Below, one piece after another: positions 1 through 64,000 of a DNA stretch of 64,000 bases; position 1 is the stretch's first letter, and every line of letters begins with the position of its first letter. The notes beneath the pieces are model-generated. The model was not told the origin of the DNA. It saw only the letters and a list, made by a program, of their open reading frames with translations, and did no database searches. The stretch is from Trypanosoma brucei (taxonomy: Eukaryota), in contig CP000071.1 of the NCBI GenBank assembly GCA_000002445.1, forward strand, positions 704,001 to 768,000, in the 5' to 3' direction. The position numbers were made by a program, and so were the translations under genes.

Positions 1-488
1 GAATTTGAAGACCATTTGGTATGACTCGTGTGACGCTGACTGAAAAAGAGGAAGAGTTAATTGTTACGCCGAGATGGACAACGCCTGCCTTCCGCTGACA
101 AGTTTCTCCATTTGTCTTCCTTCATGTCAATGCTGTTGATTGTGACGGATTCATTTGTCACGAGGTTTGATTTTCGCTTTTGTCCTAATGTGTTTGATGT
201 GAACCCCACTGGGTGTGCGTGAGCGGAGCGAATAAAATGAAAGAAATTATGTGAATGGCCTAGGCGCCATGCCCCAATGCTCGCACCTTTCTCTTTGTTT
301 TTGTATTTATTCCGAAATGCCAATAATATAATATCTGCTACTTTCACCTTGAACTTTATATAACATTATCCATCATGTTAACGAATGGAAATGATGCATG
401 AATATATACATTAAGTGAACATATTTGTCTAGCCTCTGGACAGTCCCATAGTGAAACGCATACGGAACCGCCAAAGGGGGGTTGGGAA

Positions 489-1568
489 ATGGAGGCGGGC
501 ACATCCCCAATTCGGGCAGGAAGCAGCGACGGCGGTGGTTCGGTAAGAGGTGATATCTTTAGACGTCACAGTGTGAACAGCGGTGAAAACAACATGAATG
601 ACAACAAGGACAACGACTCCAACACTGAGTGGTCGGAGCAGTTTCGATTAATAGCCAGGCGCATGAGCCGCGCGCTGCTACGAAACCCACATCCAGACGT
701 GCAAACTGATAAACGTGTCATGTACGGGGTGTTGTATGAGTTGTTCGAGCAGTGGTCGGAGCGGCAACAGCGCGCCCATTCCGTCAGTTTAACCGTAGAG
801 CAGGTGGGAAGTATACTTCGGTATGGGGAGCAGACGTTGCGCCAGGCTTCGCTTACAGCGCCAGCACTTAATAAAGCACAGGTGGTGGTAGATCTCATCG
901 CCGCATCTCCACTGATCACTATTGGGGCACTCACACAAGAGCTACGTGGCCTTCAACCACCTGTCGTGCTGACGCCAATGGCGGAGGTGTTGGAACTTGC
1001 CCGTTTGCTTGACGTTTCACAAGGAGTCCGCACGCCCGTTGGAGCGGTTAATCTTGTGCATTTCATCGCCCTGAGTTCGACGCTCTGCCCGGCGCCCGAT
1101 ATGGGAGCCCTGCTGTTGCTGGTCGCATCAAACGTTAAGCGCTGCCATCTTTTGTGCGCAGCCATTTACTACGAGTGGGCGATGATTGATGCGCAAAACC
1201 GCGAGGGACTGCTTCTTCTCTCGAGAGAGTTGGAAGAGAAACACCAACAGATGTGTGAGGGGTTCACGGTTGACATTTTAACGCCCCTACTTACTGGGTC
1301 GTTTGAACCATTTGGTGCCCGCCCAACCGACCCTGTTGCCGTTGACTATTTGGGAATGGGGAGTCTTCCGTGCACCGGTACCGCTGAGGAGCAGCAAAGG
1401 TGTCACCAACTAGCACCCCCCAGTGGGAATGAACTTGAGCCCACGTGTGAGGATAGCGACACTGGTGGCCACGGGGAGGGGGACTGTGAATCTTCTGTGG
1501 AGGATGAATACGACAGTGACTGTAGAGATACCGTGGACACGGAGTTCTGGCTTAGGTTGAGCAGCTAA
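489..1568 (+). CDS. hypothetical protein, 359 aa, with an acidic Cys/Asp/Glu-rich C-terminal tail
   Basis: ATG-initiated uninterrupted ORF on the same strand as all recognisable genes. No motif I can name. The C-terminus 'CEDSDTGGHGEGDCESSVEDEYDSDCRD' is strongly acidic. Confidence 0.45.
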   Translation: MEAGTSPIRAGSSDGGGSVRGDIFRRHSVNSGENNMNDNKDNDSNTEWSEQFRLIARRMSRALLRNPHPDVQTDKRVMYGVLYELFEQWSERQQRAHSVSLTVEQVGSILRYGEQTLRQASLTAPALNKAQVVVDLIAASPLITIGALTQELRGLQPPVVLTPMAEVLELARLLDVSQGVRTPVGAVNLVHFIALSSTLCPAPDMGALLLLVASNVKRCHLLCAAIYYEWAMIDAQNREGLLLLSRELEEKHQQMCEGFTVDILTPLLTGSFEPFGARPTDPVAVDYLGMGSLPCTGTAEEQQRCHQLAPPSGNELEPTCEDSDTGGHGEGDCESSVEDEYDSDCRDTVDTEFWLRLSS

Positions 1569-1927
1569 AACGAAGGCTACAAATCGAGTAGGTTCCATAG
1601 AAGGAACAAGGGGAGAGATTTACGACCACACATTTGGTTCATTTACTCATTATTGATGGGGGAGGGGGATTCCTGGAGAGGCGGTAAGAGTTCTTTCAGC
1701 GAGCCCCATCCTATCATTCCTTGATTAGAGGCCAAGTGCGGGTGTGGATGGAGCCCTTTGTTGGTGTTTCTGTATAATTTGATCCTTGCTTCCTTCCTCT
1801 TACTTAGTTGGAACATAATCATCTGTCAACTTAAACGGTGTACCACCGTTATGAAAATGGACCTCTTAACTACTTCTCTTGCCACCTGACGCAGTGTTGA
1901 GGCTCTCAGGTGCTTGTGCCCAGGACA

Positions 1928-2488
1928 ATGACTGACCCCTTCTATAGGTTACGGCGGCGCTGCCTCTTCCTGTTCGACCGTGGTGCGATTGGGGAAGCAC
2001 TTTCGAAGCCCGACATGCTTAAACGCGTCGACGCCATCCTGCAGCAAGCAAGGCAGTCAAATGGGGTGGAAACTGAATCCACATCCACTGCGGCATGTGG
2101 AGCGGTCGGAACTTTCGATGAGTTATGCGTGTGCATTAGCAGGTGGCAGCGGAGACGACAATTCGCCGATTGGGAAGAGTGCTTGGAGTGGCTGCTGTTT
2201 CTACAAGAAAGGGTGCAGACCCCTGAAGCAGAACGCGACGCCTACAGATGGGCGTTACGTGAAATGATAACACTTTTCTCGGAAGAAGAACGTGAGTACA
2301 AGGACGCACTGTCTGAAGAAGGGGTTAAGTACTGGAGGAAGACAATTATATCGATGCAACCTTACTTTCACTTTACAAACAGCGCACAGGCCATGGACGT
2401 GGAAGGACGTGAAGGCCACCATCAAGTAAGCTGGAGCATTGGTGGGGAGCTTTCACCGTTGGTACGGCAAGTTTTTTTGCCCTTCTAA
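1928..2488 (+). CDS. hypothetical protein, about 186 aa
   Basis: The ORF-track start at 1910 is GTG; the first in-frame ATG is at 1928. No recognisable domain; same-strand context only. Confidence 0.35.
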   Translation: MTDPFYRLRRRCLFLFDRGAIGEALSKPDMLKRVDAILQQARQSNGVETESTSTAACGAVGTFDELCVCISRWQRRRQFADWEECLEWLLFLQERVQTPEAERDAYRWALREMITLFSEEEREYKDALSEEGVKYWRKTIISMQPYFHFTNSAQAMDVEGREGHHQVSWSIGGELSPLVRQVFLPF

Positions 2489-2860
2489 AAAGTAATCGAG
2501 TCGGAGCCCGGACGTGTTAGGGTCGCAACAAAACCCGTAATGATTCTGAAGCCCCTGTGCCTTTGAGTTCGCTTTGGCTATTTCGCTTTCACTCCTTCCC
2601 CAGCTGGCAGTGATATATGTTCCCCCACCACCATATCTGTCGTCATGTCTGCACGCTGTCTGTCCTATTACCCCTGTTTAACCTCCGCCTGTTTGACAGA
2701 CTCTTCTTTAATGATGTTCCAGTATCGCCAATTATAATAGCAACAATAATATGCCTTTCCTCTTCGTTTCCCTTCTATATACAAGGATGCACGGAAAAGT
2801 AGTCACGGAAAGAATCGCAGTGTGTCGCGAGTCCTCATACCGCCTTTGCCAGGGGAAATA

Positions 2861-5800
2861 ATGGATGAAGTTGGTGCTCTGACCGTCCAAGATGTTTTAA
2901 CGGTGTGGCTTTGCGACCTTCCGCTTAAGACGACCCTAAAGGATGCACTATCAGGAGTGACACAACTTACAGGTGAAGAGAATATTAACCAGATACTGAG
3001 GTTCCACCCGCCGCATGCCAGTGCGCTGACGCAGTCTGGGGAGTGCAAAGGAATGCTTTCGCTGGTCGGTGAAAAAATCATTAAGGCGGTTGCCTCACAA
3101 TATGCATTACTAAGCTTCCCAGTAGGGGACACCTACAAACTAACCAACGCCACGCGCGTCCTTATATCCAACGAAACCTTCGGAACTGTACTGAAGCAAT
3201 ACACTGGCCCAACTTTCGGTGAGCGTGAAATGTTCACGCGCTTCCTTGCACTTTCCTTGTATGGACACGGGGTGCGGGTTGCCTGCATGTTGCTTCTGCC
3301 GGTGTTCAGGGCGACTCTGCTTGCTAACCAATACGCCATCGATCTACCTGCTGTATTAAACTCCCTCGTACCATGCGCATCTTTTTCTCGTCGGAACCTC
3401 GGGGAAAAGCTTGAGATGCTGCGGGGAGAGCTTGAGAAACGGGGTGTAGTTGTTAAGAGAGTCGTGGAGTCGGGCCCTTGTGGATGGGGTGGGTGTGAAC
3501 GATACACCGTGGAGGTGTTGTATGGCGGGGAGCTGTCGCGGTGCGAGAAGGGAAAGGTGCTGAGTGAGTTTTATCATATTGTCATGGAGGAAGCGAAGAA
3601 AACTATAGCTAACACAGAGGTCAAAAAGCCAAGGACCGTAACTTTCGAACCTGAGCACCTCAAGATGTGGATGCATAATTTGCGTTTCCTGCTGCGCCTC
3701 AGTGACAGGTACAGAGATGAGTTTGACGACAACACGCTTCAGTCGATAAAGCAAAGCGCCGGTTGGATACCGATCAGCGAAGTTCAACAGCTGCTTGAAG
3801 CCCAAGTAACCAGGTCAAACAGGCAGCAGCCACCTGGGCGCGATTGGATATGTGAGCTTGTGAAAAGGCACGATCTCCTGGGGCGATTCCAGGTAGGAAC
3901 CTGTGACGTAGAGGGAAGTGAGTTCGAGGGGCTACAGTGCGCGCGTGCTCTTTACGGTCACGAGGGGCGCAATCTGCTGATGAAGAGTGTATTTGACTCG
4001 TTCAGCACCATCCGTGATCCTGGTGGTCGACCCTCCACTGGATGGATGCGCATTGATGGAAAAAGGATGAAGTTGGTGAGCAAAGACAAAGGTTATTCGC
4101 TACATGACAGCATACCGCATGTCACTATCCATTCGACCGAAAGCCTTCACGCTTTTCAGTGGTATCGCCTAAAAAAACCGTTAGAGGAACAGTATGACGA
4201 AATATTGTCGTCGCGGAAGCCGCTGTACTTTGCGGAGTTTCGTCTTCACGATGCCTTAAATGACGATAGGATGCTAGTGAGGGAATTAAAGGGCATTGGC
4301 GCTGTTCCGCCACAATGGGTCGTTTTTACAGAGCATAATAGAGATGATGACCACCAGAGGAGCACTTTGGTTATTCCGGAAAATTACTTCACTGGAAAGG
4401 TAGCGGTGTTGTGTACGAATGCCGAGGATGTAGCGACCGAAGGCATGATTGACACAAAGGATCGACAGACCCCTGAAGATGAGGAACTTCTAATCGTCTA
4501 CAAAACCTGGCTACTGTCAGCAGATACACAAAACTCCGGTGACAGCAAAGATGGTGAGGAGAACCTGTCTCCACGCCACAGGCTGCCCGCCCACCATACC
4601 TCAACCGGTGCTACTAGCAGTGATGACAAAGGGACGACTTCGGTTGGAGCACACGATTGTGTGGTGATGGACCAGGCAGAGCAGCCCAGCGTACCGACTG
4701 CAGACTATATGGAGATGCTTCTGGATGAGGAGAAGAGAAAGATAGAGCTTTTCGAAAATACAAACACGTACGCCACTTTCGTAGCCTTTCCCAAGTACAA
4801 TCTTCATGGTGCTCAGATCCAAAACCGCTCCAAGGGCATTGCAGCATTTAAGACATGGATACAGGAACGGGGGTTGAAGTACTCTCGTTGGCGTACCGGA
4901 GAGAATGACCAGGAGGAAACATATGAGGTGCGCAAACCGCGCAACTGGAGTGCTGAGTTCGTGGAGTGTATAGCAGGAGAGCTGGGACTTACTCACATGC
5001 CTGACAAAACACTTCTCAAGTGGGCAACTACACGGGAGTGTGAGGATAAGGAACAGAACTATGAAATATTGGAATTTATCGGCGATGCCATAATGGATTT
5101 TATAGTGGTATCAGACAGCTTTCTTCTGGGGGAGCCCTGGCACAAGGATGTTAATACCAAACTGTGCTGCAACGAAGTACTAGCCACACTCATTCCACCC
5201 GGACTAAGCGAGGAACTCTCGAGAGTTTATGACGAGGTTCATTACAAGGTTAAAGCAGACATGGTAGAGAGCATTCTGGGAGCAGTGTATCAAAGCGGGA
5301 TGGGGCTTGATGAAGTGCGGAAGCAGCTACGAAGGTTTTTCAGGTGGATCCCCGATATTATCATGGATGTTAAGAACTTGTGTAACTCCACTGTCGAGGC
5401 ACTTCGTGCCGCCGAGAGAGTGTGCCCGTACCTTCATCCGAATGAAGAAGCACTTGACCAGTTATTCAAGTATGATTGTGAATCACTCATTGACGAGGAA
5501 TTCTTTAGTATGTTTGGATGTGTGGATCGCAAACGTTTTGATGCTCGGGGGGCGAGCCACTACGCATTGACACCATTTCACCGGATCCAAGACAAAATGT
5601 TCGCAACACACTTCACCACAGGTTCGTGCTACTCGTACCGTTATGTTCCCTCTATTGATACTCCATCCATATTCAACAGAATTCTTTCCGCATTTTCAGC
5701 TGGATCTATTGCTTTTGTAAATGAACTTGTTACCGAGGATACGCATGTAACAATCGATTTCGATGGTGCCAGTGTCCACGCACACGGTGCTCTGCGCCTC

Positions 5801-7807
5801 ATTTGGAGTTGGTTTATTGGCAAATTCCCCTCAAAATCGTCTATGTTTCTTCTAGACTGCTCAGGAATGTCAGTGGTCACAAACAGGTTAAAGTATTCGT
5901 ACCACATCCACTTTCCACAAGCGGTGACAACTCTAAGCAAATCGAAGTCCTTGGTGGAAGAGCTCCAGTCTTATGTCGTTAAATGCGTGGGTGCGGGCAG
6001 TTTGTTGGGTGACATTGTCGGGTTCCATTGGAAGGAAGGTGAGGGTAACCAAGAAAGGGAAGCGGCCGTAGCGGGACGCGTGATATTGTGCACCAAATTA
6101 TTGCATCAAAGGCTACGCGAAGCCGGGGGGAGAGTTGATGCGAAGTTCTCCGCGTACATGGATTTACAGAGCATCCTTGCACTTGGGCGGACGTGTCGTG
6201 AGATACGTCATGCAACACTCAGCTACCTGTGCGAGAAATTGCATCCAAAGGAACCTTGGGGTTTTGTTGTGATGGGTTGGTCGCGGCATCCCGTCGGCCA
6301 GACCAGCGAACGAGAGCCCCAGTTTGTGCTTGTGCGGACGCTATGGGCCTCTCAACAAGAGAAAGACTACATTGGTACGTTGATTCTTTTTCCCACGGAA
6401 AGTTTGAGTGACACAACCGATGAAACGAGCTCTGTCTGGAAGGCAGTTGTGCGGAAAGTGAAGGAAAAGGAGTGTAAGCCAAAGGAGTTCTTCCTTGAAG
6501 TCGTCAAGTCGAGTCGGGAACAGTGCATTTTCTCTTCGGCTTATTGGGAGCGAGTTATTGATAGCAGTCTACATAGCAGCAGGAAGTTGAGAATGTACTT
6601 GAATGACAAGTTCGATGTGAAGTATGGCCAGGAGTTCCGACCACTTTTTCTCGAAAGACTGGTCAACTCCAGTCAAGAAGTGAGGACAGTGACACCCAAG
6701 GAGAGCAACGTGTCTCGCTTTGTCAGGAGCCAGGAAATGAAGGCTTCAGCAAAAGACAACGGTGAGGAAGAGTACCCGGTTGAGGTTGCACATGGGTCAA
6801 CGCTCCGCCTTGTTTCCCTCCGATGCCCAGGGTACCGCGATGTGTATGGTAAGCTTTGGAACGCGTGGTCAGTAGGAAACAACAGCGACGATACATTTGT
6901 CAGCATCGAGCTCGGCACTCCGGTGGACGACTTGCTACCAGTTTTCGGCGCTGAATATAAAGAGGACGAAATCCTTTCAACGGAATGGACCCGTTTCGTG
7001 GAAGGCGCTTTTGGGCTGCAGCCGAGTGTAGAAACTCTGGGTGGTGGCAGCAGCGAACAGAAAACAGCTGCTTTGCAGCCTGCATACTGGATTTACGACC
7101 CTAAGTTAGGTCAGGCCAACTTTTGCATCGCTGGTGAAGTCGCCTTCTTCATCAGGCCATGTACGTGTCTGTTGGAGGGTCTAACGACACAGGGAGGAAT
7201 GAAACAAATGGTACAATACATTGTACCGACAGTTAAGTTAGAAGACTTGCCGACAAGGGAGTGGATGCGGTCGTATCCTTCAAATTGTTTTCCGCTCTTC
7301 CTAGCACCACGAAAAGGAAGTTGCTTCCAGCCCGCAGGTGAACCACATCCGGTGGTGGCATCTAACGACGGTCAGACAATTACGGTTCAAGCCCCGGTCA
7401 CAGCGGCTGCTGTTACACGTGTCCGTTCTAAGGTCATTGAAGTAACACTCAACAGCAGCACCCAAAGGCCCGTGGACTTTGAACAACTCTACAAGGCGAT
7501 GGATGATGTGTTCAGTGGGTCGTATGGCCCATCCCTTTTTGTCACGTCTGATATGGCGATTTTTTCGGTTTTACTAGACCGCTTCCCATGTGTTGTGACT
7601 CCTGATTATTTCAAGTCTTCAGTGTCGGAGGACTATACAATCCATAACGGCCGCACCTTTCACTACATCTTTATTATGGACAATGCGTGCGACCACTACC
7701 AACACACAAAGGTTTCCACAGGCCTGCTGGAACTGCTAGACAAGGAAGTCGGTATGATATTAGTGACGAGTGCAACTATACAAAAATTTTTTCGCACAAA
7801 CCGCTGA
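2861..7807 (+). CDS. DCL1: Dicer-like RNase III domain protein (DCL1-like), 1648 aa from the first ATG
   Basis: Canonical RNase III signature 'NYEILEFIGDAIMDFIV', then about 70 aa later 'KADMVESILGAVYQSGMG', so the E/D and D-x-x-E catalytic positions are present. The ORF track starts at GTG 2822; the first ATG at 2861 gives 1648 aa, the length I recall for T. brucei DCL1. A protein this large with an RNase III domain in trypanosomes is expected to be the cytoplasmic Dicer. Confidence 0.7.
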   Translation: MDEVGALTVQDVLTVWLCDLPLKTTLKDALSGVTQLTGEENINQILRFHPPHASALTQSGECKGMLSLVGEKIIKAVASQYALLSFPVGDTYKLTNATRVLISNETFGTVLKQYTGPTFGEREMFTRFLALSLYGHGVRVACMLLLPVFRATLLANQYAIDLPAVLNSLVPCASFSRRNLGEKLEMLRGELEKRGVVVKRVVESGPCGWGGCERYTVEVLYGGELSRCEKGKVLSEFYHIVMEEAKKTIANTEVKKPRTVTFEPEHLKMWMHNLRFLLRLSDRYRDEFDDNTLQSIKQSAGWIPISEVQQLLEAQVTRSNRQQPPGRDWICELVKRHDLLGRFQVGTCDVEGSEFEGLQCARALYGHEGRNLLMKSVFDSFSTIRDPGGRPSTGWMRIDGKRMKLVSKDKGYSLHDSIPHVTIHSTESLHAFQWYRLKKPLEEQYDEILSSRKPLYFAEFRLHDALNDDRMLVRELKGIGAVPPQWVVFTEHNRDDDHQRSTLVIPENYFTGKVAVLCTNAEDVATEGMIDTKDRQTPEDEELLIVYKTWLLSADTQNSGDSKDGEENLSPRHRLPAHHTSTGATSSDDKGTTSVGAHDCVVMDQAEQPSVPTADYMEMLLDEEKRKIELFENTNTYATFVAFPKYNLHGAQIQNRSKGIAAFKTWIQERGLKYSRWRTGENDQEETYEVRKPRNWSAEFVECIAGELGLTHMPDKTLLKWATTRECEDKEQNYEILEFIGDAIMDFIVVSDSFLLGEPWHKDVNTKLCCNEVLATLIPPGLSEELSRVYDEVHYKVKADMVESILGAVYQSGMGLDEVRKQLRRFFRWIPDIIMDVKNLCNSTVEALRAAERVCPYLHPNEEALDQLFKYDCESLIDEEFFSMFGCVDRKRFDARGASHYALTPFHRIQDKMFATHFTTGSCYSYRYVPSIDTPSIFNRILSAFSAGSIAFVNELVTEDTHVTIDFDGASVHAHGALRLIWSWFIGKFPSKSSMFLLDCSGMSVVTNRLKYSYHIHFPQAVTTLSKSKSLVEELQSYVVKCVGAGSLLGDIVGFHWKEGEGNQEREAAVAGRVILCTKLLHQRLREAGGRVDAKFSAYMDLQSILALGRTCREIRHATLSYLCEKLHPKEPWGFVVMGWSRHPVGQTSEREPQFVLVRTLWASQQEKDYIGTLILFPTESLSDTTDETSSVWKAVVRKVKEKECKPKEFFLEVVKSSREQCIFSSAYWERVIDSSLHSSRKLRMYLNDKFDVKYGQEFRPLFLERLVNSSQEVRTVTPKESNVSRFVRSQEMKASAKDNGEEEYPVEVAHGSTLRLVSLRCPGYRDVYGKLWNAWSVGNNSDDTFVSIELGTPVDDLLPVFGAEYKEDEILSTEWTRFVEGAFGLQPSVETLGGGSSEQKTAALQPAYWIYDPKLGQANFCIAGEVAFFIRPCTCLLEGLTTQGGMKQMVQYIVPTVKLEDLPTREWMRSYPSNCFPLFLAPRKGSCFQPAGEPHPVVASNDGQTITVQAPVTAAAVTRVRSKVIEVTLNSSTQRPVDFEQLYKAMDDVFSGSYGPSLFVTSDMAIFSVLLDRFPCVVTPDYFKSSVSEDYTIHNGRTFHYIFIMDNACDHYQHTKVSTGLLELLDKEVGMILVTSATIQKFFRTNR

Positions 7808-8520
7808 TGGGACTTAGTGCCGTAAACCAAAACTGGGGGTTTGGGTTCCCTTCTCGTCTGCTAAAGAAAATGGGAAAAAACACTGAATTTTGTATAGGAG
7901 AGAGGGAAAGAGGGGGAGCATCCTTTACCTGCAGCCGGTCTCTGGTTAAGGGGTGTATGAACTACGAAAAAAGGGAGTAAATGACACCCGGTGGTCAAAC
8001 TGCTGAGGTGTGGTTTGGTGTGCTTCTCGGCAACCGAATCCGCGAGGTTTTGAGTGGGTGTGAAGAATTTACTCCTCGGCAAGTTGTAGCCGGTAAGCTC
8101 AACAGACCGCAGTTTGAGCAGCCTGGTAGTACATAAATTGACAGCGAACGTTAACCACATGCCTATTTTTTTTTTAGCGGTCGTGAGGATCGTAGGGATG
8201 ACTCCACTTCTTTTCACATTGTTGCAATTAAAATGTTCGGCGTTGTCGAGGAGAAATCGATGTGACACATGCTTCTCGTCGGTCCGTGTGAAGAGAGTGC
8301 AGTTTGCACAACCATAGGTGGGGTGGGTGGCGCATCTGCCCTCTGGAAACAGTTTTGACGCCTCCCGCTCCCTTTGTTTTACCACATCCTCACCGTTAAT
8401 ACTTTTCTTGGTTTCAAACATCTCTGGGTAGTAGGGGGTGGAATGATCATTGTTTTAGCGCTCATCCTAAGTTTTGAAGAATGAATGTTGAAAGGACACT
8501 AATACCATGGGCAAAGGGAA

Positions 8521-8590
8521 ACTGACCTCTTTTTTGTCGTTTTTTTTTTTTTTCGCTCCCTCTCGACCTTCCCCAATCGTGACCCCGGTC
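8521..8590 (+). promoter_or_regulatory. polypyrimidine tract, candidate trans-splice acceptor signal upstream of the ABC transporter gene
   Basis: Pyrimidine run 'ttttttgtcgttttttttttttttcgctccctctcgaccttcccc...' lying between the end of the DCL1 CDS and the next CDS. Kinetoplastid SL trans-splicing uses polyY tracts like this. Confidence 0.4.
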
Positions 8591-9070
8591 TCACCTCACT
8601 TGAAACGATCATATGGGCTGTTTTTTCCAAGAAGCAACGGATGCCGGTAACGGCCTGCAGCCATCTTTACACCGCCGGGGGTGGAGGGTGACTTGCATTG
8701 CAGAACGAAGAGAGCAGTTACGGATGGGCGTGATGTTTGTCAGTTGTCCTTTCTCCTTAACTCTTCGGGGAGTTTACATTTCTTCGGGCAGCGGCAATAT
8801 TGTGTTCACCACTGTGTGTGCACCGGAGCCAGTAAGTAACAACTTTGGGATGGATCATTGTTTCCCATCATTCAAACCGTATAGGTAACCTGTCGCGCAT
8901 AAGATGCCTTTTCTTTTTTTCGCTTCGTTGTGGTTCTCTTCTCTTTATGATCATTATTTCAATCCAACTCTTTTGTATTCATCTTTCGTGATAGCCCTTA
9001 TTGTTGCCCTTGTCACAAGGTGTATACATTTTTTTAAAGAAAATATTTTTGTTCAATTAGCAGCCAGGAT

Positions 9071-12000
9071 ATGCACTCGGAATTGAAAGCCTATGCTGTT
9101 CTTGTTGCTTTTACCCTCCTTGGAGAGCTTGGTCCCTTTCGAGGCGCGTACAGCTCCGTCGAGGACGAAGTAGCGGCATCGCATTCCCTCCAAGAGGTTC
9201 TTGATTTCCCAACTGTATCATATTATGACTCACTCGTAGGAGAGCCTTTAACGGGAGGGCACCACCGTGGTATCGTTGATATGTTTTCCGGTAGCTCCAC
9301 TGAGTGCTTCAACGGAGGTGTGCCCCCGACGAATGGGGATTCGAACTGCACCTGTCCCGCGCGAAGCAAATTTTCAGGTCTTAAGTGTGAGATGTGCCAG
9401 ACAGATGGTTCGTGTGATTCCATCGCAGGTCCGCAAAGTGTGTGCGAGAGGAGGCTAGCAATTTGGGGATCAAACAAGCAGTTCGAGTGCTCATTTAACA
9501 CGCCATTCTTCATTAAGCAAATGGGTGGCGGCCGCGATGTCGAGGCCCTCGTGACTCTCAATTGCTCAACACCCGATGGCACCGCCTTTCATGAGAGTAA
9601 CTCCGGTACCTGCGAGATGACATTGTTCCGGGTGGAACCAAAGCACGAATATGTAGATCCATTTTTTAGTTGTTCGGTGGAACAGTGCACGATGCACCTC
9701 GAGGAAATCAAAACGAACAAGGCAAATAAAACACCAACCAACTCAAACATCATCTCGAAGGCGGGCCTCATTGCATGGCGGGTGCTCATTGTCGCATTGT
9801 GCCTGCTACTGGCGATGCTGCAGTGCGTTTCACCCAAGGTGGGTCGCGGACGAACGGCGAAGCTTTTGTATGTGCTAGCTTGCCTGTTGGTAGCGGTGAC
9901 ATTACTTTTTATACTCGTGATGGTTCTCAACATGCATCAGGGGACACCGGAACTCAATGCCGTGTACGAGTGTAATAAAACACATTGCGACTGCTCGGAG
10001 GATCCACCGAAGGAGTATGGACCATTTTGCTCAGGAACGGTTATGAAAAAATTTATACTTCCGCAGATCAAAAACTCTATCAAGATAGTTTGTAACTTGC
10101 AGGATAAGACGTGCAGGCTGACGCTAAAGGACGTTAAAATCATTATTGACTTAAACTGCACAGCCAGTGAGTGCACAAATAAAAGGAAGTTTCCCAACGG
10201 ACCGTCGCTGCCGGTACCGGCAGATGATAAGGCACAACGGGCACTACTCACTTTCATTGCCCTCGGTTTTTTGGTGTTGTTGGTGCTGTTTGGTTTGCAT
10301 GTTTTGTGGGTCCTTAGGAGGACGCAGAAAAGAAAGGCCGAATTCGTTGATAGGTTTGGACTCCCAGAGTTGTGGACTCAAGAAGGAGAAGAAGGTGTGC
10401 CAGAAACGCGTTGCAACGGCCAGGGGTGGGGGGTTGCAACGCAACGGCAGCGGCGGCACGAGGGAGGTGCAGGGGGCTTGACTACAGCACGAAGCGCAAT
10501 GTCCATCGGCGAAGCCGGTGGATCAGCGCAGAGAAGTTGTAGTGGTGATATGCCCAGCTTAAGTGAATCCGAGAGGCACTTCACCAGCAACACTAACCGA
10601 CATGACAAGAAGGATTTCATCCGTGGGGTGACAAAGTCTCCCCTCAAACTACAACTGACTGATTTGGACTACAAGCTTGAGTCCTCTTGCTTTTCCAGCA
10701 ACAATAACGATGCATCACAACATATACTGCAGCAAGTAAACTTCTCTGTGAGGTCAGGAGATGTGCTTGCAATCATTGGCCCCTCAGGAGCTGGGAAAAC
10801 GAGCTTGCTAGACCTTCTGTCGGCACGGAGGAAGCAAGGACGTGTCTTTGGAGAGATGACAATAAACAACACCCCGCTAGTCGGTGCCTCCAATGAGGTT
10901 ACGGAACAGTATCGTAACATCATTGGTTACGTCTCCCAGGAAGATACGCTGATTCCAGCCCTGACAGTATACGAAACCATCAAGTACGCCGCCCGGTTGA
11001 AGCTACCTCAGGCGTTCTCCAGCGAAAGTATCAACGGGATTGTAGACCGTATGATTGAAGCGTTGAGATTGACTCGTTGTAAGGACACAGTCATTGGTGA
11101 TGGAACCAAGCTGCGTGGTGTTAGCGGAGGAGAGAAGCGGCGAGTCTCAATTGCCGTAGAGCTATTAGCCAACCCGCGTATCCTCTTCCTTGACGAACCA
11201 ACAAGCGGTCTTGATGCTGTCAGCGCCAAACATGTCATCGATGCTGTCGTTCAGCTTGCAAAGGAGTCACCTATGCGGGCATACGCACCGCATTACTTCG
11301 CGTTCAGGCCCATTGTCATTTTCAGTATACATCAACCTTCACAGGAAATTTACGAGCTCTGTGATAAAATTTTGCTTCTTTCACGCGGTATGAGTATCTA
11401 TTGTGGTCCCGCCAGCTGTGCTGCGGAGACACTTGAGGCACGCGTCCAACGGGTGATGGGAGGCGTCCAGACAATCCCACGCCTTGCCGACAACCCGAAC
11501 CACGCAGAGTATCTGATGAAGCTCGAGGAAATTGTCGACGATGTGGCACGCGTGGAACTTCAGAGGGAGAACACGGCACAGATGCTTTCAAGAGACGAGA
11601 CATCATCAGGAATGCGTCACGAAGAGCAAGCCATAATCAGAGGGGACATCATCCTCAAGACAACTTTTGGCTTCCGCAGGTATTATGCGAATGTGTACCA
11701 GCAAGTTGGGCTGCTAACGTCGCGTGCAGCTCGTTCTCTGCTTACCTCTTCTCATCTGATTGTCTGCCACGCTGCAGTTACGGCATCGGTCAGCACCCTC
11801 ATGATGATCTTATATCACGAGGAGGGGCTGGATCTCCCAGGAGCCCTTAACCGTGCGGGGTCCGTCACGTTTCTTCTGTTGGTTGTTTCATTTGCATCAC
11901 TAAGCTGCCTTGAGCATCTGGTCACAGAGCGGAAGCTGTTCGCAGTGGAGCGCGAAAACGGGTATTACACCACTCTGCCGTATCTCCTGTCGAAGATAAT

Positions 12001-12547
12001 TGTCGACATCATACCGCTCCGAGTTCTACCGACGTTGGTGATGGCAGCGCTCATCTATGTGCCCATGGGGCTTCGGGGGGACAGTGGCATACACTTATTC
12101 TGGTTCATCATCATTGTGGCACTGTTTTCAGTCTGCATTACACTGATTGTAATGTGTGTGGGAGTTGTTACTGGTTCATTTGGTTCCGCTGCCCTTTTGA
12201 GCAGCGTCGTCATCCTATGGAACTTCGTTTTTGGGGGTTTGCTCGTGCAATCAACAACAGTCCCCGCGGCACTTCGACCGTTCCAGGCAGCCTCGCCTTT
12301 CTTTCTTGCCTTTGAATCTCTATTGGTGAATGAACTTGATGGGCAGGATTGTACCTTCGCTCCGACAGACGCAACGGGAAAGCCATCGTCGACAAATGTA
12401 CCAATTTTATGTGTGCAGTACTTGACCAACATGGGCCTCACACCCGCACGCTTTACCAGGGATGTTGGGCAGCTTGCGGTAATGGTGCTCGTGCTACTGT
12501 GCTTGGCGTGGCTACTTCTGTTCCAATTCACTACTGTCGCACGTTGA
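9071..12547 (+). CDS. ABCG-family half transporter (NBD-TMD) with a long N-terminal signal peptide, Cys-rich ectodomain and three extra TM segments, 1158 aa
   Basis: Walker A 'GPSGAGKTSLLD', Q-loop 'GYVSQED', ABC signature 'VSGGEKRRVSIA', Walker B 'ILFLDEPTSGLD' and H-loop 'FSIHQPS', followed by a hydrophobic block of about 6 helices, which is the ABCG (reverse) topology. Residues 1 to about 450 carry a signal-peptide-like N-terminus, Cys-rich segments with NxT/S sites and three hydrophobic segments. Confidence 0.85.
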   Translation: MHSELKAYAVLVAFTLLGELGPFRGAYSSVEDEVAASHSLQEVLDFPTVSYYDSLVGEPLTGGHHRGIVDMFSGSSTECFNGGVPPTNGDSNCTCPARSKFSGLKCEMCQTDGSCDSIAGPQSVCERRLAIWGSNKQFECSFNTPFFIKQMGGGRDVEALVTLNCSTPDGTAFHESNSGTCEMTLFRVEPKHEYVDPFFSCSVEQCTMHLEEIKTNKANKTPTNSNIISKAGLIAWRVLIVALCLLLAMLQCVSPKVGRGRTAKLLYVLACLLVAVTLLFILVMVLNMHQGTPELNAVYECNKTHCDCSEDPPKEYGPFCSGTVMKKFILPQIKNSIKIVCNLQDKTCRLTLKDVKIIIDLNCTASECTNKRKFPNGPSLPVPADDKAQRALLTFIALGFLVLLVLFGLHVLWVLRRTQKRKAEFVDRFGLPELWTQEGEEGVPETRCNGQGWGVATQRQRRHEGGAGGLTTARSAMSIGEAGGSAQRSCSGDMPSLSESERHFTSNTNRHDKKDFIRGVTKSPLKLQLTDLDYKLESSCFSSNNNDASQHILQQVNFSVRSGDVLAIIGPSGAGKTSLLDLLSARRKQGRVFGEMTINNTPLVGASNEVTEQYRNIIGYVSQEDTLIPALTVYETIKYAARLKLPQAFSSESINGIVDRMIEALRLTRCKDTVIGDGTKLRGVSGGEKRRVSIAVELLANPRILFLDEPTSGLDAVSAKHVIDAVVQLAKESPMRAYAPHYFAFRPIVIFSIHQPSQEIYELCDKILLLSRGMSIYCGPASCAAETLEARVQRVMGGVQTIPRLADNPNHAEYLMKLEEIVDDVARVELQRENTAQMLSRDETSSGMRHEEQAIIRGDIILKTTFGFRRYYANVYQQVGLLTSRAARSLLTSSHLIVCHAAVTASVSTLMMILYHEEGLDLPGALNRAGSVTFLLLVVSFASLSCLEHLVTERKLFAVERENGYYTTLPYLLSKIIVDIIPLRVLPTLVMAALIYVPMGLRGDSGIHLFWFIIIVALFSVCITLIVMCVGVVTGSFGSAALLSSVVILWNFVFGGLLVQSTTVPAALRPFQAASPFFLAFESLLVNELDGQDCTFAPTDATGKPSSTNVPILCVQYLTNMGLTPARFTRDVGQLAVMVLVLLCLAWLLLFQFTTVAR

Positions 12548-13377
12548 AGGTAGTTAGTTGAGGGAGGGAGAGGAAGAAGAGCAGACTGCAGAGCAGTTGA
12601 TAGTTAATTCATCAAACCACAAGGAGGACCAGAGGGATGTATGAAGTCTGTGGGGTGTATAATCTAGTGTAGCAGTGCGTGTCGAGCGTGGAAACACATC
12701 CACTTATTCCTTCTTTTCCCACAAGGATATATATCCACTCATAGTTTCTTTTTTCCCTTACGCGGTGTCAGGCATGTAAGTAGATCTCTGTTGAGCATCG
12801 TGTGATGCGAAAAGTTGTGTTTGAAAAGAGGAATGAGAAGGACGGAAAAGGGGTGAATCGTTCAGACAGTAGTAGGGGGTGTAGGGGAACTGGAACGGAG
12901 CTGAGAGGTTTAAAAATTCTTTCTACTCCGTTGTTGCTTTCTCGTCGGTACCACTGCCGTTAAAGCTTGCGACGCAAAGCTTGTGGTTATCTGTACGCGT
13001 GCGTGGGCATTAATACGACTGTTGGTGCTACCATTGTTCATAGGGCCCGCGGCCACTTTGAACTTGATCATTGTTTGCTTTATCCAGTTACACTTAGTTC
13101 GGGAATACGACAAAAAAAAAGAAGTGGGAAAAAGCTGCGTGTGCGTTTGTGCTTGCGTGCGTCGTCTATTCCGCGAGCACCGCCTCTACAAGGGAGAGGA
13201 TTGCTGGAGTTTACACGCATCGCTTGACTTCAATTTGCTTATTCACATCTTTACTTTTGGTGTCTCACTGTCTTCCTTGTTCTGCGCAGACTATTCATCC
13301 TTCTCCCTTGTGTGTGGATCAAACACTGGATACGACTGGCACGTATGTTTTCAATTTTGCGTTTTTTGCTTGCTCGC

Positions 13378-13436
13378 TGTTCTTTTTTTTTTTCTTCCCC
13401 CTTACCTCTATTACCTCGCTCCTTCATCGGTTACTG
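13378..13436 (+). promoter_or_regulatory. polypyrimidine tract, candidate trans-splice acceptor signal for the downstream 1465-aa gene
   Basis: 'ctcgctgttcttttttttttcttcccccttacctctattacctcgctccttc', about 100 nt upstream of ATG 13543. The ORF-track N-terminal extension (GTG 13312) is just this low-complexity tract translated. Confidence 0.4.
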
Positions 13437-13542
13437 TTATCATTGTCATCGTCATCATCCACAAAGGAGGAAGCAGTTTCAATACGTACCACTTTTGACG
13501 AACCCGCATCCGGGGTTGACCGTTGTAGAAAAGAAAGGGGAA

Positions 13543-16500
13543 ATGGCAACGCTTCGGTTCAACCTCCCAGCGCTCAATGAGTACCAGTGGCGTAATTTGT
13601 ACCTCAAGAAGTACGGCTCGTGTACGTACGGGCCGCCGATGCCGAAACACGAGTACCGAATCGACCCATGTACTGTAGAATGGCGGCGTAAGAGGGAGCA
13701 GGAGGTGTGGAAAAGTACCACAGGTCAGGGAGACGAGAATAGTCGCAAGCTGGGCGGTGGCGACATCACCAGCAGGATGTTACAGACGTCGGATTATATG
13801 GATGCGAGCGACGACGGCCGTATGGCTGAGTTTTCAGGAACACACAACGGAGATTCAGATGGGGAGTCACTCTACAAGGAAGCGAGCACATATGACAACC
13901 AACTTTTCACGACGGATATGTTCGCGTTCCTCAGCTCCGGTGATAGTGATTCACAATCATCAACCATGTCAGAAATGTTCACATTCTTACCACAGAACGG
14001 GTCGCGGAGCTTCCCCACTCGGCTGCCTACAGTCTCAGAATTTACTGCAGCTGACTCACTAATTCCAGCTAGAGAAAGTCGGAACACAAAACCGGAAGAT
14101 TCAATTTTGAAGTCCAATGATCTCGTTCGACTGCAGCGCGAGACGTGGCAGCTGTTGATGGATGACCGCATAATGATGTGGTTTGAGCGTGAGGTCAAGG
14201 AGCACGGACGCATTGCCGCAAATGTGCAAAAGAAGCTACTTGAAATCGTCACAAAAAAACCTGACGCTCACAGCGATGTGACCACAAGATCGAGCGCCAG
14301 TGAAAAAAAGAAGGCACAGGAGCCTCCTGCAGAACTTCCGTTCAGTTACGTGCATGAAACAAAACCGGAATCCAGTGAAGATGAAAAACTGATGCAAACA
14401 CTAGAGAAGTTTTCACCCTTCTTTGCTGTTATTTCGCCCCCTGAAGTACTACAAAGGGTGGCATCACAAGTCTCGACATCAAAGGGGGGAGAGGTACTTA
14501 GTGGCACCTCCAACACTATTGGGCTTCCAATATTTAGTCAGTACCACACTTGGCGAGAGACCTTTGAATTTAGACAAACGTGGCGTTTGGCGCCATTCAG
14601 CTTTTTTCTCATCCACGACAGCAGTTACAACCATGCGCAGATATGTGCACTGTACATACTGTTAGATGTAATCTGCCGAACATCCCATACTCACACGGCG
14701 GAATGCGCGATGAATGAGCAAAGCCGCCAACTTATGGCTGAGAGACGGGTACGGCGACGACGGAGTGCCAAGACAGACGACGTGGTGCGAGCACAGTCGT
14801 GTCCGTTGGTGCTTATACAGCAGTTGACGGAGGACATTCTCCTCGCGTACGAGCAGAGCTCCGCCCGCACAGCATTGTCTGCGGCACTCCAAGTCTTGCG
14901 TTTTTTAACAAATATAGTTCTTGATGCCTGCACCGCATCTCGTTTCGTAAGTCCCGAAGCACTTCGACGGCAATGTGGATTCGATGGCGACCCTAATCCC
15001 GCCGGCACCACTACGGCGGAAAGTGTTGCAAGTGTCAGTGTGAGCATCGTGCGCGATGATGAGACCTCCTCCCTGCGCCGACGACGACCGCAGCCTTCCC
15101 CCCTGAACGAAGTAGCAAGGGGGTTAGGGATCGCTGAATGCAGTGTCGATGGTGATGACGGGGTCAGGGACCGCCAAGCGCCCACGGAGGACGAAGAAAA
15201 TATGTATCGAATGGACATCAATAGCTGCATTGCCTCAATACCTTTACAGCACCTAAATGAGTCTAGTTTCGAGCAACTCTTCGAACTGGTTTATTGGTTT
15301 GTGGATGCTCCAACTGCCAACAGTACAGTTACGGAGAAGGTGACTCAGGGACGAATCACATGGGACGCGAAAGCTCCAAGCTCACCGACTGCCACTGCGG
15401 GGGGGCCCACATCTGGAGAGCGCGGCCGAGGTGCCCCAACATCCCCTGCAGCTGACACGGGTAGCCCCACGAGGCGTGACGGAGCTGGCGCCCAACAACG
15501 GGCACAGGACTTCGAGGCCACTGCGTCTGTTGTGGAGGCCATTGTACGTTTCGAGACAAACATGACCTTTAACTTGAATGCGCCAGTGGATGATCCCTAC
15601 TTTTCTCCTCTTGCGGCACAGAGTACGAGAAAAAATTCAAAGAAAAAAGAAGGTGAACGTCGAGCCGCGATTCAAGCAACGCCCGCGGCTGCCCCGAACA
15701 ATGAGGCAGGGGTGGCAATATTTAGAGTGTCACTAACCTTTGTAACGACGTATATACGGCTTCACGGCGCAACCTGGTTAAAGGAACTGCTGAATCGACT
15801 TTTCAACATCCTTCGTCGGGAGAGTGTCCTACTGTACCTGAACGACTCCGACTTCAACATCAATCAAGGGCTTTCCGCCCGAAAGAAAAACTCGTCTTTT
15901 CTGAGCTGGGGTGCCAAGCGCTTCGCCGCATACTCTTCGTCTGTGCAAGATAGCGGCCTCTCAACATCTTCAGGGGACTGGGATTCGACGCTGCAGGGAA
16001 AATTGGAGAAGCTTGAGCAACTAATATGCCAGGACATAGGATATGTTATGGGGGAGTTCTTTAGTTCGTTGCATGGAAAGCGTGCCATAACGCGCCTTCC
16101 GCAGGCAATATCTGTCATGTTAACGGACTATTGCTCGACTATTCATTTACATCTTCTTAATCAACGGACACCCATGGAGTATTCGCATGAACCACCCGCG
16201 GTGCGTGTGAAGAAGTATTTGGCAGAAATGCGTCAAAGGCGCGTAACTGGCGGGTTAGCACTTGGACCCCAGGGAAAGGGGCAAGGAGTCGCGGAGGACA
16301 CGCTTATCCACAATGTGGGATGCCATAGATTGGCGAAATTTATCCTTTTTGACTGTTGGATTTTGCCAGCACTTAACAACGCCGTCGCCTTTGGTTATCT
16401 CCCCGAAGATGCACCTCATCACCTTCGGTCAAACGTTAACGCCTTCACGCGTTACCTAAAGATAATTGTAAATGCCCCGTTCGCCAGTAGGTGTCGTCCA

Positions 16501-17940
16501 GGACCTGCTGCAAGGGATGTCTCGCAATTTCCAAGTTGTGGGACGAGGAAGCCTGTGGCAGAAAAGAAACTCCAAGCCTTCGATGACGTTGCACACGCGT
16601 GGCGGTGCAACACTCTGAGGCTCCCGTCCAGGATTACCGGGATTTACAATGCTTGTACAGGTTCCCTCAACCGGTTAACAAGAGACACCACGGCGGAGGA
16701 TGAAAAGCCTAACAAACGCCGAGCGGCGGCTTCTACGTCCTTTAGTAAAATGACGCTGACCAAAGTGATCACTGGGGACATGAGCAGCTCCATCGACCGG
16801 GTACGAGAGACATGGAGCGAGAAATTCACTGCGCTAGATACCCTCAATGCGTTCCTTGACCTGAATAGTAATAGTTTAGACTGGGGAGAGGTGCACGATG
16901 ACGATGTAGATATGTCGCCGTCACAGATTTTGAACATCTTTTGCGACCGCGCCTCATATGATATCTCAACGAAGATCGTTGTTTCCGAGTTCACAGTGTC
17001 TCCTTCAACGTCAGCGGCATGTATCAGTAACATTTATTCGCTTATGTCTGGGCAGCATTACTTAGTGCGGAACGCGTGTCTCTCCGGTACACTTGTTGGG
17101 CGATTCAAGTCATCACCCTACCTGGCGTGTCTCATCGGAGTGCTAACACACCCGTACATGGCCGTACAAGTGGCAGAAAACGTTCTCCGCAACAGCCGCG
17201 CACTCTACAACGCTCTCATGACGCCCCTAAACGACGAAACACTGCTTTCCATGATGTCCTCCCTAGTGTCGGGTAAGAACAATACGGTTTTAATGGACAC
17301 GAATCAGCTCGTAACGGCGGTGGCGGCTCTTCCCTTTAAGGCGCGACCGGGTTCGGCCGACAGGTCTAATTCTACCAGTGAGACACCGGATATGGCACGG
17401 GCCAAGTTATGGCAGAACACAGCACAAATTCTGTTGGAAAGGCGGTCGCTTGCCACCACAGGCGCCAGGCATCCATCGCATGTGCTCCGCCGGCTCATTG
17501 CGAAGGTGAGGGCCCCCGCTGATCCAACAGACGTGTTGAAAAATACCTCTCTCGCGATGGAAAATGAGGTGGGACACGCTCCCCTCTGCTTTGACGCATG
17601 GTGGCGGGCTATGGTTGTGGCACTCACGGTAAAGGCAATGAATGTGATTGAGGAAAGCAGTGGGGCAAGGGCCATGCAGTGGGAACAATGGTGCGAAGTG
17701 AAGGTAAATGACATGCAGAAGGAGTTCCGTGGACTCTGTGCCTATTTGTCAAAGCACAAGTCAGCGAAGACATGTATTCCCGAGGATAAGATAATGTCGT
17801 ACTGTCGAGACGGGACCACCACACGGCCAAAACCTGCAAAGCAGGAAATCAGCCAACCACAGCGGGTGAAAAGTGCCCAAGAGAAACGAAGCGTGTCACG
17901 GAGTAAGCATAGAGCCAAAAAAAAGAAGGCGACGAAGTGA
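13543..17940 (+). CDS. large hypothetical protein, about 1465 aa, with a basic C-terminal tail
   Basis: Long uninterrupted ORF. The track start is GTG at 13312; the first plausible ATG after the polyY tract is 13543 ('MATLRFNLPALNEYQ'). No motif recognised. The C-terminus 'SVSRSKHRAKKKKATK' is basic. Confidence 0.55.
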   Translation: MATLRFNLPALNEYQWRNLYLKKYGSCTYGPPMPKHEYRIDPCTVEWRRKREQEVWKSTTGQGDENSRKLGGGDITSRMLQTSDYMDASDDGRMAEFSGTHNGDSDGESLYKEASTYDNQLFTTDMFAFLSSGDSDSQSSTMSEMFTFLPQNGSRSFPTRLPTVSEFTAADSLIPARESRNTKPEDSILKSNDLVRLQRETWQLLMDDRIMMWFEREVKEHGRIAANVQKKLLEIVTKKPDAHSDVTTRSSASEKKKAQEPPAELPFSYVHETKPESSEDEKLMQTLEKFSPFFAVISPPEVLQRVASQVSTSKGGEVLSGTSNTIGLPIFSQYHTWRETFEFRQTWRLAPFSFFLIHDSSYNHAQICALYILLDVICRTSHTHTAECAMNEQSRQLMAERRVRRRRSAKTDDVVRAQSCPLVLIQQLTEDILLAYEQSSARTALSAALQVLRFLTNIVLDACTASRFVSPEALRRQCGFDGDPNPAGTTTAESVASVSVSIVRDDETSSLRRRRPQPSPLNEVARGLGIAECSVDGDDGVRDRQAPTEDEENMYRMDINSCIASIPLQHLNESSFEQLFELVYWFVDAPTANSTVTEKVTQGRITWDAKAPSSPTATAGGPTSGERGRGAPTSPAADTGSPTRRDGAGAQQRAQDFEATASVVEAIVRFETNMTFNLNAPVDDPYFSPLAAQSTRKNSKKKEGERRAAIQATPAAAPNNEAGVAIFRVSLTFVTTYIRLHGATWLKELLNRLFNILRRESVLLYLNDSDFNINQGLSARKKNSSFLSWGAKRFAAYSSSVQDSGLSTSSGDWDSTLQGKLEKLEQLICQDIGYVMGEFFSSLHGKRAITRLPQAISVMLTDYCSTIHLHLLNQRTPMEYSHEPPAVRVKKYLAEMRQRRVTGGLALGPQGKGQGVAEDTLIHNVGCHRLAKFILFDCWILPALNNAVAFGYLPEDAPHHLRSNVNAFTRYLKIIVNAPFASRCRPGPAARDVSQFPSCGTRKPVAEKKLQAFDDVAHAWRCNTLRLPSRITGIYNACTGSLNRLTRDTTAEDEKPNKRRAAASTSFSKMTLTKVITGDMSSSIDRVRETWSEKFTALDTLNAFLDLNSNSLDWGEVHDDDVDMSPSQILNIFCDRASYDISTKIVVSEFTVSPSTSAACISNIYSLMSGQHYLVRNACLSGTLVGRFKSSPYLACLIGVLTHPYMAVQVAENVLRNSRALYNALMTPLNDETLLSMMSSLVSGKNNTVLMDTNQLVTAVAALPFKARPGSADRSNSTSETPDMARAKLWQNTAQILLERRSLATTGARHPSHVLRRLIAKVRAPADPTDVLKNTSLAMENEVGHAPLCFDAWWRAMVVALTVKAMNVIEESSGARAMQWEQWCEVKVNDMQKEFRGLCAYLSKHKSAKTCIPEDKIMSYCRDGTTTRPKPAKQEISQPQRVKSAQEKRSVSRSKHRAKKKKATK

Positions 17941-19473
17941 TAACCAGCAAAAGAAGAATACACCCAAGTGTGTCGTAAAGAGGGAAGAATAGAAGTAGCT
18001 GATGAGGATCAGTGGCGGAGGAGAGTTGTAGGCTGTAATGATTTATATTGAGACGGGCATACAGATGGGGAACAGCGCCCCAACCACGTATATCAGCCAC
18101 CCCAACACTAGGGCCTTTACTTCGTTTTCGTTGGTGGTTCCATTTTGAATTCTCTTTTGGTCGCAGGTACTTGAAAAAGACGTGATGGCCTTTGCTCAGT
18201 GATGAAATATATATATATGCAGTGGAAGGGACCTGACGATGGCATGTTTACACCTTAGCGAAATCTTTCTTGAAGGATCCTAGTTTGTACATTTACCTTC
18301 TTCAAGCGCCTTTTTTTTTTTTAACAGCGTGGATGTACATTCAACCGGATGGACTGGCGCACCAGTACGGTGCTTCACAATGGGTTCAGTACCTGTTTGG
18401 AGATAAGGCTTATTCGATGAAGGAACCACGCTTTATTCCCCCCTCGTTTTTTTGCCTGTATTTGTGTTGTGCCGCGTTTTCAAGGCCCTTCTTTCCTCCT
18501 TCCTTTTGCAGTTTTTTTCTCCGATTAGTGGAGCGATAGTGCCACGAGCTCATGAAGTACCGACAATGTTCTCTGACCACTAAAAGCGGAGGAAAAGACT
18601 TAGGGATGCGGACGGATGCGATGGTGCAGCGGTTACGTGAATCAGAAGTGTTGCACTACACAACGTGCCTTAACGCATTGGAAAGCGTTCGGACGCTTCA
18701 GCTTTGCAATGAGGCATTAACTACGTGGCATTGCCTACAGCGTGTGAACGCGAGCACCGTCTCTCCTCCTTCCCTTCATAATGTGGGCCTATAACTGGTG
18801 GAAATATGTGAAGGCGACCTGTTCTCACTTCGGCACGCGAGTGCATCAGAAGCTAGTGGTGCTGCGCAAATATATATATATTTATATACATATACTCCTT
18901 TTGTTGTTGCTCATACAAAGAGAAACCTCAGTGCGGAAAACACTCCACGTGCGTCTACGGTCGCTACCTAACGGTTTCATTGTTATTCTTTTTTTTTTTG
19001 TTATTGGGAAATCTGATGCGAGATTGTTTTGATAAACTACTTTGCGTGTGTAACAGATGCGCGCACGCTCGGCATGACGGGAGTGGAATGCACGTATATG
19101 TGCATAGCTGTTCCTACAGACTTCTATTTTTAATAGCTGGTGGCATTTAAGGTATGGAAAGTATTTGATTAACCATGGGTAAAATTTTTTACTAAAGTGA
19201 CGCAACTTATATCCACTTTGTCAGTTTGCACGTACTTCGCCCTCCTTACATTGTTTGCCTGAGTGGGCCTTACGGCAGGTGGAAGAGGGTGCGTAGCCAC
19301 CAATCCGTCTTCACTTAAGCTCTGGCTACGGTTGTTTGGTGACTTTTAAACACGAACACACACATACATGGTTGCAAGGGCAAGAGAAGAACAGCACCGT
19401 CGAAGGAGATCTAGTACAGGGGTAAACACAAACATCACACACATACACATACAAACAAATTGTACACTATAAT

Positions 19474-20259
19474 ATGAATATCGTCACAAGCTACTTCCTG
19501 GTGAAGCGCATTCCCGGGAGCATTTTTCTTGGTGAGGCTTCCCTACGAAATGCCGAGGCACGGCAGCGTGAGTACTTGGAATGCATCAGGCAGAATGTCA
19601 CTCACAGAGAGGTGGACTCCCTGCATCTTCTTATCGAGGGAAGCGACGCATACAACCACTTCCGAACACATATTATGGAGAACAATAATTCGTTTCCCGA
19701 CGGGCGGTTGCGGCAGAAAATCGTGCCGATACTGTGGCAGAAAGGGCAGCCAACGTACGCGGACTTATTTGAACACGCCAATAAGCTTCTCCGAGGGCGA
19801 TTGGCGATGGTATGCAATGCTGACGTTTACATATCTCAGCACGGTGCGTCTGTGCGGGATCTGGCAAGGCTCTTTGACCAGGGGGTACCGCGTGTGGCCT
19901 TGGCGTTAACGCGATATGAGAGCGAAAATTTTATGGACGCACCACTGCAAGATAACTACAGGGGGTCCCACGATGCTTTTGTTGTACGACCGCCGTTGGA
20001 AGACTCATTGCTAAGAAGCGTGAAACATCCGCAGAACTGTTACAAGGCGGAAAATGTTGTGTTGCACGAACTACAACGGCATGGGTACATGGTGAAGAAC
20101 CCCTGCCGCGATTTCATGCTGGTACACCGCCACGAAGCGGATCTGCGGCAGTGGCTGCCTTCTGTCGATGAGGAACGGTATGCGAGAGCACCGCCATGTA
20201 GCATTGAAGAAGCTGTAATCGCCCTGAAGGAAGAGAACGACAGGTTGGAACGGCATTAA
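19474..20259 (+). CDS. hypothetical protein, 261 aa
   Basis: ATG ORF in the gene-strand orientation with non-repetitive composition. No domain recognised. Confidence 0.45.
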   Translation: MNIVTSYFLVKRIPGSIFLGEASLRNAEARQREYLECIRQNVTHREVDSLHLLIEGSDAYNHFRTHIMENNNSFPDGRLRQKIVPILWQKGQPTYADLFEHANKLLRGRLAMVCNADVYISQHGASVRDLARLFDQGVPRVALALTRYESENFMDAPLQDNYRGSHDAFVVRPPLEDSLLRSVKHPQNCYKAENVVLHELQRHGYMVKNPCRDFMLVHRHEADLRQWLPSVDEERYARAPPCSIEEAVIALKEENDRLERH

Positions 20260-20815
20260 ACGCTTTGGAGTTCTTTGGGGGGGGGAGAGGGGGTGTACCC
20301 CCGAAGCCAGCGGGTGTGTTCTGTGTAGGTAGTGTGTGCTTGCTGTCGTCTTAATTGCGAGGATTTTTTTTTTCAAACCTCCAGACTCGTTCTTCTCCGT
20401 AAAGCGCTTTCTTGCTGCGGACCAGCATGACAGGAACAGTTCGATCACTCTTTGGGCGCCTCTCATTTCATTTACACATGCATTTCCTACACTCCAGAGG
20501 CCCCGTTGTTTGAGCCCACTCTTTGCTAGTGGGGAATTCCCACCTCAACAACACTTTGTACACGTTTGTTTTATTCTTTACACTGCATATGCACGCTTGC
20601 TGTGTGTCTGTTGCATTCACGGGTATGAACAGATGACTATTCCTTTTTTCTCCTTTCGTGTTGCTCCGTATTGTACCTTTAACTGTGGCGAAGCACCCAG
20701 TATTTGTCCTTCCTGCTGCTACTGAGGGCAGCAGTGATACAAAAAATAGGCTCCACACCTTTCCGGCCTCCCCAACTCGCGTCCACTGTACGATACGTTT
20801 GTTCGCGGGCAGTTT

Positions 20816-21529
20816 ATGGTTGTGCGGGAGGTGGTTAAGCGAGTCCCAAAGCAGGTTGTTCCACTGCATGGTGTGTGTGGTTATGCCCCGGGTTGTATAC
20901 CCGCCTACAGCAATGGTACAGATACAACTTTTACTTACCAAGGTCACTACGCCGACAATTTCTTTATGGGATACAAGTGGCAGTGTGTAGAATTTGCCCG
21001 ACGTTGGTTACTGTTACGCAAGGGCCTAGCCCTCCCGCAGTATGATTTCGCTGCACATCTCATTCACATGCGCGAGGTGTGTGATGCAGAGACGGGGGAA
21101 GTTGTTCCCTGTAAATTCGTATCGCAGGGTTCACCGGAACCACCAGTGGCGGATGCCCTAATCGTGTATCCGGGCACAAGGGAAAATATTTTCGGCCATG
21201 TAGGTGTTATCACACACGTGACTGATGCACTTGTCGGCGTGGCCGATCAGAATCGATTCTTCCATGATTGGGATGGGCGGCCTTACGCAGCGGAGTTCCC
21301 GCTAGAGTGCGTGGATGGACAATATTTCATCAGAGATCCTCTCGTGGAGTGCCGCGGGTGGGTCACATTTCCCGAACGGCCAAACCGCGTCGAGGGAGTG
21401 CCGCTCGTTGTGTCGCCGCATGTGCGTGGTCCTCCAAAGGTTCATATCTGCAAGCGAATCAATTATGTAGCGGGACAGTTGTGGTCGTGGTGTTTCAACA
21501 GAGAATGCATCACGTTTGCTCGAACCTAA
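20816..21529 (+). CDS. standalone CHAP-domain amidase resembling the N-terminal amidase domain of trypanothione synthetase / glutathionylspermidine synthetase-amidase, 237 aa
   Basis: 'GYAPGCIPAYSN', 'FMGYKWQCVEFARRWLL', 'PEPPVADALIVYP' and 'GHVGVITHV...VGVADQN' line up with the TryS/GspS amidase domain as I recall it, including the nucleophile Cys (in QCVEFARRW), His (GHVGV) and an Asp 16 residues after the His. The ORF ends right after the amidase domain, with no ATP-grasp synthetase part. Confidence 0.6.
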   Translation: MVVREVVKRVPKQVVPLHGVCGYAPGCIPAYSNGTDTTFTYQGHYADNFFMGYKWQCVEFARRWLLLRKGLALPQYDFAAHLIHMREVCDAETGEVVPCKFVSQGSPEPPVADALIVYPGTRENIFGHVGVITHVTDALVGVADQNRFFHDWDGRPYAAEFPLECVDGQYFIRDPLVECRGWVTFPERPNRVEGVPLVVSPHVRGPPKVHICKRINYVAGQLWSWCFNRECITFART

Positions 21530-21599
21530 ACAACAACGATGAACCTAGAGGAGGGGATGACCAGCCAGCAGTTTATTGCCCTTTGTATCTGGGGTTGCA

Positions 21600-21621
21600 T
21601 GTGTGTGTGTGTGTGTGTGTG
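21600..21621. repeat. (GT)11 microsatellite
   Basis: Direct read of 'tgtgtgtgtgtgtgtgtgtgtg' in the intergenic region after the CHAP amidase gene. Confidence 0.95.
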
Positions 21622-21997
21622 CTGGAGGGGTAGTGCACGCCCATGGATGTGAGCAGGTCCATTTTTTTGTTGCAATGCACCTACATAAGCAGGTGGCGCA
21701 GGGGACCATATGCTCTTTCTCGCACGCACGGGTGGTAGTTGCCTTCCATATGAGAGTAAACGAGGTGCACGTTAACTATTGTTTGTTATGCAAGTTGGGT
21801 GAAAGAATCTGGTGCCGTGGTGGGCGCCGCGAGACAACGTTGACCAGAAGTAATACTCTGTGTTTATGTGCGCCGTAATTTATTGTGGATCCCATCTCTC
21901 GACGCTCTCTCCACTGCTTCACCACTTCCAGGCACCAGCGAGGCTGTTGCTAAGCATTTGAACTGGTGTTTGGGGTAAAAGGGAGGATATAAGAGGC

Positions 21998-22915
21998 ATG
22001 TACGGCCCGCACCACCGCGTTGCTCCACTTCGTCACACTGGCGCCGGTGTGACGAAACTCCCTCGCAACCATTGCAATCAAGGCCTGCAACGACAGTGCT
22101 CATACGCGACGAACACGCTCCAATCCCTACCATATGACACACAAGGTGCCACGTCAGCAGCAGGAGGAGGCATTGGGTCCCACACGATGCCCGCGCGTAT
22201 GCAACAACCACGGCTATCGGTGCCATCACATTCACATCCGCCGCCCTTCTCACAGCTCGCGACGCAGTCCACACCGACGCAGCTGGGTGACGGGCTTGTG
22301 TCAGGCAGGTCAGTCCCAAACGTAAATTATCAACAACCGTCACAGCAACAACCACAAGGTAGTATGGAGGCTGCAACCGCCTTGCTGGCCTTTACGCAGG
22401 CAATCCAGGGGCAGGAAAGGCACATGGCCACAGGTTGTCAGAGCCTCTTGCATTTACGTGCCATAGCGGAGGCACAAAGTGCGCAAGTCGCCGCGGTGAA
22501 TGCACTCGCCACAGAAGTTCGGGCAATGGTCGAAGCAACTCGCGATGTATGCCTTCTGTTGACACGTACGAGGGAACAGCTTCCCGAAACCAAAACTTCA
22601 GGAGTCCATCGGCGCGAGTCCCATGGGCCCTTCCGTCCCTTTTCGAGGCTTGTGCTCGGCGAGGAATGTTCCCCCCACGCCTCACCTGTGGAGGTTGCAA
22701 GTGAACACAGCGGAAACGAGAATAAAACTAACGTTAAAACGTGCGGATGGAGGGACGGCGTCAACGATACGGGTGCAGCGTACATTTCAGCGACCGCCGG
22801 CTTGAAAAGTGTCGTACTGCGAGGTGCAGGAGACGGAGCAGCAGCAGCAGCAGCGTCGCCAGTTGAGAACACCTCACAACCACAGTACATCGAAGATGAC
22901 ATTTTCTCTATGTGA
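21998..22915 (+). CDS. hypothetical Gln/Ala-rich low-complexity protein, 305 aa
   Basis: ATG ORF. It contains a (GCA)n-encoded poly-Ala run ('GAGDGAAAAAASP') and Q-rich stretches. No domain recognised. A real gene is plausible but unproven. Confidence 0.4.
   Translation: MYGPHHRVAPLRHTGAGVTKLPRNHCNQGLQRQCSYATNTLQSLPYDTQGATSAAGGGIGSHTMPARMQQPRLSVPSHSHPPPFSQLATQSTPTQLGDGLVSGRSVPNVNYQQPSQQQPQGSMEAATALLAFTQAIQGQERHMATGCQSLLHLRAIAEAQSAQVAAVNALATEVRAMVEATRDVCLLLTRTREQLPETKTSGVHRRESHGPFRPFSRLVLGEECSPHASPVEVASEHSGNENKTNVKTCGWRDGVNDTGAAYISATAGLKSVVLRGAGDGAAAAAASPVENTSQPQYIEDDIFSM
22838..22855 (+). repeat. (GCA)6 trinucleotide repeat encoding poly-Ala inside a CDS
   Basis: Direct read of 'gcagcagcagcagcagcg' inside ORF 21998..22915. 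Confidence 0.9.
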
Positions 22916-23544
22916 AGAATTAGCGTGGCGCTCCTTTGACATGTTCCTGTGGGCGTGTAGCTCCAACAGTGTGACCTTCTTCTTTTTTTTTTCGTGATTG
23001 CTTAACAAACACACACAGGTGTCCTCATCTAAATGGATAGGTACCGTGTATGTGGGGGAGAAGGGGCTGGGTTATGGCCTTCCGTGATCCTAAGGAACAA
23101 CCGAAATCTGATCCCACTTTACCTCCTTTTCACTTCTTCACATGTGACTGTCCGGCATGTGCCGTTTTTGACATTGTGATTACGGTGTGCTCATCAACAC
23201 CATTTGGTTTTCGTAACCGTTGTTATTTTTTTTCGATATACCAGTTGATTTGTGCCACATGAGAATTAGCCTTAACAACAACGCTATAACCATGTTGAGC
23301 GCATTTGCAGTAGACACATATTTTCTTATCTTTCCTACTTTTATCATCTGCTTGTGTGCGGCCTGAATAACAGTTGGGGAGAGGGGAACAGTGCCAGAGA
23401 GTTAAAAAAAAACTTAACACTTCACCGCAGTAGTAAATAAATTCTCCCGCCGTTGTTTACTCTGCAGATGCTCTTGATAATTTCCTCCAATGTATTTTTC
23501 TCTATTCTAAGAGCATAAAAAGGTTGGGGAAAGGGAAGGAAGTG

Positions 23545-26500
23545 ATGAGTGATTTTGACAACAAATGTCAACCCTCCCTAAGGAATAACCTTCGCTCAGC
23601 TACAGAAACACTTAACCGTCTGTGTCGAGCGACGCCAGAGCAAGATATAGGTAGAATGCTTCGGGGAAATAAGACAACTCCACAATACAAAGCCGCTGTT
23701 ACACCTTCAGCGAGGGAAAACAACACCTACCCAACCAGATCCTCACCGGCAGTAGCGACATCAGCTTCGCGGGCCCCAGGCACGGCGGGCGAGTGGGCCA
23801 ATGCCTTCCGTCTTCTTCAATCCCAAGTGTATAACTGTGTGGTAGAGCTTGACACGGAACGAGTTGTGCGCAGCAACAACATCCGTGAAGTGGAGCAAAC
23901 ACTCTCAGGTCATGTGGGGGAGTTGCGTGCCATGATACTGCAGATGAAGAAGGAAAATGAGTACTTGACAGGTGTAGTTCGATCGCTTCAGAAGCGGGTG
24001 TCGCCACATCGCGCTGGTAGGAGCATCGGCAACGGAGAGCATACGATCACCTCTGCTGCGCCTCCTCAAACAATGACCACCGTGGCCGGTATGGCTGCGC
24101 TTACAGAGCGATTGGAAGCGTTAGAAGATACCGTAGCACGGCAGCAGCGAGTTGTCGGAGACCGCAACACTCGGCTGGAGGGAAATATCCGTGAGATGGT
24201 GGGAAACGCCGTAAATATCGAAGTGGAACGAACACGCCGCATTGCGCGTGAGGCGGCCCGCGACTGCACCGACGAACTTGTGCGCACTCACCTTGCATCC
24301 ATACAAGCGGTCCTTCAGAGTGAACGTCAGCATCAGCAGAAGGTTGATAGCGCATCAAGCGACGCGGTACGTGAGGTGGTGCAACACTTCAGGAGGCTAG
24401 AGGTTGATGTGCAGCGGCGTTTGCAAGAGATGAATTCAACAATTACTGTTATAAGGCAACAGCAACAACAGCGGGAGTCAGAAATTCAGGAGCTTTCGGT
24501 CCGTGTCGCGCAGGATGTCTCAGCAGTAGAAAGATCCGTCGAGGCTGCTCGGCGTGAGCTGCAGAGCGGTATAGCAAAGAACGCACAGGCCAATGAGGCA
24601 CGCGCTGAAGCAACTCAACTCGCCTTGGAGGCTGCGGTTGCAGAACGGGCGATTGCAGCAAGTAAAGAGGTTGTTATGCACAGGGCCACTATCATTGATG
24701 CAGCAGAGGCTGGAGCCAAGCAAAAAGAACAGCAGGAAGAGCAGCGTTTGCTACGGCGACTTGAGGATGCGCAGCGTACCAATGAAACGGTTCAACGGCA
24801 ACAAGAAAAGTTAGAGGAGCAACTGAAGGGGCTGCAGAGTGTAGTGCAAGAACTTCAGCAACAGCTTGTTGAGGCGGTTAAGGCATCCAATGTCGCATCA
24901 GCGGATATAACAAAGTGGAAGGCGCGTATCCGCGAGGCGCTAACGACAAGCGAGGAAGCCCGCACGCTCGCACAGGAGTCCACTGCGTGTGCGCAGAAGA
25001 CAGAGGACTCAGTGCGCGAGGCACTGGCGCGTTCTGGGGTGCAATTGAAGAGACTGGTGGCGGATCACGAGAATGGCACTCTTTTGACTCAGCAACTCAC
25101 TGAAAAGCTTGAGGCAACTGAAGCCCGTCTCGCTTCGACCCGAACTGTCGTGGACGACCTGAGCGAACGCCATAAAAATAGTTTACTCCCAATGACCGCA
25201 AGGGTGGAGACGCTCCACCGAAGTTTGCAAGACATCTTTGGACCGAAGATGGAGGAGATAAGTGGTTCTCTAGTAGAATTGAAAGCAACTGTGGAGCAGC
25301 TACAGTTAAATGCCTCCTCACGGTCGAAGTCAGACGCCCGACAACTATCGGATATGAGGCGTGAGTACACCACCGACATACAGCAACTGAAGGATTGTTT
25401 ACACCAACAGGTACGTGAGTGGAAGCAGGAGTGCTGCACATCGTCAAGTACACTAAAGGCGGCAGTGGATGGGTTAAGTGACACAGTAAAGTTGCAGGAG
25501 CAGTCAACCACGAGGAGAGAAGCACTACATGCATCAGCCGCAGAAGTTGCAGTGCTTTCGGATAGGGTGCAGGCGTTGGAGGCGGCACGTGAGGCGGTTG
25601 AATGGCGAGTTGCAAGAGGGGGAAAGACATCAAACCTCGCCACAGCCACTGAAGGAGCTCAACAGTCAGCAGGAGAAACAACGGTAAACTCATCCGTTGG
25701 GGAACCAGGAGCCGCTACAGATTCAGAACTAGGAAATAATGGTGAGGTCATTTACGAACTCCGGCATCGAATCACCGCCGTGGAGCAATGTGTACGGAGT
25801 CGTGAGGACAACCTCCAAAAACTGGTACGCAACGACATACAAAAAGAAGTAGGGAGACTTGAGCAACTGGTAAACCGCATGGATGAAGAGAACACATCTA
25901 GGATGCAACTGCTGCGAGTGCAGCTCAGTGACGACGTGGCAACGCGGTGCAAAGGCATGCTATGCGAAGTGGAAACCCCTGCACAACGTCAGTTACAGTT
26001 GCAAGTGGATCGCCTACGCGAGTCATTGAACCCGGCAAAACTCATTGCTGCTATCGAAGCTGATGTGGAACTTCAGAACCACCTTTCACTTGCATTGCAA
26101 GACGCTTTCGCCCCGCGCGTTGGCACATCCGAGTCCTTCGTACAAATGAAACGACGACTACAGAAGGCGGAGGATGAACTAGCCGAAGTGAAAGTGCATA
26201 CACGTGAACAGAATGAAAGAATGAAGATAATAGAATCGAATTCGGAGAAATACATGTGGGAATCTAGTAACCAGACCCAAGGAGAGGGAAGTGCGGGCGG
26301 AAGGTCAGAGGTAGGTGTGCTTTTGCAGTTACTGCAGACAAGCATGAAACAGTTGCAGGAGGAGCAAGCGGCAGCGAGGCGCGAGCGCGAGTTGTTACGA
26401 ACGACCGCGAAGGTAGTGGAAACGGCCGCCCCCGCAGTAGAGGTAACTAGTGGAGAGGGCCCAAGTGCCGGCCACCACTGCACCTCTGCGGATGAAATGG

Positions 26501-27084
26501 TTAGGTCGGATTTAAAGACCTATTTGGAGGGTTGTATCAATGCCGTCGAGGCAAAGGTTGAGGCGGCTGCGCAGTCTACTGCTGACACGCTTGATGTTCT
26601 AAAGCAGAGCATCGAGATGTGCGTGTCGTTTTTTGTTGATGAAGTGAACGCCTCTGCACTATTAAACCCCTTATTTTTACCCATAGAAGCAGGTCAGAAT
26701 AAACTAAACGTGAACACCGTGAAGGGTTTGGATGGTGTGCTCTTATTTCTTTGGCAACACCAGTGTGGTTTACAGGCTGCCGTACAGGCGCTGCAGGACG
26801 GGAGTTTAGGCACACTCGACTTGCTGCAGCATCACGAAGAACAGCTAGCGCTGCTGCAACCGGTGGGGCCGCTTGCAACTCACACTGCAGCTCAGTTGGA
26901 GCGGCTTGCTGTCAGTTTGGGCCTTCCACTCGATACGGATGCCATGGATGAGATGGAGGAGGAAGTGGAAGTGGAAGGCGAATTGATAGAAGACGATGAT
27001 AATGATGATGAATTAATGGAGGAAAGTGAGGAGTTGGTGGAGGAAGAGGAGGATGAGGCAGAACAGCCTGATGAAGAAGTGTAA
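23545..27084 (+). CDS. long coiled-coil protein with an acidic C-terminal tail, about 1179 aa
   Basis: Track start is TTG 23524; first ATG is 23545. There is a heptad-like E/Q/R/L/A-rich sequence throughout ('LEAAVAERAIAASKEV', 'QQEKLEEQLKGLQSVVQELQQQL'). The C-terminus 'EEEVEVEGELIEDDDNDDELMEESEELVEEEEDEAEQPDEEV' is acidic. Confidence 0.55.
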   Translation: MSDFDNKCQPSLRNNLRSATETLNRLCRATPEQDIGRMLRGNKTTPQYKAAVTPSARENNTYPTRSSPAVATSASRAPGTAGEWANAFRLLQSQVYNCVVELDTERVVRSNNIREVEQTLSGHVGELRAMILQMKKENEYLTGVVRSLQKRVSPHRAGRSIGNGEHTITSAAPPQTMTTVAGMAALTERLEALEDTVARQQRVVGDRNTRLEGNIREMVGNAVNIEVERTRRIAREAARDCTDELVRTHLASIQAVLQSERQHQQKVDSASSDAVREVVQHFRRLEVDVQRRLQEMNSTITVIRQQQQQRESEIQELSVRVAQDVSAVERSVEAARRELQSGIAKNAQANEARAEATQLALEAAVAERAIAASKEVVMHRATIIDAAEAGAKQKEQQEEQRLLRRLEDAQRTNETVQRQQEKLEEQLKGLQSVVQELQQQLVEAVKASNVASADITKWKARIREALTTSEEARTLAQESTACAQKTEDSVREALARSGVQLKRLVADHENGTLLTQQLTEKLEATEARLASTRTVVDDLSERHKNSLLPMTARVETLHRSLQDIFGPKMEEISGSLVELKATVEQLQLNASSRSKSDARQLSDMRREYTTDIQQLKDCLHQQVREWKQECCTSSSTLKAAVDGLSDTVKLQEQSTTRREALHASAAEVAVLSDRVQALEAAREAVEWRVARGGKTSNLATATEGAQQSAGETTVNSSVGEPGAATDSELGNNGEVIYELRHRITAVEQCVRSREDNLQKLVRNDIQKEVGRLEQLVNRMDEENTSRMQLLRVQLSDDVATRCKGMLCEVETPAQRQLQLQVDRLRESLNPAKLIAAIEADVELQNHLSLALQDAFAPRVGTSESFVQMKRRLQKAEDELAEVKVHTREQNERMKIIESNSEKYMWESSNQTQGEGSAGGRSEVGVLLQLLQTSMKQLQEEQAAARRERELLRTTAKVVETAAPAVEVTSGEGPSAGHHCTSADEMVRSDLKTYLEGCINAVEAKVEAAAQSTADTLDVLKQSIEMCVSFFVDEVNASALLNPLFLPIEAGQNKLNVNTVKGLDGVLLFLWQHQCGLQAAVQALQDGSLGTLDLLQHHEEQLALLQPVGPLATHTAAQLERLAVSLGLPLDTDAMDEMEEEVEVEGELIEDDDNDDELMEESEELVEEEEDEAEQPDEEV

Positions 27085-28009
27085 ACAGTGGTTACAAATA
27101 GGTGGAGTGTGGTCACGGTTAAATCGTAACGTGAAGTGAATTTTGTCCTGTGTTATTTTGTTTTTTTCCAGTTTATTACTAACCTTACCAGTTAAAAATG
27201 CTTAATGGGCGTTGGTCCAAGTGCGTGTCCCTCAGTTGGGCGCTGCACCGGATCCTAGTAAATGTTATGCTGCTATTGCACGAGTCAAATCCAATAGAAA
27301 AGATTTAAAAGGGGGATTGAACGAGTAGGGCAAGAACGAAGGTAAATTGAAGCGCAGGGAAGCAGTCAGAAGGAATGAAGAAACGAATGGGAAACATTGT
27401 GAATGGGAGAGAAAACAAAATACTTCAGGGGGGAAATAGAGTGGTGATTATATCTCTTCAGTTTGAAACTGTGCAGGTGTCAGGCACAGGTGTTTGTACT
27501 TTTTTAAAAAAAAACATACGTATTGCCCCATACGCACGCACGAACGGTTTGTGTGACGTGCCCGCTGGGAGTGTTGTTGTCTTTTTCCCCCTCCTCTCCT
27601 TTTTCCTATGCGTTTTTTTGTTTTGTTTTGTCTTTGATTTTTGCTCTTTACTTTGTTTTAGCTACCCCTCTGAATTCACTCGTTTTTTTTCTCTTGTTTC
27701 TTGCTAGTTGCTTCGGTTTTCCCCCCACGAAATAACATTATGTTGCTACTAACGTGGTGTGAAGACGCCTAACGTGAAGTGGAGGTTAACCGTGAAACAC
27801 CAAAGTGCGTTCGCGCACGTGATCCCGAGATCACTTAATAAAATATAAATAAATTTACCTACTTATTTATACCCATCCCTTTTGTTGTCCCTGTATCAGC
27901 ATCCTTTCATTTGTCTACTTGTCAATATATACTTTCCTTTCCTCACCCCTCACTGCGGAAGAAGCCAGTCCTCCATCAAGTAGCGAAAAGTGGTCGAAGA
28001 GGAGATCGT

Positions 28010-28615
28010 ATGAGCCTTTTAAAAGCAGATCAATTGCGGCGCGATCTGTTCATCAAGTATAGCGATAAAATTGCCGAACTTCTTGGTGAAACGGAGGAAT
28101 GCAGCCCAACAGAAGAGCAGCGGGAAAAAGAAGAGATCGAAACTACGGAGCAACGAGGTCTCAGTAGTCTCCCAAAGCGGTTCCGTATTTCCTACCCCCG
28201 ACAACATCTTCTTAGGCAGCGTGCCATGCAAATGCCTCCTGCTGCTGATGTCGGCGATGCAGAGAACAGCCCCGCTTCCGCTTCTAATTCAACATGTCCA
28301 CCACTCGGAGAGACTGCCACCGATGAGGACGAAAATGTAGAAACAATATGGGTGGAACTGGATGAAGAGGAAAAACGACCAGTGTATAATGAGCCCTATC
28401 CATCAGTTAAGAGGATGATGCGGCGCATGCAGGATGAGTCATTGCGTCTGTTGATGCGTGAAGCTCGCATACCAGTGACCCCTCACCAGGGCGATGCGTA
28501 CCTCTTGCAGCGGATGGAGGTTTTGCAGCAACTAGAAAAGAATATTGGAGACGATCGCATCAAGATTTTGGCGCGGTTGCAAAAGATGGATGGAAAACTT
28601 CATACATGCGAGTAG
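28010..28615 (+). CDS. hypothetical protein, about 201 aa
   Basis: Track start is TTG 27911; first ATG is 28010 ('MSLLKADQLRRDLF'). No domain recognised. Confidence 0.4.
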   Translation: MSLLKADQLRRDLFIKYSDKIAELLGETEECSPTEEQREKEEIETTEQRGLSSLPKRFRISYPRQHLLRQRAMQMPPAADVGDAENSPASASNSTCPPLGETATDEDENVETIWVELDEEEKRPVYNEPYPSVKRMMRRMQDESLRLLMREARIPVTPHQGDAYLLQRMEVLQQLEKNIGDDRIKILARLQKMDGKLHTCE

Positions 28616-29231
28616 CAGTCTCCTACCGCGGGGCGCGGGACCTCTTCATGCCCATGTACAGTAAGAAACAACGTCTGTGACACCAATACCACCAGCCGGG
28701 GATATGTGTTTTTTAGGCAAGAAGCTTCTACTGGCACAGCACACTCTTTCCTCACTAGCCGTTACGGTAACCACGGGACTGAAGTCGCAAAAGAAAAAAA
28801 AGGTGGAAGAATGGAGGAGTTGTAAAGACAAAGCAAGAGAGATGACAGAGCGCTCAGCAAGCGATACATTTTCTTCTTTTTTTTTTGCTTTTTACCGCTA
28901 TCATGTAGTCTTTGTACAACTCCTAAATGCAAACGCGAACAACACCACAAAAACACGGTGGACGACGATAAAACATGCCGTAAACTCCGACACGGTGACA
29001 ATGCGATTGAATGATGATGATTCTATTTTTTCCCCCCTATTTTGACTTGAATTTTACCCCTCACCTCCCGTGCACTCTCACCTTTATGGGGTTCCTACAT
29101 TCGTATTACGTGCTCAAACTACAACCAACATATAAAACGAGCAACACACTGCAGTACTCCACTGTGCAAAAAAAAAAAGTCAGGAAAGTAACGCTGTACG
29201 CGTTCACATAAGACAATCAGAACAAATATAC

Positions 29232-29253
29232 ATATATATATATATATATATAT
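29232..29253. repeat. (AT)11 microsatellite directly abutting and overlapping the AMPK-beta start codon
   Basis: 'atatatatatatatatatatat' immediately followed by 'ggg'. The final 'at' of the repeat forms the AT of the ATG at 29252. Confidence 0.95.
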
Positions 29254-30184
29254 GGGACAACACAGCGCCAAGGAGTTCAGGGGATCAAGACGAGGCGAAA
29301 GCAATAGTGGCGTTTTCCCCCTGGGGCCAGGTCATGCACATGTCGGTATGGGTTCAACGAAAAAACCACTGGGCATACATACATCGGCTGTACAGAACAA
29401 TGTCCTTCGACAGCGTAACCAACATCGGAGGGTTATGCATGAGGAAGGTGGTTCCCATCCCCGTGGACAGGAGGCAGACGGTTCCCATGGCGAGGATATT
29501 GCTGAAGAGAAGTTTCCTGTAGTGATTCGCTATGCAGCTCATGATGTTCGTTCACTTCTGTCCAGTAATGAAAAAGTTTACGTCGCAGTAGAATCACTTA
29601 ATTGGAGCAAGTTGCCCATGACTGCTAGCGAAGATTCATTTTATGCAATTGTAGAGCTTCCGCAAGGCCCACAACGGTTTCGCTTCGTTGTGGGTGAGAC
29701 GGAAGTAGTGGATACAGCACAACCCATCGAGGATATTGCGGAAGGTACACCACTGCTTGAACCGCGTGGTGACGTCGGGCACAAGGGGGAAACTCGGGCG
29801 AATGTCATACACGTTAACAAGGCGCTGCTTCTAACCAAAGAAGATGAAGAGGTGCCTGATGATGGCAGTGGATGGGGACAAGAGGAGATTATTCATAAGG
29901 AAGATCGTAAGCACCCACCCATTATGCCAGTACATTTACGTTACACACCGGTTAATACACCACTAACTGCCGCTCGATGTGCACTTGACGGTTTCATGCG
30001 CACCACTGACGAAGATACCGTGTCCCCCGAAAATCTCCCTATTCCGCTCAGTGTCACTGTTAATCACGTGTATTTTCAGCGCCGTGAGGACCACTGTGTT
30101 ACGGCCATGACGACCCGTTTTTGCAACAAGTATTCAACGATGGTATATTATTCAAAGGCGGAACCCACGGCATCCCTCCAATAA
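29252..30184 (+). CDS. AMPKB: AMP-activated protein kinase (SNF1 complex) beta subunit, 310 aa
   Basis: The N-terminus 'MGQHSAK' fits the N-myristoylation consensus (Gly2, Ser6) typical of AMPK beta. The central block 'VVIRYAAHDVRSLLSSNEKVYVAVESLNWSKLPMT...FYAIVELPQGPQRFRFVVGETEVVD' resembles the CBM48 glycogen-binding module. The C-terminus 'VNHVYFQRREDHCVTAMTTRFCNKYSTMVYYSK' resembles the ASC domain ('LNHLYAL...VLSATHRYKKKYVTTLLYK'). Confidence 0.7.
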   Translation: MGQHSAKEFRGSRRGESNSGVFPLGPGHAHVGMGSTKKPLGIHTSAVQNNVLRQRNQHRRVMHEEGGSHPRGQEADGSHGEDIAEEKFPVVIRYAAHDVRSLLSSNEKVYVAVESLNWSKLPMTASEDSFYAIVELPQGPQRFRFVVGETEVVDTAQPIEDIAEGTPLLEPRGDVGHKGETRANVIHVNKALLLTKEDEEVPDDGSGWGQEEIIHKEDRKHPPIMPVHLRYTPVNTPLTAARCALDGFMRTTDEDTVSPENLPIPLSVTVNHVYFQRREDHCVTAMTTRFCNKYSTMVYYSKAEPTASLQ

Positions 30185-30934
30185 GGGGGTTCGAAAAAGA
30201 AAAGCCGGGTTGTGTTTTTTTTTAAAAAAACACACACACAACAAAAAAATAAGATGGAAATAGCAGACGAAAAGAAAAAGGGGGAGACAGAGGTACCGTC
30301 ACATACCCTCATTGCTATCGGTGTCGTTTGTTAGCTTTCTCCTTTCCTCTAACATTAGTGGTGAAAGGTAGCACAAGACGAATGAAAGCAAAAGAAAAAA
30401 AACAGAGAAACCCCATGTCGTGCCTTGTTTGTTAAGCGACGTGGCTGTGCGTACGCACGCGGTCGGGAAAACAAAAATAAACTTTATCGCAACGAGCAAT
30501 TGTCGAAGATGGGGAAAAACAAAAAACAAAGTACACGAGTCATGGAGTCCGTGTACTCACTGTACCAACAACATGAGTGAGTACATATATATATATTTTT
30601 TTTCCCCCCGTGCAAATCGCTTAGCTACACACAAGAGGAAAAGCAAAAAAAAAAAAAAACGTACTCATACCTATACACAAACGGATTGGAGACTCGTGCA
30701 GCTGGGTTCACCGCCTTATTTGCTGATGACGCGCAAGGCGCCTGTCCATTGGATTAATGCACTGCGTAACTGAACCGATCTAACGTTCAAATGACTCTCT
30801 TACTTCCCCTTCCCTGTTTTGTCGTGACAACAATGATATCTGTTTGCCCTATTTGATAGTCACAACAACGGACGTGGTACAAGATACACCAAAATTCCTC
30901 TAAAGTCTCTTTTCGTACCTTCGTGTAGTAAGCA

Positions 30935-31789
30935 ATGAAAAAGCGAGTGGCGGTCTCCTGCTGCGTGGCGGGTGTCCTGCTTTTTGCAGCAGCAGTAGCC
31001 ATACACCGCACAGCGCCTACCACCATCGAACAAAAAAAGCTCGCGGCATGGGTCTACACCGGATTTAGAAGCGCGACCGAACGCACAAAGGCCACTGTCA
31101 CCGCTCTTGTCCCGGAGCCCATGAAGCCCCATATAAAGCAACTTTTAGCTGGGGCAACGTCAGTGACGTTAGTGGGTCAAGGTTTCCGTAGGATTCCGGG
31201 CATCGCCACCGCAATCAGCGCCTCCGCCCAAACAACAAAGCAACAAAATGTTGTTGAGATAATCATGGCCAAGCCTGTGGATAAGCTCTTGTATGCTGTG
31301 GGCGCTATTTTTGCCCAGGCATTTCTGCTGCGATTACTTGTGAAACCACCGGGTTACTGGGGGCCTGTGAAGGATCAGAAAGTGTGGCGCAACTTCTTCA
31401 CCACGCAGGCAGGCTGGTTTCTGCTTGTTGTTTGTGTAGCGCTTCCAAATTGTGTGGTAGATGCCGGTTTCATCATTACACTGCTCGGTCGCCTGCCATC
31501 AGAAACGTACCTCCCAGCTCTTGTCGTTGGGAAACTTTTACAGCCGTACGTCGCCACAGCGCTGTTCTGCTCGCCAACTTTTGTACGCTGGCTGCCGCAG
31601 GTGTGGAAAGTGATGGATGCCAAGGGAAGCGAGGATGACCAAAGCGGAGCGAAGGTGGTATTTTGGGCTTTGCTAACAACCGCTGTTCTTCTTGCGGGTA
31701 CGAATGGGGTCACTATGTTGTGGCGGCGGGATGGAAGCAATGACGAAGAGGAGGAGTTAGTCCTTGAGGATGCAGAAGCGGAAAACTAA
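30935..31789 (+). CDS. hypothetical membrane protein with N-terminal signal/TM, several hydrophobic segments and an acidic C-tail, 284 aa
   Basis: 'MKKRVAVSCCVAGVLLFAAAVAI' hydrophobic N-terminus, further hydrophobic blocks ('WFLLVVCVALPNCVVDAGFIITLL', 'VVFWALLTTAVLLAG'), and C-terminus 'DEEEELVLEDAEAEN'. Confidence 0.5.
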   Translation: MKKRVAVSCCVAGVLLFAAAVAIHRTAPTTIEQKKLAAWVYTGFRSATERTKATVTALVPEPMKPHIKQLLAGATSVTLVGQGFRRIPGIATAISASAQTTKQQNVVEIIMAKPVDKLLYAVGAIFAQAFLLRLLVKPPGYWGPVKDQKVWRNFFTTQAGWFLLVVCVALPNCVVDAGFIITLLGRLPSETYLPALVVGKLLQPYVATALFCSPTFVRWLPQVWKVMDAKGSEDDQSGAKVVFWALLTTAVLLAGTNGVTMLWRRDGSNDEEEELVLEDAEAEN

Positions 31790-32791
31790 TGTGTAGGGGC
31801 GTAATGCATCCAAGGAATAGACAATATTCGTGTATGTGTGTATATGGAGGGAGGAGGGGTCGACTGGTGGATCCCAGCGTTGTTCAGAAGGGAAACTGTG
31901 CATGCTATGTAGAGGGAAAGGTGGCAATATAGTTGTGTTTATGTATGCACATATATATTATATGTATACTTTAAGAGGTTGAGAATTCAAAAAGGTAAGG
32001 GGTGCAGAGGTTGTTACAGTAGAAGGGCCCTTCCACAAAAAACCACAGACAGCCACGCAGTTATTCTCCAAACTGGAAGCAAAAATAGGAAATGTATGGA
32101 TTGATATCAGCTACGCATGAGAACTGCTCTCGTGCGAACTTCCTGACACTGTGTAAAGGTTTCACACACTGAATGAAAGGGAACTGGGTGTGAAAGAAAT
32201 AATAGAAGTGTAATGAATATGTGCTAAATTTATGTTATGGTGTTTTAGCCCTCTTCCATAAGCGTGTTGGCATGCGGGAAAATTGAGTAAATATGTTTAC
32301 ATAAGCATGGAGGTATATAAATTGGTTGAGGTGTATTGGCATCTTACCACATTACAGATACGAAATGAAGGGATGCGAAAAAAAAAAATAGACATTTAGA
32401 ACAAAGAGAAAGAGAACGCAACGTTAACATTGTTGCGCGCCATCCAACAGTACGCGATGTGCCACGAATATAATGCATATTTGCGTATGAATCTTCCTGG
32501 GTGCGCTTCTCCTCTTCCTCCTTGGTTGGATGATGGGTTGTTTGCTTTCATCCCTGTTGCGTGGCCGCCGGGCCCAACGCTCAGTCATACGTGACTTTAT
32601 AGACCTTGCTCCTTCCTTTTTTTTATTTTTATCTTGTTCCTTCACAACAGCAACAGAAGGATTTAGCATACCAGCGACACTCTAGCGGTGGTACACTCAT
32701 ACAGGCACATATCAGTAGATCAAATCGCTACCAGTGCCAAAAGAAAAGGCATTTGCTTTCGCTTAAGCGCGCCAAACACATTCTGGAGGTC

Positions 32792-33076
32792 ATGCCCATG
32801 CTTCAACCGTACTTTACGAAGAACCCGCAACGCATCACACGGCTGCAGGAGAATTATGATGAAGGTGTTCAGCGCGAGAAAGTACCCGCAGCAGTGCGTG
32901 AGCAACTTGATATCCAATATCTAAACGTAACACCGGAGAAACTTCACTTCTTACACCAGAATGTCATGGGGTCATATAGCCCAGGGGAGAAGAACGAAAA
33001 GGTAAGGAGGTACAATGAACTCCATCCACCCGAGAAGGAGCATAGCCCAAAGTTCTGGGGGAAAATCTTTGCATAG
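32792..33076 (+). CDS. small hypothetical protein, about 94 aa (weak call)
   Basis: The track ORF 32606..33076 starts at TTG inside a T-rich tract; the first ATG is at 32792 ('MPMLQPYFTKNPQ'). Composition is non-repetitive after that. No homology recognised. Confidence 0.25.
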   Translation: MPMLQPYFTKNPQRITRLQENYDEGVQREKVPAAVREQLDIQYLNVTPEKLHFLHQNVMGSYSPGEKNEKVRRYNELHPPEKEHSPKFWGKIFA

Positions 33077-33565
33077 TGAAATGAACTCAAGAGGATGAAA
33101 GAAAGTATCATAGCCGCGTCCCGTGGAAAGAAAATGGGGGTAAGGTATGAAAAGCAAATCAACGAAAAATTACCTTTTAAAAGAACAATAGGTGCGTAAA
33201 AGGAAGACCAGATTTCTGGTGGAATGGAATACATACATGTAAATGCTTAGATGAAAAGGGTATGTGAGAATGCCAATGTCAGAGCGTACGTTAATGCCTC
33301 TTTGTCTTATTTTCCCCCTCATGGTTGGTGTGCCTTCCAGTTGTTTTTATTTATGACCCTCTGTGTTAGCGTTATTTTTTGCAAGGTTCATATATATATG
33401 TATATCCATATAACCGTTTCTAGTGCCGTGTGGCTGGGAAACTTATACTTGACAAGTGTTCTTCACCATTTAACTGATGTTCCCCCCTTCTCTACTTGAT
33501 TTGTTTAGCATCTGTACGTCCTCGTCAGAGACTGACTCGTTTGTGAAGAAATACGGTTGCCCTCA

Positions 33566-34573
33566 ATGATGATTTCCCAAAGTCATTCGCCGTTCACGGA
33601 AGCGGGCGGTTTCGCTGCCGCAGTAACCCTTCTTTTTACGGCGATGGGAATGGTGATACTTTCCAGTCACCTGATGCCACTAACTGGCACACGAGTATTG
33701 GAACTGAGTAGTAAAATTCACTTGACGATGGCCGCTGGCACGTTTCTTCTGCTCCGCTTTGCTCTCATTGCTCCTTTTGGTAAGCATTCGGGGCTAAGTA
33801 CAGTGCGAATCCGAGTGCCTGCATTGTTGTCATGGTCCCTGCAGGAGTGCCCCACCCTTCTGAGCATCATTTACTACATCGTGGTGGAATATCCATGTTA
33901 TGTGCATCAGTGTAACCCTCTGCAGTGGTTACACATGATTCTAGATCGTCCCTCTATGGAGGTTACGACAACGGTTGCCTCGGCGGCTCCTACACTTCGC
34001 TTAGGCCTATTGTTTTTCGCTGTTCACTACTTCAACCGCAGCGTATTGTATCCACTGCGGGTTGCAAACCATGGGACATCCGTGCCGTTGCACATAACGC
34101 TGAGTGCTATGCTGTACTGTGCTCTAAATGGCCGGCTGCAGTTGCTGGCCAACATCGATAGCGTTGACGCGTCTCAAAGACTTGTTGTTGACTCCACATG
34201 GCAAACGATACTTACTATTCTCGGTGCTGTCATTTTCTTTGCTGGAATGCTTGTAAACGTTACAAGCGATTGTTATCTTATCCGACTAAAGAAGCGGCCT
34301 CCGCTAGGCGCATACAAAATCCCATACGGTGGTCTTTTCGTGTTTGTCAGCTGCGCCAACTTCTTCGGGGAGATTGTGGAGTGGTTTGGCTACGTCGCAG
34401 TTGTGTACGGAACAAATGGAACTGTTGCAGGACTCGCAGCCTTAAGTTTCGCCGCGTATGTCGTTGCTAATCTCCTCCCCCGTGCTTACGCTCATCATCA
34501 GTGGTACATTCAGCACTTTGGTGCTGAGTACACAGCGCTTCAACGCCGTGCGGTGATACCATTCGTGTACTGA
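33566..34573 (+). CDS. 3-oxo-5-alpha-steroid 4-dehydrogenase (steroid 5-alpha-reductase / polyprenol-reductase / TECR) family membrane protein, about 335 aa
   Basis: C-terminal family motifs 'SDCYLIRLKKRPPLGAYKIPYGGLFVFVSCANFFGEIVEWFGYVAV' and 'HHQWYIQHFGAEYTALQRRAVIPFVY', plus multiple TM segments. The track start is TTG 33557; first ATG is 33566. Confidence 0.75.
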   Translation: MMISQSHSPFTEAGGFAAAVTLLFTAMGMVILSSHLMPLTGTRVLELSSKIHLTMAAGTFLLLRFALIAPFGKHSGLSTVRIRVPALLSWSLQECPTLLSIIYYIVVEYPCYVHQCNPLQWLHMILDRPSMEVTTTVASAAPTLRLGLLFFAVHYFNRSVLYPLRVANHGTSVPLHITLSAMLYCALNGRLQLLANIDSVDASQRLVVDSTWQTILTILGAVIFFAGMLVNVTSDCYLIRLKKRPPLGAYKIPYGGLFVFVSCANFFGEIVEWFGYVAVVYGTNGTVAGLAALSFAAYVVANLLPRAYAHHQWYIQHFGAEYTALQRRAVIPFVY

Positions 34574-35774
34574 AATGTGGGCGCTGCAGTGTATTGCACT
34601 AGACACCCTAATACTGCATCTTTTCTGTCTTTTTTTTTTTATCATCATGTAATTTTTTTTATTGGTTTAATTCTGTTAGTGTGGTCAGCACAGTTCTTCC
34701 TTTCTCTCTCGTTCCCTCTTGCCATTCACTCACTTGAGCGTCGTGGCAAGGGAAATGAATTTACTATTGGTTTTTGTTTTATTTATTGTCTCTACGTCAG
34801 ACACGTGCATTCCCACACACACATACATACACTTGTTTTTCTTGGCATGTGGGAGAAAGGCAGCACACGCCGTGCATTCCTGAATCCAAAGCCTAATTAA
34901 GCATCGATGGGCGAATTGCTTCAACCTTTGGTTAATGTTGCAGCCTAACAAAATAACCGCCGCGACGCAAAAGCAATTTGACATCTAGTTTCTGTACGTT
35001 ACAGCGGAACGTTCTGCGAAACCGTAGCGTGATGCGGATACGAACAGCTGAACGAGATGATGGGAAGTAGAAGAAAGCGTGGATTTCGCGCTGCTGTGAT
35101 GCGATGTATGGGGAATTATTGCTTCCTGAAGCGCCCCAATCACAGTAATCTATTAGTTTGTTTGTTTTGTTTCATTTTGTTTTTATCTAACACTAGAAGC
35201 AGACTATTTACTTTTCTTTTATTACAATCCGTTGTTGTTCTGGTTTACGATATAATGCCTCGTAACGGGGGAAACAACTGACGATACCGTATCAACAGTC
35301 GTGCGGCAGCCCTCCATCATCTCCATGCCCGCTTCTTTGATGCTGCTATTGCTGTTTTTTTTTCTTATTGTTCTCTCCCTTTTACTAAGTATCACATGGT
35401 AGTTTATTCCGGCTCACACGCAAGTGGTACCCGCAGATGTTAATTCTTTAGCGTTGTAGCGTTTTTTCCACGTAAAGTGAATTCCTCTCCCGTGAGGGGG
35501 GGGGCGAGGGGACGATTGCAAGACGGATGAAACAGGAACCCTGTCAGGTGCCTTATGCTTTGTTTCATCTGCAATGTGAAAAGTCACTTCGACTATATTT
35601 TACTGTTTTCATAGTGATTATTTACGATTCACTTCATTGTGTTTTGTTACTGTTCTAACCATTGTATCCCACCGTCTCACTCCTTTTGTGGTGTAATACC
35701 CTCAGCAAGACTGAACAATAAGCTTTGCCAGCTGATAAGGGAAGGAGTTGCAGCGCCACCTGCACTGTACTTAT

Positions 35775-36707
35775 ATGCCAGTGTTTGAGAACAAGCATCT
35801 CCTCCGCGTCTTGCAACCCCCACAGCAACTGGCGCAGAACTTTGTAGCGTACTGCAAGGCACATCAGGTGCTTACTCGTGGTTTATGTCGTGTCGGCAAA
35901 ACAAAGCGCGGTGAACTGAGGGGCCTCATTGCCAACAAGGATATAAAGAAGGATGACAACATTGTGATGCTCTCAGAGCGGGCTTGTCTGCACCCGGGGA
36001 GGGCACTAAAGTGTGAAAGGTTTCTCGCCATCTTTCCGCAGAATGTTAAGGAGATGCTTTTACAGAATCCGTTATTTGTTCAGAACAGTCGTGTGGCCGA
36101 ACGCTCGATTATTCGGCATAATCAGTTTTTACTAGCGTGCTACATGACGTACTTGATTCTTCGCAACGATGAGAATGCAGAGGGCCAAGCGCTCAAGTAC
36201 ATCAACTTCATGCCTCGCAACGAGGGTAACTTTGAGCAGCTCATTAGCAACATGAACGGGGTACTTGACGGAGCTGCGGCGTGCCAGTCAGCGCAAGCGG
36301 CTCTTTCTTTGCAGTTTGGTATCACGCAGGCTGAGGTGCGACCGCTCCTACAGTGGTCCATGGCCATGATCTTTAGCCGTATGGCACCCATTGATCACCG
36401 TTGGACATTGCAGTGTGCATTTAAAAATACGCCTTTCGCGCCGGCTTTTGATATTCGGGGGCCAGATGACGATGCAAATATGGTTAAGGAACCCATCGCC
36501 TTTTTGTGTCCCGTCATCGACATGTGCAACCACAGCGATCACGAAAATGTCGCTCTTATGGTGCCCCAGCGCACTGACTCATCGCATGAATCGGTAATTT
36601 GCTTGCGCTCGCTTCGGGATATTGACCGCGGGGAGGAGCTCACTATGACGTACGGTGGATCGCCAACGGAGCTACGTGTTATATGGGGAATGCAACGCGT
36701 TTTGTGA
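35775..36707 (+). CDS. SET-domain protein, putative protein-lysine methyltransferase, about 310 aa
   Basis: 'ELRGLIANKDIKKDDNIVMLSERACL' is a SET N-region-like segment, 'CPVIDMCNHSDHENVALMV' carries the NHS motif, and 'IDRGEELTMTYG' is the post-SET-proximal ELxxxYG motif. The track start is TTG 35748; first ATG is 35775. Confidence 0.55.
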   Translation: MPVFENKHLLRVLQPPQQLAQNFVAYCKAHQVLTRGLCRVGKTKRGELRGLIANKDIKKDDNIVMLSERACLHPGRALKCERFLAIFPQNVKEMLLQNPLFVQNSRVAERSIIRHNQFLLACYMTYLILRNDENAEGQALKYINFMPRNEGNFEQLISNMNGVLDGAAACQSAQAALSLQFGITQAEVRPLLQWSMAMIFSRMAPIDHRWTLQCAFKNTPFAPAFDIRGPDDDANMVKEPIAFLCPVIDMCNHSDHENVALMVPQRTDSSHESVICLRSLRDIDRGEELTMTYGGSPTELRVIWGMQRVL

Positions 36708-37127
36708 GTCGCGTAAGGACAAGGCGGTGTTGAGGGGGAAAGAGCGAGGTGTTAGTGGGGTCGGGCTGAGTTATTCCATTTATCGTAAGCACTCCTTAAC
36801 CACGAGGGGACAACCCCGTTTGCCATGACTATGGCGTTTGGTTGTTTACATTTGTTCCTGAGGGAGGTTATTAAGCATTGCTGTTTCTCGTGTTTCTGTG
36901 CCACCCTCCCTCCCGAGCACGCGAGCGCGTTCATTTTCAACGGCACCCCCACCCCTCCTTCTGTCACACACAATGTATGTTTCGATCACGTGTGTATCAC
37001 TAGCCACTGAAGGGTATTCAGCGCAGTTGGAGGCAGCGGCTCGCCAGATCTGTCCACAGCTGCTCAGGCGCTGGTGGTTACATGCGTCAAGGTGAAGGGC
37101 AAAGCGACCGCTTGCGACCGCTCGTAG

Positions 37128-37895
37128 ATGCACTTTCCCAGTATCGTGTTTAGACGGCACGGAGGTCGCCAGTGGATGCAGCAGCAGAGCCGTGACCCGT
37201 TCGTCTTGGAGGCGCGTCGGCGCGGATACGTTGCGCGCAGCGCCTTTAAACTATTGGAAATGGACGATAAGTTCACACTCTTTTCCAGAGGCAACACACG
37301 TGTTGTGGTGGACATTGGTTGCAGTCCTGGAAGTTGGCTGCAGGTCATACGCGAGCGGTGCGGGGACAAGTGTGCCGTTTTTGGTGTTGATGTGTTGCGT
37401 GTGGCCTCCACAGTCACTGGAGCAGTGTGCATCCAAGGTGACTTTACAAACCCAGCGGTACGCGAGGAGCTTCTCGCCCGCATGGTGACCGTTCGTGCGG
37501 CGGGGGTGGTGGACGTCGTAACATCGGACATGTGCCTTAACCGAGGTACAGGCAGTACGTCCGACAGGCAGAAGCAAGAGGAACTTAACCGGTCGGCACT
37601 AGCCTTTGCCTTGGAGCAGTTGGTACCAGGCGGGAATTTTGTGTGTAAGGTGCTTGGGTCTCCCACAGCCTACGAGGAGCTGCGAAGGGATACGTGTCGG
37701 TGGTTTGTGCGGACGGATATCTGCAAACCTTCTTCGAGTCGACTCACAAGTGACGAAGCATTCATGGTATGCCGGGGGAAACGTGAGATACCTCGTGATC
37801 GAAGTGGCGGATGTGATGGGACCTACGGCGGCCGATTTGGGTTGGACGATTGGCCAGGCCAACTGCGGGGCTCACCACGGCGACGCAAGCCGTAG
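37128..37895 (+). CDS. FtsJ/RrmJ-family ribosomal RNA 2'-O-methyltransferase, probably mitochondrial, 255 aa (possibly 239 aa from Met17)
   Basis: 'GYVARSAFKLLEMDDKFTLFSRGNTRVVVDIGCSPGSWLQV' matches the FtsJ N-terminal SAM-binding signature (RSRAAFKL...VVDLGAAPGGWSQV). The downstream 'DVVTSDM' fits the catalytic-region pattern. Confidence 0.8.
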   Translation: MHFPSIVFRRHGGRQWMQQQSRDPFVLEARRRGYVARSAFKLLEMDDKFTLFSRGNTRVVVDIGCSPGSWLQVIRERCGDKCAVFGVDVLRVASTVTGAVCIQGDFTNPAVREELLARMVTVRAAGVVDVVTSDMCLNRGTGSTSDRQKQEELNRSALAFALEQLVPGGNFVCKVLGSPTAYEELRRDTCRWFVRTDICKPSSSRLTSDEAFMVCRGKREIPRDRSGGCDGTYGGRFGLDDWPGQLRGSPRRRKP

Positions 37896-38191
37896 AGCCG
37901 GTTAGCTGTGGCGAAGCAAGGGAACAAGGTGGGTCCTAATAGTGTTTCTACCGACAGGACGTGAAGCTCTGGTGCCTGCCGTTGCAGCAGGCGAGAACTC
38001 CATCCCACGCCACCCCTACATATGCGCATGCACCTTTCCCTTCACCACCGTTGACATTTTTGTTTTCCGGTGGGTGTAAAAGATACTCCGAACAGGCAAC
38101 CAACTCTTTCTGCGCTGGACCCGCACGCATGTGACTTGACTTCTCCATGTTACCTGGTAAACTCTTTAAAAGTACAGTTAAGGAAACTGAT

Positions 38192-38920
38192 ATGAGCATT
38201 TCATGTTCCCTGGCCGTTTTCCTGGTAGTCTACGCGTTGGGCTGCTGGGCTGACGGCACTCAGACGCGGGACAGGCCTTTCATGTATGCTGACAGCGTGC
38301 CTGCGCTTGCCCCGGGAGAAGTCCGAAGGAACGAAGCAATGCGCTTTCCATCGACGCTGGAAACGGAAGTGCGCCAGCGCTATGTGTTGACGAACATGCA
38401 AAGGGACGTGTACTATATTGCTCATCTTAGCTATCTCGGTTCCCCATCTATCATGTACAATCTCCATCTAACGCGTTTGCCACGTGCCACGGTCGGGGAA
38501 CTCCAACAGAAGAACCAAGCTGGCCCTGGTCAGCGGCATCTGTCCGATGTGAATCGAATGTACGTGAAGGCGCGCAAAGATGTCTTGCTCTTTGATTTCT
38601 TGGGAGGTGAAGGAGAGGTTGACAACGGTGATCACGACCCAGCAAATGATGATAGCTTTGTACCAGTTCTCGAGGTGCGCGGATATCGCAACGGCTTTCC
38701 GCACGAACCGGAGAAGTGGAAGGATTTCCGATACAACATCCGATTGGATGTCGTTGGAAGGGCCGATGGCCTCACAATGGCTATCATGTGGAATGTTGTC
38801 ACCGTGATTGTGATGGGAGTGTTTGTGATTGGCTTTGCCGCCCCGTGGGTCATCAGTACCGCTGCCGGGGATACAACCAATCAGCGGTCTCGGCGCGACT
38901 TCCTCATATTTTTTTGGTAG
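38192..38920 (+). CDS. hypothetical type-I membrane protein with signal peptide, ectodomain, single C-terminal TM and a short tail, about 242 aa
   Basis: The track ORF starts at ATG 38147, but the signal-peptide-like 'MSISCSLAVFLVVYALGCWA' begins at ATG 38192. The C-terminal hydrophobic stretch is 'LTMAIMWNVVTVIVMGVFVIGFAAPWVI'. Confidence 0.45.
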   Translation: MSISCSLAVFLVVYALGCWADGTQTRDRPFMYADSVPALAPGEVRRNEAMRFPSTLETEVRQRYVLTNMQRDVYYIAHLSYLGSPSIMYNLHLTRLPRATVGELQQKNQAGPGQRHLSDVNRMYVKARKDVLLFDFLGGEGEVDNGDHDPANDDSFVPVLEVRGYRNGFPHEPEKWKDFRYNIRLDVVGRADGLTMAIMWNVVTVIVMGVFVIGFAAPWVISTAAGDTTNQRSRRDFLIFFW

Positions 38921-39394
38921 TTGTTGATTCAATCTCCAGTCAGAATAGGAAGCTGGGCAATTCACCACTCGGAAAAAAAGTACGACGAACATGAAGAGTC
39001 GGTGGCCAAAAAAAAAAAAGTAGTTGGGGTGCGGTGTATTGGTGGCTGAAACATGTATTTCAAAATATACTTAAACTTCACCCGCAGTTTATGGCCAAAC
39101 TACCACCACCGCCACCAAGCGCACATTTTCCCCGTCTTTGTCTCAAATTTGCTGATTTTTTTTCAGTTTCGACAAGGAGGCAAATAAGCGTAATAGGACC
39201 GCTGCGGCACACAGAAGGCACCATAAACGTGGCGTACAGGATCATAGTAACGCAAAGGCACGCTCGCTTTAAAGTAGTGCTATAGCCCTAAGAACAGAGA
39301 GCTTTCGTGATAAGGGGGGGGGAGAGAATCGGGTAACGTAACAAGACGTAATTTTTTGTATTTCGTCCAAATCGCGGGTGGTGATAAATTCAAC

Positions 39395-41416
39395 ATGCGT
39401 GACACAGGTCGCTGCAGCGGCCATAATGATGACGTAGTAGACCCCGTAACAAGCAACGGTGCTATGTCGCATGTCGGCCCTGATCTTGCACACCGTCAGG
39501 CACTTTACGAGGAGTCGGTTCGTGACCCCGTGGCCTTCTGGGAACAGGCCGCCGCTGACTTCCATTGGGAAAGAACTTGGCCCAAGGACAAATCGCCCCT
39601 GGAGTACAATTTCCACAAAAGCAATGGCAGCATTTTCGTCAAATGGTTCGACGGGGCAGAGTCGAACATGTGCTACAACGCTCTCGACCGGCATCTACCG
39701 AAACATAAGGACCGCGTGTGCTACCACTGGGAAGGTAATGATGAGGGAGAGAGTCGCGATGTGACGTACGGTGAGATGTTCGAGGAAGTCGTGCGTATCG
39801 CCGCAGTGCTGAAGCACCGCTACAATGTCAAGAAGGGCGACGTGGTCACCATATATCTACCGATGATACCCTTCGCCGCGCAGGTGATGCTCGCAGTGGC
39901 ACGCCTCGGCGCCGTCACCTCAGTCGTGTTCGCTGGCTTTTCGTCGCAGGCTGTTGCGAGCCGCCTGACAGACGCGAGGAGTAAACTCATCATCACTGCG
40001 GACAGCTTCTGGCGTGGCACCAAAACACTCCTACTGAAAGAGCTCAGTGACGCCGCGCTCGCCATTTGTGAGGCAGAGGGCCACAACGTCCAGTGCCTCG
40101 TGTACGATCGGTCCAAACGGGAAAATGTTCCCATGACAGAGGGCCGCGATGCGTGGTACAGCGACGTTGTAGAGACCCTCACGGCAAGTGAGCTCGCGGA
40201 TTGCCCCATTGTATGGATTGGGGCGGAGGATCCGCTTTTCCTCTTGTACACCTCTGGCAGCACTGGTAAACCCAAGGCAATCTTGCATACGCTGGGAGGT
40301 TACATGGTGTACGCCGGAGTCACCTTTAAGTACAGCTTTGACTACCACGAAAGTGATGTGTCGTTTTGTACAGCAGATATCGGGTGGATCACTGGCCACT
40401 CGTACGCACTGTATGGTCCGATGCTGAATGCCGCCACATCGGTACTGTTTGAGGGCATGCCAACGCACCCAACTCCGTCCCGCTGGTGGGATTTGGTAGA
40501 CAAGTACCGCGTTACGATCTTCTACACGGCTCCAACGGCTATACGGGCACTCATGCAGTGCGGTGATGAACATCTGCAGTCCACAACGCGGGGGACGCTG
40601 CGCATTCTTGGTAGCGTAGGGGAACCCATCAACGCAGAGGCGTGGCAGTGGTTTTATGAGGTGGTTGGTAAGCGCAGGGCGGACGTAATTGACACGTGGT
40701 GGCAAACGGAGACGGGTGGCCACCTCATTACCCCACTTCCTGGATGCACACCAATGAAGGCCGGAAGCGCCACCCTTCCTTTCTTTGGAATTGTTCCGGC
40801 GTTGCTTCATCCGACGACGAATGCAGTTGTTGAGGGTGAAGGTGAGGGACTTCTTGCTATGCAGACCCCCTGGCCAGGTATCGCACGCACCATCTTTGGT
40901 GACCACAACCGCTACGAGCAGGCATATTTTGCTGTGGATGGCTTTTATCTGACGGGTGATGGGGCTCGTCGGGACAAGGATGGTTACTACTGGATTACGG
41001 GCCGCGTGGATGACGTACTAAACGTCAGTGGTCATCGTATAGGAACGAGCGAGGTGGAGGAAGCGGTGAACAGCCATCCCGATGTCGCAGAAAGCGCTGC
41101 TGTTGGCATCCCACATGACGTGAAGGGTGAGTGCATCTACGTGTTTGTTACGTTCAACAACAATGTGACTGTGGACGCTACGTTGCTGAAAAGGGTGAGA
41201 GAAACAGTTCGCCGAGTCATTGGTCCATTCGCTGCCCCTGATTACGTCCAGGCAGCGCAGTGTGGGTTACCCAAGACACGCTCGGGAAAGATTATGCGTC
41301 GCATCCTTCGTAAGATTGCGTCTGGGTTGCATGAAGAGTTGGGTGACACCTCAACGCTCTTGGATCCGAGTGTTGTGCAAAACCTCATAGAAGGGAGGAA
41401 GCAAACAGTGGGGTGA
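39395..41416 (+). CDS. ACS: acetyl-CoA synthetase (acetate-CoA ligase, AMP-forming), about 673 aa
   Basis: Colinear ACS hallmarks: 'DPVAFWEQAA', 'TIYLPMIPFAAQVMLAVARLGAVTSVVF', AMP-binding motif 'LLYTSGSTGKPKAI', 'WWQTETGG', 'YLTGDGARRDKDGYYWITGRVDDVLNVSGHRIGTSEVEE' and C-terminal 'LPKTRSGKIMRRILRKIA'. The track start is TTG 39356; the first ATGs are 39395 and 39464, and the 5' boundary is uncertain between them. Confidence 0.9.
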   Translation: MRDTGRCSGHNDDVVDPVTSNGAMSHVGPDLAHRQALYEESVRDPVAFWEQAAADFHWERTWPKDKSPLEYNFHKSNGSIFVKWFDGAESNMCYNALDRHLPKHKDRVCYHWEGNDEGESRDVTYGEMFEEVVRIAAVLKHRYNVKKGDVVTIYLPMIPFAAQVMLAVARLGAVTSVVFAGFSSQAVASRLTDARSKLIITADSFWRGTKTLLLKELSDAALAICEAEGHNVQCLVYDRSKRENVPMTEGRDAWYSDVVETLTASELADCPIVWIGAEDPLFLLYTSGSTGKPKAILHTLGGYMVYAGVTFKYSFDYHESDVSFCTADIGWITGHSYALYGPMLNAATSVLFEGMPTHPTPSRWWDLVDKYRVTIFYTAPTAIRALMQCGDEHLQSTTRGTLRILGSVGEPINAEAWQWFYEVVGKRRADVIDTWWQTETGGHLITPLPGCTPMKAGSATLPFFGIVPALLHPTTNAVVEGEGEGLLAMQTPWPGIARTIFGDHNRYEQAYFAVDGFYLTGDGARRDKDGYYWITGRVDDVLNVSGHRIGTSEVEEAVNSHPDVAESAAVGIPHDVKGECIYVFVTFNNNVTVDATLLKRVRETVRRVIGPFAAPDYVQAAQCGLPKTRSGKIMRRILRKIASGLHEELGDTSTLLDPSVVQNLIEGRKQTVG

Positions 41417-41993
41417 TGAGCACTCCATGGCGAGTGGAAAGTAATGGAAAGGCATGAGAACTCCCGAAGCCTAGGCCGAGTAGGCTGAAGGTACCTCATG
41501 CAAATTAATATAGGCGTGGGTACCAACGAAAGACGGAGAAAAGACGTCCAAGGAACAAAGGAAAACGGGGATGGGGATGGGGCCACGAACGGTAACACTG
41601 CGGCAGAATGGGTGCTCTTTTACATCGCTCGTTTGCTTCGTTTCCGACCTTGTTTTTGTTGGTGCTAGCTGTAGTTGTCTAATCAAAAAGTTAAAGAAAA
41701 AAAAGAAAGGAAACTAAGTGCGGAACTTCGCACCTGCGGTAGGGCAGATGTCGGTCGTTTTAGGCTCCGGTGCATCTCTCTTTCTTCCGTCTCCCGTCTG
41801 TTTGACCCCATACAGTCCGTTTCCGTGTGAAAGGTCCCTACACGAATACCGTGGCATTGAGGAAAGAAATAAATGTGGAAGGTATTGAAACAGGGAGGCA
41901 AACGCCTGACCAGCCATTATGTGACACGATCATTGTTTTGGTGGAGGGGGAGGCGAAGGGGTAGGCGAAATGAGAGAGGTGTCACTCGTTATT

Positions 41994-42031
41994 GTTTTGT
42001 TTTTGTTTTTGTTTTTGTGTTTTGTGTTTTG
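41994..42031. repeat. (TTTTG)n-like T/G-rich simple repeat
   Basis: 'gttttgtttttgtttttgtttttgtgttttgtgttttg', a direct read in the long ACS-downstream gap. Confidence 0.8.
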
Positions 42032-42701
42032 TCTCCTCTTCTATTGTAAAGCAACTAACGTTCATCTCGGTAAAAAAAAAAGCGGGAAGTGGAGGTCGCA
42101 AAAGAGGCGCGGAAAAGGAATTGGGGAAAAACAAGCAGGCGAAGAGAGGATGATGACTACCGCGGAGACAAACACGTATACGAACTCACACGGTCAACTT
42201 TTATGTATTTATACGTGCAGGGTAGCTGATGGCACGATTTATTGGTGGCGGGAGGTAAACGACGGGAAAGAAAAGAAAAAAAAGGTGGAGAGGGAGAGGG
42301 AGAAGGAAAACGATGTATTAGTGGGCCCAAGCAAAACGGAAGACGAACCGATACAAAGGAAAGGTGAGAAGGGGGAGGGACCGTACACGTAATTGGTCTT
42401 TATTTATAACTTTGTTATCTTGCTTTTCCCACTTCATACTTGTTTTCTGCCCCAAGTTCACACTATTCGTAAGCGGCTGTAAGAAAAGGGGGCGGAAAAG
42501 GCTTAAGGTTTTTTCTTAGTGGTTATCCAAAGACAGTCGTCCGAGGTCGTTCCACCTGCCTACACATGCGGTGGTGCGAGTGTAGATTTAGGTGTGTATC
42601 CTTCTATTACTTTGTCTGAATTTCATTTACATGTTGTTTCGTGTTTCCTAAAAGGGCTGTTCCCCTCTGTTTTCCAGTAAAAACGTATCCACAAACGAAC
42701 G

Positions 42702-42742
<41 letters not shown>
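42702..42742. repeat. compound (TA)11-(GT)9 microsatellite
   Basis: 'tatatatatatatatatatatat' followed by 'gtgtgtgtgtgtgtgtgt', a direct read. Confidence 0.95.
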
Positions 42743-43711
42743 ATTTGCGAATGTATTTTGTCCGCCATTGAGAATGGAAAGGTATTAAGGATTTACGGCG
42801 TCTCGTCGTTCGGCGATATCATTTCATTATGTCCCTCACTCGCTTTGTCTTTCTTGTTCCTAAAGCGCGTAATTCTTCGTTTCTTTTTTTTCTTTTTTCT
42901 TTCCTACTCCTTTTGTTATTATTGTTGTTGTTGTTTTTTTTTTCATTGGTTTATTGGTTGGTTTGTTTCTTTCGCTCTTATTGTTCAACCGACACGTGCA
43001 CGTCGTGTGGGAATGGAGAGAAAAGCATACGTGCCTTGCCGCTTCGGGCGCAGAACCTCGTGACTCAACCGTATAATTTGTAGACTGAAGCAAACGAGAA
43101 GACCCCCAAAAGAAAAAAACGAAAGTGGAGAAGAGTTTATTTTGGGGTGTAGTTCCGGGGAGCGGCGGCTAAGACAATGATGCAGGGAAGCGAAAAGGAA
43201 GAAAAGATGTGTGCACGTTGTCATGCTTGCAATTTTTTTTGCCATTATCTCTCTTTTTTGTTTTTGTTTTTCGTTTCACGTGTCGGTTATGCTTAATTTT
43301 GAGGTTGAGCTAAGCCCTCGTGTGACAGAAGTACTTACACTAAATCCATTCAAAAGAAACAACAGGGAGGGAAGGGGGGGAACTGAATTCGCTTGTGCCC
43401 CTGCAGTTGTCATTGATTCTTTTTTCTTTTCCTCTGTTCATCCCCTTTTCTCCATGTGTGAAAAGCCATCCACTTCTTTAAGCAAAAACTATTGTTTTTG
43501 AAGAGCAAACACATGCAAGGAAGAAAGCGCTGGCCTCTTTTTGTGATGTTATGTGGTATACTGACTCGTTGAAGCGAACGCTAAAACCACTAATCGGACA
43601 GAAGAGGGGTCATGCAAACACGGCTATTTGCACTTACAATCATATACTCGTAGCCACGTGAAGGAGGATCGTTGCATTTACTTACAGAATACCCTTACAG
43701 AGCGATTGGTC

Positions 43712-43759
43712 ATATATATATATATATATATATATATTTATTTATTTATTTATTTATTT
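43712..43759. repeat. compound (AT)13-(TTTA)6 microsatellite
   Basis: 'atatatatatatatatatatatatat' followed by 'ttatttatttatttatttattt', a direct read. Confidence 0.95.
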
Positions 43760-44418
43760 GTACGAGTGAAATGCCCCAGCAGGGTTTGCACACCGTCTCC
43801 CGCATGTACGCCAACTTCACGATGGTTGAAGAATCACCGCTGCATGCTCAGCTCAATATCATCCCCAGCTGTTGTGGGCTGAGGATGCGCTGAAGGCTTT
43901 GATTTCATTACGTGAAAAACTCTCGCCACATTTGGTTCACCGCTCCCACATATGCAAAAGCTGGCCTTCGCCGGTCATCTTCGTTCCTCCCCTTTTGAAG
44001 GCAAGATGGCGCTTCCCTTTTGCGGGGGGCAAGTGAGACAAACCGAAAAAAAAAAGACAACATTTTTTTCTGGGCGTCCAGACCATGAAACCCGGAGAGT
44101 GGTCGAATTTCGTCTGTTTGTCCCTCTCTTTAGTATATTTTACGCAGGCTCGGGCTTTCCCTTCCGAAACGCTCATCCATCGCAACGCTAACATTCATGC
44201 AACTACAAATCTCATTGTGCCGTTACATCATCGCTTTAGCCCCCACTACTTACCTGCATTATATCTCTTATGTGCACATCCACATCTTCATCTTTCCTTC
44301 AATAGTTGTGCTCTTAGGGAGTGTAATTGACGCCTAGTGGATTTTGTTAGTTCCCTCCTCTACAAAATCGGGTGGTGCTCCTCTCACTTACTTAAACACG
44401 TAAACACATCAGTACGGG

Positions 44419-44763
44419 ATGGGCATAGAAACGTGGAAGGTTTTCCCGAGCATTCTCACGGAATACCCGAAGCATGGTGTTCCACTCCCTTGCTCGGATC
44501 AAAACCCACGCTTGAAATGCCCTGAGACGCGGTGGGCGAGAGATTTTTGCCTCGCACAGGGTGGTAACTGCGAGTATAAAATAGAGGCACATTTCGACTG
44601 TCTTGAGCAGTATTATCCACCAGAGAAGGTTATGCAGTTGCGCAAGGCATTTAAACCGAACACCTTGGACTACCCAACGAGCGACACGTACATTCGTTAT
44701 CGACATTTCTACATTGGTGCCGGTTGGATGGGGGGAAAGCGCGGGTGGGAAGGCACGGCGTAA
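44419..44763 (+). CDS. twin Cx9C (CHCH-fold) small protein, candidate mitochondrial intermembrane-space / COX6B-like protein, 114 aa
   Basis: Two Cx9C pairs spaced like a CHCH domain, 'CPETRWARDFC' and 'CEYKIEAHFDC'. Small size and ATG start in the gene-strand orientation. Confidence 0.5.
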   Translation: MGIETWKVFPSILTEYPKHGVPLPCSDQNPRLKCPETRWARDFCLAQGGNCEYKIEAHFDCLEQYYPPEKVMQLRKAFKPNTLDYPTSDTYIRYRHFYIGAGWMGGKRGWEGTA

Positions 44764-45534
44764 GGGTTGTGATGTTGTCATCTCCAAAGAGAAAAAAAAA
44801 AAGAAGGTTTCTTGTGCATTCTTGACCCTAGAAAGTACGGTTCTCTCCCAGGAGGTTGTTGTTCGTAGTTGAGGAAAAGCGTGGGTTGTGGTGCGTGTGG
44901 TAGCAAAACATGTAATCGTAGTAACACCTGATGGATGATAGCATGGCGGGAGGTTGTGAGAAGGGGAATAAATGTAAGGTCAGATTAGTAGGGAGAGACT
45001 TATATAAGAAGTTTTTTAGTGCTATGGCGGCTTTTTCTTCTCTCCCGCCGCAGGTCCATTCATACGTTTTTCATCGTTAAAATTTTTAGTTTAGCGTATG
45101 GTTGTTTGCCCGACGCTGAAGTGTAGCTGCACCGGTACGCCGCACACTTGCAGAGAAATTCGTGCGAGGAGGTCGCATTATGACGCGACCAAATGCAACG
45201 GTTGGAAGGACTGTTGCGTCTGGAGGAGGTGGAGTCCAAGAGAAGACACACTTAACCTGCCCCATCATCCTTTTTTTTTGTGTGTGTTGACCCCAACTGC
45301 TTCATCGTCCACCATCTCCCTTTCCCGCTTCCTTTCACGAATAGTTTGTGGACCGTGGTGCATATTACGGTTCTAGGGAAAGTGAGTAGTTACCGTCTAC
45401 GCTAGCTTTTTTACGCGGAAAGAAGCATACATTTGAAGCAAAAGTAGGTTTATTTAGAAGGGTAAAGGAACGAAAAGGCTCAAGTTTAAGAAAGGAACTA
45501 CTACAACAATTACAACAGGTTAATCAAAAGGATA

Positions 45535-46851
45535 ATGCTCCGTCGTACGTCCTCCACATTTTCAGCAAAGCGAGTATTTGTTGTGGGTGGGCATATTACA
45601 ACGTTTGTGGGCAAAGGGTCACCACTTTTTATCGATAAAAAACACCCCGATTTTGGCAAGAAGGAAAACAAAACACTGGAGGAACTTCTGGCAGAGAGCA
45701 TAAATGGAGCACTGCAAAACACGGGTCTGCACGACGGCCGTGCGGCGCTCGTTGACAAACTTGTCGTCGGAAACTTCCTTGGCGAGTTGTTCTCTTCTCA
45801 AGGGCACCTTGGTCCGGCAGCGGTTGGCAGTCTCTCCGGCAGCAACAGTTCTGCCTTCCTAAACAAACCAGCTGTGCGCGTCGAGGGTGCGTGTGCAAGT
45901 GGTGGCCTCGCTGTGCAGTCCGCATGGGAGGCACTACTCGCCGGTACTTCACAAATCGCCCTTGCTGTGGGTGTTGAGGTTCAGACAACCGTCTCTGCAC
46001 GTGTGGGTGGTGATTATCTCGCACGTGCAGCACACTACAAGCGCCAGCGACAGCTTGATGACTTCACGTTCCCCTGCCTCTTCGCAAGACGTATGAAGGC
46101 AATCCAGGAGGCGGGTCATTTTACGATGGAAGACGCAGCGTATGTGGCAGCGAAGGCTTACGCGAGTGGTAATCGGAACCCTCTGGCCCACATGCACGCG
46201 CGGAAGGTAACGTTAGACTTCTGCACACAAGCCTCCGACAAGAACCCTAACTTCCTTGGGAACGAAATATACAAGCCTTTCCTGCGGACCACGGACTGTT
46301 CACAGGTCAGTGATGGCGGAGCTGCGGTTATCCTCGCCAGTGAAGAAGGGTTGCAGAAGTTAGGCCTTTCACCCAACGACAACCGCCTCGTTGAAATCAA
46401 ATCTCTCGCCAGCGCAGCCGGTAACCTCTATGAGGACTCACCAGATCTTACACGAATGACTACTTCCATGGTTGCGGCGCGAACTGCCCTTTCGATGGCT
46501 GGCGTGAAGCCCGAGCAACTTCAGGTTGCAGAGGTGCATGACTGCTTTACCATCGCTGAGCTGCTAATGTATGAGGCCCTCGGTATTGCAGAGTACGGGG
46601 GTGCGGGGGCCCTCATCCGCAGTGGGGCAACGGCACTTGATGGTCGCATTCCAGTCAACACCGGGGGCGGTTTGTTGTCGTTCGGCCATCCGGTAGGAGC
46701 CACTGGCGTGAAGCAGGTGCTGGAGGTGTACCGGCAGATGAAGGGCCAATGTGGGGAATACCAAATGAAGAACATCCCCGGGATTGGCGCCACGCTTAAC
46801 ATGGGTGGTGATGACAAGACTGCAGTGTCTATGGTGCTAACGAATATCTAA
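45535..46851 (+). CDS. SCP2-type 3-ketoacyl-CoA thiolase (SCPx-thiolase-like protein), probably mitochondrial, 438 aa
   Basis: Thiolase-fold landmarks: the N-terminal 'VFVVGGHITTFVGKG' (replacing the usual nucleophile-loop region), 'VRVEGACASGGLAVQSAWEALLAG', C-terminal 'AEVHDCFTIAELLMYEALG' and 'NTGGGLLSFGHPVGATGVKQV' (His/Cys catalytic loops characteristic of SCP2-thiolases). The N-terminus 'MLRRTSSTFSAKR' looks like a mitochondrial presequence. There is no C-terminal PTS1. Confidence 0.85.
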   Translation: MLRRTSSTFSAKRVFVVGGHITTFVGKGSPLFIDKKHPDFGKKENKTLEELLAESINGALQNTGLHDGRAALVDKLVVGNFLGELFSSQGHLGPAAVGSLSGSNSSAFLNKPAVRVEGACASGGLAVQSAWEALLAGTSQIALAVGVEVQTTVSARVGGDYLARAAHYKRQRQLDDFTFPCLFARRMKAIQEAGHFTMEDAAYVAAKAYASGNRNPLAHMHARKVTLDFCTQASDKNPNFLGNEIYKPFLRTTDCSQVSDGGAAVILASEEGLQKLGLSPNDNRLVEIKSLASAAGNLYEDSPDLTRMTTSMVAARTALSMAGVKPEQLQVAEVHDCFTIAELLMYEALGIAEYGGAGALIRSGATALDGRIPVNTGGGLLSFGHPVGATGVKQVLEVYRQMKGQCGEYQMKNIPGIGATLNMGGDDKTAVSMVLTNI

Positions 46852-47685
46852 ACAGGCAGCGACGAAGAAGAACTGTTGCGAAAGGAAAGTAAATCCGCAC
46901 CCAACCACTCCCCTCCTCCCGCCCCCGGGGGGAAGCAAGGAAACATGTGATTGAAGACCACCACACCTCTACCGCGGCAACCGGGGGTGCCACGGTGGAC
47001 TGCAGGGGTGTGGTGCTCATAATGGATTCGTCTGTTTACTTTTACTGAATTTTCTGTTTTTTCTTTATTTCTTATTTTTCACACCTGGTTACTTTGCCAG
47101 TGGTGCCCGCTGAAATCTTTCTTGTGCTTGATGGGACCAAGTGACTGTCTAACACTGAATCGTACACCACAGGAGGGGGATGGAACTGAGGTAACGCAGT
47201 GGCACGCTCACGAAGCGTGTTAGGATACGGTATTACGAAGAAAACGGGTGGACGGAAAGAGAGGTGACCAACACCCCAACAGGATGATGTTCTTTATTGT
47301 GTCCACTTACTAGAGGGCTCTGTGATGCCAGCGCATTAGTTGTGCGGGGTTTTGACTATTCAATTGCTCATTTCCTTATCTTTCCTCTTCCACCTAATTG
47401 ACCTTTGGTTCCACTACTGCACTTCTACCTTTTCCGTTCACCATCAGGCCTACGGAACCTCTTTCAACCACCCTCACAATCTCTGCAATAATACCACGCG
47501 GGGGCGCACCTCGCATCGATACGCACCAATGACGCCTGTCGTGGGGCACGTGTACGTTAAACGGCGCTGCATCACACGCACCTCTCTCCCTCCTCGTTTA
47601 TTTACTTGGTAATAAATACCGACGTGCCTCTTATCTGAAGAAAATAATATACAAGAGACAAGGCGGGACACGCAACACTACAAGG

Positions 47686-49575
47686 ATGCTCCGCATCACC
47701 TTACCATCACAGCAAGTTTCCAAGCGGCTAGTTGCAAAGTTGGCCTCCATGTCTGGTGTAAAGGGTGCAACGGCAACTAATGCTAAGGGAAATGACGCTG
47801 CTTCACAGGCAATGGAAGCACCAGCAGTCGTACCACCTTCCAGAGAAACCCCCAAAAGTACCCTGCCGAGGGTAGGAGCAAGAGCAGCCGTTCCGGTGGG
47901 TGGCGCAGGCGTGCACTCGGATGCATTGAGGCAAGGTACGCTAAGAGCGGCAACGCCAATAAAGCCCTCAGTTGCCGCTGCGGCGGCGTCAGTGTACGAA
48001 ACACGTATCAACGCCCCAGCACCCAATATCCGCAATGGCGAAGCTGATGGACAGCAACTACCGCAAAAAAAGACACTGAGGAGACGGAAAAGGTTGATCA
48101 GGGTGTCAACCAGGCGTCGCGTACGTCAAAATACCGCCAAAGTCCCAGAAGATATGGAAGAGGAACCTATTGTGGAAGATGTGGAAGACCCATTCGTCGA
48201 TCAGGAGGAACACGAGGAGGAGCCCGTGGCCGCTGCGCCTCGAGAAAAGCGCCAGCAGCCTCGACCTGAGCGGGTAAAAGGACGGCCGGAAGCGAAAACA
48301 GTAGACAGACAACCGGAGATTAAAAAAACGGAACCTTCACCAGCCGCCTCATACGCTGCATACGAGCATGACAGAATTTCTGGTACGTCTCTTCACGGGA
48401 AAACACCGATGATTAAGGCCTTCCGTATCGAAGACGTACTCGCGGCGTGCACGCCTAGTGACGGTGTATTCGCCCGCCGGCTTCCGCAAGGGGGTTGTCA
48501 GTTCTTCGCATGGCCGGGCACCCCACTTGCCGTCGCTAGTAGCGCCGTGGCAAACATGCCGGAGACCATCCGGACCGTCCACGCCATATTTGGGCGAGAA
48601 AAAACGCCGATGGACTTGGTGCTGGATATCGACTGCCCCGTTCCACAGGAGCACTGGAGCATGTCAAAAGTTCGGCCGTTTCAGAAAAAGGTGTTGGACG
48701 ACGTGATGAATGTGATTGTGGAGGAAATTGAAGCAATTGGTGAGGAGATTGAGTCCCAGGTTGTGCTTCAGTCACCAAATCTCAAGAAGGTTTCCTTCCA
48801 CGTGCATACCAAGCTTAAGGATGCCGCCTTTGAAGATTACAATTCCCTACACGGATTCCTGCACCAGTTCCACAAGAGAATACCGGCCGTGGACCTGCAA
48901 ATCTACCGCTCCAACGGTATGCTCCGTATGCACCGTTGTATGAAGGAGAATCACACCAGCGCTATTGTGGTTTTTGAAGACAAGGACTGGAATATCGGTT
49001 TCCCAGACGGTATTGTACCGGACGCGAAAGCTGCCCTTCACTCCGCCTGCATCCGTGAAGAGGGAACGTACTCCCGTCTGCTGCACTTTGACCCGCCGCG
49101 CAACTTCCCAACGGCGTTTGAGAACTCCGGGGCCAACGGCAGCGGTGCCGCAGAGGATAAAAAAATCAAAGTCCTCCTTCCGCGCACGGAGCGTGAGGCA
49201 GTTGAAAACGCATCGCGATGGCTCCGTGAGGGAACCCGCGAGGCAGACGTTGACGAATGGCGCTCATGGATCCGGCTTGGTATCAATGCATACCGCGTGG
49301 CGTATCACTTCCGGGACGCAATGACGTTACAGCGGCCAGCACTGGAAGAGCTCCTTGACGCATGGGTGGAGGCGAGCAAGAAATGCCCAGCGAAGTTCAA
49401 ACCTGGTGTGTGCGAGGCCCGATGGGCAACATTTGATATTAACAGACTCTCGAAGTTTGACGATAATGAGTGGTGGCCATCATACCAACGCATTGGAAGG
49501 ACGGCGATGTTGAATGAAGCGGCAGACGCGGCAAACCGCGGTGGTGCCAACGGCATCCCTCCACAAGGAGCGTAA
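47686..49575 (+). CDS. PRI1: archaeo-eukaryotic primase (AEP/PrimPol-superfamily) domain protein, probably the kinetoplast DNA primase PRI1, 629 aa
   Basis: AEP motif I 'LVLDIDCP' (DxD), motif II 'VSFHVHTK' (SxH) and motif III region 'VDLQIYRSNGMLRMHRCMK', colinear in the central part. The N-terminus 'MLRITLPSQQVSKRLVAKLASM' is presequence-like. Size is about 70 kDa, as I recall for T. brucei PRI1. Confidence 0.6.
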   Translation: MLRITLPSQQVSKRLVAKLASMSGVKGATATNAKGNDAASQAMEAPAVVPPSRETPKSTLPRVGARAAVPVGGAGVHSDALRQGTLRAATPIKPSVAAAAASVYETRINAPAPNIRNGEADGQQLPQKKTLRRRKRLIRVSTRRRVRQNTAKVPEDMEEEPIVEDVEDPFVDQEEHEEEPVAAAPREKRQQPRPERVKGRPEAKTVDRQPEIKKTEPSPAASYAAYEHDRISGTSLHGKTPMIKAFRIEDVLAACTPSDGVFARRLPQGGCQFFAWPGTPLAVASSAVANMPETIRTVHAIFGREKTPMDLVLDIDCPVPQEHWSMSKVRPFQKKVLDDVMNVIVEEIEAIGEEIESQVVLQSPNLKKVSFHVHTKLKDAAFEDYNSLHGFLHQFHKRIPAVDLQIYRSNGMLRMHRCMKENHTSAIVVFEDKDWNIGFPDGIVPDAKAALHSACIREEGTYSRLLHFDPPRNFPTAFENSGANGSGAAEDKKIKVLLPRTEREAVENASRWLREGTREADVDEWRSWIRLGINAYRVAYHFRDAMTLQRPALEELLDAWVEASKKCPAKFKPGVCEARWATFDINRLSKFDDNEWWPSYQRIGRTAMLNEAADAANRGGANGIPPQGA

Positions 49576-49630
49576 TCGTAGCGACATAAGTTTGTGGCAG
49601 CACAGGGAAGGAGGGGGACATGAATGGATG

Positions 49631-49690
49631 GAGAAAAGAAAAATTGAAAAAAAAAGAAAAAGAAAAAGAAAGGAAACAAAGGTGAGCCGT
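49631..49690 (+). repeat. polypurine (GA-rich) tract, the beginning of a roughly 2 kb strand-asymmetric low-complexity spacer
   Basis: 'gagaaaagaaaaattgaaaaaaaaagaaaaagaaaaagaaaggaaacaaagg', a direct read. Further downstream (about 50600 to 51500) the same strand becomes pyrimidine-rich. Confidence 0.8.
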
Positions 49691-50558
49691 CATTTTTTCT
49701 TTTTCTCCACCCTGTGCTCACACTCGTTTTTATACACTCCGTGCGTTTTTATCATAGAGGTTTTACTCTCTTTTTTTTAAAAAAAAAAAGAGGGGGAGAA
49801 GAAAAGATTGTCGTCTTTGGATGGCCATCATGATAATTCGGGACGGGGCAGAGGGGGGAGAAGCCGGTGTCGCTGCCAACCACTGTTACCATAACCTCAA
49901 TCTCAACAGCATAGGACTGATGAAAGAGGGAAGAAAAATACCCAGCAAAGGGGGAAATATGCAAAGGGATGAAAAAAAGGATAAATAAACTTTTTCTTTG
50001 GGGATGAGGAATGCAGTGGTGCGTTACATAGCGACAGCATCTCTCTCTTTTTTTTTTTTGTAAATGTTTGTTGGTTCGATCATAGAAGAGATTCGAAGAA
50101 GGAAAAAAAAACTGTTTTCTTTTGAATATGGGAGTCTCAGATGTCTTGTGCACGCCTCAAGGGACATGAAGAATGCACTTGAAGCATGCGTAAATATTCA
50201 CTCCCTCTTTTCCTGTATGCATTTGCGATGTTACGTCATACATGTGTTTCTCCAAAAGAGAAAGAAAAGTTTTAAAAAGAAAAAAAAAGAAAAGAAAAGA
50301 AAATGTCTCTTTCCTTGTTTTTGAGGAAGCCATAGATTTTTTTTAAAAAAAAGAAAAAGGAATGAATAGAAGAGGATGAAGGGAGACAAGGTGATGAGTG
50401 TGGTGTGGTTGGCTGACTCCCTACGCTTTGTTTTGTTTTTGTTTTTGTGTGTTAGAGAGAGGAAAGAGGGGGTGATAAAAAAAAAATAGATAAATAAAAA
50501 GAAAAGAAGTAACACATGTTTATAACAGCAGTTGAGCAAGAAAGGGAGAAAAAAAAAA

Positions 50559-50577
50559 GAGAGAGAGAGAGAGAGAG
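50559..50577. repeat. (GA)9-10 microsatellite
   Basis: 'gagagagagagagagagag', a direct read. Confidence 0.9.
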
Positions 50578-51589
50578 CATCGGGGAAAAGGCAGCTATCG
50601 GATGCCTTTCGTTTGGTTTTCACAAGTCTGTGTTTTTCTGCTCTCCACACGTGTTCCCTGAAAAATAACCCCTTTGGGATCTCCTCTTTCCTTCACAGTG
50701 AACACGCATATACAGACACAAACATACAAGCGTACATTAACACAATAGAGCCTCATGCACATCCTGCTTTGTTATCTGTCATTTATTTTGAGGCGGCGGG
50801 CGTTTGCCCTTGTTTTCATCCACTGACTTTCCTTTCATTGTTGCTTTTTGTGTTTCTCCTTTTTTTTTTTATTGGTGTTTTTTTTTTTCCTTGTTCGTGG
50901 TTGTTTTATACAATTTGTATCCCCTTCTTTCCTTTTGTTTTTCGTTTCTGTTTTGCCCGCTTAATACCTCCACCGTCTCTTCCTTCGCCATTTTGTCGTG
51001 GGTTGAGGCTCCTTGCGACAGAACCTTCGTGTCAACGCCATTCCTGCAACTTCCACCTTTCCATAATTCTACCAAACTTTCGTCATTTTGTTACTATTAT
51101 CATTATTATTGTTATTATTAATGTTGCCGCTTCCTCTCATTACCTTTAAGTGTAGGATTGAAAATGGCGGAAAAAAGCAGATGAAAGGAGGAACTCGTGT
51201 GCGGGACGTGCCCTTGACGCTACAGGAACTCCCTACGAAATTCAAGGGTTCATGTTTCAGAGACTATATTTATTTATTTTTTAACGCTTCGTGGCGCAAA
51301 GCACATGCATTTCCGTCGCTTCTCTCTGGTTAGAGCGGATGTGTTGTTTCGTTATTATTATTATTTTTTCCTTTTTCTTTTTCTTTTTTGCTTTATTTGT
51401 GTGTGTTTACTTTCCTGTTCTCTCAGTAACTTCCCCCTTCATCCTTTCTGTCTCTCTTTTAACATGCTGTGCCGTTGTGTCCCTTAGCCTGTGAGCGCAC
51501 GTGCGCAAAGGGCTAACTGAAATTGTGGATACATCAGGCTTGGTATAGGGAAGTTTCCATTGCTTTTTTTTAAAAAAAAAAACTTTTTT

Positions 51590-52057
51590 ATGACGGAGTT
51601 GACACGCCTACACTCCGCCTGGGATGTTGACCGGCATATTGTGCTTGAAGGCGAGAAACTTGTACTTATCCGCTTCAGTCATTACGGTGAAGCGACGGAG
51701 CAGGAAGAAGACATGGCACACACACTTTCCACACGCCAAATAGATGAAGTACTTGTCGCACTCGCACCAAAGGTACGGAAGTATTGCACAATTTATGTTG
51801 TGTCTACGCTGGAGGTGCCTGAGTTCAACGTCATGTATGAATTGGGTCACAGCAGAGAGCCCTTCGCCGTGATGTTCTTTTACCGAAACGCACATATCCG
51901 TGTGGATGTGGGGACGGGGAACAATAATAAAATCAATTTTGTTGTATCGGAAGATGAACTGTTATCCATCGCTGACGCAGCGTACCGTGCGGGGAGAAGT
52001 GGAAAGACGATAGCATACTCGGAAAAGAAATTCACAACAGCTGCTGTACGCCGTTAG
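51590..52057 (+). CDS. DIM1: Dim1 / TXNL4A-family thioredoxin-like U5 snRNP protein, 155 aa
   Basis: Near-colinear with Dim1: 'LHSAWDVDRHIVLEGEKLVLIRFSH' (compare LHNGWQVDQAIL...RVVVIRFGH), 'IYVVSTLEVPEFNVMYEL' (compare IYLVDITEVPDFNKMYEL), and 'VMFFYRNAHIRVDVGTGNNNKINF' (compare VMFFFRNKHIMIDLGTGNNNKINW). The track start is TTG 51560; first ATG is 51590. Confidence 0.85.
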   Translation: MTELTRLHSAWDVDRHIVLEGEKLVLIRFSHYGEATEQEEDMAHTLSTRQIDEVLVALAPKVRKYCTIYVVSTLEVPEFNVMYELGHSREPFAVMFFYRNAHIRVDVGTGNNNKINFVVSEDELLSIADAAYRAGRSGKTIAYSEKKFTTAAVRR

Positions 52058-52525
52058 TGCTGTCTTTAGTGTCGCCCATGTGTCATTAAGTTGCGCAAGT
52101 GGGAACTACAGTTGGGGAGAGAATATTTTTCTTTCGTTTCCCTCATCACATATTTTCTTCTTCACCCACAACACCCACATACGTTCACGCACGTTATGAC
52201 TTTAAAAAAAAAAACTAAGTATATGTAAACCGTTGTTATTTTCTGCTGAAGAATTGTATGACACACGCCTTTCCCTACTTCTGTTGCCTCTCTCAGATTT
52301 TTTCACTTGCCCCAGGTAAACAGGTGGAGGGGAAGAGCATTACGTATTTCCTCCCAAAGGTGTGGGGGTTAAGTTCAACATAACGTGGTACCGTTACACG
52401 TGAAAGAACGGAAACAAATAAGGAGAAAAAGGAAAAGAAAAAAAAAGTTGTGCTCCTCAACGGTCTATCGAAAGGGCAACAACAACAACTGTAACAGCAA
52501 ACGCGGGAGTAAAAGGACACAGAAA

Positions 52526-53827
52526 ATGGCAAGGTTTCAATCTTCTGTGGTTTCCCGTGCGCCGGCATTTACATTTGTTATGTTTTCACTGGTAGCGGCG
52601 GGAGTTCCAAGAGTTATTCCTGGAGCTGATGGCTCCGTAGCCACTGAAACGAAGGGAAAGGGTGGGGCTGTCCGTGAAAACAGGGAGGGCAAATGTGCTT
52701 CCAGGATTGTGTCATATTTAAGGCGTGCCGTTACGCAGCGGGCGGAACTTACACAGCGAGAGTTACGGGCCCGTGCAAACCTCAACGAAGCGCGCAGTGT
52801 AGCCTTAGAGGAGGAAGACGGCCAGCGGGAGCCAAAGAATGACACACATCAACGTATCATGGAGGCCTGGGGTGTTGTAGGAGCTGTTAATGACGATATT
52901 ATCCGTTTCAACGAGAGGACGATTAAACAACATGGAGACGTGCCGTGTGTGTGCATTAACGAAGTGTTCGGCGGGCCGGACATCAGGGCTGCGGGCGCCG
53001 CCACCTCATGGAAGGAAATAGTGTTGCTGCAGATGGATCTTCTTTTCATGTATTGGAAACTATATTGGGAAACGCTGCACGGCGTGTGGCTGTTTACATT
53101 TGAGGAATATGCGCCGTACGAGAAGCTCTACGGCGACACGGTGGGGCACTATCAGCGGAAAGTGCAGGAACTGAGGACAGAATTGGAACGCACCAGCACC
53201 CTTAGCGCTGACAAGGATGTCAACCCGCTGGTGGGCTTTGCGCACTTGGCTCTCACACACACGAAGATCTGGACCTACAGTGCAGTACCCTGGGTAACTC
53301 AAATTACTGTGGTTCTTTTTGTGCTCTTGTTTCTGCCTTTTATTATGAGTGCCACCGTACTTTCCAACTTTGTGTGGCGGTTGTGGCTACAGCTGTTCGT
53401 CGCACATCATGTATACGGATTAACAGCGGATGGGATCCTCGACTCGCTCCGGGAGTACATCAGTCTTGTCACAAGTCAAAAGTGGAAGGAACTGCAGGGG
53501 CGCTTAATAACTGGACTCTCGGCACTCGCATTCGGTGGTAGTTGTGGTACCTTTTTCAGCCTCCTCCCTGCCATGATATTCATTTTTGCTACCGTTGTGT
53601 TCATGGTTACGCTCATGTGCGTGTGGACCAGGCTGCCGCTTATGTTGCTTTTATTTTGTGAAGAAGCAGAGGCAGAACGCTCGGTTAAGCTTGCTCCAGC
53701 TGATGTGAAAAACAAGCAGTCGGACGTAAAAAGTAAAAATGGTGGGGGCTCGGAAAAGACCACCGCTACTAAAGGTAAAAGGAACTTAAAAAAGGGCCCC
53801 AATGACACCGAAAAGTGCAAATCGTAG
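52526..53827 (+). CDS. hypothetical multi-pass membrane protein, about 433 aa
   Basis: The track start is GTG 52385, and the translated extension is the K/R/N-rich reading of an A-rich UTR. The first ATG at 52526 gives the hydrophobic N-terminus 'MARFQSSVVSRAPAFTFVMFSLVAAG'. C-terminal hydrophobic blocks are 'VTQITVVLFVLLFLPFIM' and 'FFSLLPAMIFIFATVVFMVTLMCVW'. Confidence 0.5.
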   Translation: MARFQSSVVSRAPAFTFVMFSLVAAGVPRVIPGADGSVATETKGKGGAVRENREGKCASRIVSYLRRAVTQRAELTQRELRARANLNEARSVALEEEDGQREPKNDTHQRIMEAWGVVGAVNDDIIRFNERTIKQHGDVPCVCINEVFGGPDIRAAGAATSWKEIVLLQMDLLFMYWKLYWETLHGVWLFTFEEYAPYEKLYGDTVGHYQRKVQELRTELERTSTLSADKDVNPLVGFAHLALTHTKIWTYSAVPWVTQITVVLFVLLFLPFIMSATVLSNFVWRLWLQLFVAHHVYGLTADGILDSLREYISLVTSQKWKELQGRLITGLSALAFGGSCGTFFSLLPAMIFIFATVVFMVTLMCVWTRLPLMLLLFCEEAEAERSVKLAPADVKNKQSDVKSKNGGGSEKTTATKGKRNLKKGPNDTEKCKS

Positions 53828-54546
53828 CGCGGGGTAGCATCCCGTGGATTCTCAGTGGTGGTGGTGGTGAAAACATTAGTAGATTGTTTTTTTTTCTCCC
53901 TGTTTTTTATCTTTTGGAGGGGTTCGTGTCGCAATACGAGGGGTAATGGTGGTTGGTGATATTGGGCGACTGTCACTGGTAGGTTGGCATCTTAAAAAAG
54001 GGAACGGGAATGGGAAATAATGTCGTGGGGGTGTTTGAAAGGCGCTCTCGTATCGCATTGTAGCCGACTCGCATTCGATTAATTTCCCCCCTCTTCTTCC
54101 TTTGACGGCCCGTGTGGCACATTTTGCGGTGCACGCGCATGAACGAATGTAATGGTATTTTCCAAGTGCTCTACTGCGTTGAGGAGTCTTGGTTGCGAGC
54201 GCCACCAACTGCAACAACAAGTTACGTGGTGGTGTGGCGTGCCAAAGCTGGCGTGCATGTGTGTTTGCATATTCCGTTATCGGCATTTATATTACTCTGC
54301 AGTTTCCGTAACTGCATACACACCCCAGTATTTTTTTCCTTTGTTCTAAAAATTAAAAAAAAATAGTCCGTGGCGGTGCTCCTGCTTTTCAGCTCGCATG
54401 GGAAAGAAATATTGCCTTTTTCGGTGTGGTGCTGCTGTCGTTTTGATTTCTCCTTCTATTCCTACACTTCTTCTTTCATCCATAACATCTTAATTATACA
54501 TATGCATATATATATGCATATTCTTGTGGTGAAAGTACTCCGCTTG

Positions 54547-57500
54547 ATGCCGAACCATGGAAAGAGTAAGGCAAAAGGGACGGAAGAAAAGAAAGCTCGC
54601 CGCCGCAACAGTGCGGTTGCAAAGGACGATAGCGCCAACAATGTCCGGAGCGACCGTAAGGTGAATGATTCAGTCAAGTCGGCTCCAGCACCGGAGCAGC
54701 GCTTGCAGTTGTCCCTTGACCGTTCTGTATTTAGTTCGTCACAATTCTCCGCCCCGACGTTCGTTAACAACATCACAAATAGAGTTTTGTTTCCCCTGCT
54801 TATGTCCCGCGGCTGGAAAGAAGAAACCGCGGGGGGGATGAAGCGTTTCACCGAGAACGGTGTGGTTGGAAGTACCACCACCCGAGCTGATGCAGAAGCA
54901 GGGCAAGCGCATGGTGAGGAGGGGAGCACCGGGAGTGACCGGGGAGCTGTCGCCACTAGTCTTACGACAACTATTGCGGCCGCTCTCCGCGAAATCGAGA
55001 AAATGCAGGAAACTGAGGAGCAATCGCTCCAACTCCACGAAGTTCGTTGCCGTCGTTTGGAGATTAGGGAGAAACGAAAACTCGCTACAGTACGGCTGGG
55101 ACTAGAGGATACAACAGCGCGGCTGCACGACTACGAGTCGCGTGTGTGCAACGCCGCTGCTGCAATCGCGGGTATTGAGCAACACCTCGCCCAATCGAAC
55201 GCCCGAGTGCTTCGCGGCCGATCGGTTTCTGTCCTTCTAAATCACTTCCGTATGCTTACAGCAATACAAAAGAAGGACCTGACCAGCGCACTTAAGGGTC
55301 TGAAAAAGGCTCGGGCAGAGCAGAGAGAGAAAATAACCGCACAGTGGAAGACGTGTAGTGTATTGCCGGCAGAGACCGTTTACTTCGACTGGGATATAGA
55401 TGCCAGTGCTAGAAGAGGCGATGGGGTTGGGATTTGTAGTGACTATGAAAACGGCGTGAAGGACCGTACAATGCGTGATACCTACGAAGGCGAGAGTAGG
55501 CTGTCAAGTAGGAGGCACCACACGAGCATCAGCTCCCGTGTGCACGGTCAGTCGGGCGGCACGTCGCGTGAAGGCCTTCACCATCTTGAGGAGGCGGCGA
55601 TCGCCGCAGGTCTTGACCGTGCTTTTGTTGTGAGGAGTTCTACAGAAGCACAAGTGGAGTGGTGTCAGAGGCTACTGCATTTGCGTGGGGAGCTCGATGG
55701 GATTGTGAAAAATACGGCGAATGTGGATGTATACGTGAACTGGCTAAGGGAAGAACTGATGAATGATATCTTCCACCTTGTGGAGTGCTTCAATGGTGTT
55801 CATGGCGAGCTTGCTGAAATCGCAGCACAGGACCCATATGGTCGAACACTGCTTCGCACGATGGAGTTCGTATCCCGCCTGTACACTACCATCACAACCT
55901 CGCATGACGCATTGTTGTTGGATTTCTACAGCCATACTATCAGTCAAATGTGTTCTTCACTCTTTAAAGATTACTCCCCCGAGCCGCTGCGGGTTGTGCC
56001 GACATTTGAAAAGGCTAAAAAAGGATCTAGCAGTTCGAAGGCTTCGCAGGAACCCGTAAATCAGGCCAACACGGCTATGCAACACTACCGGACATCGTTG
56101 GAAGGGTGCCTTCGTGGTGCATTTAGCTTTTTTGTATCTCGTGCGCGGCGGGATGTTATCATCGTAGAAGCGATATTCGGTACAACATACACAGCGAGGC
56201 ACCATCTGCTAACACAAATGACGAAGGGTGTTGTAGAACCCTTCCTTGTGAACCAGATGAAGCTCGCTGAGGATCACGAACGGGAAATAAGGGAGGCAGA
56301 GTCTAGACTTTCTCCAAGATCCAGGAACCGTGCGGCAGCGCAAATGGTCGATGCGATTACATACAAGCACACCGTGCAAACAGAACTGTTTGTGTTGTTC
56401 CAAGAGTACGTGCAAGAGATTCGGCGCACATTCACCTGCGGCGAGGCAGATTTCCTCGACAAGTATGTGGACTCACTGTTTGGTACGAGTCGGGCTAGCT
56501 ACTCAGAAGCCGAATTGTTACGTCGCCACTATTCATTACTGGAGGAGTCATATGCACCGAAGCTTCGCAACGTCAGTGGGGAGGTCTTTGACCTCCGCAG
56601 CGAGCACATGCAAATGACGAAGGAGTTAGTTCAGTGTTTTGTTGAACTTTCAAATCGGATACGGATTTACGCGCGACCAGAAGACGTTAGGGAAAGAATG
56701 GTTGAGCTTGTGGAAACTACATTGCAGCAACTGGGGAGGGTGCTGGAAGCAGAACTCCGCAAAACTGTTGATTTTATGAGAAATAGTCGTGATACTTGGC
56801 GATCAAAGCCAAAGAACGAGGAAGACATATTACGTAATATCGATAGCGAGCCCCAGCAGTGTGGATTGCGCATGTTACTGTTCGCTCAGTCCACGATGAT
56901 TAGCCTAGACGACGCTATAGCAGCAAGTTGTGACCATCTGTTACAACATGAACCACAGTTTGTTACCACCATCGAGGCGAAGAAGGTGGCTGCCTTCCAG
57001 GCTCTTGACGAAAGAGCGGAGTTGCTGCTGAATTTCTGTGCACATGCCATTGTGGTACGCTCCCTTTCTATACTACTTCACTTCCAGCATCGGAATGACT
57101 ACGTCCCTAAAGTAGCGAAAGGAGGAGAAGGCGAGGTGATCGCACCACCGTGTACGGGAGCCTGCTCACTTTTTTGCAAATATGTCGCACAAGAGTTTGA
57201 AAGGGCAAAGGAGTTCATCAAAATGTCAGGGGGGTTGGCATCGCACCGAAACACGTCGCCACAAGCTCCTGCCGCCGAACAACTCCCCCCATCGAGCCAG
57301 TTCTTTTCGTCAGGCTCGATGCCTTCCGGTCAGCATATGTGGTCACAGAACTATTGCCTATACAGCAGCGGCGTATGCAGCAGTGGCAATATGGGTAGCG
57401 CCCTCGGACCAACGGCCCAAATAGATTCTCCGGATGGCGCGCGGCAGCGTGCTCGGCAGATGAACTTACAGCAGTTGCTGTACGGCGATGGGGGCGCTTC

Positions 57501-57843
57501 TTCTTTTGTCCGCACCGTTGGGGTGTGTCTCTATCGTGGTATCAGCATCCATCTAAAAGGCTTTTCTGTGTCAGACCGTGGGGCTCTTGTTTACAAGCGG
57601 GATGTGACAGCTTATGTGGAGGCGATGGCGCCGCTCACGCGGGTACCAGGTCTTGATGGAGCGGTCATTGATGTTCTTTTCCGACTGTTAAAGGAAACAG
57701 CGAGCCTGTTAATTATGCCTCCGGATCACATTAAAGGAGTGTGGGACACAGGCTTGTTGAGGCTTTTGAGTCATGATGAGAAGGTTCAATTCGTTAAGAT
57801 GAGGGTGGATCTGCACGACAAGTTTCGTGATGTTGTGAAGTGA
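54547..57843 (+). CDS. large hypothetical protein, about 1098 aa
   Basis: The track start is GTG 54370 inside a pyrimidine/TA-rich tract; the first ATG beyond it is 54547 ('MPNHGKSKAKGTEEKKARRRN'). It is a long non-repetitive ORF apart from a Ser/Gln-rich patch near the C-terminal third. No domain recognised. Confidence 0.5.
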   Translation: MPNHGKSKAKGTEEKKARRRNSAVAKDDSANNVRSDRKVNDSVKSAPAPEQRLQLSLDRSVFSSSQFSAPTFVNNITNRVLFPLLMSRGWKEETAGGMKRFTENGVVGSTTTRADAEAGQAHGEEGSTGSDRGAVATSLTTTIAAALREIEKMQETEEQSLQLHEVRCRRLEIREKRKLATVRLGLEDTTARLHDYESRVCNAAAAIAGIEQHLAQSNARVLRGRSVSVLLNHFRMLTAIQKKDLTSALKGLKKARAEQREKITAQWKTCSVLPAETVYFDWDIDASARRGDGVGICSDYENGVKDRTMRDTYEGESRLSSRRHHTSISSRVHGQSGGTSREGLHHLEEAAIAAGLDRAFVVRSSTEAQVEWCQRLLHLRGELDGIVKNTANVDVYVNWLREELMNDIFHLVECFNGVHGELAEIAAQDPYGRTLLRTMEFVSRLYTTITTSHDALLLDFYSHTISQMCSSLFKDYSPEPLRVVPTFEKAKKGSSSSKASQEPVNQANTAMQHYRTSLEGCLRGAFSFFVSRARRDVIIVEAIFGTTYTARHHLLTQMTKGVVEPFLVNQMKLAEDHEREIREAESRLSPRSRNRAAAQMVDAITYKHTVQTELFVLFQEYVQEIRRTFTCGEADFLDKYVDSLFGTSRASYSEAELLRRHYSLLEESYAPKLRNVSGEVFDLRSEHMQMTKELVQCFVELSNRIRIYARPEDVRERMVELVETTLQQLGRVLEAELRKTVDFMRNSRDTWRSKPKNEEDILRNIDSEPQQCGLRMLLFAQSTMISLDDAIAASCDHLLQHEPQFVTTIEAKKVAAFQALDERAELLLNFCAHAIVVRSLSILLHFQHRNDYVPKVAKGGEGEVIAPPCTGACSLFCKYVAQEFERAKEFIKMSGGLASHRNTSPQAPAAEQLPPSSQFFSSGSMPSGQHMWSQNYCLYSSGVCSSGNMGSALGPTAQIDSPDGARQRARQMNLQQLLYGDGGASSFVRTVGVCLYRGISIHLKGFSVSDRGALVYKRDVTAYVEAMAPLTRVPGLDGAVIDVLFRLLKETASLLIMPPDHIKGVWDTGLLRLLSHDEKVQFVKMRVDLHDKFRDVVK

Positions 57844-58347
57844 AAACTGTGCTTCATCTCAACGAGGAGCAAAGACTGACAGGATGATGCAGTAGGCGAG
57901 AGGGGAGATATACAGATGTATGAGCAGGACTCGGGGTTCCTTCTTTTCGTTGCTGGTGGCCTTTTAGTCGTCTTTTAAGTGCGTGGTTATACACTCACAT
58001 GGGAAGGGGGGGAGAATGACCCTTCGATCTTGTGGTTTGCCCCTCTGATAAACATACGTGACTCAGCTGCTGCACATGAAAGTCGTCATGTTTTTGTTGT
58101 TCTGAATTGCTTGTAAACTCATTTACATTTGCTTTATCCTTACCGGATCTACGTATGGTCTTGCGCCAAAACATACACACATACCTATTTTCACTATATG
58201 CGTGTAAAGCGAAGCCAACACCGTCGGTCTTCCGTTGCTCTCTTTTTGGATCGCTGCGTTCCATTAGCAACCGCTCAGTCGCCAAGAGATCGCTCTCGCT
58301 CTTCACCTACATCCACTTGTTTGTTAGGTATCAATTCTCTCATATAC

Positions 58348-58366
58348 ATATATATATATATATATA
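58348..58366. repeat. (AT)9-10 microsatellite in the spacer upstream of the next gene
   Basis: 'atatatatatatatatata', a direct read about 80 nt upstream of ATG 58449. Confidence 0.9.
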
Positions 58367-58448
58367 AACGCCTGTTTAACACCTTCCGTAGTTCTACTAG
58401 ACAATACGAAGCACCTCTTTATCGTGTAGGCTGAGCGGCCCGACTCTC

Positions 58449-60086
58449 ATGGCGGTGTCGGGATCGGAGTCAGGGACGTCCGAAGGAAAGTTGAGTATTA
58501 GTTCAGGGACATCAAGCCACAATTCGTTTTCTTCCTCCTCTTCACCCTCCACAGAGGGAGGAATACAAGCGGATGAGCCAGCAGCGGAGACTGGCACGAG
58601 CAGTAAGAGCTCAGCTGCAGGTGTCAGCCCGGCGGCCGATTGCACAAATGGGCTGGAAGCAGAATATGCTTTACGGCGTATAAGCGTCGGGTCACACAAG
58701 AAAATAGATGCAGGCGAAGCGGAGATGCACGGCAAAGGCGAGAACCAAGTTGGAGGAAGTAATCAGCTTTTGAAAGATTCACCATGTGTGCATGTCAGTA
58801 GGAGGGCAGAAGAACCAAAAGTGCAGGGGGGACAACCGCGTGGACGGAGAGAAAAGCAACAGGGCCCCACCAATGAAAACACGAACTCTGGCCCCGGGTC
58901 AGCCGACGCTGCATCGCGGCTACGGTTCCTTGAAGAAATGTTGCTTCACATGACCGCTCTAAACAAGGAGCTAGAAATGGATCTCACGAAAACGAAGAAG
59001 GAGCTTCGGGAATACAAACAAGCCTTTCAACGGTCGCACTCTCGTACAGCTTACGAAACACCTACTCAGTCAGTGAATGCACGAAACGTTGACTCGGAGT
59101 GGGGGGAGATACGCAGCAGGGATGCATTGTATCCGGTGGCACGCACGAGGGAGGCGCAGCGACGGCAATGTCATGTGGATCCGCATTCGGACATTAGGGG
59201 CAGTCGGGCCGCATCGTCAAGACCATCTGCCCACCGCCGGGCGGGGGCTGACGGGCGCTTAGAGAAAAGGATTTCATCTAGTGCATTTGGTACGTGCCCA
59301 CCGAAGGGAGTAGGATCAACTCGGGTTACCAAAGAAGCAGTTTCTGGTCGGGAACTGAGTCGTGGTAGGAGTGGGGCTGTAAATGGCTTGCTTCGTCACC
59401 CCTCCGCACAACGGAGGTACTCCACGGCTCCGACAGTTGAGGCCCGACCATCAGGAGTGATGTCACGCGGGGAACATTCGCGGCAGTGCGGCCAAGTTCG
59501 CGACTACTCTCAAGATTGCAGAGATGCCCATGGTAGGAAGTCCGAGCCGCGCCGCGAGAACTCTGGGCCCTGCGCGGGTCGCCGAAAAAGCAGGTCACCA
59601 CAACCAATCCAAAGGGATCCTTCGAATCACAGAAAAGCTCCGCGGAGGAGCCCAGGATCCGCTCCACAACCACCATCAGGCACTCAGACAGTAAAACTGC
59701 GGGGAGCGAGGCCCACAGGGTCAGTGGCAGGACCCTGCAGTAGAAGCAGGTCGGCACCGAAGCAGAGCACCGAAGTTGTTAGCATACCGGCGCCTTTGCC
59801 AAGGAATCATAGAAACGCATCAGCGACGGCTACAGTTGCACCAGGTCGAGGTCGGTCGTCCAGGAACTTTTCCCATGCAGTAGCAACGGCAGGTAAACCG
59901 ACCAGCAAGCACGCGGCCAGTGGTAGAGCCGTTCCCCGTTCTGTGGAAAGCACTCTAACTCAGACTCAGACCGTAACTCCTGCCCCAGAAGGTAATATAG
60001 AGGATGTAGCGGCGCTTCAGCGGCGGTATTGGCAGCAATCACGAGACATCTTAGAGCAGCTTAACCGGTTGCTGGAAGAAGATTAA
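58449..60086 (+). CDS. hypothetical Ser/Arg/Pro-rich basic protein with a short central coiled coil, 545 aa
   Basis: ATG ORF with an S-rich N-terminus, 'LRFLEEMLLHMTALNKELEMDLTKTKKELREYKQAFQ' heptad segment, then an R/S/P-rich low-complexity C-terminal half. A real gene is plausible, but low complexity lowers confidence. Confidence 0.4.
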   Translation: MAVSGSESGTSEGKLSISSGTSSHNSFSSSSSPSTEGGIQADEPAAETGTSSKSSAAGVSPAADCTNGLEAEYALRRISVGSHKKIDAGEAEMHGKGENQVGGSNQLLKDSPCVHVSRRAEEPKVQGGQPRGRREKQQGPTNENTNSGPGSADAASRLRFLEEMLLHMTALNKELEMDLTKTKKELREYKQAFQRSHSRTAYETPTQSVNARNVDSEWGEIRSRDALYPVARTREAQRRQCHVDPHSDIRGSRAASSRPSAHRRAGADGRLEKRISSSAFGTCPPKGVGSTRVTKEAVSGRELSRGRSGAVNGLLRHPSAQRRYSTAPTVEARPSGVMSRGEHSRQCGQVRDYSQDCRDAHGRKSEPRRENSGPCAGRRKSRSPQPIQRDPSNHRKAPRRSPGSAPQPPSGTQTVKLRGARPTGSVAGPCSRSRSAPKQSTEVVSIPAPLPRNHRNASATATVAPGRGRSSRNFSHAVATAGKPTSKHAASGRAVPRSVESTLTQTQTVTPAPEGNIEDVAALQRRYWQQSRDILEQLNRLLEED

Positions 60087-60946
60087 GCGACGTGCGGTAC
60101 CAGTCTCTGGTTCTATCCTCTACGCTCATTCCTTCTTCATCTGAGCTATGTTTGGCCTCCTTTTGTTCGTAGTTGTTAGAGCTTTCAGAAGGGTTCGTGT
60201 TGTCGTATTTGGGGTGAGTCGTAACCAGCCGGGTTTCTAGCGGGACTGCACGCAAAAATAGTGAGTTAAGTCAACAAAAACGTATTTATAGTGCGCATGG
60301 ATCAGCGTTCGAGCGTGCGTTTGTATGTGCGCACTTGTGAGATGTTTTTATCCCGCCGCTCTTGGAGAGCGGAGGTGCAAAAGGAAAAAGGTGGCGAAAA
60401 ATAATAATGCATTGTTGAGTGGGGAGTTAGAAAGAAGAAGAGTTGAGGAGCGTTGGGATGGAATTGTTTGAGGGGCCGTGATCCTTAACATAAAAAAAGC
60501 GGGAGAGTTTGCATCTAAAAGAACAGATAAGTGTGGGACCCTTGTTGCTTCGAGGGGGAAGAAGGGTGACTCTGCTGTTGCTGCAGAAGGGGTCAAGTAG
60601 ACCTCTGGGGGGTTTGGTTTTGCAGCGACTCTAAGTAAGAGGTATGGTCTCCGAATTTTTTTTTCATAACTGAGAGGAGCCGAAAAGCGGCTTTCATGAG
60701 ATAAAGCGTCCCAGTCACGCTGCCACTACCCGACACGCCCCCGTTGGGCTTCTTTGTATGTGTCTTCTCATTGCGTTGTTGAGATCATTTTCCGCTCCCT
60801 TTGACAAATACCCGTGCGTAAGTACGAATACGCATATTTCATGATTTTTTTTCCTTCTCCACTTCACTTCACCTTCGCGGCCACCCAAACAACAACATTC
60901 CACTTGATTGTTCCTGTCTCTTATCGTACACATGGAAGGCTGAAGA

Positions 60947-62887
60947 ATGGGCATGAAGCTGCAGCAACCACATCAGGCACGTAGCGGCGGAGAAAAGAGC
61001 ATGGGCAGAAACGAAGAGCTGAGGAAAAAGACGGAAGAGCTTGTACGGCAGCGTACCGCTGAGCTCCGAGAAGCAAGGACCCGCGAAGAAAAGCAGCAGC
61101 TGCGCGGCCGCTGGGTGACGGATGCAGACGCATTGGGAAATGCTGAAGCGCGTAAACGCGAACAGTTTCAGCGAAGCGCCCCGAAGCGTGCAGCGCGTGT
61201 GAATCTTTTCGGGAAACTAGAGAACACAAACACAGGACTGGAGCTGGAGGAGCGAGAGGTGTCGGACCGCGTCACGCAGGATGATGTGGTCGCTGCTGTC
61301 GACCTACAATCCAAAAGCAAGAAGTATGAACTGGTACTGGACAAACTGGGCCCATACAAACTGGACTTCAGCGCAAATGGAACACATTTGCTGCTCGCTG
61401 GTCTACGCGGTCACATGGCGAATATCCGCTGGAAGGATTTTGCTCTTAATGGTGAAACACAACTAAAGGACCGCATTGACGACGCTAAGTTTCTCATTGA
61501 CCATACCATAACCGCGGTAGCTCAAAAGAAGTTTGTTTACATGTACACAAAAGAGGGAGCGGAGATGCATGTTCTCCCTAGTATGGCAAATATGAATCGT
61601 CTGGCATACCTGCCGCGTCATCTGTTGCTATGCGCTGCGTCCACACAGTATAGTGTTATGCAATATATGGACATCAGCACGGGGCAAGAACTAGGAACCA
61701 AGGTTCCTTCGGTTGTGCGGGATCCCACTTCCTGCATGGCCGTCAACCCAAGTAACGGTGTCGTGGCCACTTGCGACCTCCGTGGTCTGGTAAAACTATG
61801 GTCGCCTAGTGTTGTGGATCCCTTAGTGCAGCTGAAGGGCCACAAGGGCGTCATCGATGATATCTGCTTTCACCCAAACGGCCGCTTCTTCGTTACTCTT
61901 GGCGGCGATCATAAATTCAAAGTGTGGGACTGCCGCACATTACGTGCTCTAGAGGAATACGCCGTTACGTACGCGTTCAACACCATCGACGTCTCTAGCT
62001 CGGGGTATGTGGCGATGGGTGGTGGCACCAACGTGCAAATTTGGAAGGACCTTTTCACTGCCTCCCGCCCTAACTCCCCGTATTTGAAATTTGGTCTCGG
62101 TTACGGCAACATCGCTCAGCAGCTACGGTTCTGCCCGTTCGAGGACGTAATTGGTGTGGGTCACTCACGTGGCTTCCATTCACTTCTTATCCCGGGTGCT
62201 GGTGACGCAAATCCTGACTTCTTCTATGCAAACCCGCACGAGACAGAGCGCCATCGAAAGGAGAGAGTTGTTTCGACGCTGTTGGATAAGTTGCCGCCCG
62301 ATATGATATCGCTTGACATCCAGGTCCCAGGAGTGAATACCGCACGGCTCGCAGAGTATAACGAGAACATCCGACTTAACAAAAAGGCGCGTGCCATCCG
62401 TGAAAAGAAAGAGCGGCGAGCAGATAAGTCGCTCGGGGATGCAGCTCCAACCGGACTGCTGGTTGGAAATGATGAAGAGGTTGACGAAGATTTAGGATAC
62501 AAGGAGCGTCCGGTAACAAAAGAACTCAAATCAAAGAAGGAGGTGGCAAAGGAGCGCAAAATGCAGAAATGGGATAAAAAGGATAGTGCGGACAAGGTGC
62601 GCTCAAAGCAAACCATGCGAACTTCGAAAATAGTGCAACAGCGACGGGCCAGGATGCAGCGGCTGAGCGGTGCAATGGGATCGGATGATGAAGAAGAGAA
62701 GAAAGCAGAGCAAAATCGGTTAAAAAGGCATCGCCGCGAGGAGGAGGACGCGGCTGACGACGTACGGGAGTTGTATGGCCGGCGTGACGAAGGTTCCAGT
62801 AAGGCGGTGAACCGCGGGAAGAGTGAAATGACCGTGATGACGCCCTCCGTGAAGAAAAATGCCGCCCTCAGGCGTTTGATGGGGTAG
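60947..62887 (+). CDS. UTP7: UTP7 / BING4-family WD40-repeat U3 snoRNP (SSU processome) protein, 646 aa
   Basis: WD-repeat region ('GHKGVIDDICFHPNGRFFVTLGGDHKFKVWD') followed by the BING4 C-terminal domain 'GYGNIAQQLRFCPFEDVIGVGHSRGFHSLLIPGAGDANPDFFYANPHETERHRKE'. The C-terminal part is K/R/E-rich, typical of nucleolar proteins. Confidence 0.8.
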   Translation: MGMKLQQPHQARSGGEKSMGRNEELRKKTEELVRQRTAELREARTREEKQQLRGRWVTDADALGNAEARKREQFQRSAPKRAARVNLFGKLENTNTGLELEEREVSDRVTQDDVVAAVDLQSKSKKYELVLDKLGPYKLDFSANGTHLLLAGLRGHMANIRWKDFALNGETQLKDRIDDAKFLIDHTITAVAQKKFVYMYTKEGAEMHVLPSMANMNRLAYLPRHLLLCAASTQYSVMQYMDISTGQELGTKVPSVVRDPTSCMAVNPSNGVVATCDLRGLVKLWSPSVVDPLVQLKGHKGVIDDICFHPNGRFFVTLGGDHKFKVWDCRTLRALEEYAVTYAFNTIDVSSSGYVAMGGGTNVQIWKDLFTASRPNSPYLKFGLGYGNIAQQLRFCPFEDVIGVGHSRGFHSLLIPGAGDANPDFFYANPHETERHRKERVVSTLLDKLPPDMISLDIQVPGVNTARLAEYNENIRLNKKARAIREKKERRADKSLGDAAPTGLLVGNDEEVDEDLGYKERPVTKELKSKKEVAKERKMQKWDKKDSADKVRSKQTMRTSKIVQQRRARMQRLSGAMGSDDEEEKKAEQNRLKRHRREEEDAADDVRELYGRRDEGSSKAVNRGKSEMTVMTPSVKKNAALRRLMG

Positions 62888-63680
62888 GGAACATGCTGAC
62901 GGCTTATCAAATTATCGGGGACGTGGTTTTGGTCCCAACACTCAAGCTCGCGTTGGTCAGTGACGTGAGAATTCTCGGGTTAGTCTTCGCGGAGCAGACG
63001 GCTTTATGTGGGGGCACCAGGTGGCGAAGTCGAAAATGGCGACACACCGAAAGAAAGAAGGTGACCAAAAGAAGTTTTCTGGACGGTTAAGGCACGATGC
63101 ACTTTTAAAAGGTAAGCGCACAATTGTATGCCAGTCAATCATTAAAATATTTAAGTTGATGGATGACATTAAGCCCAAACTCGTTTCCCCCTTTTGCAGA
63201 AAAATATGTCGATTCGACTGTCATAAAGCTAGTGGGGGTTCGGTTTGTGAGCCTCTCAAATTCTTCTCTATCACGTTTTCTTTTTTCACGAACAAGGAAT
63301 GAACCAATTCGACAGTAGGTGAACATAAAGTGGCCGCTCGCTCTCCCCTCGCACTACTTCGAGGTGGTGACACAATGGAAACTAATCGCACAAGAATAGC
63401 GAAGGTCACAAGGCCAGGGCAGGTGTGTTAATGACTTCGAGTCGAGGCAGGAAAAAAGAATTGTATTCGTGTTTGAACCTCTTAACGGGGGACCCTTGCT
63501 TCCGGGAGCTGAGACTGCTCGAATAGTTTCCCCCCCCCTCCCCCGCTAACACGTCTCTCTGAACATCCCGTTGGTTTTATTATTGTTATTGTTGTTATTT
63601 TTTTACACCCTGCCTCAAGTAAACAGCGCTCTATCAGAAGTGACCTGTGGCCCTTGTTGCACTCATCGCCCACTGCTGTG

Positions 63681-64000
63681 ATGATGACGACCGCAACGCG
63701 GCGCGCTAAAATTATTACGCATACACTCGGTTTCCCTCGCTTTGGTGTGCAGCGCGAGCTGAAGGGTGCATTGGAAAGCTACTGGAGTGGCGCGGTTACG
63801 GAGGATAATCTGAGGGAAACGGCGAGAGAAGTGAGATTCCGTCACTGGCGGCAACAGATGGAGCGTGGCGTTGACATGATCCCCGTAGGTGACTTCCACT
63901 GGTATGATCACGTTCTCAGCACAAGTCTCATGCTCGACAATGTGCCACCACGGCATCGAACCAGAAACGGTTCCATCAATATCGATACCCTTTTCCGTGT
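63681..64000 (+). CDS. metE: 5-methyltetrahydropteroyltriglutamate-homocysteine S-methyltransferase (cobalamin-independent methionine synthase, MetE), N-terminal 106 aa; the CDS runs off the 3' end of the window
   Basis: My own translation from ATG 63681: '[93 protein letters not shown]...IDTLFR'. It is colinear with the MetE N-terminus (HTLGFPR.G..REL..A.E.YW...IPVGDF.WYDHVL...IDTLFR). It is absent from the supplied ORF track because no stop codon lies within the window. Confidence 0.85.

Follow-up and report, generated by a model that had tools for sequence, protein, structure and literature searches.

Canonical ABCG polypeptides begin with a cytosolic nucleotide-binding domain (NBD). In the window studied here, the whole 64,000-nucleotide stretch of Trypanosoma brucei DNA that was analyzed, one gene encodes an ABCG half-transporter that appears to begin quite differently. 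A preliminary description proposed that its NBD is preceded by about 450 residues containing a signal peptide, Cys-rich glycosylatable modules, and three extra membrane helices. This raises the questions of whether the N-terminal region is genuinely part of the protein, how it is arranged with respect to the membrane, and what it might contribute to transport.

The gene is a single continuous open reading frame encoding 1,158 amino acids plus a stop codon (Table 1), and the assignment of its C-terminal part is clear. Pfam ABC_tran matches residues 553 to 712 with 102 bits (cutoff, 25), and ABC2_membrane matches residues 877 to 1089 with 91.5 bits (cutoff, 26.9). Both matches are above threshold and the NBD lies N-terminal to the membrane domain, the reverse topology of the ABCG family. 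The ATPase motifs are all present and invariant in the alignment of orthologs: Walker A (GPSGAGKT, residues 570 to 577, where about 575 had been suggested), Q623, the signature sequence (VSGGEKRR, residues 684 to 691), Walker B (LDEPTSGLD) with the catalytic E709, and H754. Residues 539 to 1151 align with residues 50 to 649 of human ABCG2 (E value, 4e-66), and C1094 and C1114 are conserved in the last external loop of the membrane domain. Judged by these motifs and alignments, the core from approximately residue 539 to 1158 is a catalytically complete ABCG half-transporter.

Table 1. Features of the ABCG gene and its upstream region (window positions; residues of the encoded protein)
Feature	Residues	Position	Strand	Basis
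Candidate trans-splice acceptor region		8905..9019	+	Polypyrimidine tract 8905-8926, T-rich to ~8990, then AGs (tract scan, sequence)
Complete ORF, ABCG5-type half-transporter with N-terminal accessory region	1-1158	9071..12547	+	ORF, Pfam, homolog searches
Signal-peptide-like N-terminus	1-28	9071..9154	+	Sequence; hydrophobic start recurs in orthologs and many distant homologs
Poorly conserved spacer	29-75	9155..9295	+	11-20% identity to orthologs
EGF-like Cys motif	76-110	9296..9400	+	C79, C93, C95, C106, C109; family profiles match EGF domains
M1, predicted first half of ectodomain	111-215	9401..9715	+	C115, C125, C140, C165, C181, C201, C206
Two-helix membrane hairpin	228-290	9752..9940	+	Between M1 and M2; hydropathy, homologs, model
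M2, predicted second half of ectodomain	293-372	9947..10186	+	C301, C306, C308, C320, C341, C348, C363, C368
Third membrane helix	387-418	10229..10324	+	Short Pro-rich stalk before; hydropathy, homologs, model
Cytosolic linker, disordered, low complexity	419-530	10325..10660	+	20-28% identity, length very variable among orthologs
Nucleotide-binding domain	531-800	10661..11470	+	Pfam, ortholog alignment, ABCG2 alignment
ABCG-type membrane domain	865-1158	11663..12544	+	Pfam, ortholog alignment, hydropathy, ABCG2 alignment

The protein shares with canonical ABCG transporters (human ABCG2, ABCG1, and ABCG5/G8 and Drosophila White) the order of NBD and membrane domain, the ATPase motifs, and the two last-loop cysteines. 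However, those proteins start at the cytosolic NBD, with neither N-terminal helices nor an ectodomain, whereas the trypanosome protein adds about 530 residues and three helices. It thus breaks the rule that no membrane segment precedes the NBD; we count this as a variation, and ABCG membership stands. The layout had been called unusual for an ABCG protein, and the comparison confirms it. The extension is likewise real, translated, and conserved, as detailed below, but the earlier figure of roughly 450 residues was too low, because a variable cytosolic linker of approximately 110 residues follows helix 3 before the ABCG2-like core is reached.

No Pfam model matched above threshold within residues 1 to 550. 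By eye, the N-terminus resembles a signal peptide, with K6, a hydrophobic h-region (AYAVLVAFTLLG), and a c-region of small residues, in keeping with the signal-like start described earlier. The spacer that follows had pLDDT values below 50 in the first AlphaFold model. A hydropathy scan found exactly three strong hydrophobic helices ahead of the NBD (residues 226 to 258, 260 to 292, and 387 to 418), that is, the closely spaced pair and the single third helix that had been proposed. The Cys-rich strings quoted in the preliminary description were all located in the protein as well: CTCPARSKF from residue 93, CNKTHCDCSED from residue 301, and NCTASECTNKRKF at residues 362 to 374.

One might object that the extension is an artifact and that translation truly starts at an internal methionine near the NBD, Met477 or Met494, with the upstream 450 codons untranslated or belonging to a separate gene. 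Canonical ABCG proteins do begin at the NBD, and the annotation of Trypanosoma vivax lists the extension on its own, as a hypothetical protein of 509 residues (P0009). Against this, the frame is uninterrupted from the ATG at 9071, which is the earliest in-frame Met and lies 12 codons downstream of an in-frame stop. Several polypyrimidine tracts precede the ORF, and in the candidate acceptor region the AG dinucleotides 3' of the tract come first at 8993-8994 and again at 9018-9019; the same scan found no polypyrimidine tract that could serve internal trans-splicing within 9071 to 10700, the opening 1,630 nucleotides of the ORF. A Logan contig (L004) covers window positions 9021 to 12853 and starts two bases past an AG, which is at most suggestive of where the mRNA ends lie; the contig carries neither spliced-leader nor poly(A) sequence and comes from a run of unspecified sequencing type.

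The pattern of substitution also argues against an internal start. Compared with a 99.5%-identical strain, residues 1 to 386 differ by no nonsynonymous and three synonymous changes, and residues 387 to 530 by five of each; the six amino acid differences over the protein fall in the linker (four), helix 3 (one), and the NBD (one). The cysteines of the extension are kept, its structure is modeled with confidence, and it is fused to the transporter core in full-length orthologs from at least four other species and in some 25 more distant clusters. An internal start, which had been named as the finding that would overturn the extension, is therefore not favored; we regard it as effectively refuted and give it almost no credence. 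That the extension is real coding sequence and a conserved feature of the ABCG5-type transporter is confirmed.

Conservation of the extension in other kinetoplastids, which the preliminary description had suggested examining, proved extensive. In orthologs of 1,166 to 1,245 residues from Trypanosoma grayi, Trypanosoma theileri, Trypanosoma rangeli, and a Logan contig, the whole extension aligns with 34 to 47% identity. Full-length identity is 46 to 58% over 93 to 100% of the length for the T. grayi, T. rangeli, and P0005 proteins; for T. theileri, the best local alignment shows 67% over 59% of the length, and the full alignment shows 56%. When only the extension served as query, a word-index search returned no relatives, a false negative given that the full-length search and an exhaustive profile search both found them. 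The latter, run with the extension profile against 1.84 billion proteins, retrieved 36 cluster representatives, 25 of them with E values of 1e-10 or less. Nearly all share the order M1, two helices, M2, one helix, NBD, and membrane domain. Among the relatives are proteins from Leishmania martiniquensis, Papus (Prokinetoplastina), and Sulcionema (Diplonemea), so that the extension is conserved in Trypanosoma, Leishmania, a prokinetoplastid, diplonemids, and environmental relatives. The recurrence of this order in approximately 25 clusters, together with the retained cysteines, is far beyond chance. The sequences of the membrane helices are only weakly conserved (22 to 46% identity), and in some species the cytosolic linker has acquired large insertions.

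The predicted topology follows from the order of these elements: the chain would run from the lumen or outside to the inside, out again, and back in, leaving the NBD cytosolic. Four independent lines support this out-in-out-in arrangement, which had been put forward as self-consistent. First, 20 cysteines (12 and 8) are conserved in 87 to 100% of the aligned homologs and are confined to the two predicted outside segments; cysteines within the helices are not conserved. Second, all five NxS/T sequons (N92, N164, N219, N302, and N362) lie in predicted noncytosolic segments, in line with the earlier claim that the Cys-rich regions can be glycosylated. Third, K/R-rich stretches are found where the cytosolic side is predicted, in the turn of the hairpin (SPKVGRGRTAK) and immediately after helix 3 (RRTQKRK). 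Fourth, in four relatives (P0029, P0030, P0036, and P0041) the hairpin is absent and M1 is joined directly to M2. On the extracytoplasmic side, the extension would thus display a glycosylatable domain of approximately 250 residues that probably contains 10 disulfides and is attached to the membrane at three sites.

The hairpin-less relatives also change how the Cys-rich segments are to be read. They had been described as two modules; both are present and extracytoplasmic, but they are better seen as one ectodomain into which a membrane hairpin has been inserted, M1 and M2 being its halves. An AlphaFold model of residues 70 to 430, built from 35 sequences, reached a pLDDT of 90.2 and a pTM of 0.80, which gave the suggested modeling of the ectodomain a confident outcome; a first run with only five sequences (pLDDT, 53) was set aside. 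The model places long strands on either side of the helical hairpin, and the hairpin is probably a lineage-specific insertion between what appear there as paired strands. Besides the cysteines, conserved positions include R187, D196, F198, and F199 in M1 and Y299, a DPP motif, an ILP motif, and ASEC in M2; H410 within helix 3 and an EF motif after its basic stretch are conserved too.

A search for EGF- or TNFR-like folds had been recommended, and the answer is divided. Only the first 35 or so residues (76 to 110) are EGF-like, with a CxNGG...CxC...FxGxxCxxC motif at residues 79 to 109. Family profiles match the EGF domains of WIF-1 in the PDB (E value, 1.7e-5) and of C9 (E value, 0.024), and Pfam EGF_TEN is found in 6 of 35 family members; the window protein itself has five cysteines in this stretch, where the EGF pattern has six, and no Pfam EGF match. 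M1 and M2 are not EGF-like, and nothing resembling TNFR was found in Pfam, PDB sequence searches, or fold searches. In the L. martiniquensis protein (P0010), EGF-like motif, M1, hairpin, M2, helix 3, NBD, and membrane domain are arranged as in the window protein. Ahead of M1, an additional Cys-rich EGF-like insert (C..RQCPNS.GG.G...C..C) is present in Leishmania and in many distant relatives but missing from Trypanosoma. Foldseek searches against the PDB and viral structures, with a query that included more than the ectodomain, returned nothing significant. The model therefore depicts a disulfide-rich alpha/beta domain for which a convincing neighbor among solved or viral structures was not found.

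The genomic surroundings help to identify the gene. The upstream neighbor, an ORF at 2822 to 7807, has kinetoplastid Dicer domains and is probably Tb927.8.2370. An identical ABCG protein was found in a Trypanozoon assembly. A review table lists Tb927.8.2380 (ABCG5) on chromosome 8 with exactly 1,158 residues, and gives 646 to 700 residues for the other trypanosomatid ABCG proteins. On the strength of length, synteny, and the near-relative assembly, the gene is most likely the Trypanozoon ortholog of trypanosomatid ABCG5, Tb927.8.2380, which belongs to one orthologous group with TcCLB.504425.70 and LABCG5 (1,158 to 1,257 residues). TrypTag source data place Tb927.8.2380 under "endocytic" only. 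The ectodomain had been called extracellular or luminal: the extracytoplasmic side is supported, and if the gene is Tb927.8.2380, a position in the lumen of the endocytic system is more likely than one at the cell surface.

Trypanosomatids cannot make heme. To our knowledge, LABCG5 is among the few proteins implicated in the exit of heme from the endolysosome after hemoglobin endocytosis. LABCG5 is described as an intracellular transporter of Leishmania required for the use of heme from endocytosed hemoglobin. Leishmania mexicana ABCG5 null promastigotes are viable and the mutant loses fitness in macrophages and mice. Targeting of the L. mexicana gene with two CRISPR base-editing guides produced no phenotype in promastigotes, which weighs against the account favored below. 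The heme salvage and amastigote fitness data come from Leishmania only.

The account we favor, and hold to be somewhat better than an even prospect, is that the gene is the Tb927.8.2380/LABCG5 ortholog and encodes an ABCG core with an N-terminal luminal ectodomain that hands over hydrophobic cargo. The protein would reside in endocytic membranes, so that the ectodomain would face the endosome or lysosome lumen, close to the point where substrate leaves the ABCG translocation path. The hairpin probably holds the ectodomain flat on the membrane next to the core. There it may bind or hand over the cargo, either heme or another porphyrin, as the example of LABCG5 would suggest, or a lipid, and such binding would link the ATP-powered transport carried out by the core with the capture or release of cargo in the lumen. 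In ABCA proteins and bacterial MacB/LolCDE, large extracytoplasmic domains inserted between the core membrane helices receive and pass on hydrophobic cargo. The ectodomain described here differs in standing apart from the core, at the N-terminus and with helices of its own, and fold searches gave no match to the ABCA or MacB/LolCDE domains. The function of the ectodomain may be ligand hand-off, partner binding, or sorting.

Sorting is central to an alternative that we consider possible but rather unlikely, in which the extension is an accessory module like TMD0, acting in endosome or lysosome targeting, protease shielding by glycans and disulfides, or dimerization, and has no role with the substrate. 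TMD0 (in MRP1, SUR1, TAP1/2, and ABCB6/ABCB9) is a bundle of four or five helices with short loops in type IV (TMD-NBD) transporters. The extra N-terminal membrane domains of ABCB6, ABCB9/TAPL, TAP1/2, and ABCC proteins act in targeting or in the binding of partners, and transport continues without them. The likeness lies in an extra membrane module before a complete core, with an extracytoplasmic N-terminus, and in the link of the ABCB6/ABCB9 version to endolysosomal targeting. The trypanosome protein, in contrast, has three helices, a folded ectodomain, and a type V (ABCG) core, and Pfam and PDB sequence searches found no similarity to TMD0; the relation may be read as a functional analogy only. 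The endocytic localization in TrypTag would suit an accessory module. So would the sequons, the conserved cysteines, and the weak conservation of the helix sequences. Sorting signals, however, are usually short cytosolic motifs. A specific surface for interaction is suggested by a fold of this size in which surface residues (R187, D196, F198, F199, Y299, DPP, and ILP) have been kept in both trypanosomes and diplonemids. The ectodomain, moreover, is retained in relatives even where the hairpin is missing.

An interaction surface could also belong to a luminal sensor or receptor that binds a protein partner or ligand and regulates the ATPase via helix 3 and the cytosolic linker. EGF-like motifs often mediate protein-protein contacts, H410 and the adjacent EF motif could transmit a signal, and in its length and variability the linker resembles many regulatory linkers. 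We nevertheless think a sensor improbable, as no partner is known and a linker with 20 to 28% identity and large insertions makes a defined allosteric path unlikely.

The favored hand-over of cargo by the ectodomain leaves the direction of transport to be considered. ABCG transporters are exporters, and export fits poorly with heme movement out of the lysosome lumen into the cytosol. A bolder proposal, in our judgment also a long shot, is that M1/M2 is a cargo-binding luminal domain, not described before and present across Euglenozoa, comparable to the fused substrate-binding domains of bacterial ABC importers, which captures heme or another hydrophobic nutrient set free in the lysosome and feeds an ABCG core running, as an exception, from lumen to cytosol. 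If true, this would explain heme salvage by LABCG5-type transporters in heme-auxotrophic parasites.

The N-terminal ectodomain with three helices represents a new architecture in the ABCG family and clearly illustrates the insertion of a membrane hairpin into an extracellular domain. With a conserved, confidently modeled luminal domain without a solved relative, the question of endolysosomal heme exit becomes experimentally approachable, and the natural relatives that lack the hairpin provide a template for expressing the ectodomain without it and for heme or lipid binding tests. Since the ectodomain is not found in host ABCG proteins and amastigote fitness depends in part on the protein to which it belongs, it is also a possible parasite-specific target. 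As to its origin, M1 and M2 show weak similarity to each other by hhalign (probability, 25%), and the two halves may have arisen by internal duplication.

The open reading frame (ORF) encoding the transporter is uninterrupted over 1,158 residues, with an in-frame stop 12 codons 5′ of its ATG. Its C-terminal 620 residues constitute a complete and apparently active ABCG half-transporter, since human ABCG2 is matched end to end (E value of 4e-66) and the Walker A, Q-loop, signature, Walker B/E709, and H-loop motifs are all intact and without variation in an alignment of the orthologues. A Pfam scan of the ORF placed the ABC_tran and ABC2_membrane domains in this part and gave no credible match within residues 1 to 550. 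Directly before the H-loop lies a family-specific conserved insert, SPMRAYAPHYFAFRPIV, that is invariant in the orthologues.

The ORF directly upstream, which served as a synteny marker only, contains the kinetoplastid Dicer-specific domains La_HTH_kDCL, KptA_kDCL, and PPL4 together with RNase III, and it probably encodes DCL1, the cytoplasmic Dicer-like protein. In a published review table, T. brucei ABCG5 appears as Tb927.8.2380, a 1,158-aa protein encoded on chromosome 8, with 1,170 to 1,171 aa for T. cruzi ABCG5 and 646 to 700 aa for every other trypanosomatid ABCG. The exact same protein is present in NCBI assembly GCA_001457755.2. On the basis of the Dicer-like neighbor, the length and chromosome in the table, and the exact protein match, we identify the gene as most likely Trypanozoon ABCG5. 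The entire window looks like part of a single polycistronic transcription unit of the kinetoplastid kind, as all but one of the 21 ORFs that reach 250 aa in the 64 kb lie on the plus strand and the spacers are of the trypanosome type, rich in polypyrimidine. The sole minus-strand ORF of that size lies inside a longer plus-strand ORF, and cumulative GC skew climbs steadily from position 1 to 64000.

On comparative evidence, the extension is genuine coding sequence. A full-length search returned orthologues of 1,166 to 1,245 aa from T. grayi, T. theileri, T. rangeli, and one Logan contig that aligned across the whole extension. A Logan contig from a near-identical strain (L004) differs at 18 nucleotides, with three synonymous and no nonsynonymous changes in residues 1 to 386 and five of each in residues 387 to 530. 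A tract scan found no polypyrimidine tract of the type preceding trans-splice sites in the first 1,630 nucleotides of the ORF and four in the spacer 5′ of it. Translation from an internal methionine, Met477 or Met494, is very unlikely given the orthologues that cover the extension, its protein-like conservation, and the lack of an internal tract, and an annotation artefact is effectively excluded. L004 (Logan ERR7929163, 99.5% identical) begins two bases past an AG downstream of the pyrimidine tract that lies 5′ of the ORF and stops about 300 nucleotides beyond the stop codon; its ends resemble those of an mRNA, yet neither a spliced-leader nor a poly(A) sequence is present on the contig.

Features of the ABCG5 ORF and its surroundings, with amino acid identity to orthologues
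Feature	Window position (strand)	Residues	Identity
Dicer-like ORF	2822-7807 (+)	1-1661	
ABCG5 ORF (ATG at 9071)	9071-12547 (+)	1-1158	
Region covered by L004	9021-12853		
Cysteine-rich parts			40-57%
EGF-like motif		76-110	
M1, first half of ectodomain		111-215	
Last long M1 strand		195-213	
Hairpin		228-290	26-46%
Helix 1		226-258	
Helix 2		260-292	
M2, second half of ectodomain		293-372	
First long M2 strand		294-308	
Helix 3		387-418	
Linker		419-530	20-28%
ABCG core			64-74%
Match to human ABCG2		539-1151	
ABC_tran		553-712	
Conserved insert	about 11261-11320	731-750	
ABC2_membrane		877-1089	
Plus-strand ORF	39356-41416 (+)		
Minus-strand ORF	40031-40906 (-)		

The observation is confirmed, and the region proves more orderly than the preliminary description could show. 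Hydropathy recovers exactly the three strong helices before the NBD that had been described, the peptide strings quoted earlier lie where they had been placed, and the cysteine-rich, glycosylatable character holds, with 23 cysteines in residues 79 to 368 and sequons at N92, N164, N219, N302, and N362. The two cysteine-rich segments are present, but hairpin-less relatives and an AlphaFold model show them to be a single domain with an inserted hairpin and not two modules. In four homologous proteins (P0029, P0030, P0036, and P0041), M1 passes straight into M2 and no hydrophobic segment intervenes; in P0041 a single helix and the ABCG core follow, and P0036 is a 236-aa secreted-type protein without a transporter. 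The model, built for residues 70 to 430 from a 35-sequence alignment, is confident (pLDDT 90.2, pTM 0.80). In it, the last long M1 strand continues into helix 1 and helix 2 into the first long M2 strand, and therefore the hairpin stands where the hairpin-less relatives have a short turn. Of the cysteines, 12 in the EGF-like motif and M1 and eight in M2 are kept in 87 to 100% of homologues, and the three within helices are not conserved. M1 and M2 are independently placed on one face of the membrane: hairpin-less relatives join them directly, the conserved cysteines are even in number, sequons are confined to these halves, and both the hairpin turn and the stretch after helix 3 are rich in K/R. 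From this predicted arrangement follows the out-in-out-in topology proposed earlier, with a cytosolic NBD. Two Logan contig proteins, P0011 (2,184 aa) and P0013 (1,916 aa), have charged low-complexity insertions of about 190 to 250 residues between M1 and the hairpin, a junction that evidently tolerates very large insertions, and more inside M2 and the NBD, with every conserved cysteine still present.

Likeness to known domains is limited to the EGF-like motif in the first ∼35 residues (76 to 110), with PDB profile matches to WIF-1 (E value of 1.7e-5) and the C9 EGF (E value of 0.024) and Pfam EGF_TEN in 6 of 35 family members. For M1 and M2, neither Pfam nor the PDB sequences gave a match, and Foldseek returned nothing significant against the PDB (best E value of 0.027, TM about 0.1) or viral models. 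The halves are faintly alike in a strand-Cys-turn-Cys-strand unit (hhalign E value of 8e-4, probability of 25%), which hints at an internal duplication. Conserved positions other than cysteine are R187, D196, F198, F199, Y299, and the DPP and ILP motifs; helix 3 has a conserved H410, and a conserved EF motif comes right after this helix.

The TrypTag source data list Tb927.8.2380 under "endocytic" only. An RNAi screen for human-serum resistance, with strong hits that are endolysosomal, returned it as a low-ranking hit (three RNAi fragments). Leishmania LABCG5 is described as an intracellular transporter required to use haem freed from endocytosed haemoglobin; the L. mexicana null promastigote is viable, with reduced fitness in macrophages and mice, and base-editing guides against the gene gave no promastigote phenotype. 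The ABCG5 gene itself is known; public records already show its extra length, and functional work has been done on its orthologue. The present analysis shows an extracytoplasmic domain, conserved, folded, and rich in disulfides, in one chain with an intact ABCG core; three helices anchor the domain to the membrane, and a disordered linker in the cytosol connects it to the NBD. We infer that the ectodomain would face the lumen of endocytic organelles, beside the ABCG exit, and could bind or hand on the hydrophobic cargo of the transporter, whether haem/porphyrin or lipid. ABCG proteins export, away from the cytosol, and every haem-salvage model meets a difficulty there; on the boldest and an improbable reading, the fused domain would let this ABCG operate as importers do when a binding protein is tethered to them. 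Rival readings are that the extension is a TMD0-like module for sorting or stability, by analogy with ABCB6, ABCB9, and TAP, or a luminal sensor or partner-binding domain.

An extension profile searched against 1.84 billion cluster representatives gave 36 matches, 25 of them at an E value of ≤1e-10. Sub-profiles and hydropathy mapped onto these matches give the same order in nearly all full-length relatives: hydrophobic N terminus, EGF-like repeats, M1, two helices, M2, one helix, linker, NBD, and TMD. Named members come from Leishmania martiniquensis (1,257 aa), T. vivax, Papus ankaliazontas (Prokinetoplastina), and Sulcionema specki (Diplonemea); another is a EukProt entry labelled Hpha, and the remainder are environmental. 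With members in Leishmania, Prokinetoplastina, and Diplonemea, the architecture dates back, judging from sequence, at least to the ancestor of kinetoplastids and diplonemids. The literature covered, which omits the two most relevant papers, contained no account of how the extension is built; as far as we could establish, a split ectodomain with an inserted hairpin, spread over Euglenozoa and beyond and without solved structural relatives, is apparently undescribed. In T. vivax, the extension is annotated alone as a 509-aa hypothetical protein (P0009), with unrelated sequence and no NBD past helix 3, which a frameshift or an assembly error could explain, as could a real split or pseudogene. P0036 (L002 5001-5711), an ectodomain copy standing alone, and P0041 (L003 3147-5930) are on compact, apparently intron-free environmental contigs with eukaryotic-type neighbors (JmjC, TPR, ubiquitin, Rad60-SLD, and IBR); these contigs may derive from a protist with a small genome or from a giant virus.

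Follow-up and report, generated by a model that had tools for sequence, protein, structure and literature searches.

The window analysed here, a 64-kb stretch of Trypanosoma brucei DNA, encodes at positions 20816–21529 a protein of 237 residues that resembles the amidase half of trypanothione synthetase (TryS), the enzyme that produces the main antioxidant of the parasite, and has no synthetase half. Is it a working enzyme in its own right, a protein with another task, or a broken copy of TryS? The answer is built up below from the locus, the fold, the catalytic residues, the relatives of the protein and its tail.

A complete ORF for a standalone amidase-type protein

The locus comprises the following features.

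20640–20815, plus strand: 5′ intergenic region with pyrimidine-rich tracts followed by AG; candidate trans-splice acceptor region
20816–21529, plus strand: complete ORF with ATG start, 237 aa plus stop (XP_847074.1/UniProt Q57XE8); standalone TryS/GspS-type amidase
20858–21385, plus strand: amidase catalytic domain (CHAP/MEROPS C51, papain-like), about aa 15–190, delimited by phmmer, Pfam, AlphaFold2 (AF2) and Foldseek

Translation and motif positions show that the ORF and the three motifs picked out in an earlier note on this DNA are present exactly as described there. On the opposite strand of 20816–21529, stops are found throughout. All ORFs of at least 200 aa in the window, nested ones left out, are on the plus strand, which fits a trypanosomatid polycistronic unit. 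A spacer of 556 bp precedes the ORF, and the trans-splice acceptor region proposed within it is a candidate read from the sequence only. A tblastn search of the window with the ORF returned the ORF alone; hence, the window holds no second CHAP copy and no tandem array.

The protein has a single Pfam domain, CHAP (PF05257; aa 51–146, E 8.9e-9, 36.2 bits for a cut-off of 26). The earlier note had likened it to the amidase domain of TryS/GspS, and alignments to both kinds of enzyme bear this out. Among PDB sequences, the best phmmer match is L. major TryS (LmTSA; 2VOB/2VPS/2VPM, E 2e-50, query 15–217 against chain 17–225), followed by the E. coli Gsp amidase fragment 3a2z (E 4e-21) and full-length GspSA (range to 1e-18). 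The match to the NCBIfam GspSA equivalog PRK10507 is confined to model positions 8–190 of 619. The QCVEFARR motif of the GspSA/TryS amidase domain is also present. As judged from these comparisons, the similarity to the TryS/GspS amidase is far above chance.

The predicted structure agrees with this assignment. The AF2 model, calculated from an alignment of 86 homologues, has a pLDDT of 92.1 and a pTM of 0.89; Cys57 begins helix 57–69 and His128 begins strand 128–135. Foldseek searches of the PDB returned CHAP structures only. The top match is LmTSA (2vob_B; E ~1e-23 (5e-24), rmsd 1.1–1.2 Å over 196 columns, 47% identity, TM 0.77) and the second is E. coli GspA (E ~1e-17, TM 0.69), while the best lysin CHAP, 4olk, reaches E 1.2e-3 and TM 0.34. 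Since the TryS and GspA matches stand far above the lysin CHAPs, the protein is specifically of the Gsp/trypanothione-amidase type. By its profile score, its Cys, His and polar third residue, and its papain-like alpha+beta fold, it belongs to CHAP/MEROPS C51. The description of the protein as a standalone CHAP/C51 amidase of TryS/GspS type is thus upheld by the Pfam match and by Foldseek (1e-23 to TryS versus ~1e-3 to phage lysins). Membership in the peptidoglycan-hydrolase CHAP lysins was considered and rejected, the closest relatives being TryS and GspA, not cell-wall amidases or endopeptidases.

The catalytic residues of TryS are conserved

Three sites carry the residues expected of the active center.

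20984–20986, plus strand: codon of the Cys57 nucleophile, motif Q-C-V-E-F-A-R-R-W (QCVEF at aa 56); equivalent to LmTSA Cys59 and TbTRYS Cys57
21197–21199, plus strand: codon of His128, motif G-H-V-G-V (GHVGV at aa 127); equivalent to LmTSA His130
21245–21253, plus strand: codons of Asp144-Gln145-Asn146, motif VADQN at aa 142; equivalent to LmTSA Asp146 (triad) and Asn148 (oxyanion hole)

In LmTSA, Cys59, His130 and Asp146 form the catalytic triad and Asn148 is the oxyanion-hole asparagine (Fyfe et al. 2008, PMC2427367). In the phmmer alignment, Cys57, His128, Asp144 (nt 21245–21247) and Asn146 fall column for column on these four residues. His128 and Asp144 are 16 residues apart, as in TryS, so that the Cys/His/Asp equivalence claimed earlier, including its spacing, is borne out by the alignment to LmTSA.

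Ten positions (Q56, C57, V58, E59, R62, R63, G127, H128, Q145 and N146) are invariant in 86/86 aligned homologues. At position 144, the 46 kinetoplastid-type standalone homologues all have Asp, and Glu predominates among the remaining aligned sequences, bacterial GspSA-type included. Taken together, the catalytic Cys, His and Asp and the oxyanion Asn are kept in 46/46 kinetoplastid-type standalone homologues. Next to the oxyanion Asn, R147, F149 and H150 are conserved within the standalone family and different elsewhere. All named trypanosomatid orthologues share Cys21 and Cys179, where TryS has Gln and Pro. An obligate Cys21–Cys179 pair, possibly a disulfide, was rejected because other kinetoplastid-type sequences show the combinations C/P and Q/C, with no strict covariation.

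Comparison with known systems places the protein close to TryS. It shares with LmTSA ~47–50% identity over ~200 residues, the papain-like CHAP fold (rmsd 1.1 Å), the triad with its spacing, the oxyanion Asn, the QCVEFARRW helix and the linker FPxRPNRxxGxP...PP. However, it lacks the ATP-grasp synthetase domain. It also lacks the LmTSA C-terminal segment 634–652, which completes the amidase domain and plugs the active site (PMC2427367), and instead carries a conserved C-terminal helix of its own, with a Cys-containing tail. The isolated LmTSA amidase domain was not obtained in soluble form, which was blamed on loss of the C-terminal segment (Fyfe et al., PMC2427367); a free domain would therefore need stabilizing elements of its own. 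E. coli GspA, the N-terminal 197-aa fragment of GspSA, was crystallized in isolation (3A2Y/3A2Z/3A30) and is a precedent for a stable free domain. It is ~30% identical to the T. brucei protein (TM 0.69) and has the conserved Cys nucleophile, which is redox-sensitive in GspA. On the other hand, the third triad residue is Glu in the bacterial enzyme and Asp here, the linker differs, and the E. coli domain is naturally fused to a synthetase, whereas the T. brucei domain is a separate gene.

ERGAD, another kinetoplastid paralogue made up of the TryS-type amidase domain alone, is ER-targeted: it bears a signal peptide together with a KDEL-like retention signal. It lacks the nucleophilic Cys and is predicted to be inactive (PMC10903960). 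The protein studied here is not ERGAD: Cys57 is present, the N-terminus is MVVREVVKRVPKQ, the C-terminus is ITFART, and there is neither a signal peptide nor a KDEL-like end.

A probable free amidase: mechanism and substrate

The ORF, the homology, the equivalence of the catalytic residues, the fold, the missing synthetase domain, the synteny, the conservation and the position in the tree are directly supported. From these we infer the enzymatic activity, the substrate and the regulation of the 237-aa protein. The reading that we favour on balance is that of a genuine, selectively maintained gene whose product is probably a catalytically competent, free-standing cysteine amidase of the Gsp/trypanothione-amidase branch of CHAP (C51). 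That it would act as a glutathionyl-amide hydrolase is a well supported prediction from its residues, and a free trypanothione/Gsp amidase is the leading guess for its function. Most likely, by analogy with the TryS and GspA enzymes, it would cleave glutathionyl-polyamine amides outside the control of a synthetase domain.

In such a mechanism, the Cys57 thiolate, paired with His128 (thiolate–imidazolium) and oriented by Asp144, would attack the glycyl-carbonyl amide that joins the glutathionyl group to the amine. The oxyanion of the tetrahedral intermediate would be stabilized by Asn146 and the backbone NH of Cys57. A glutathionyl-thioester acyl-enzyme would then form and be hydrolysed, with release of glutathione and the amine. 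The most probable substrates would be glutathionylspermidine, trypanothione, or their S-conjugates and mixed disulfides. With neither a synthetase domain nor the C-terminal plug of TryS, the protein would have an activity uncoupled from synthesis, and its restraint must differ. Control could be exerted by expression, by the redox state of Cys57 or by location, instead of by coupling to synthesis.

The substrate cleft leaves some room for another leaving group. In LmTSA, Asp38, His39, Thr123, Asn126, Asp178, Glu181 and Glu183 were proposed to bind spermidine or the second glutathionyl group (Fyfe et al. 2008, PMC2427367). Four of the seven are kept (D38→D36, T123→T121, N126→N124, E183→E178), Asp36 being variable among orthologues. 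His39 is replaced by Thr37, and the acidic loop (LmTSA 176–185) is shorter by 4–5 residues, without Asp178 and Glu181. Because the polyamine/second-glutathionyl cleft is altered in this way, the leaving group may not be spermidine.

An active cysteine amidase or peptidase with a natural substrate other than free trypanothione or Gsp is accordingly a real, though unlikely, possibility. Besides the H39→T change and the deletion of D178 and E181, the family-specific R147, F149 and H150 speak for it. Even the TRYS amidase may prefer S-conjugates, as Wyllie et al. argued (2009, PMC2784880), and the E. coli Gsp amidase has been placed in a Gsp S-thiolation cycle that involves Gsp disulfides and mixed disulfides (PMC6272389). 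The lipidated Leishmania orthologue, described below, also suggests a localized role and not bulk cytosolic turnover. However, in the homologue alignment the residues of the acyl (glutathionyl) side and of the catalytic center are invariant with GspA/TryA, and Gsp or T(SH)2 is the substrate of all the nearest relatives in structure and sequence. Candidates for an alternative substrate are trypanothione S-conjugates of xenobiotics, S-thiolated protein-bound Gsp or trypanothione, and another gamma-glutamyl or glycyl amide.

We consider it improbable that the protein keeps its triad in a non-catalytic or regulatory role, be it as a binder of Gsp or T(SH)2 or as a redox-sensing scaffold operated by Cys57 oxidation. 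ERGAD, as a predicted pseudoenzyme (PMC10903960), illustrates that activity can be lost from standalone copies; recombinant TRYS has an amidase activity of less than 1% of its synthetase activity (PMC2784880); and Cys59 of E. coli GspA is reversibly oxidized to sulfenic acid, which acts as a redox switch (PMC6272389). Yet the complete set of Cys, His, Asp and oxyanion Asn in 46/46 homologues is what catalysis, and not mere binding, would lead one to expect.

Absence of the synthetase domain and conservation of the gene

No Pfam match to the ATP-grasp domain GSP_synth (PF03738) is found in the protein or in the three forward frames of ~21400–23430. Likewise, tblastn of the 64-kb window with the queries P0096, P0104, P0036 and P0081 detected no synthetase-domain remnants (best E 0.26, scattered). 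The absence of an ATP-grasp synthetase domain, as originally noticed, therefore holds for the protein, for ~2 kb downstream and, by tblastn, for the window. Identity as trypanothione synthetase (EC 6.3.1.9) was rejected: the protein stops at aa 237 without GSP_synth PF03738.

The ORF ends ~20 residues past an interdomain linker of TryS type.

21371–21466, plus strand: TryS-type interdomain linker, F-P-E-R-P-N-R-V-E-G-V-P...P-P-K...K-R-I-N-Y, about aa 186–217, kept without the synthetase domain (alignment to LmTSA 189–225)

This linker also aligns with that of T. congolense TryS and with the 657-aa bifunctional protein P0096. In the form FPxRPNRxxGxP…PP…RR.xF it is found in standalone proteins of Trypanosoma and Bodo, and it has no counterpart in the E. 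coli sequence compared.

Short homologues (~190–380 aa) are widespread. They occur in T. cruzi marinkellei, T. rangeli, T. grayi, T. melophagium and Leishmania spp., and also in Porcisia, Leptomonas, Novymonas, Angomonas and the free-living Bodo saltans. The conservation of orthologues across Trypanosoma and Leishmania, which the earlier note had proposed to check, is borne out and extends to Bodo. These orthologues are annotated as ‘trypanothione synthetase, putative’ or ‘amidase, putative’. LmjF.23.0460, LinJ.23.0500, LdBPK_230500 and the orthologues of other Trypanosoma and of Bodo have synteny, the catalytic residues and the missing synthetase domain in common with the T. brucei protein. 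Leishmaniinae orthologues differ by an MG(C/S/T) N-terminal extension, by ~50 residues inserted after the Cys helix and before the His strand, and by the lack of the Trypanosoma C-terminal tail.

A truncated TryS pseudogene, or an annotation or assembly artefact, would account for a TryS interdomain linker followed soon by a stop and for the annotation as ‘trypanothione synthetase, putative’. However, T. b. brucei, T. b. gambiense and T. equiperdum all carry the ORF intact, with an identical or near-identical sequence, and similarly short orthologues are syntenic in T. grayi and L. donovani. In T. grayi, the orthologue is flanked by orthologues of the window ORFs 19474–20259 and 21998–22915; on L. 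donovani chromosome 23, the second gene downstream of the orthologue is the orthologue of window 23524–27084. Moreover, the catalytic residues are conserved throughout, the C-terminal tail is conserved among Trypanosoma, synthetase remnants are missing from all frames, and the Leishmania orthologue has been seen as a modified protein. The truncated copy that the earlier note had itself raised as a way of being wrong is thus answered by synteny, conservation and the lack of remnants; this reading is most improbable and has effectively been refuted already.

The simplest account is that of a duplicated bifunctional gene. In a neighbour-joining tree of the amidase domain, which is rough only (199 columns, unrooted bipartition counts, 100 replicates), the kinetoplastid-type standalone clade is recovered in 90/100 replicates and the kinetoplastid TryS amidase clade in 85/100. 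The two group together in 99/100, apart from the other eukaryotic bifunctional enzymes, rotifer proteins and bacterial GspSA. Since the standalone clade is sister to TryS and keeps the TryS linker, the standalone gene appears to descend from an ancient duplication of a bifunctional TryS/GspS-like gene, with loss of the synthetase half. Duplication and loss of the ATP-grasp half would both have preceded the split between Bodo and trypanosomatids. The tree and the retained linker make the phrase “excised amidase domain” apt in an evolutionary sense.

T. brucei is not known to contain peptidoglycan, which counts against a peptidoglycan-type CHAP hydrolase obtained by horizontal transfer or related to an endosymbiont. 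Such an enzyme, an idea raised for Leishmania CHAP proteins (Besteiro et al. 2007, PMC2244715) and in keeping with a Pfam family that includes many cell-wall amidases, is scarcely credible here, as TryS/GspA come ~20 orders of magnitude ahead of lysins (TM 0.77 versus 0.34) and the tree puts the protein beside kinetoplastid TryS.

The C-terminal tail and possible lipid anchoring

Beyond the linker, the protein ends in a helix and a cysteine-containing tail.

21446–21493, plus strand: C-terminal helix, aa 211–226, C-K-R-I-N-Y-V-A-G-Q-L-W-S-W-C, with Cys212 and Cys226; Cys231 follows (AF2, tail alignment)

The helix is predicted with a pLDDT of ~90 falling to 78 and is moderately amphipathic. 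Over the 237 residues there is no transmembrane segment and no hydrophobic N-terminus (maximum 19-mer hydropathy 1.46). The post-domain tail, …YVAGQLWSWCFNRECITF, is conserved among Trypanosoma species; its motif LWSWC...TF is conserved in Trypanosoma orthologues and missing from those of Leishmaniinae. Cysteines cluster at the C-terminus in several lineages: C212/C226/C231 in T. brucei, “GCCxR” in other trypanosomes, and an end in …SCCCC in Bodo.

In Leishmaniinae, it is the N-terminus that stands out. The orthologues consistently begin with MG(C/S/T)xxS, a start not seen in Trypanosoma, Bodo or the related sequences from environmental samples. In L. donovani, the orthologue LdBPK_230500.1, whose sequence starts MGCTSS…, was detected at the protein level and belongs to the 30 high-confidence NMT substrates of amastigotes (PMC4372256 supplements). 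A lipid tether is thus established for Leishmania, through N-myristoylation, and may also exist in Trypanosoma. The anchors would be N-myristoyl/palmitoyl groups in Leishmaniinae and S-acylated C-terminal cysteines in Trypanosoma and Bodo.

These features suggest, as a speculative and rather unlikely extension of the free-amidase reading, a hydrolase of trypanothione/Gsp amides that is lipid-anchored and independent of TRYS. Its site of action would be a membrane, its targets trypanothione S-conjugates or S-trypanothionylated or Gsp-ylated proteins, and it would mask the TRYS C57A phenotype. The standalone amidase would then account for the trypanothione-degrading capacity that remains in the TRYS amidase-dead (C57A) line.

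Discussion

The gene and its nature are already known and catalogued. Its T. b. brucei TREU927 counterpart, the exact match XP_847074.1/Q57XE8, is named “trypanothione synthetase, putative”, as it is in the DAL972 annotation, and the near-identical T. equiperdum proteins are named “amidase, putative”. The XP_847074.1 gene, on a 2.48-Mb contig, is presumably on chromosome 8. Five C51 proteins have been counted in T. brucei, TRYS and four amidase-only members, and the active-site residues of the latter align, with amidase function predicted (Mashiyama et al. 2012, PMC3516576). The gene at 20816–21529 is presumably one of these four, because the TREU927 reference protein matches C51/CHAP. Uninvestigated CHAP proteins had also been noted in L. 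major (Besteiro et al. 2007, PMC2244715).

With regard to the earlier note, the observation itself, the amidase type, the triad, the missing synthetase and the conservation all stand. The novelty that it implied does not: the gene is in the TREU927 reference annotation, and amidase-only C51 proteins (PMC3516576, 2012) and L. major CHAP proteins (PMC2244715, 2007) have been published. Its description of the gene as functionally unexplored appears correct, as no study of the enzymology, genetics, knockout or localization of the T. brucei gene was found in the searchable literature. Given that the gene family is catalogued, the value of the present analysis lies in flagging an uncharacterized enzyme and not in discovery.

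One consequence concerns names. In the absence of a synthetase domain, ‘trypanothione synthetase’ is a misnomer, and the reference name is wrong both for the T. brucei gene and for its orthologue LmjF.23.0460/LinJ.23.0500. The Leishmania orthologue (LmjF.23.0460/LinJ.23.0500/LdBPK_230500) is called “trypanothione synthetase” in expression papers (PMC3101167, PMC5470736, PMC5470852), and a published LinJ.23.0500 qPCR primer (PMC5470736) matches the orthologous locus exactly. Two of these papers (PMC3101167, PMC5470736) took its up-regulation to mean that more trypanothione is synthesised. If active, the protein would catalyse the reaction opposite to the synthesis assumed in those two studies.

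A second consequence concerns TRYS itself. A catalytically intact paralogue could compensate for the loss of the TRYS amidase, and no paralogue is mentioned in the available part of the study on amidase-dead TRYS (PMC2784880). If the lipid-anchored, redundant hydrolase proposed above were real, the conclusions that the TRYS amidase is non-essential and not a drug target would need to be re-tested in a double mutant.

Overall, what this locus offers is unsurprising to specialists of trypanosomatid redox metabolism, and its use lies in the flagged misnomer, a possible redundancy with the TRYS amidase and a lead on lipidation. Trypanothione metabolism is a parasite-specific, validated drug-target pathway, in which the 237-aa protein would represent a small, well-folding target (model pLDDT 92).

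Genomic context of the amidase gene

In both T. grayi and L. donovani, the gene directly upstream of the amidase gene encodes about 1100-1160 aa with an FtsX-like permease domain. At this position in T. brucei, a 556-bp spacer is all that lies between the orthologues on either side, and tblastn found no match to the permease gene (E<=1e-5) in any part of the window. The permease gene has apparently undergone lineage-specific loss or relocation. The features compared are as follows.

Features of the window and of the two loci carrying an amidase orthologue (L001, T. grayi; L002, L. donovani chromosome 23)
Window 2822-7807, +: DCL1-like gene
Window 9071-12547, +: ABC transporter of the ABCG type (ABC_tran and ABC2_membrane)
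Window 19474-20259, +: 261-aa ORF, immediate flank of the amidase gene
Window 20260-20815: spacer compared with the permease gene
Window 21998-22915, +: 305-aa ORF, immediate flank of the amidase gene
L001 1401-4871: FtsX-like permease gene
L002 1-1559: FtsX-like permease gene
L002 6001-6978: amidase orthologue LdBPK_230500

Neither flanking ORF carries a Pfam domain, and both have syntenic counterparts in T. grayi, with 67% identity for the 261-aa ORF and 36% for the 305-aa ORF. Further away, the ABCG transporter of the window, together with the location of the ABCG5 gene LdBPK_230430 close to LdBPK_230500 on L. donovani chromosome 23 (PMC4372256 supplement), hints at extended synteny. The 1661-aa ORF of the DCL1-like gene contains an RNase III domain and the kinetoplastid Dicer-specific domains KptA_kDCL, La_HTH_kDCL and Prim-pol 4, in agreement with the earlier statement that the organism encodes DCL1. 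A short intergenic (GT)n/(TG)n microsatellite, translating as CVCVCVCV, is located 3' of the amidase ORF, at about 21585-21625.

Standalone amidases in trypanosomatids and rotifers

The Leishmaniinae orthologues (LdBPK_230500, P0024-P0040 and P0091) bear the name 'trypanothione synthetase' in annotations and in the literature despite having no synthetase domain. They possess an MGCTSS-type N-terminal extension, for which N-myristoylation was found experimentally in L. donovani (PMC4372256), and an insertion of about 50 low-complexity residues that separates the helix of the catalytic Cys from the strand of the His.

Every named standalone orthologue from trypanosomatids keeps Cys21 and Cys179 (codons at window 20876-20878 and 21350-21352); the corresponding residues of TryS are Gln and Pro. 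Strict covariation of this pair does not hold in the wider family, so a Cys21-Cys179 disulfide is unsupported.

Amidase-only homologues of about 205 aa are also present in bdelloid rotifers (P0061 from Adineta steineri, P0064 from Rotaria sp.). In the neighbour-joining tree, they cluster with a 626-aa bifunctional protein (P0104; 100/100), apart from the kinetoplastid clade, which suggests that the rotifer standalone amidases arose by independent domain loss or horizontal acquisition.
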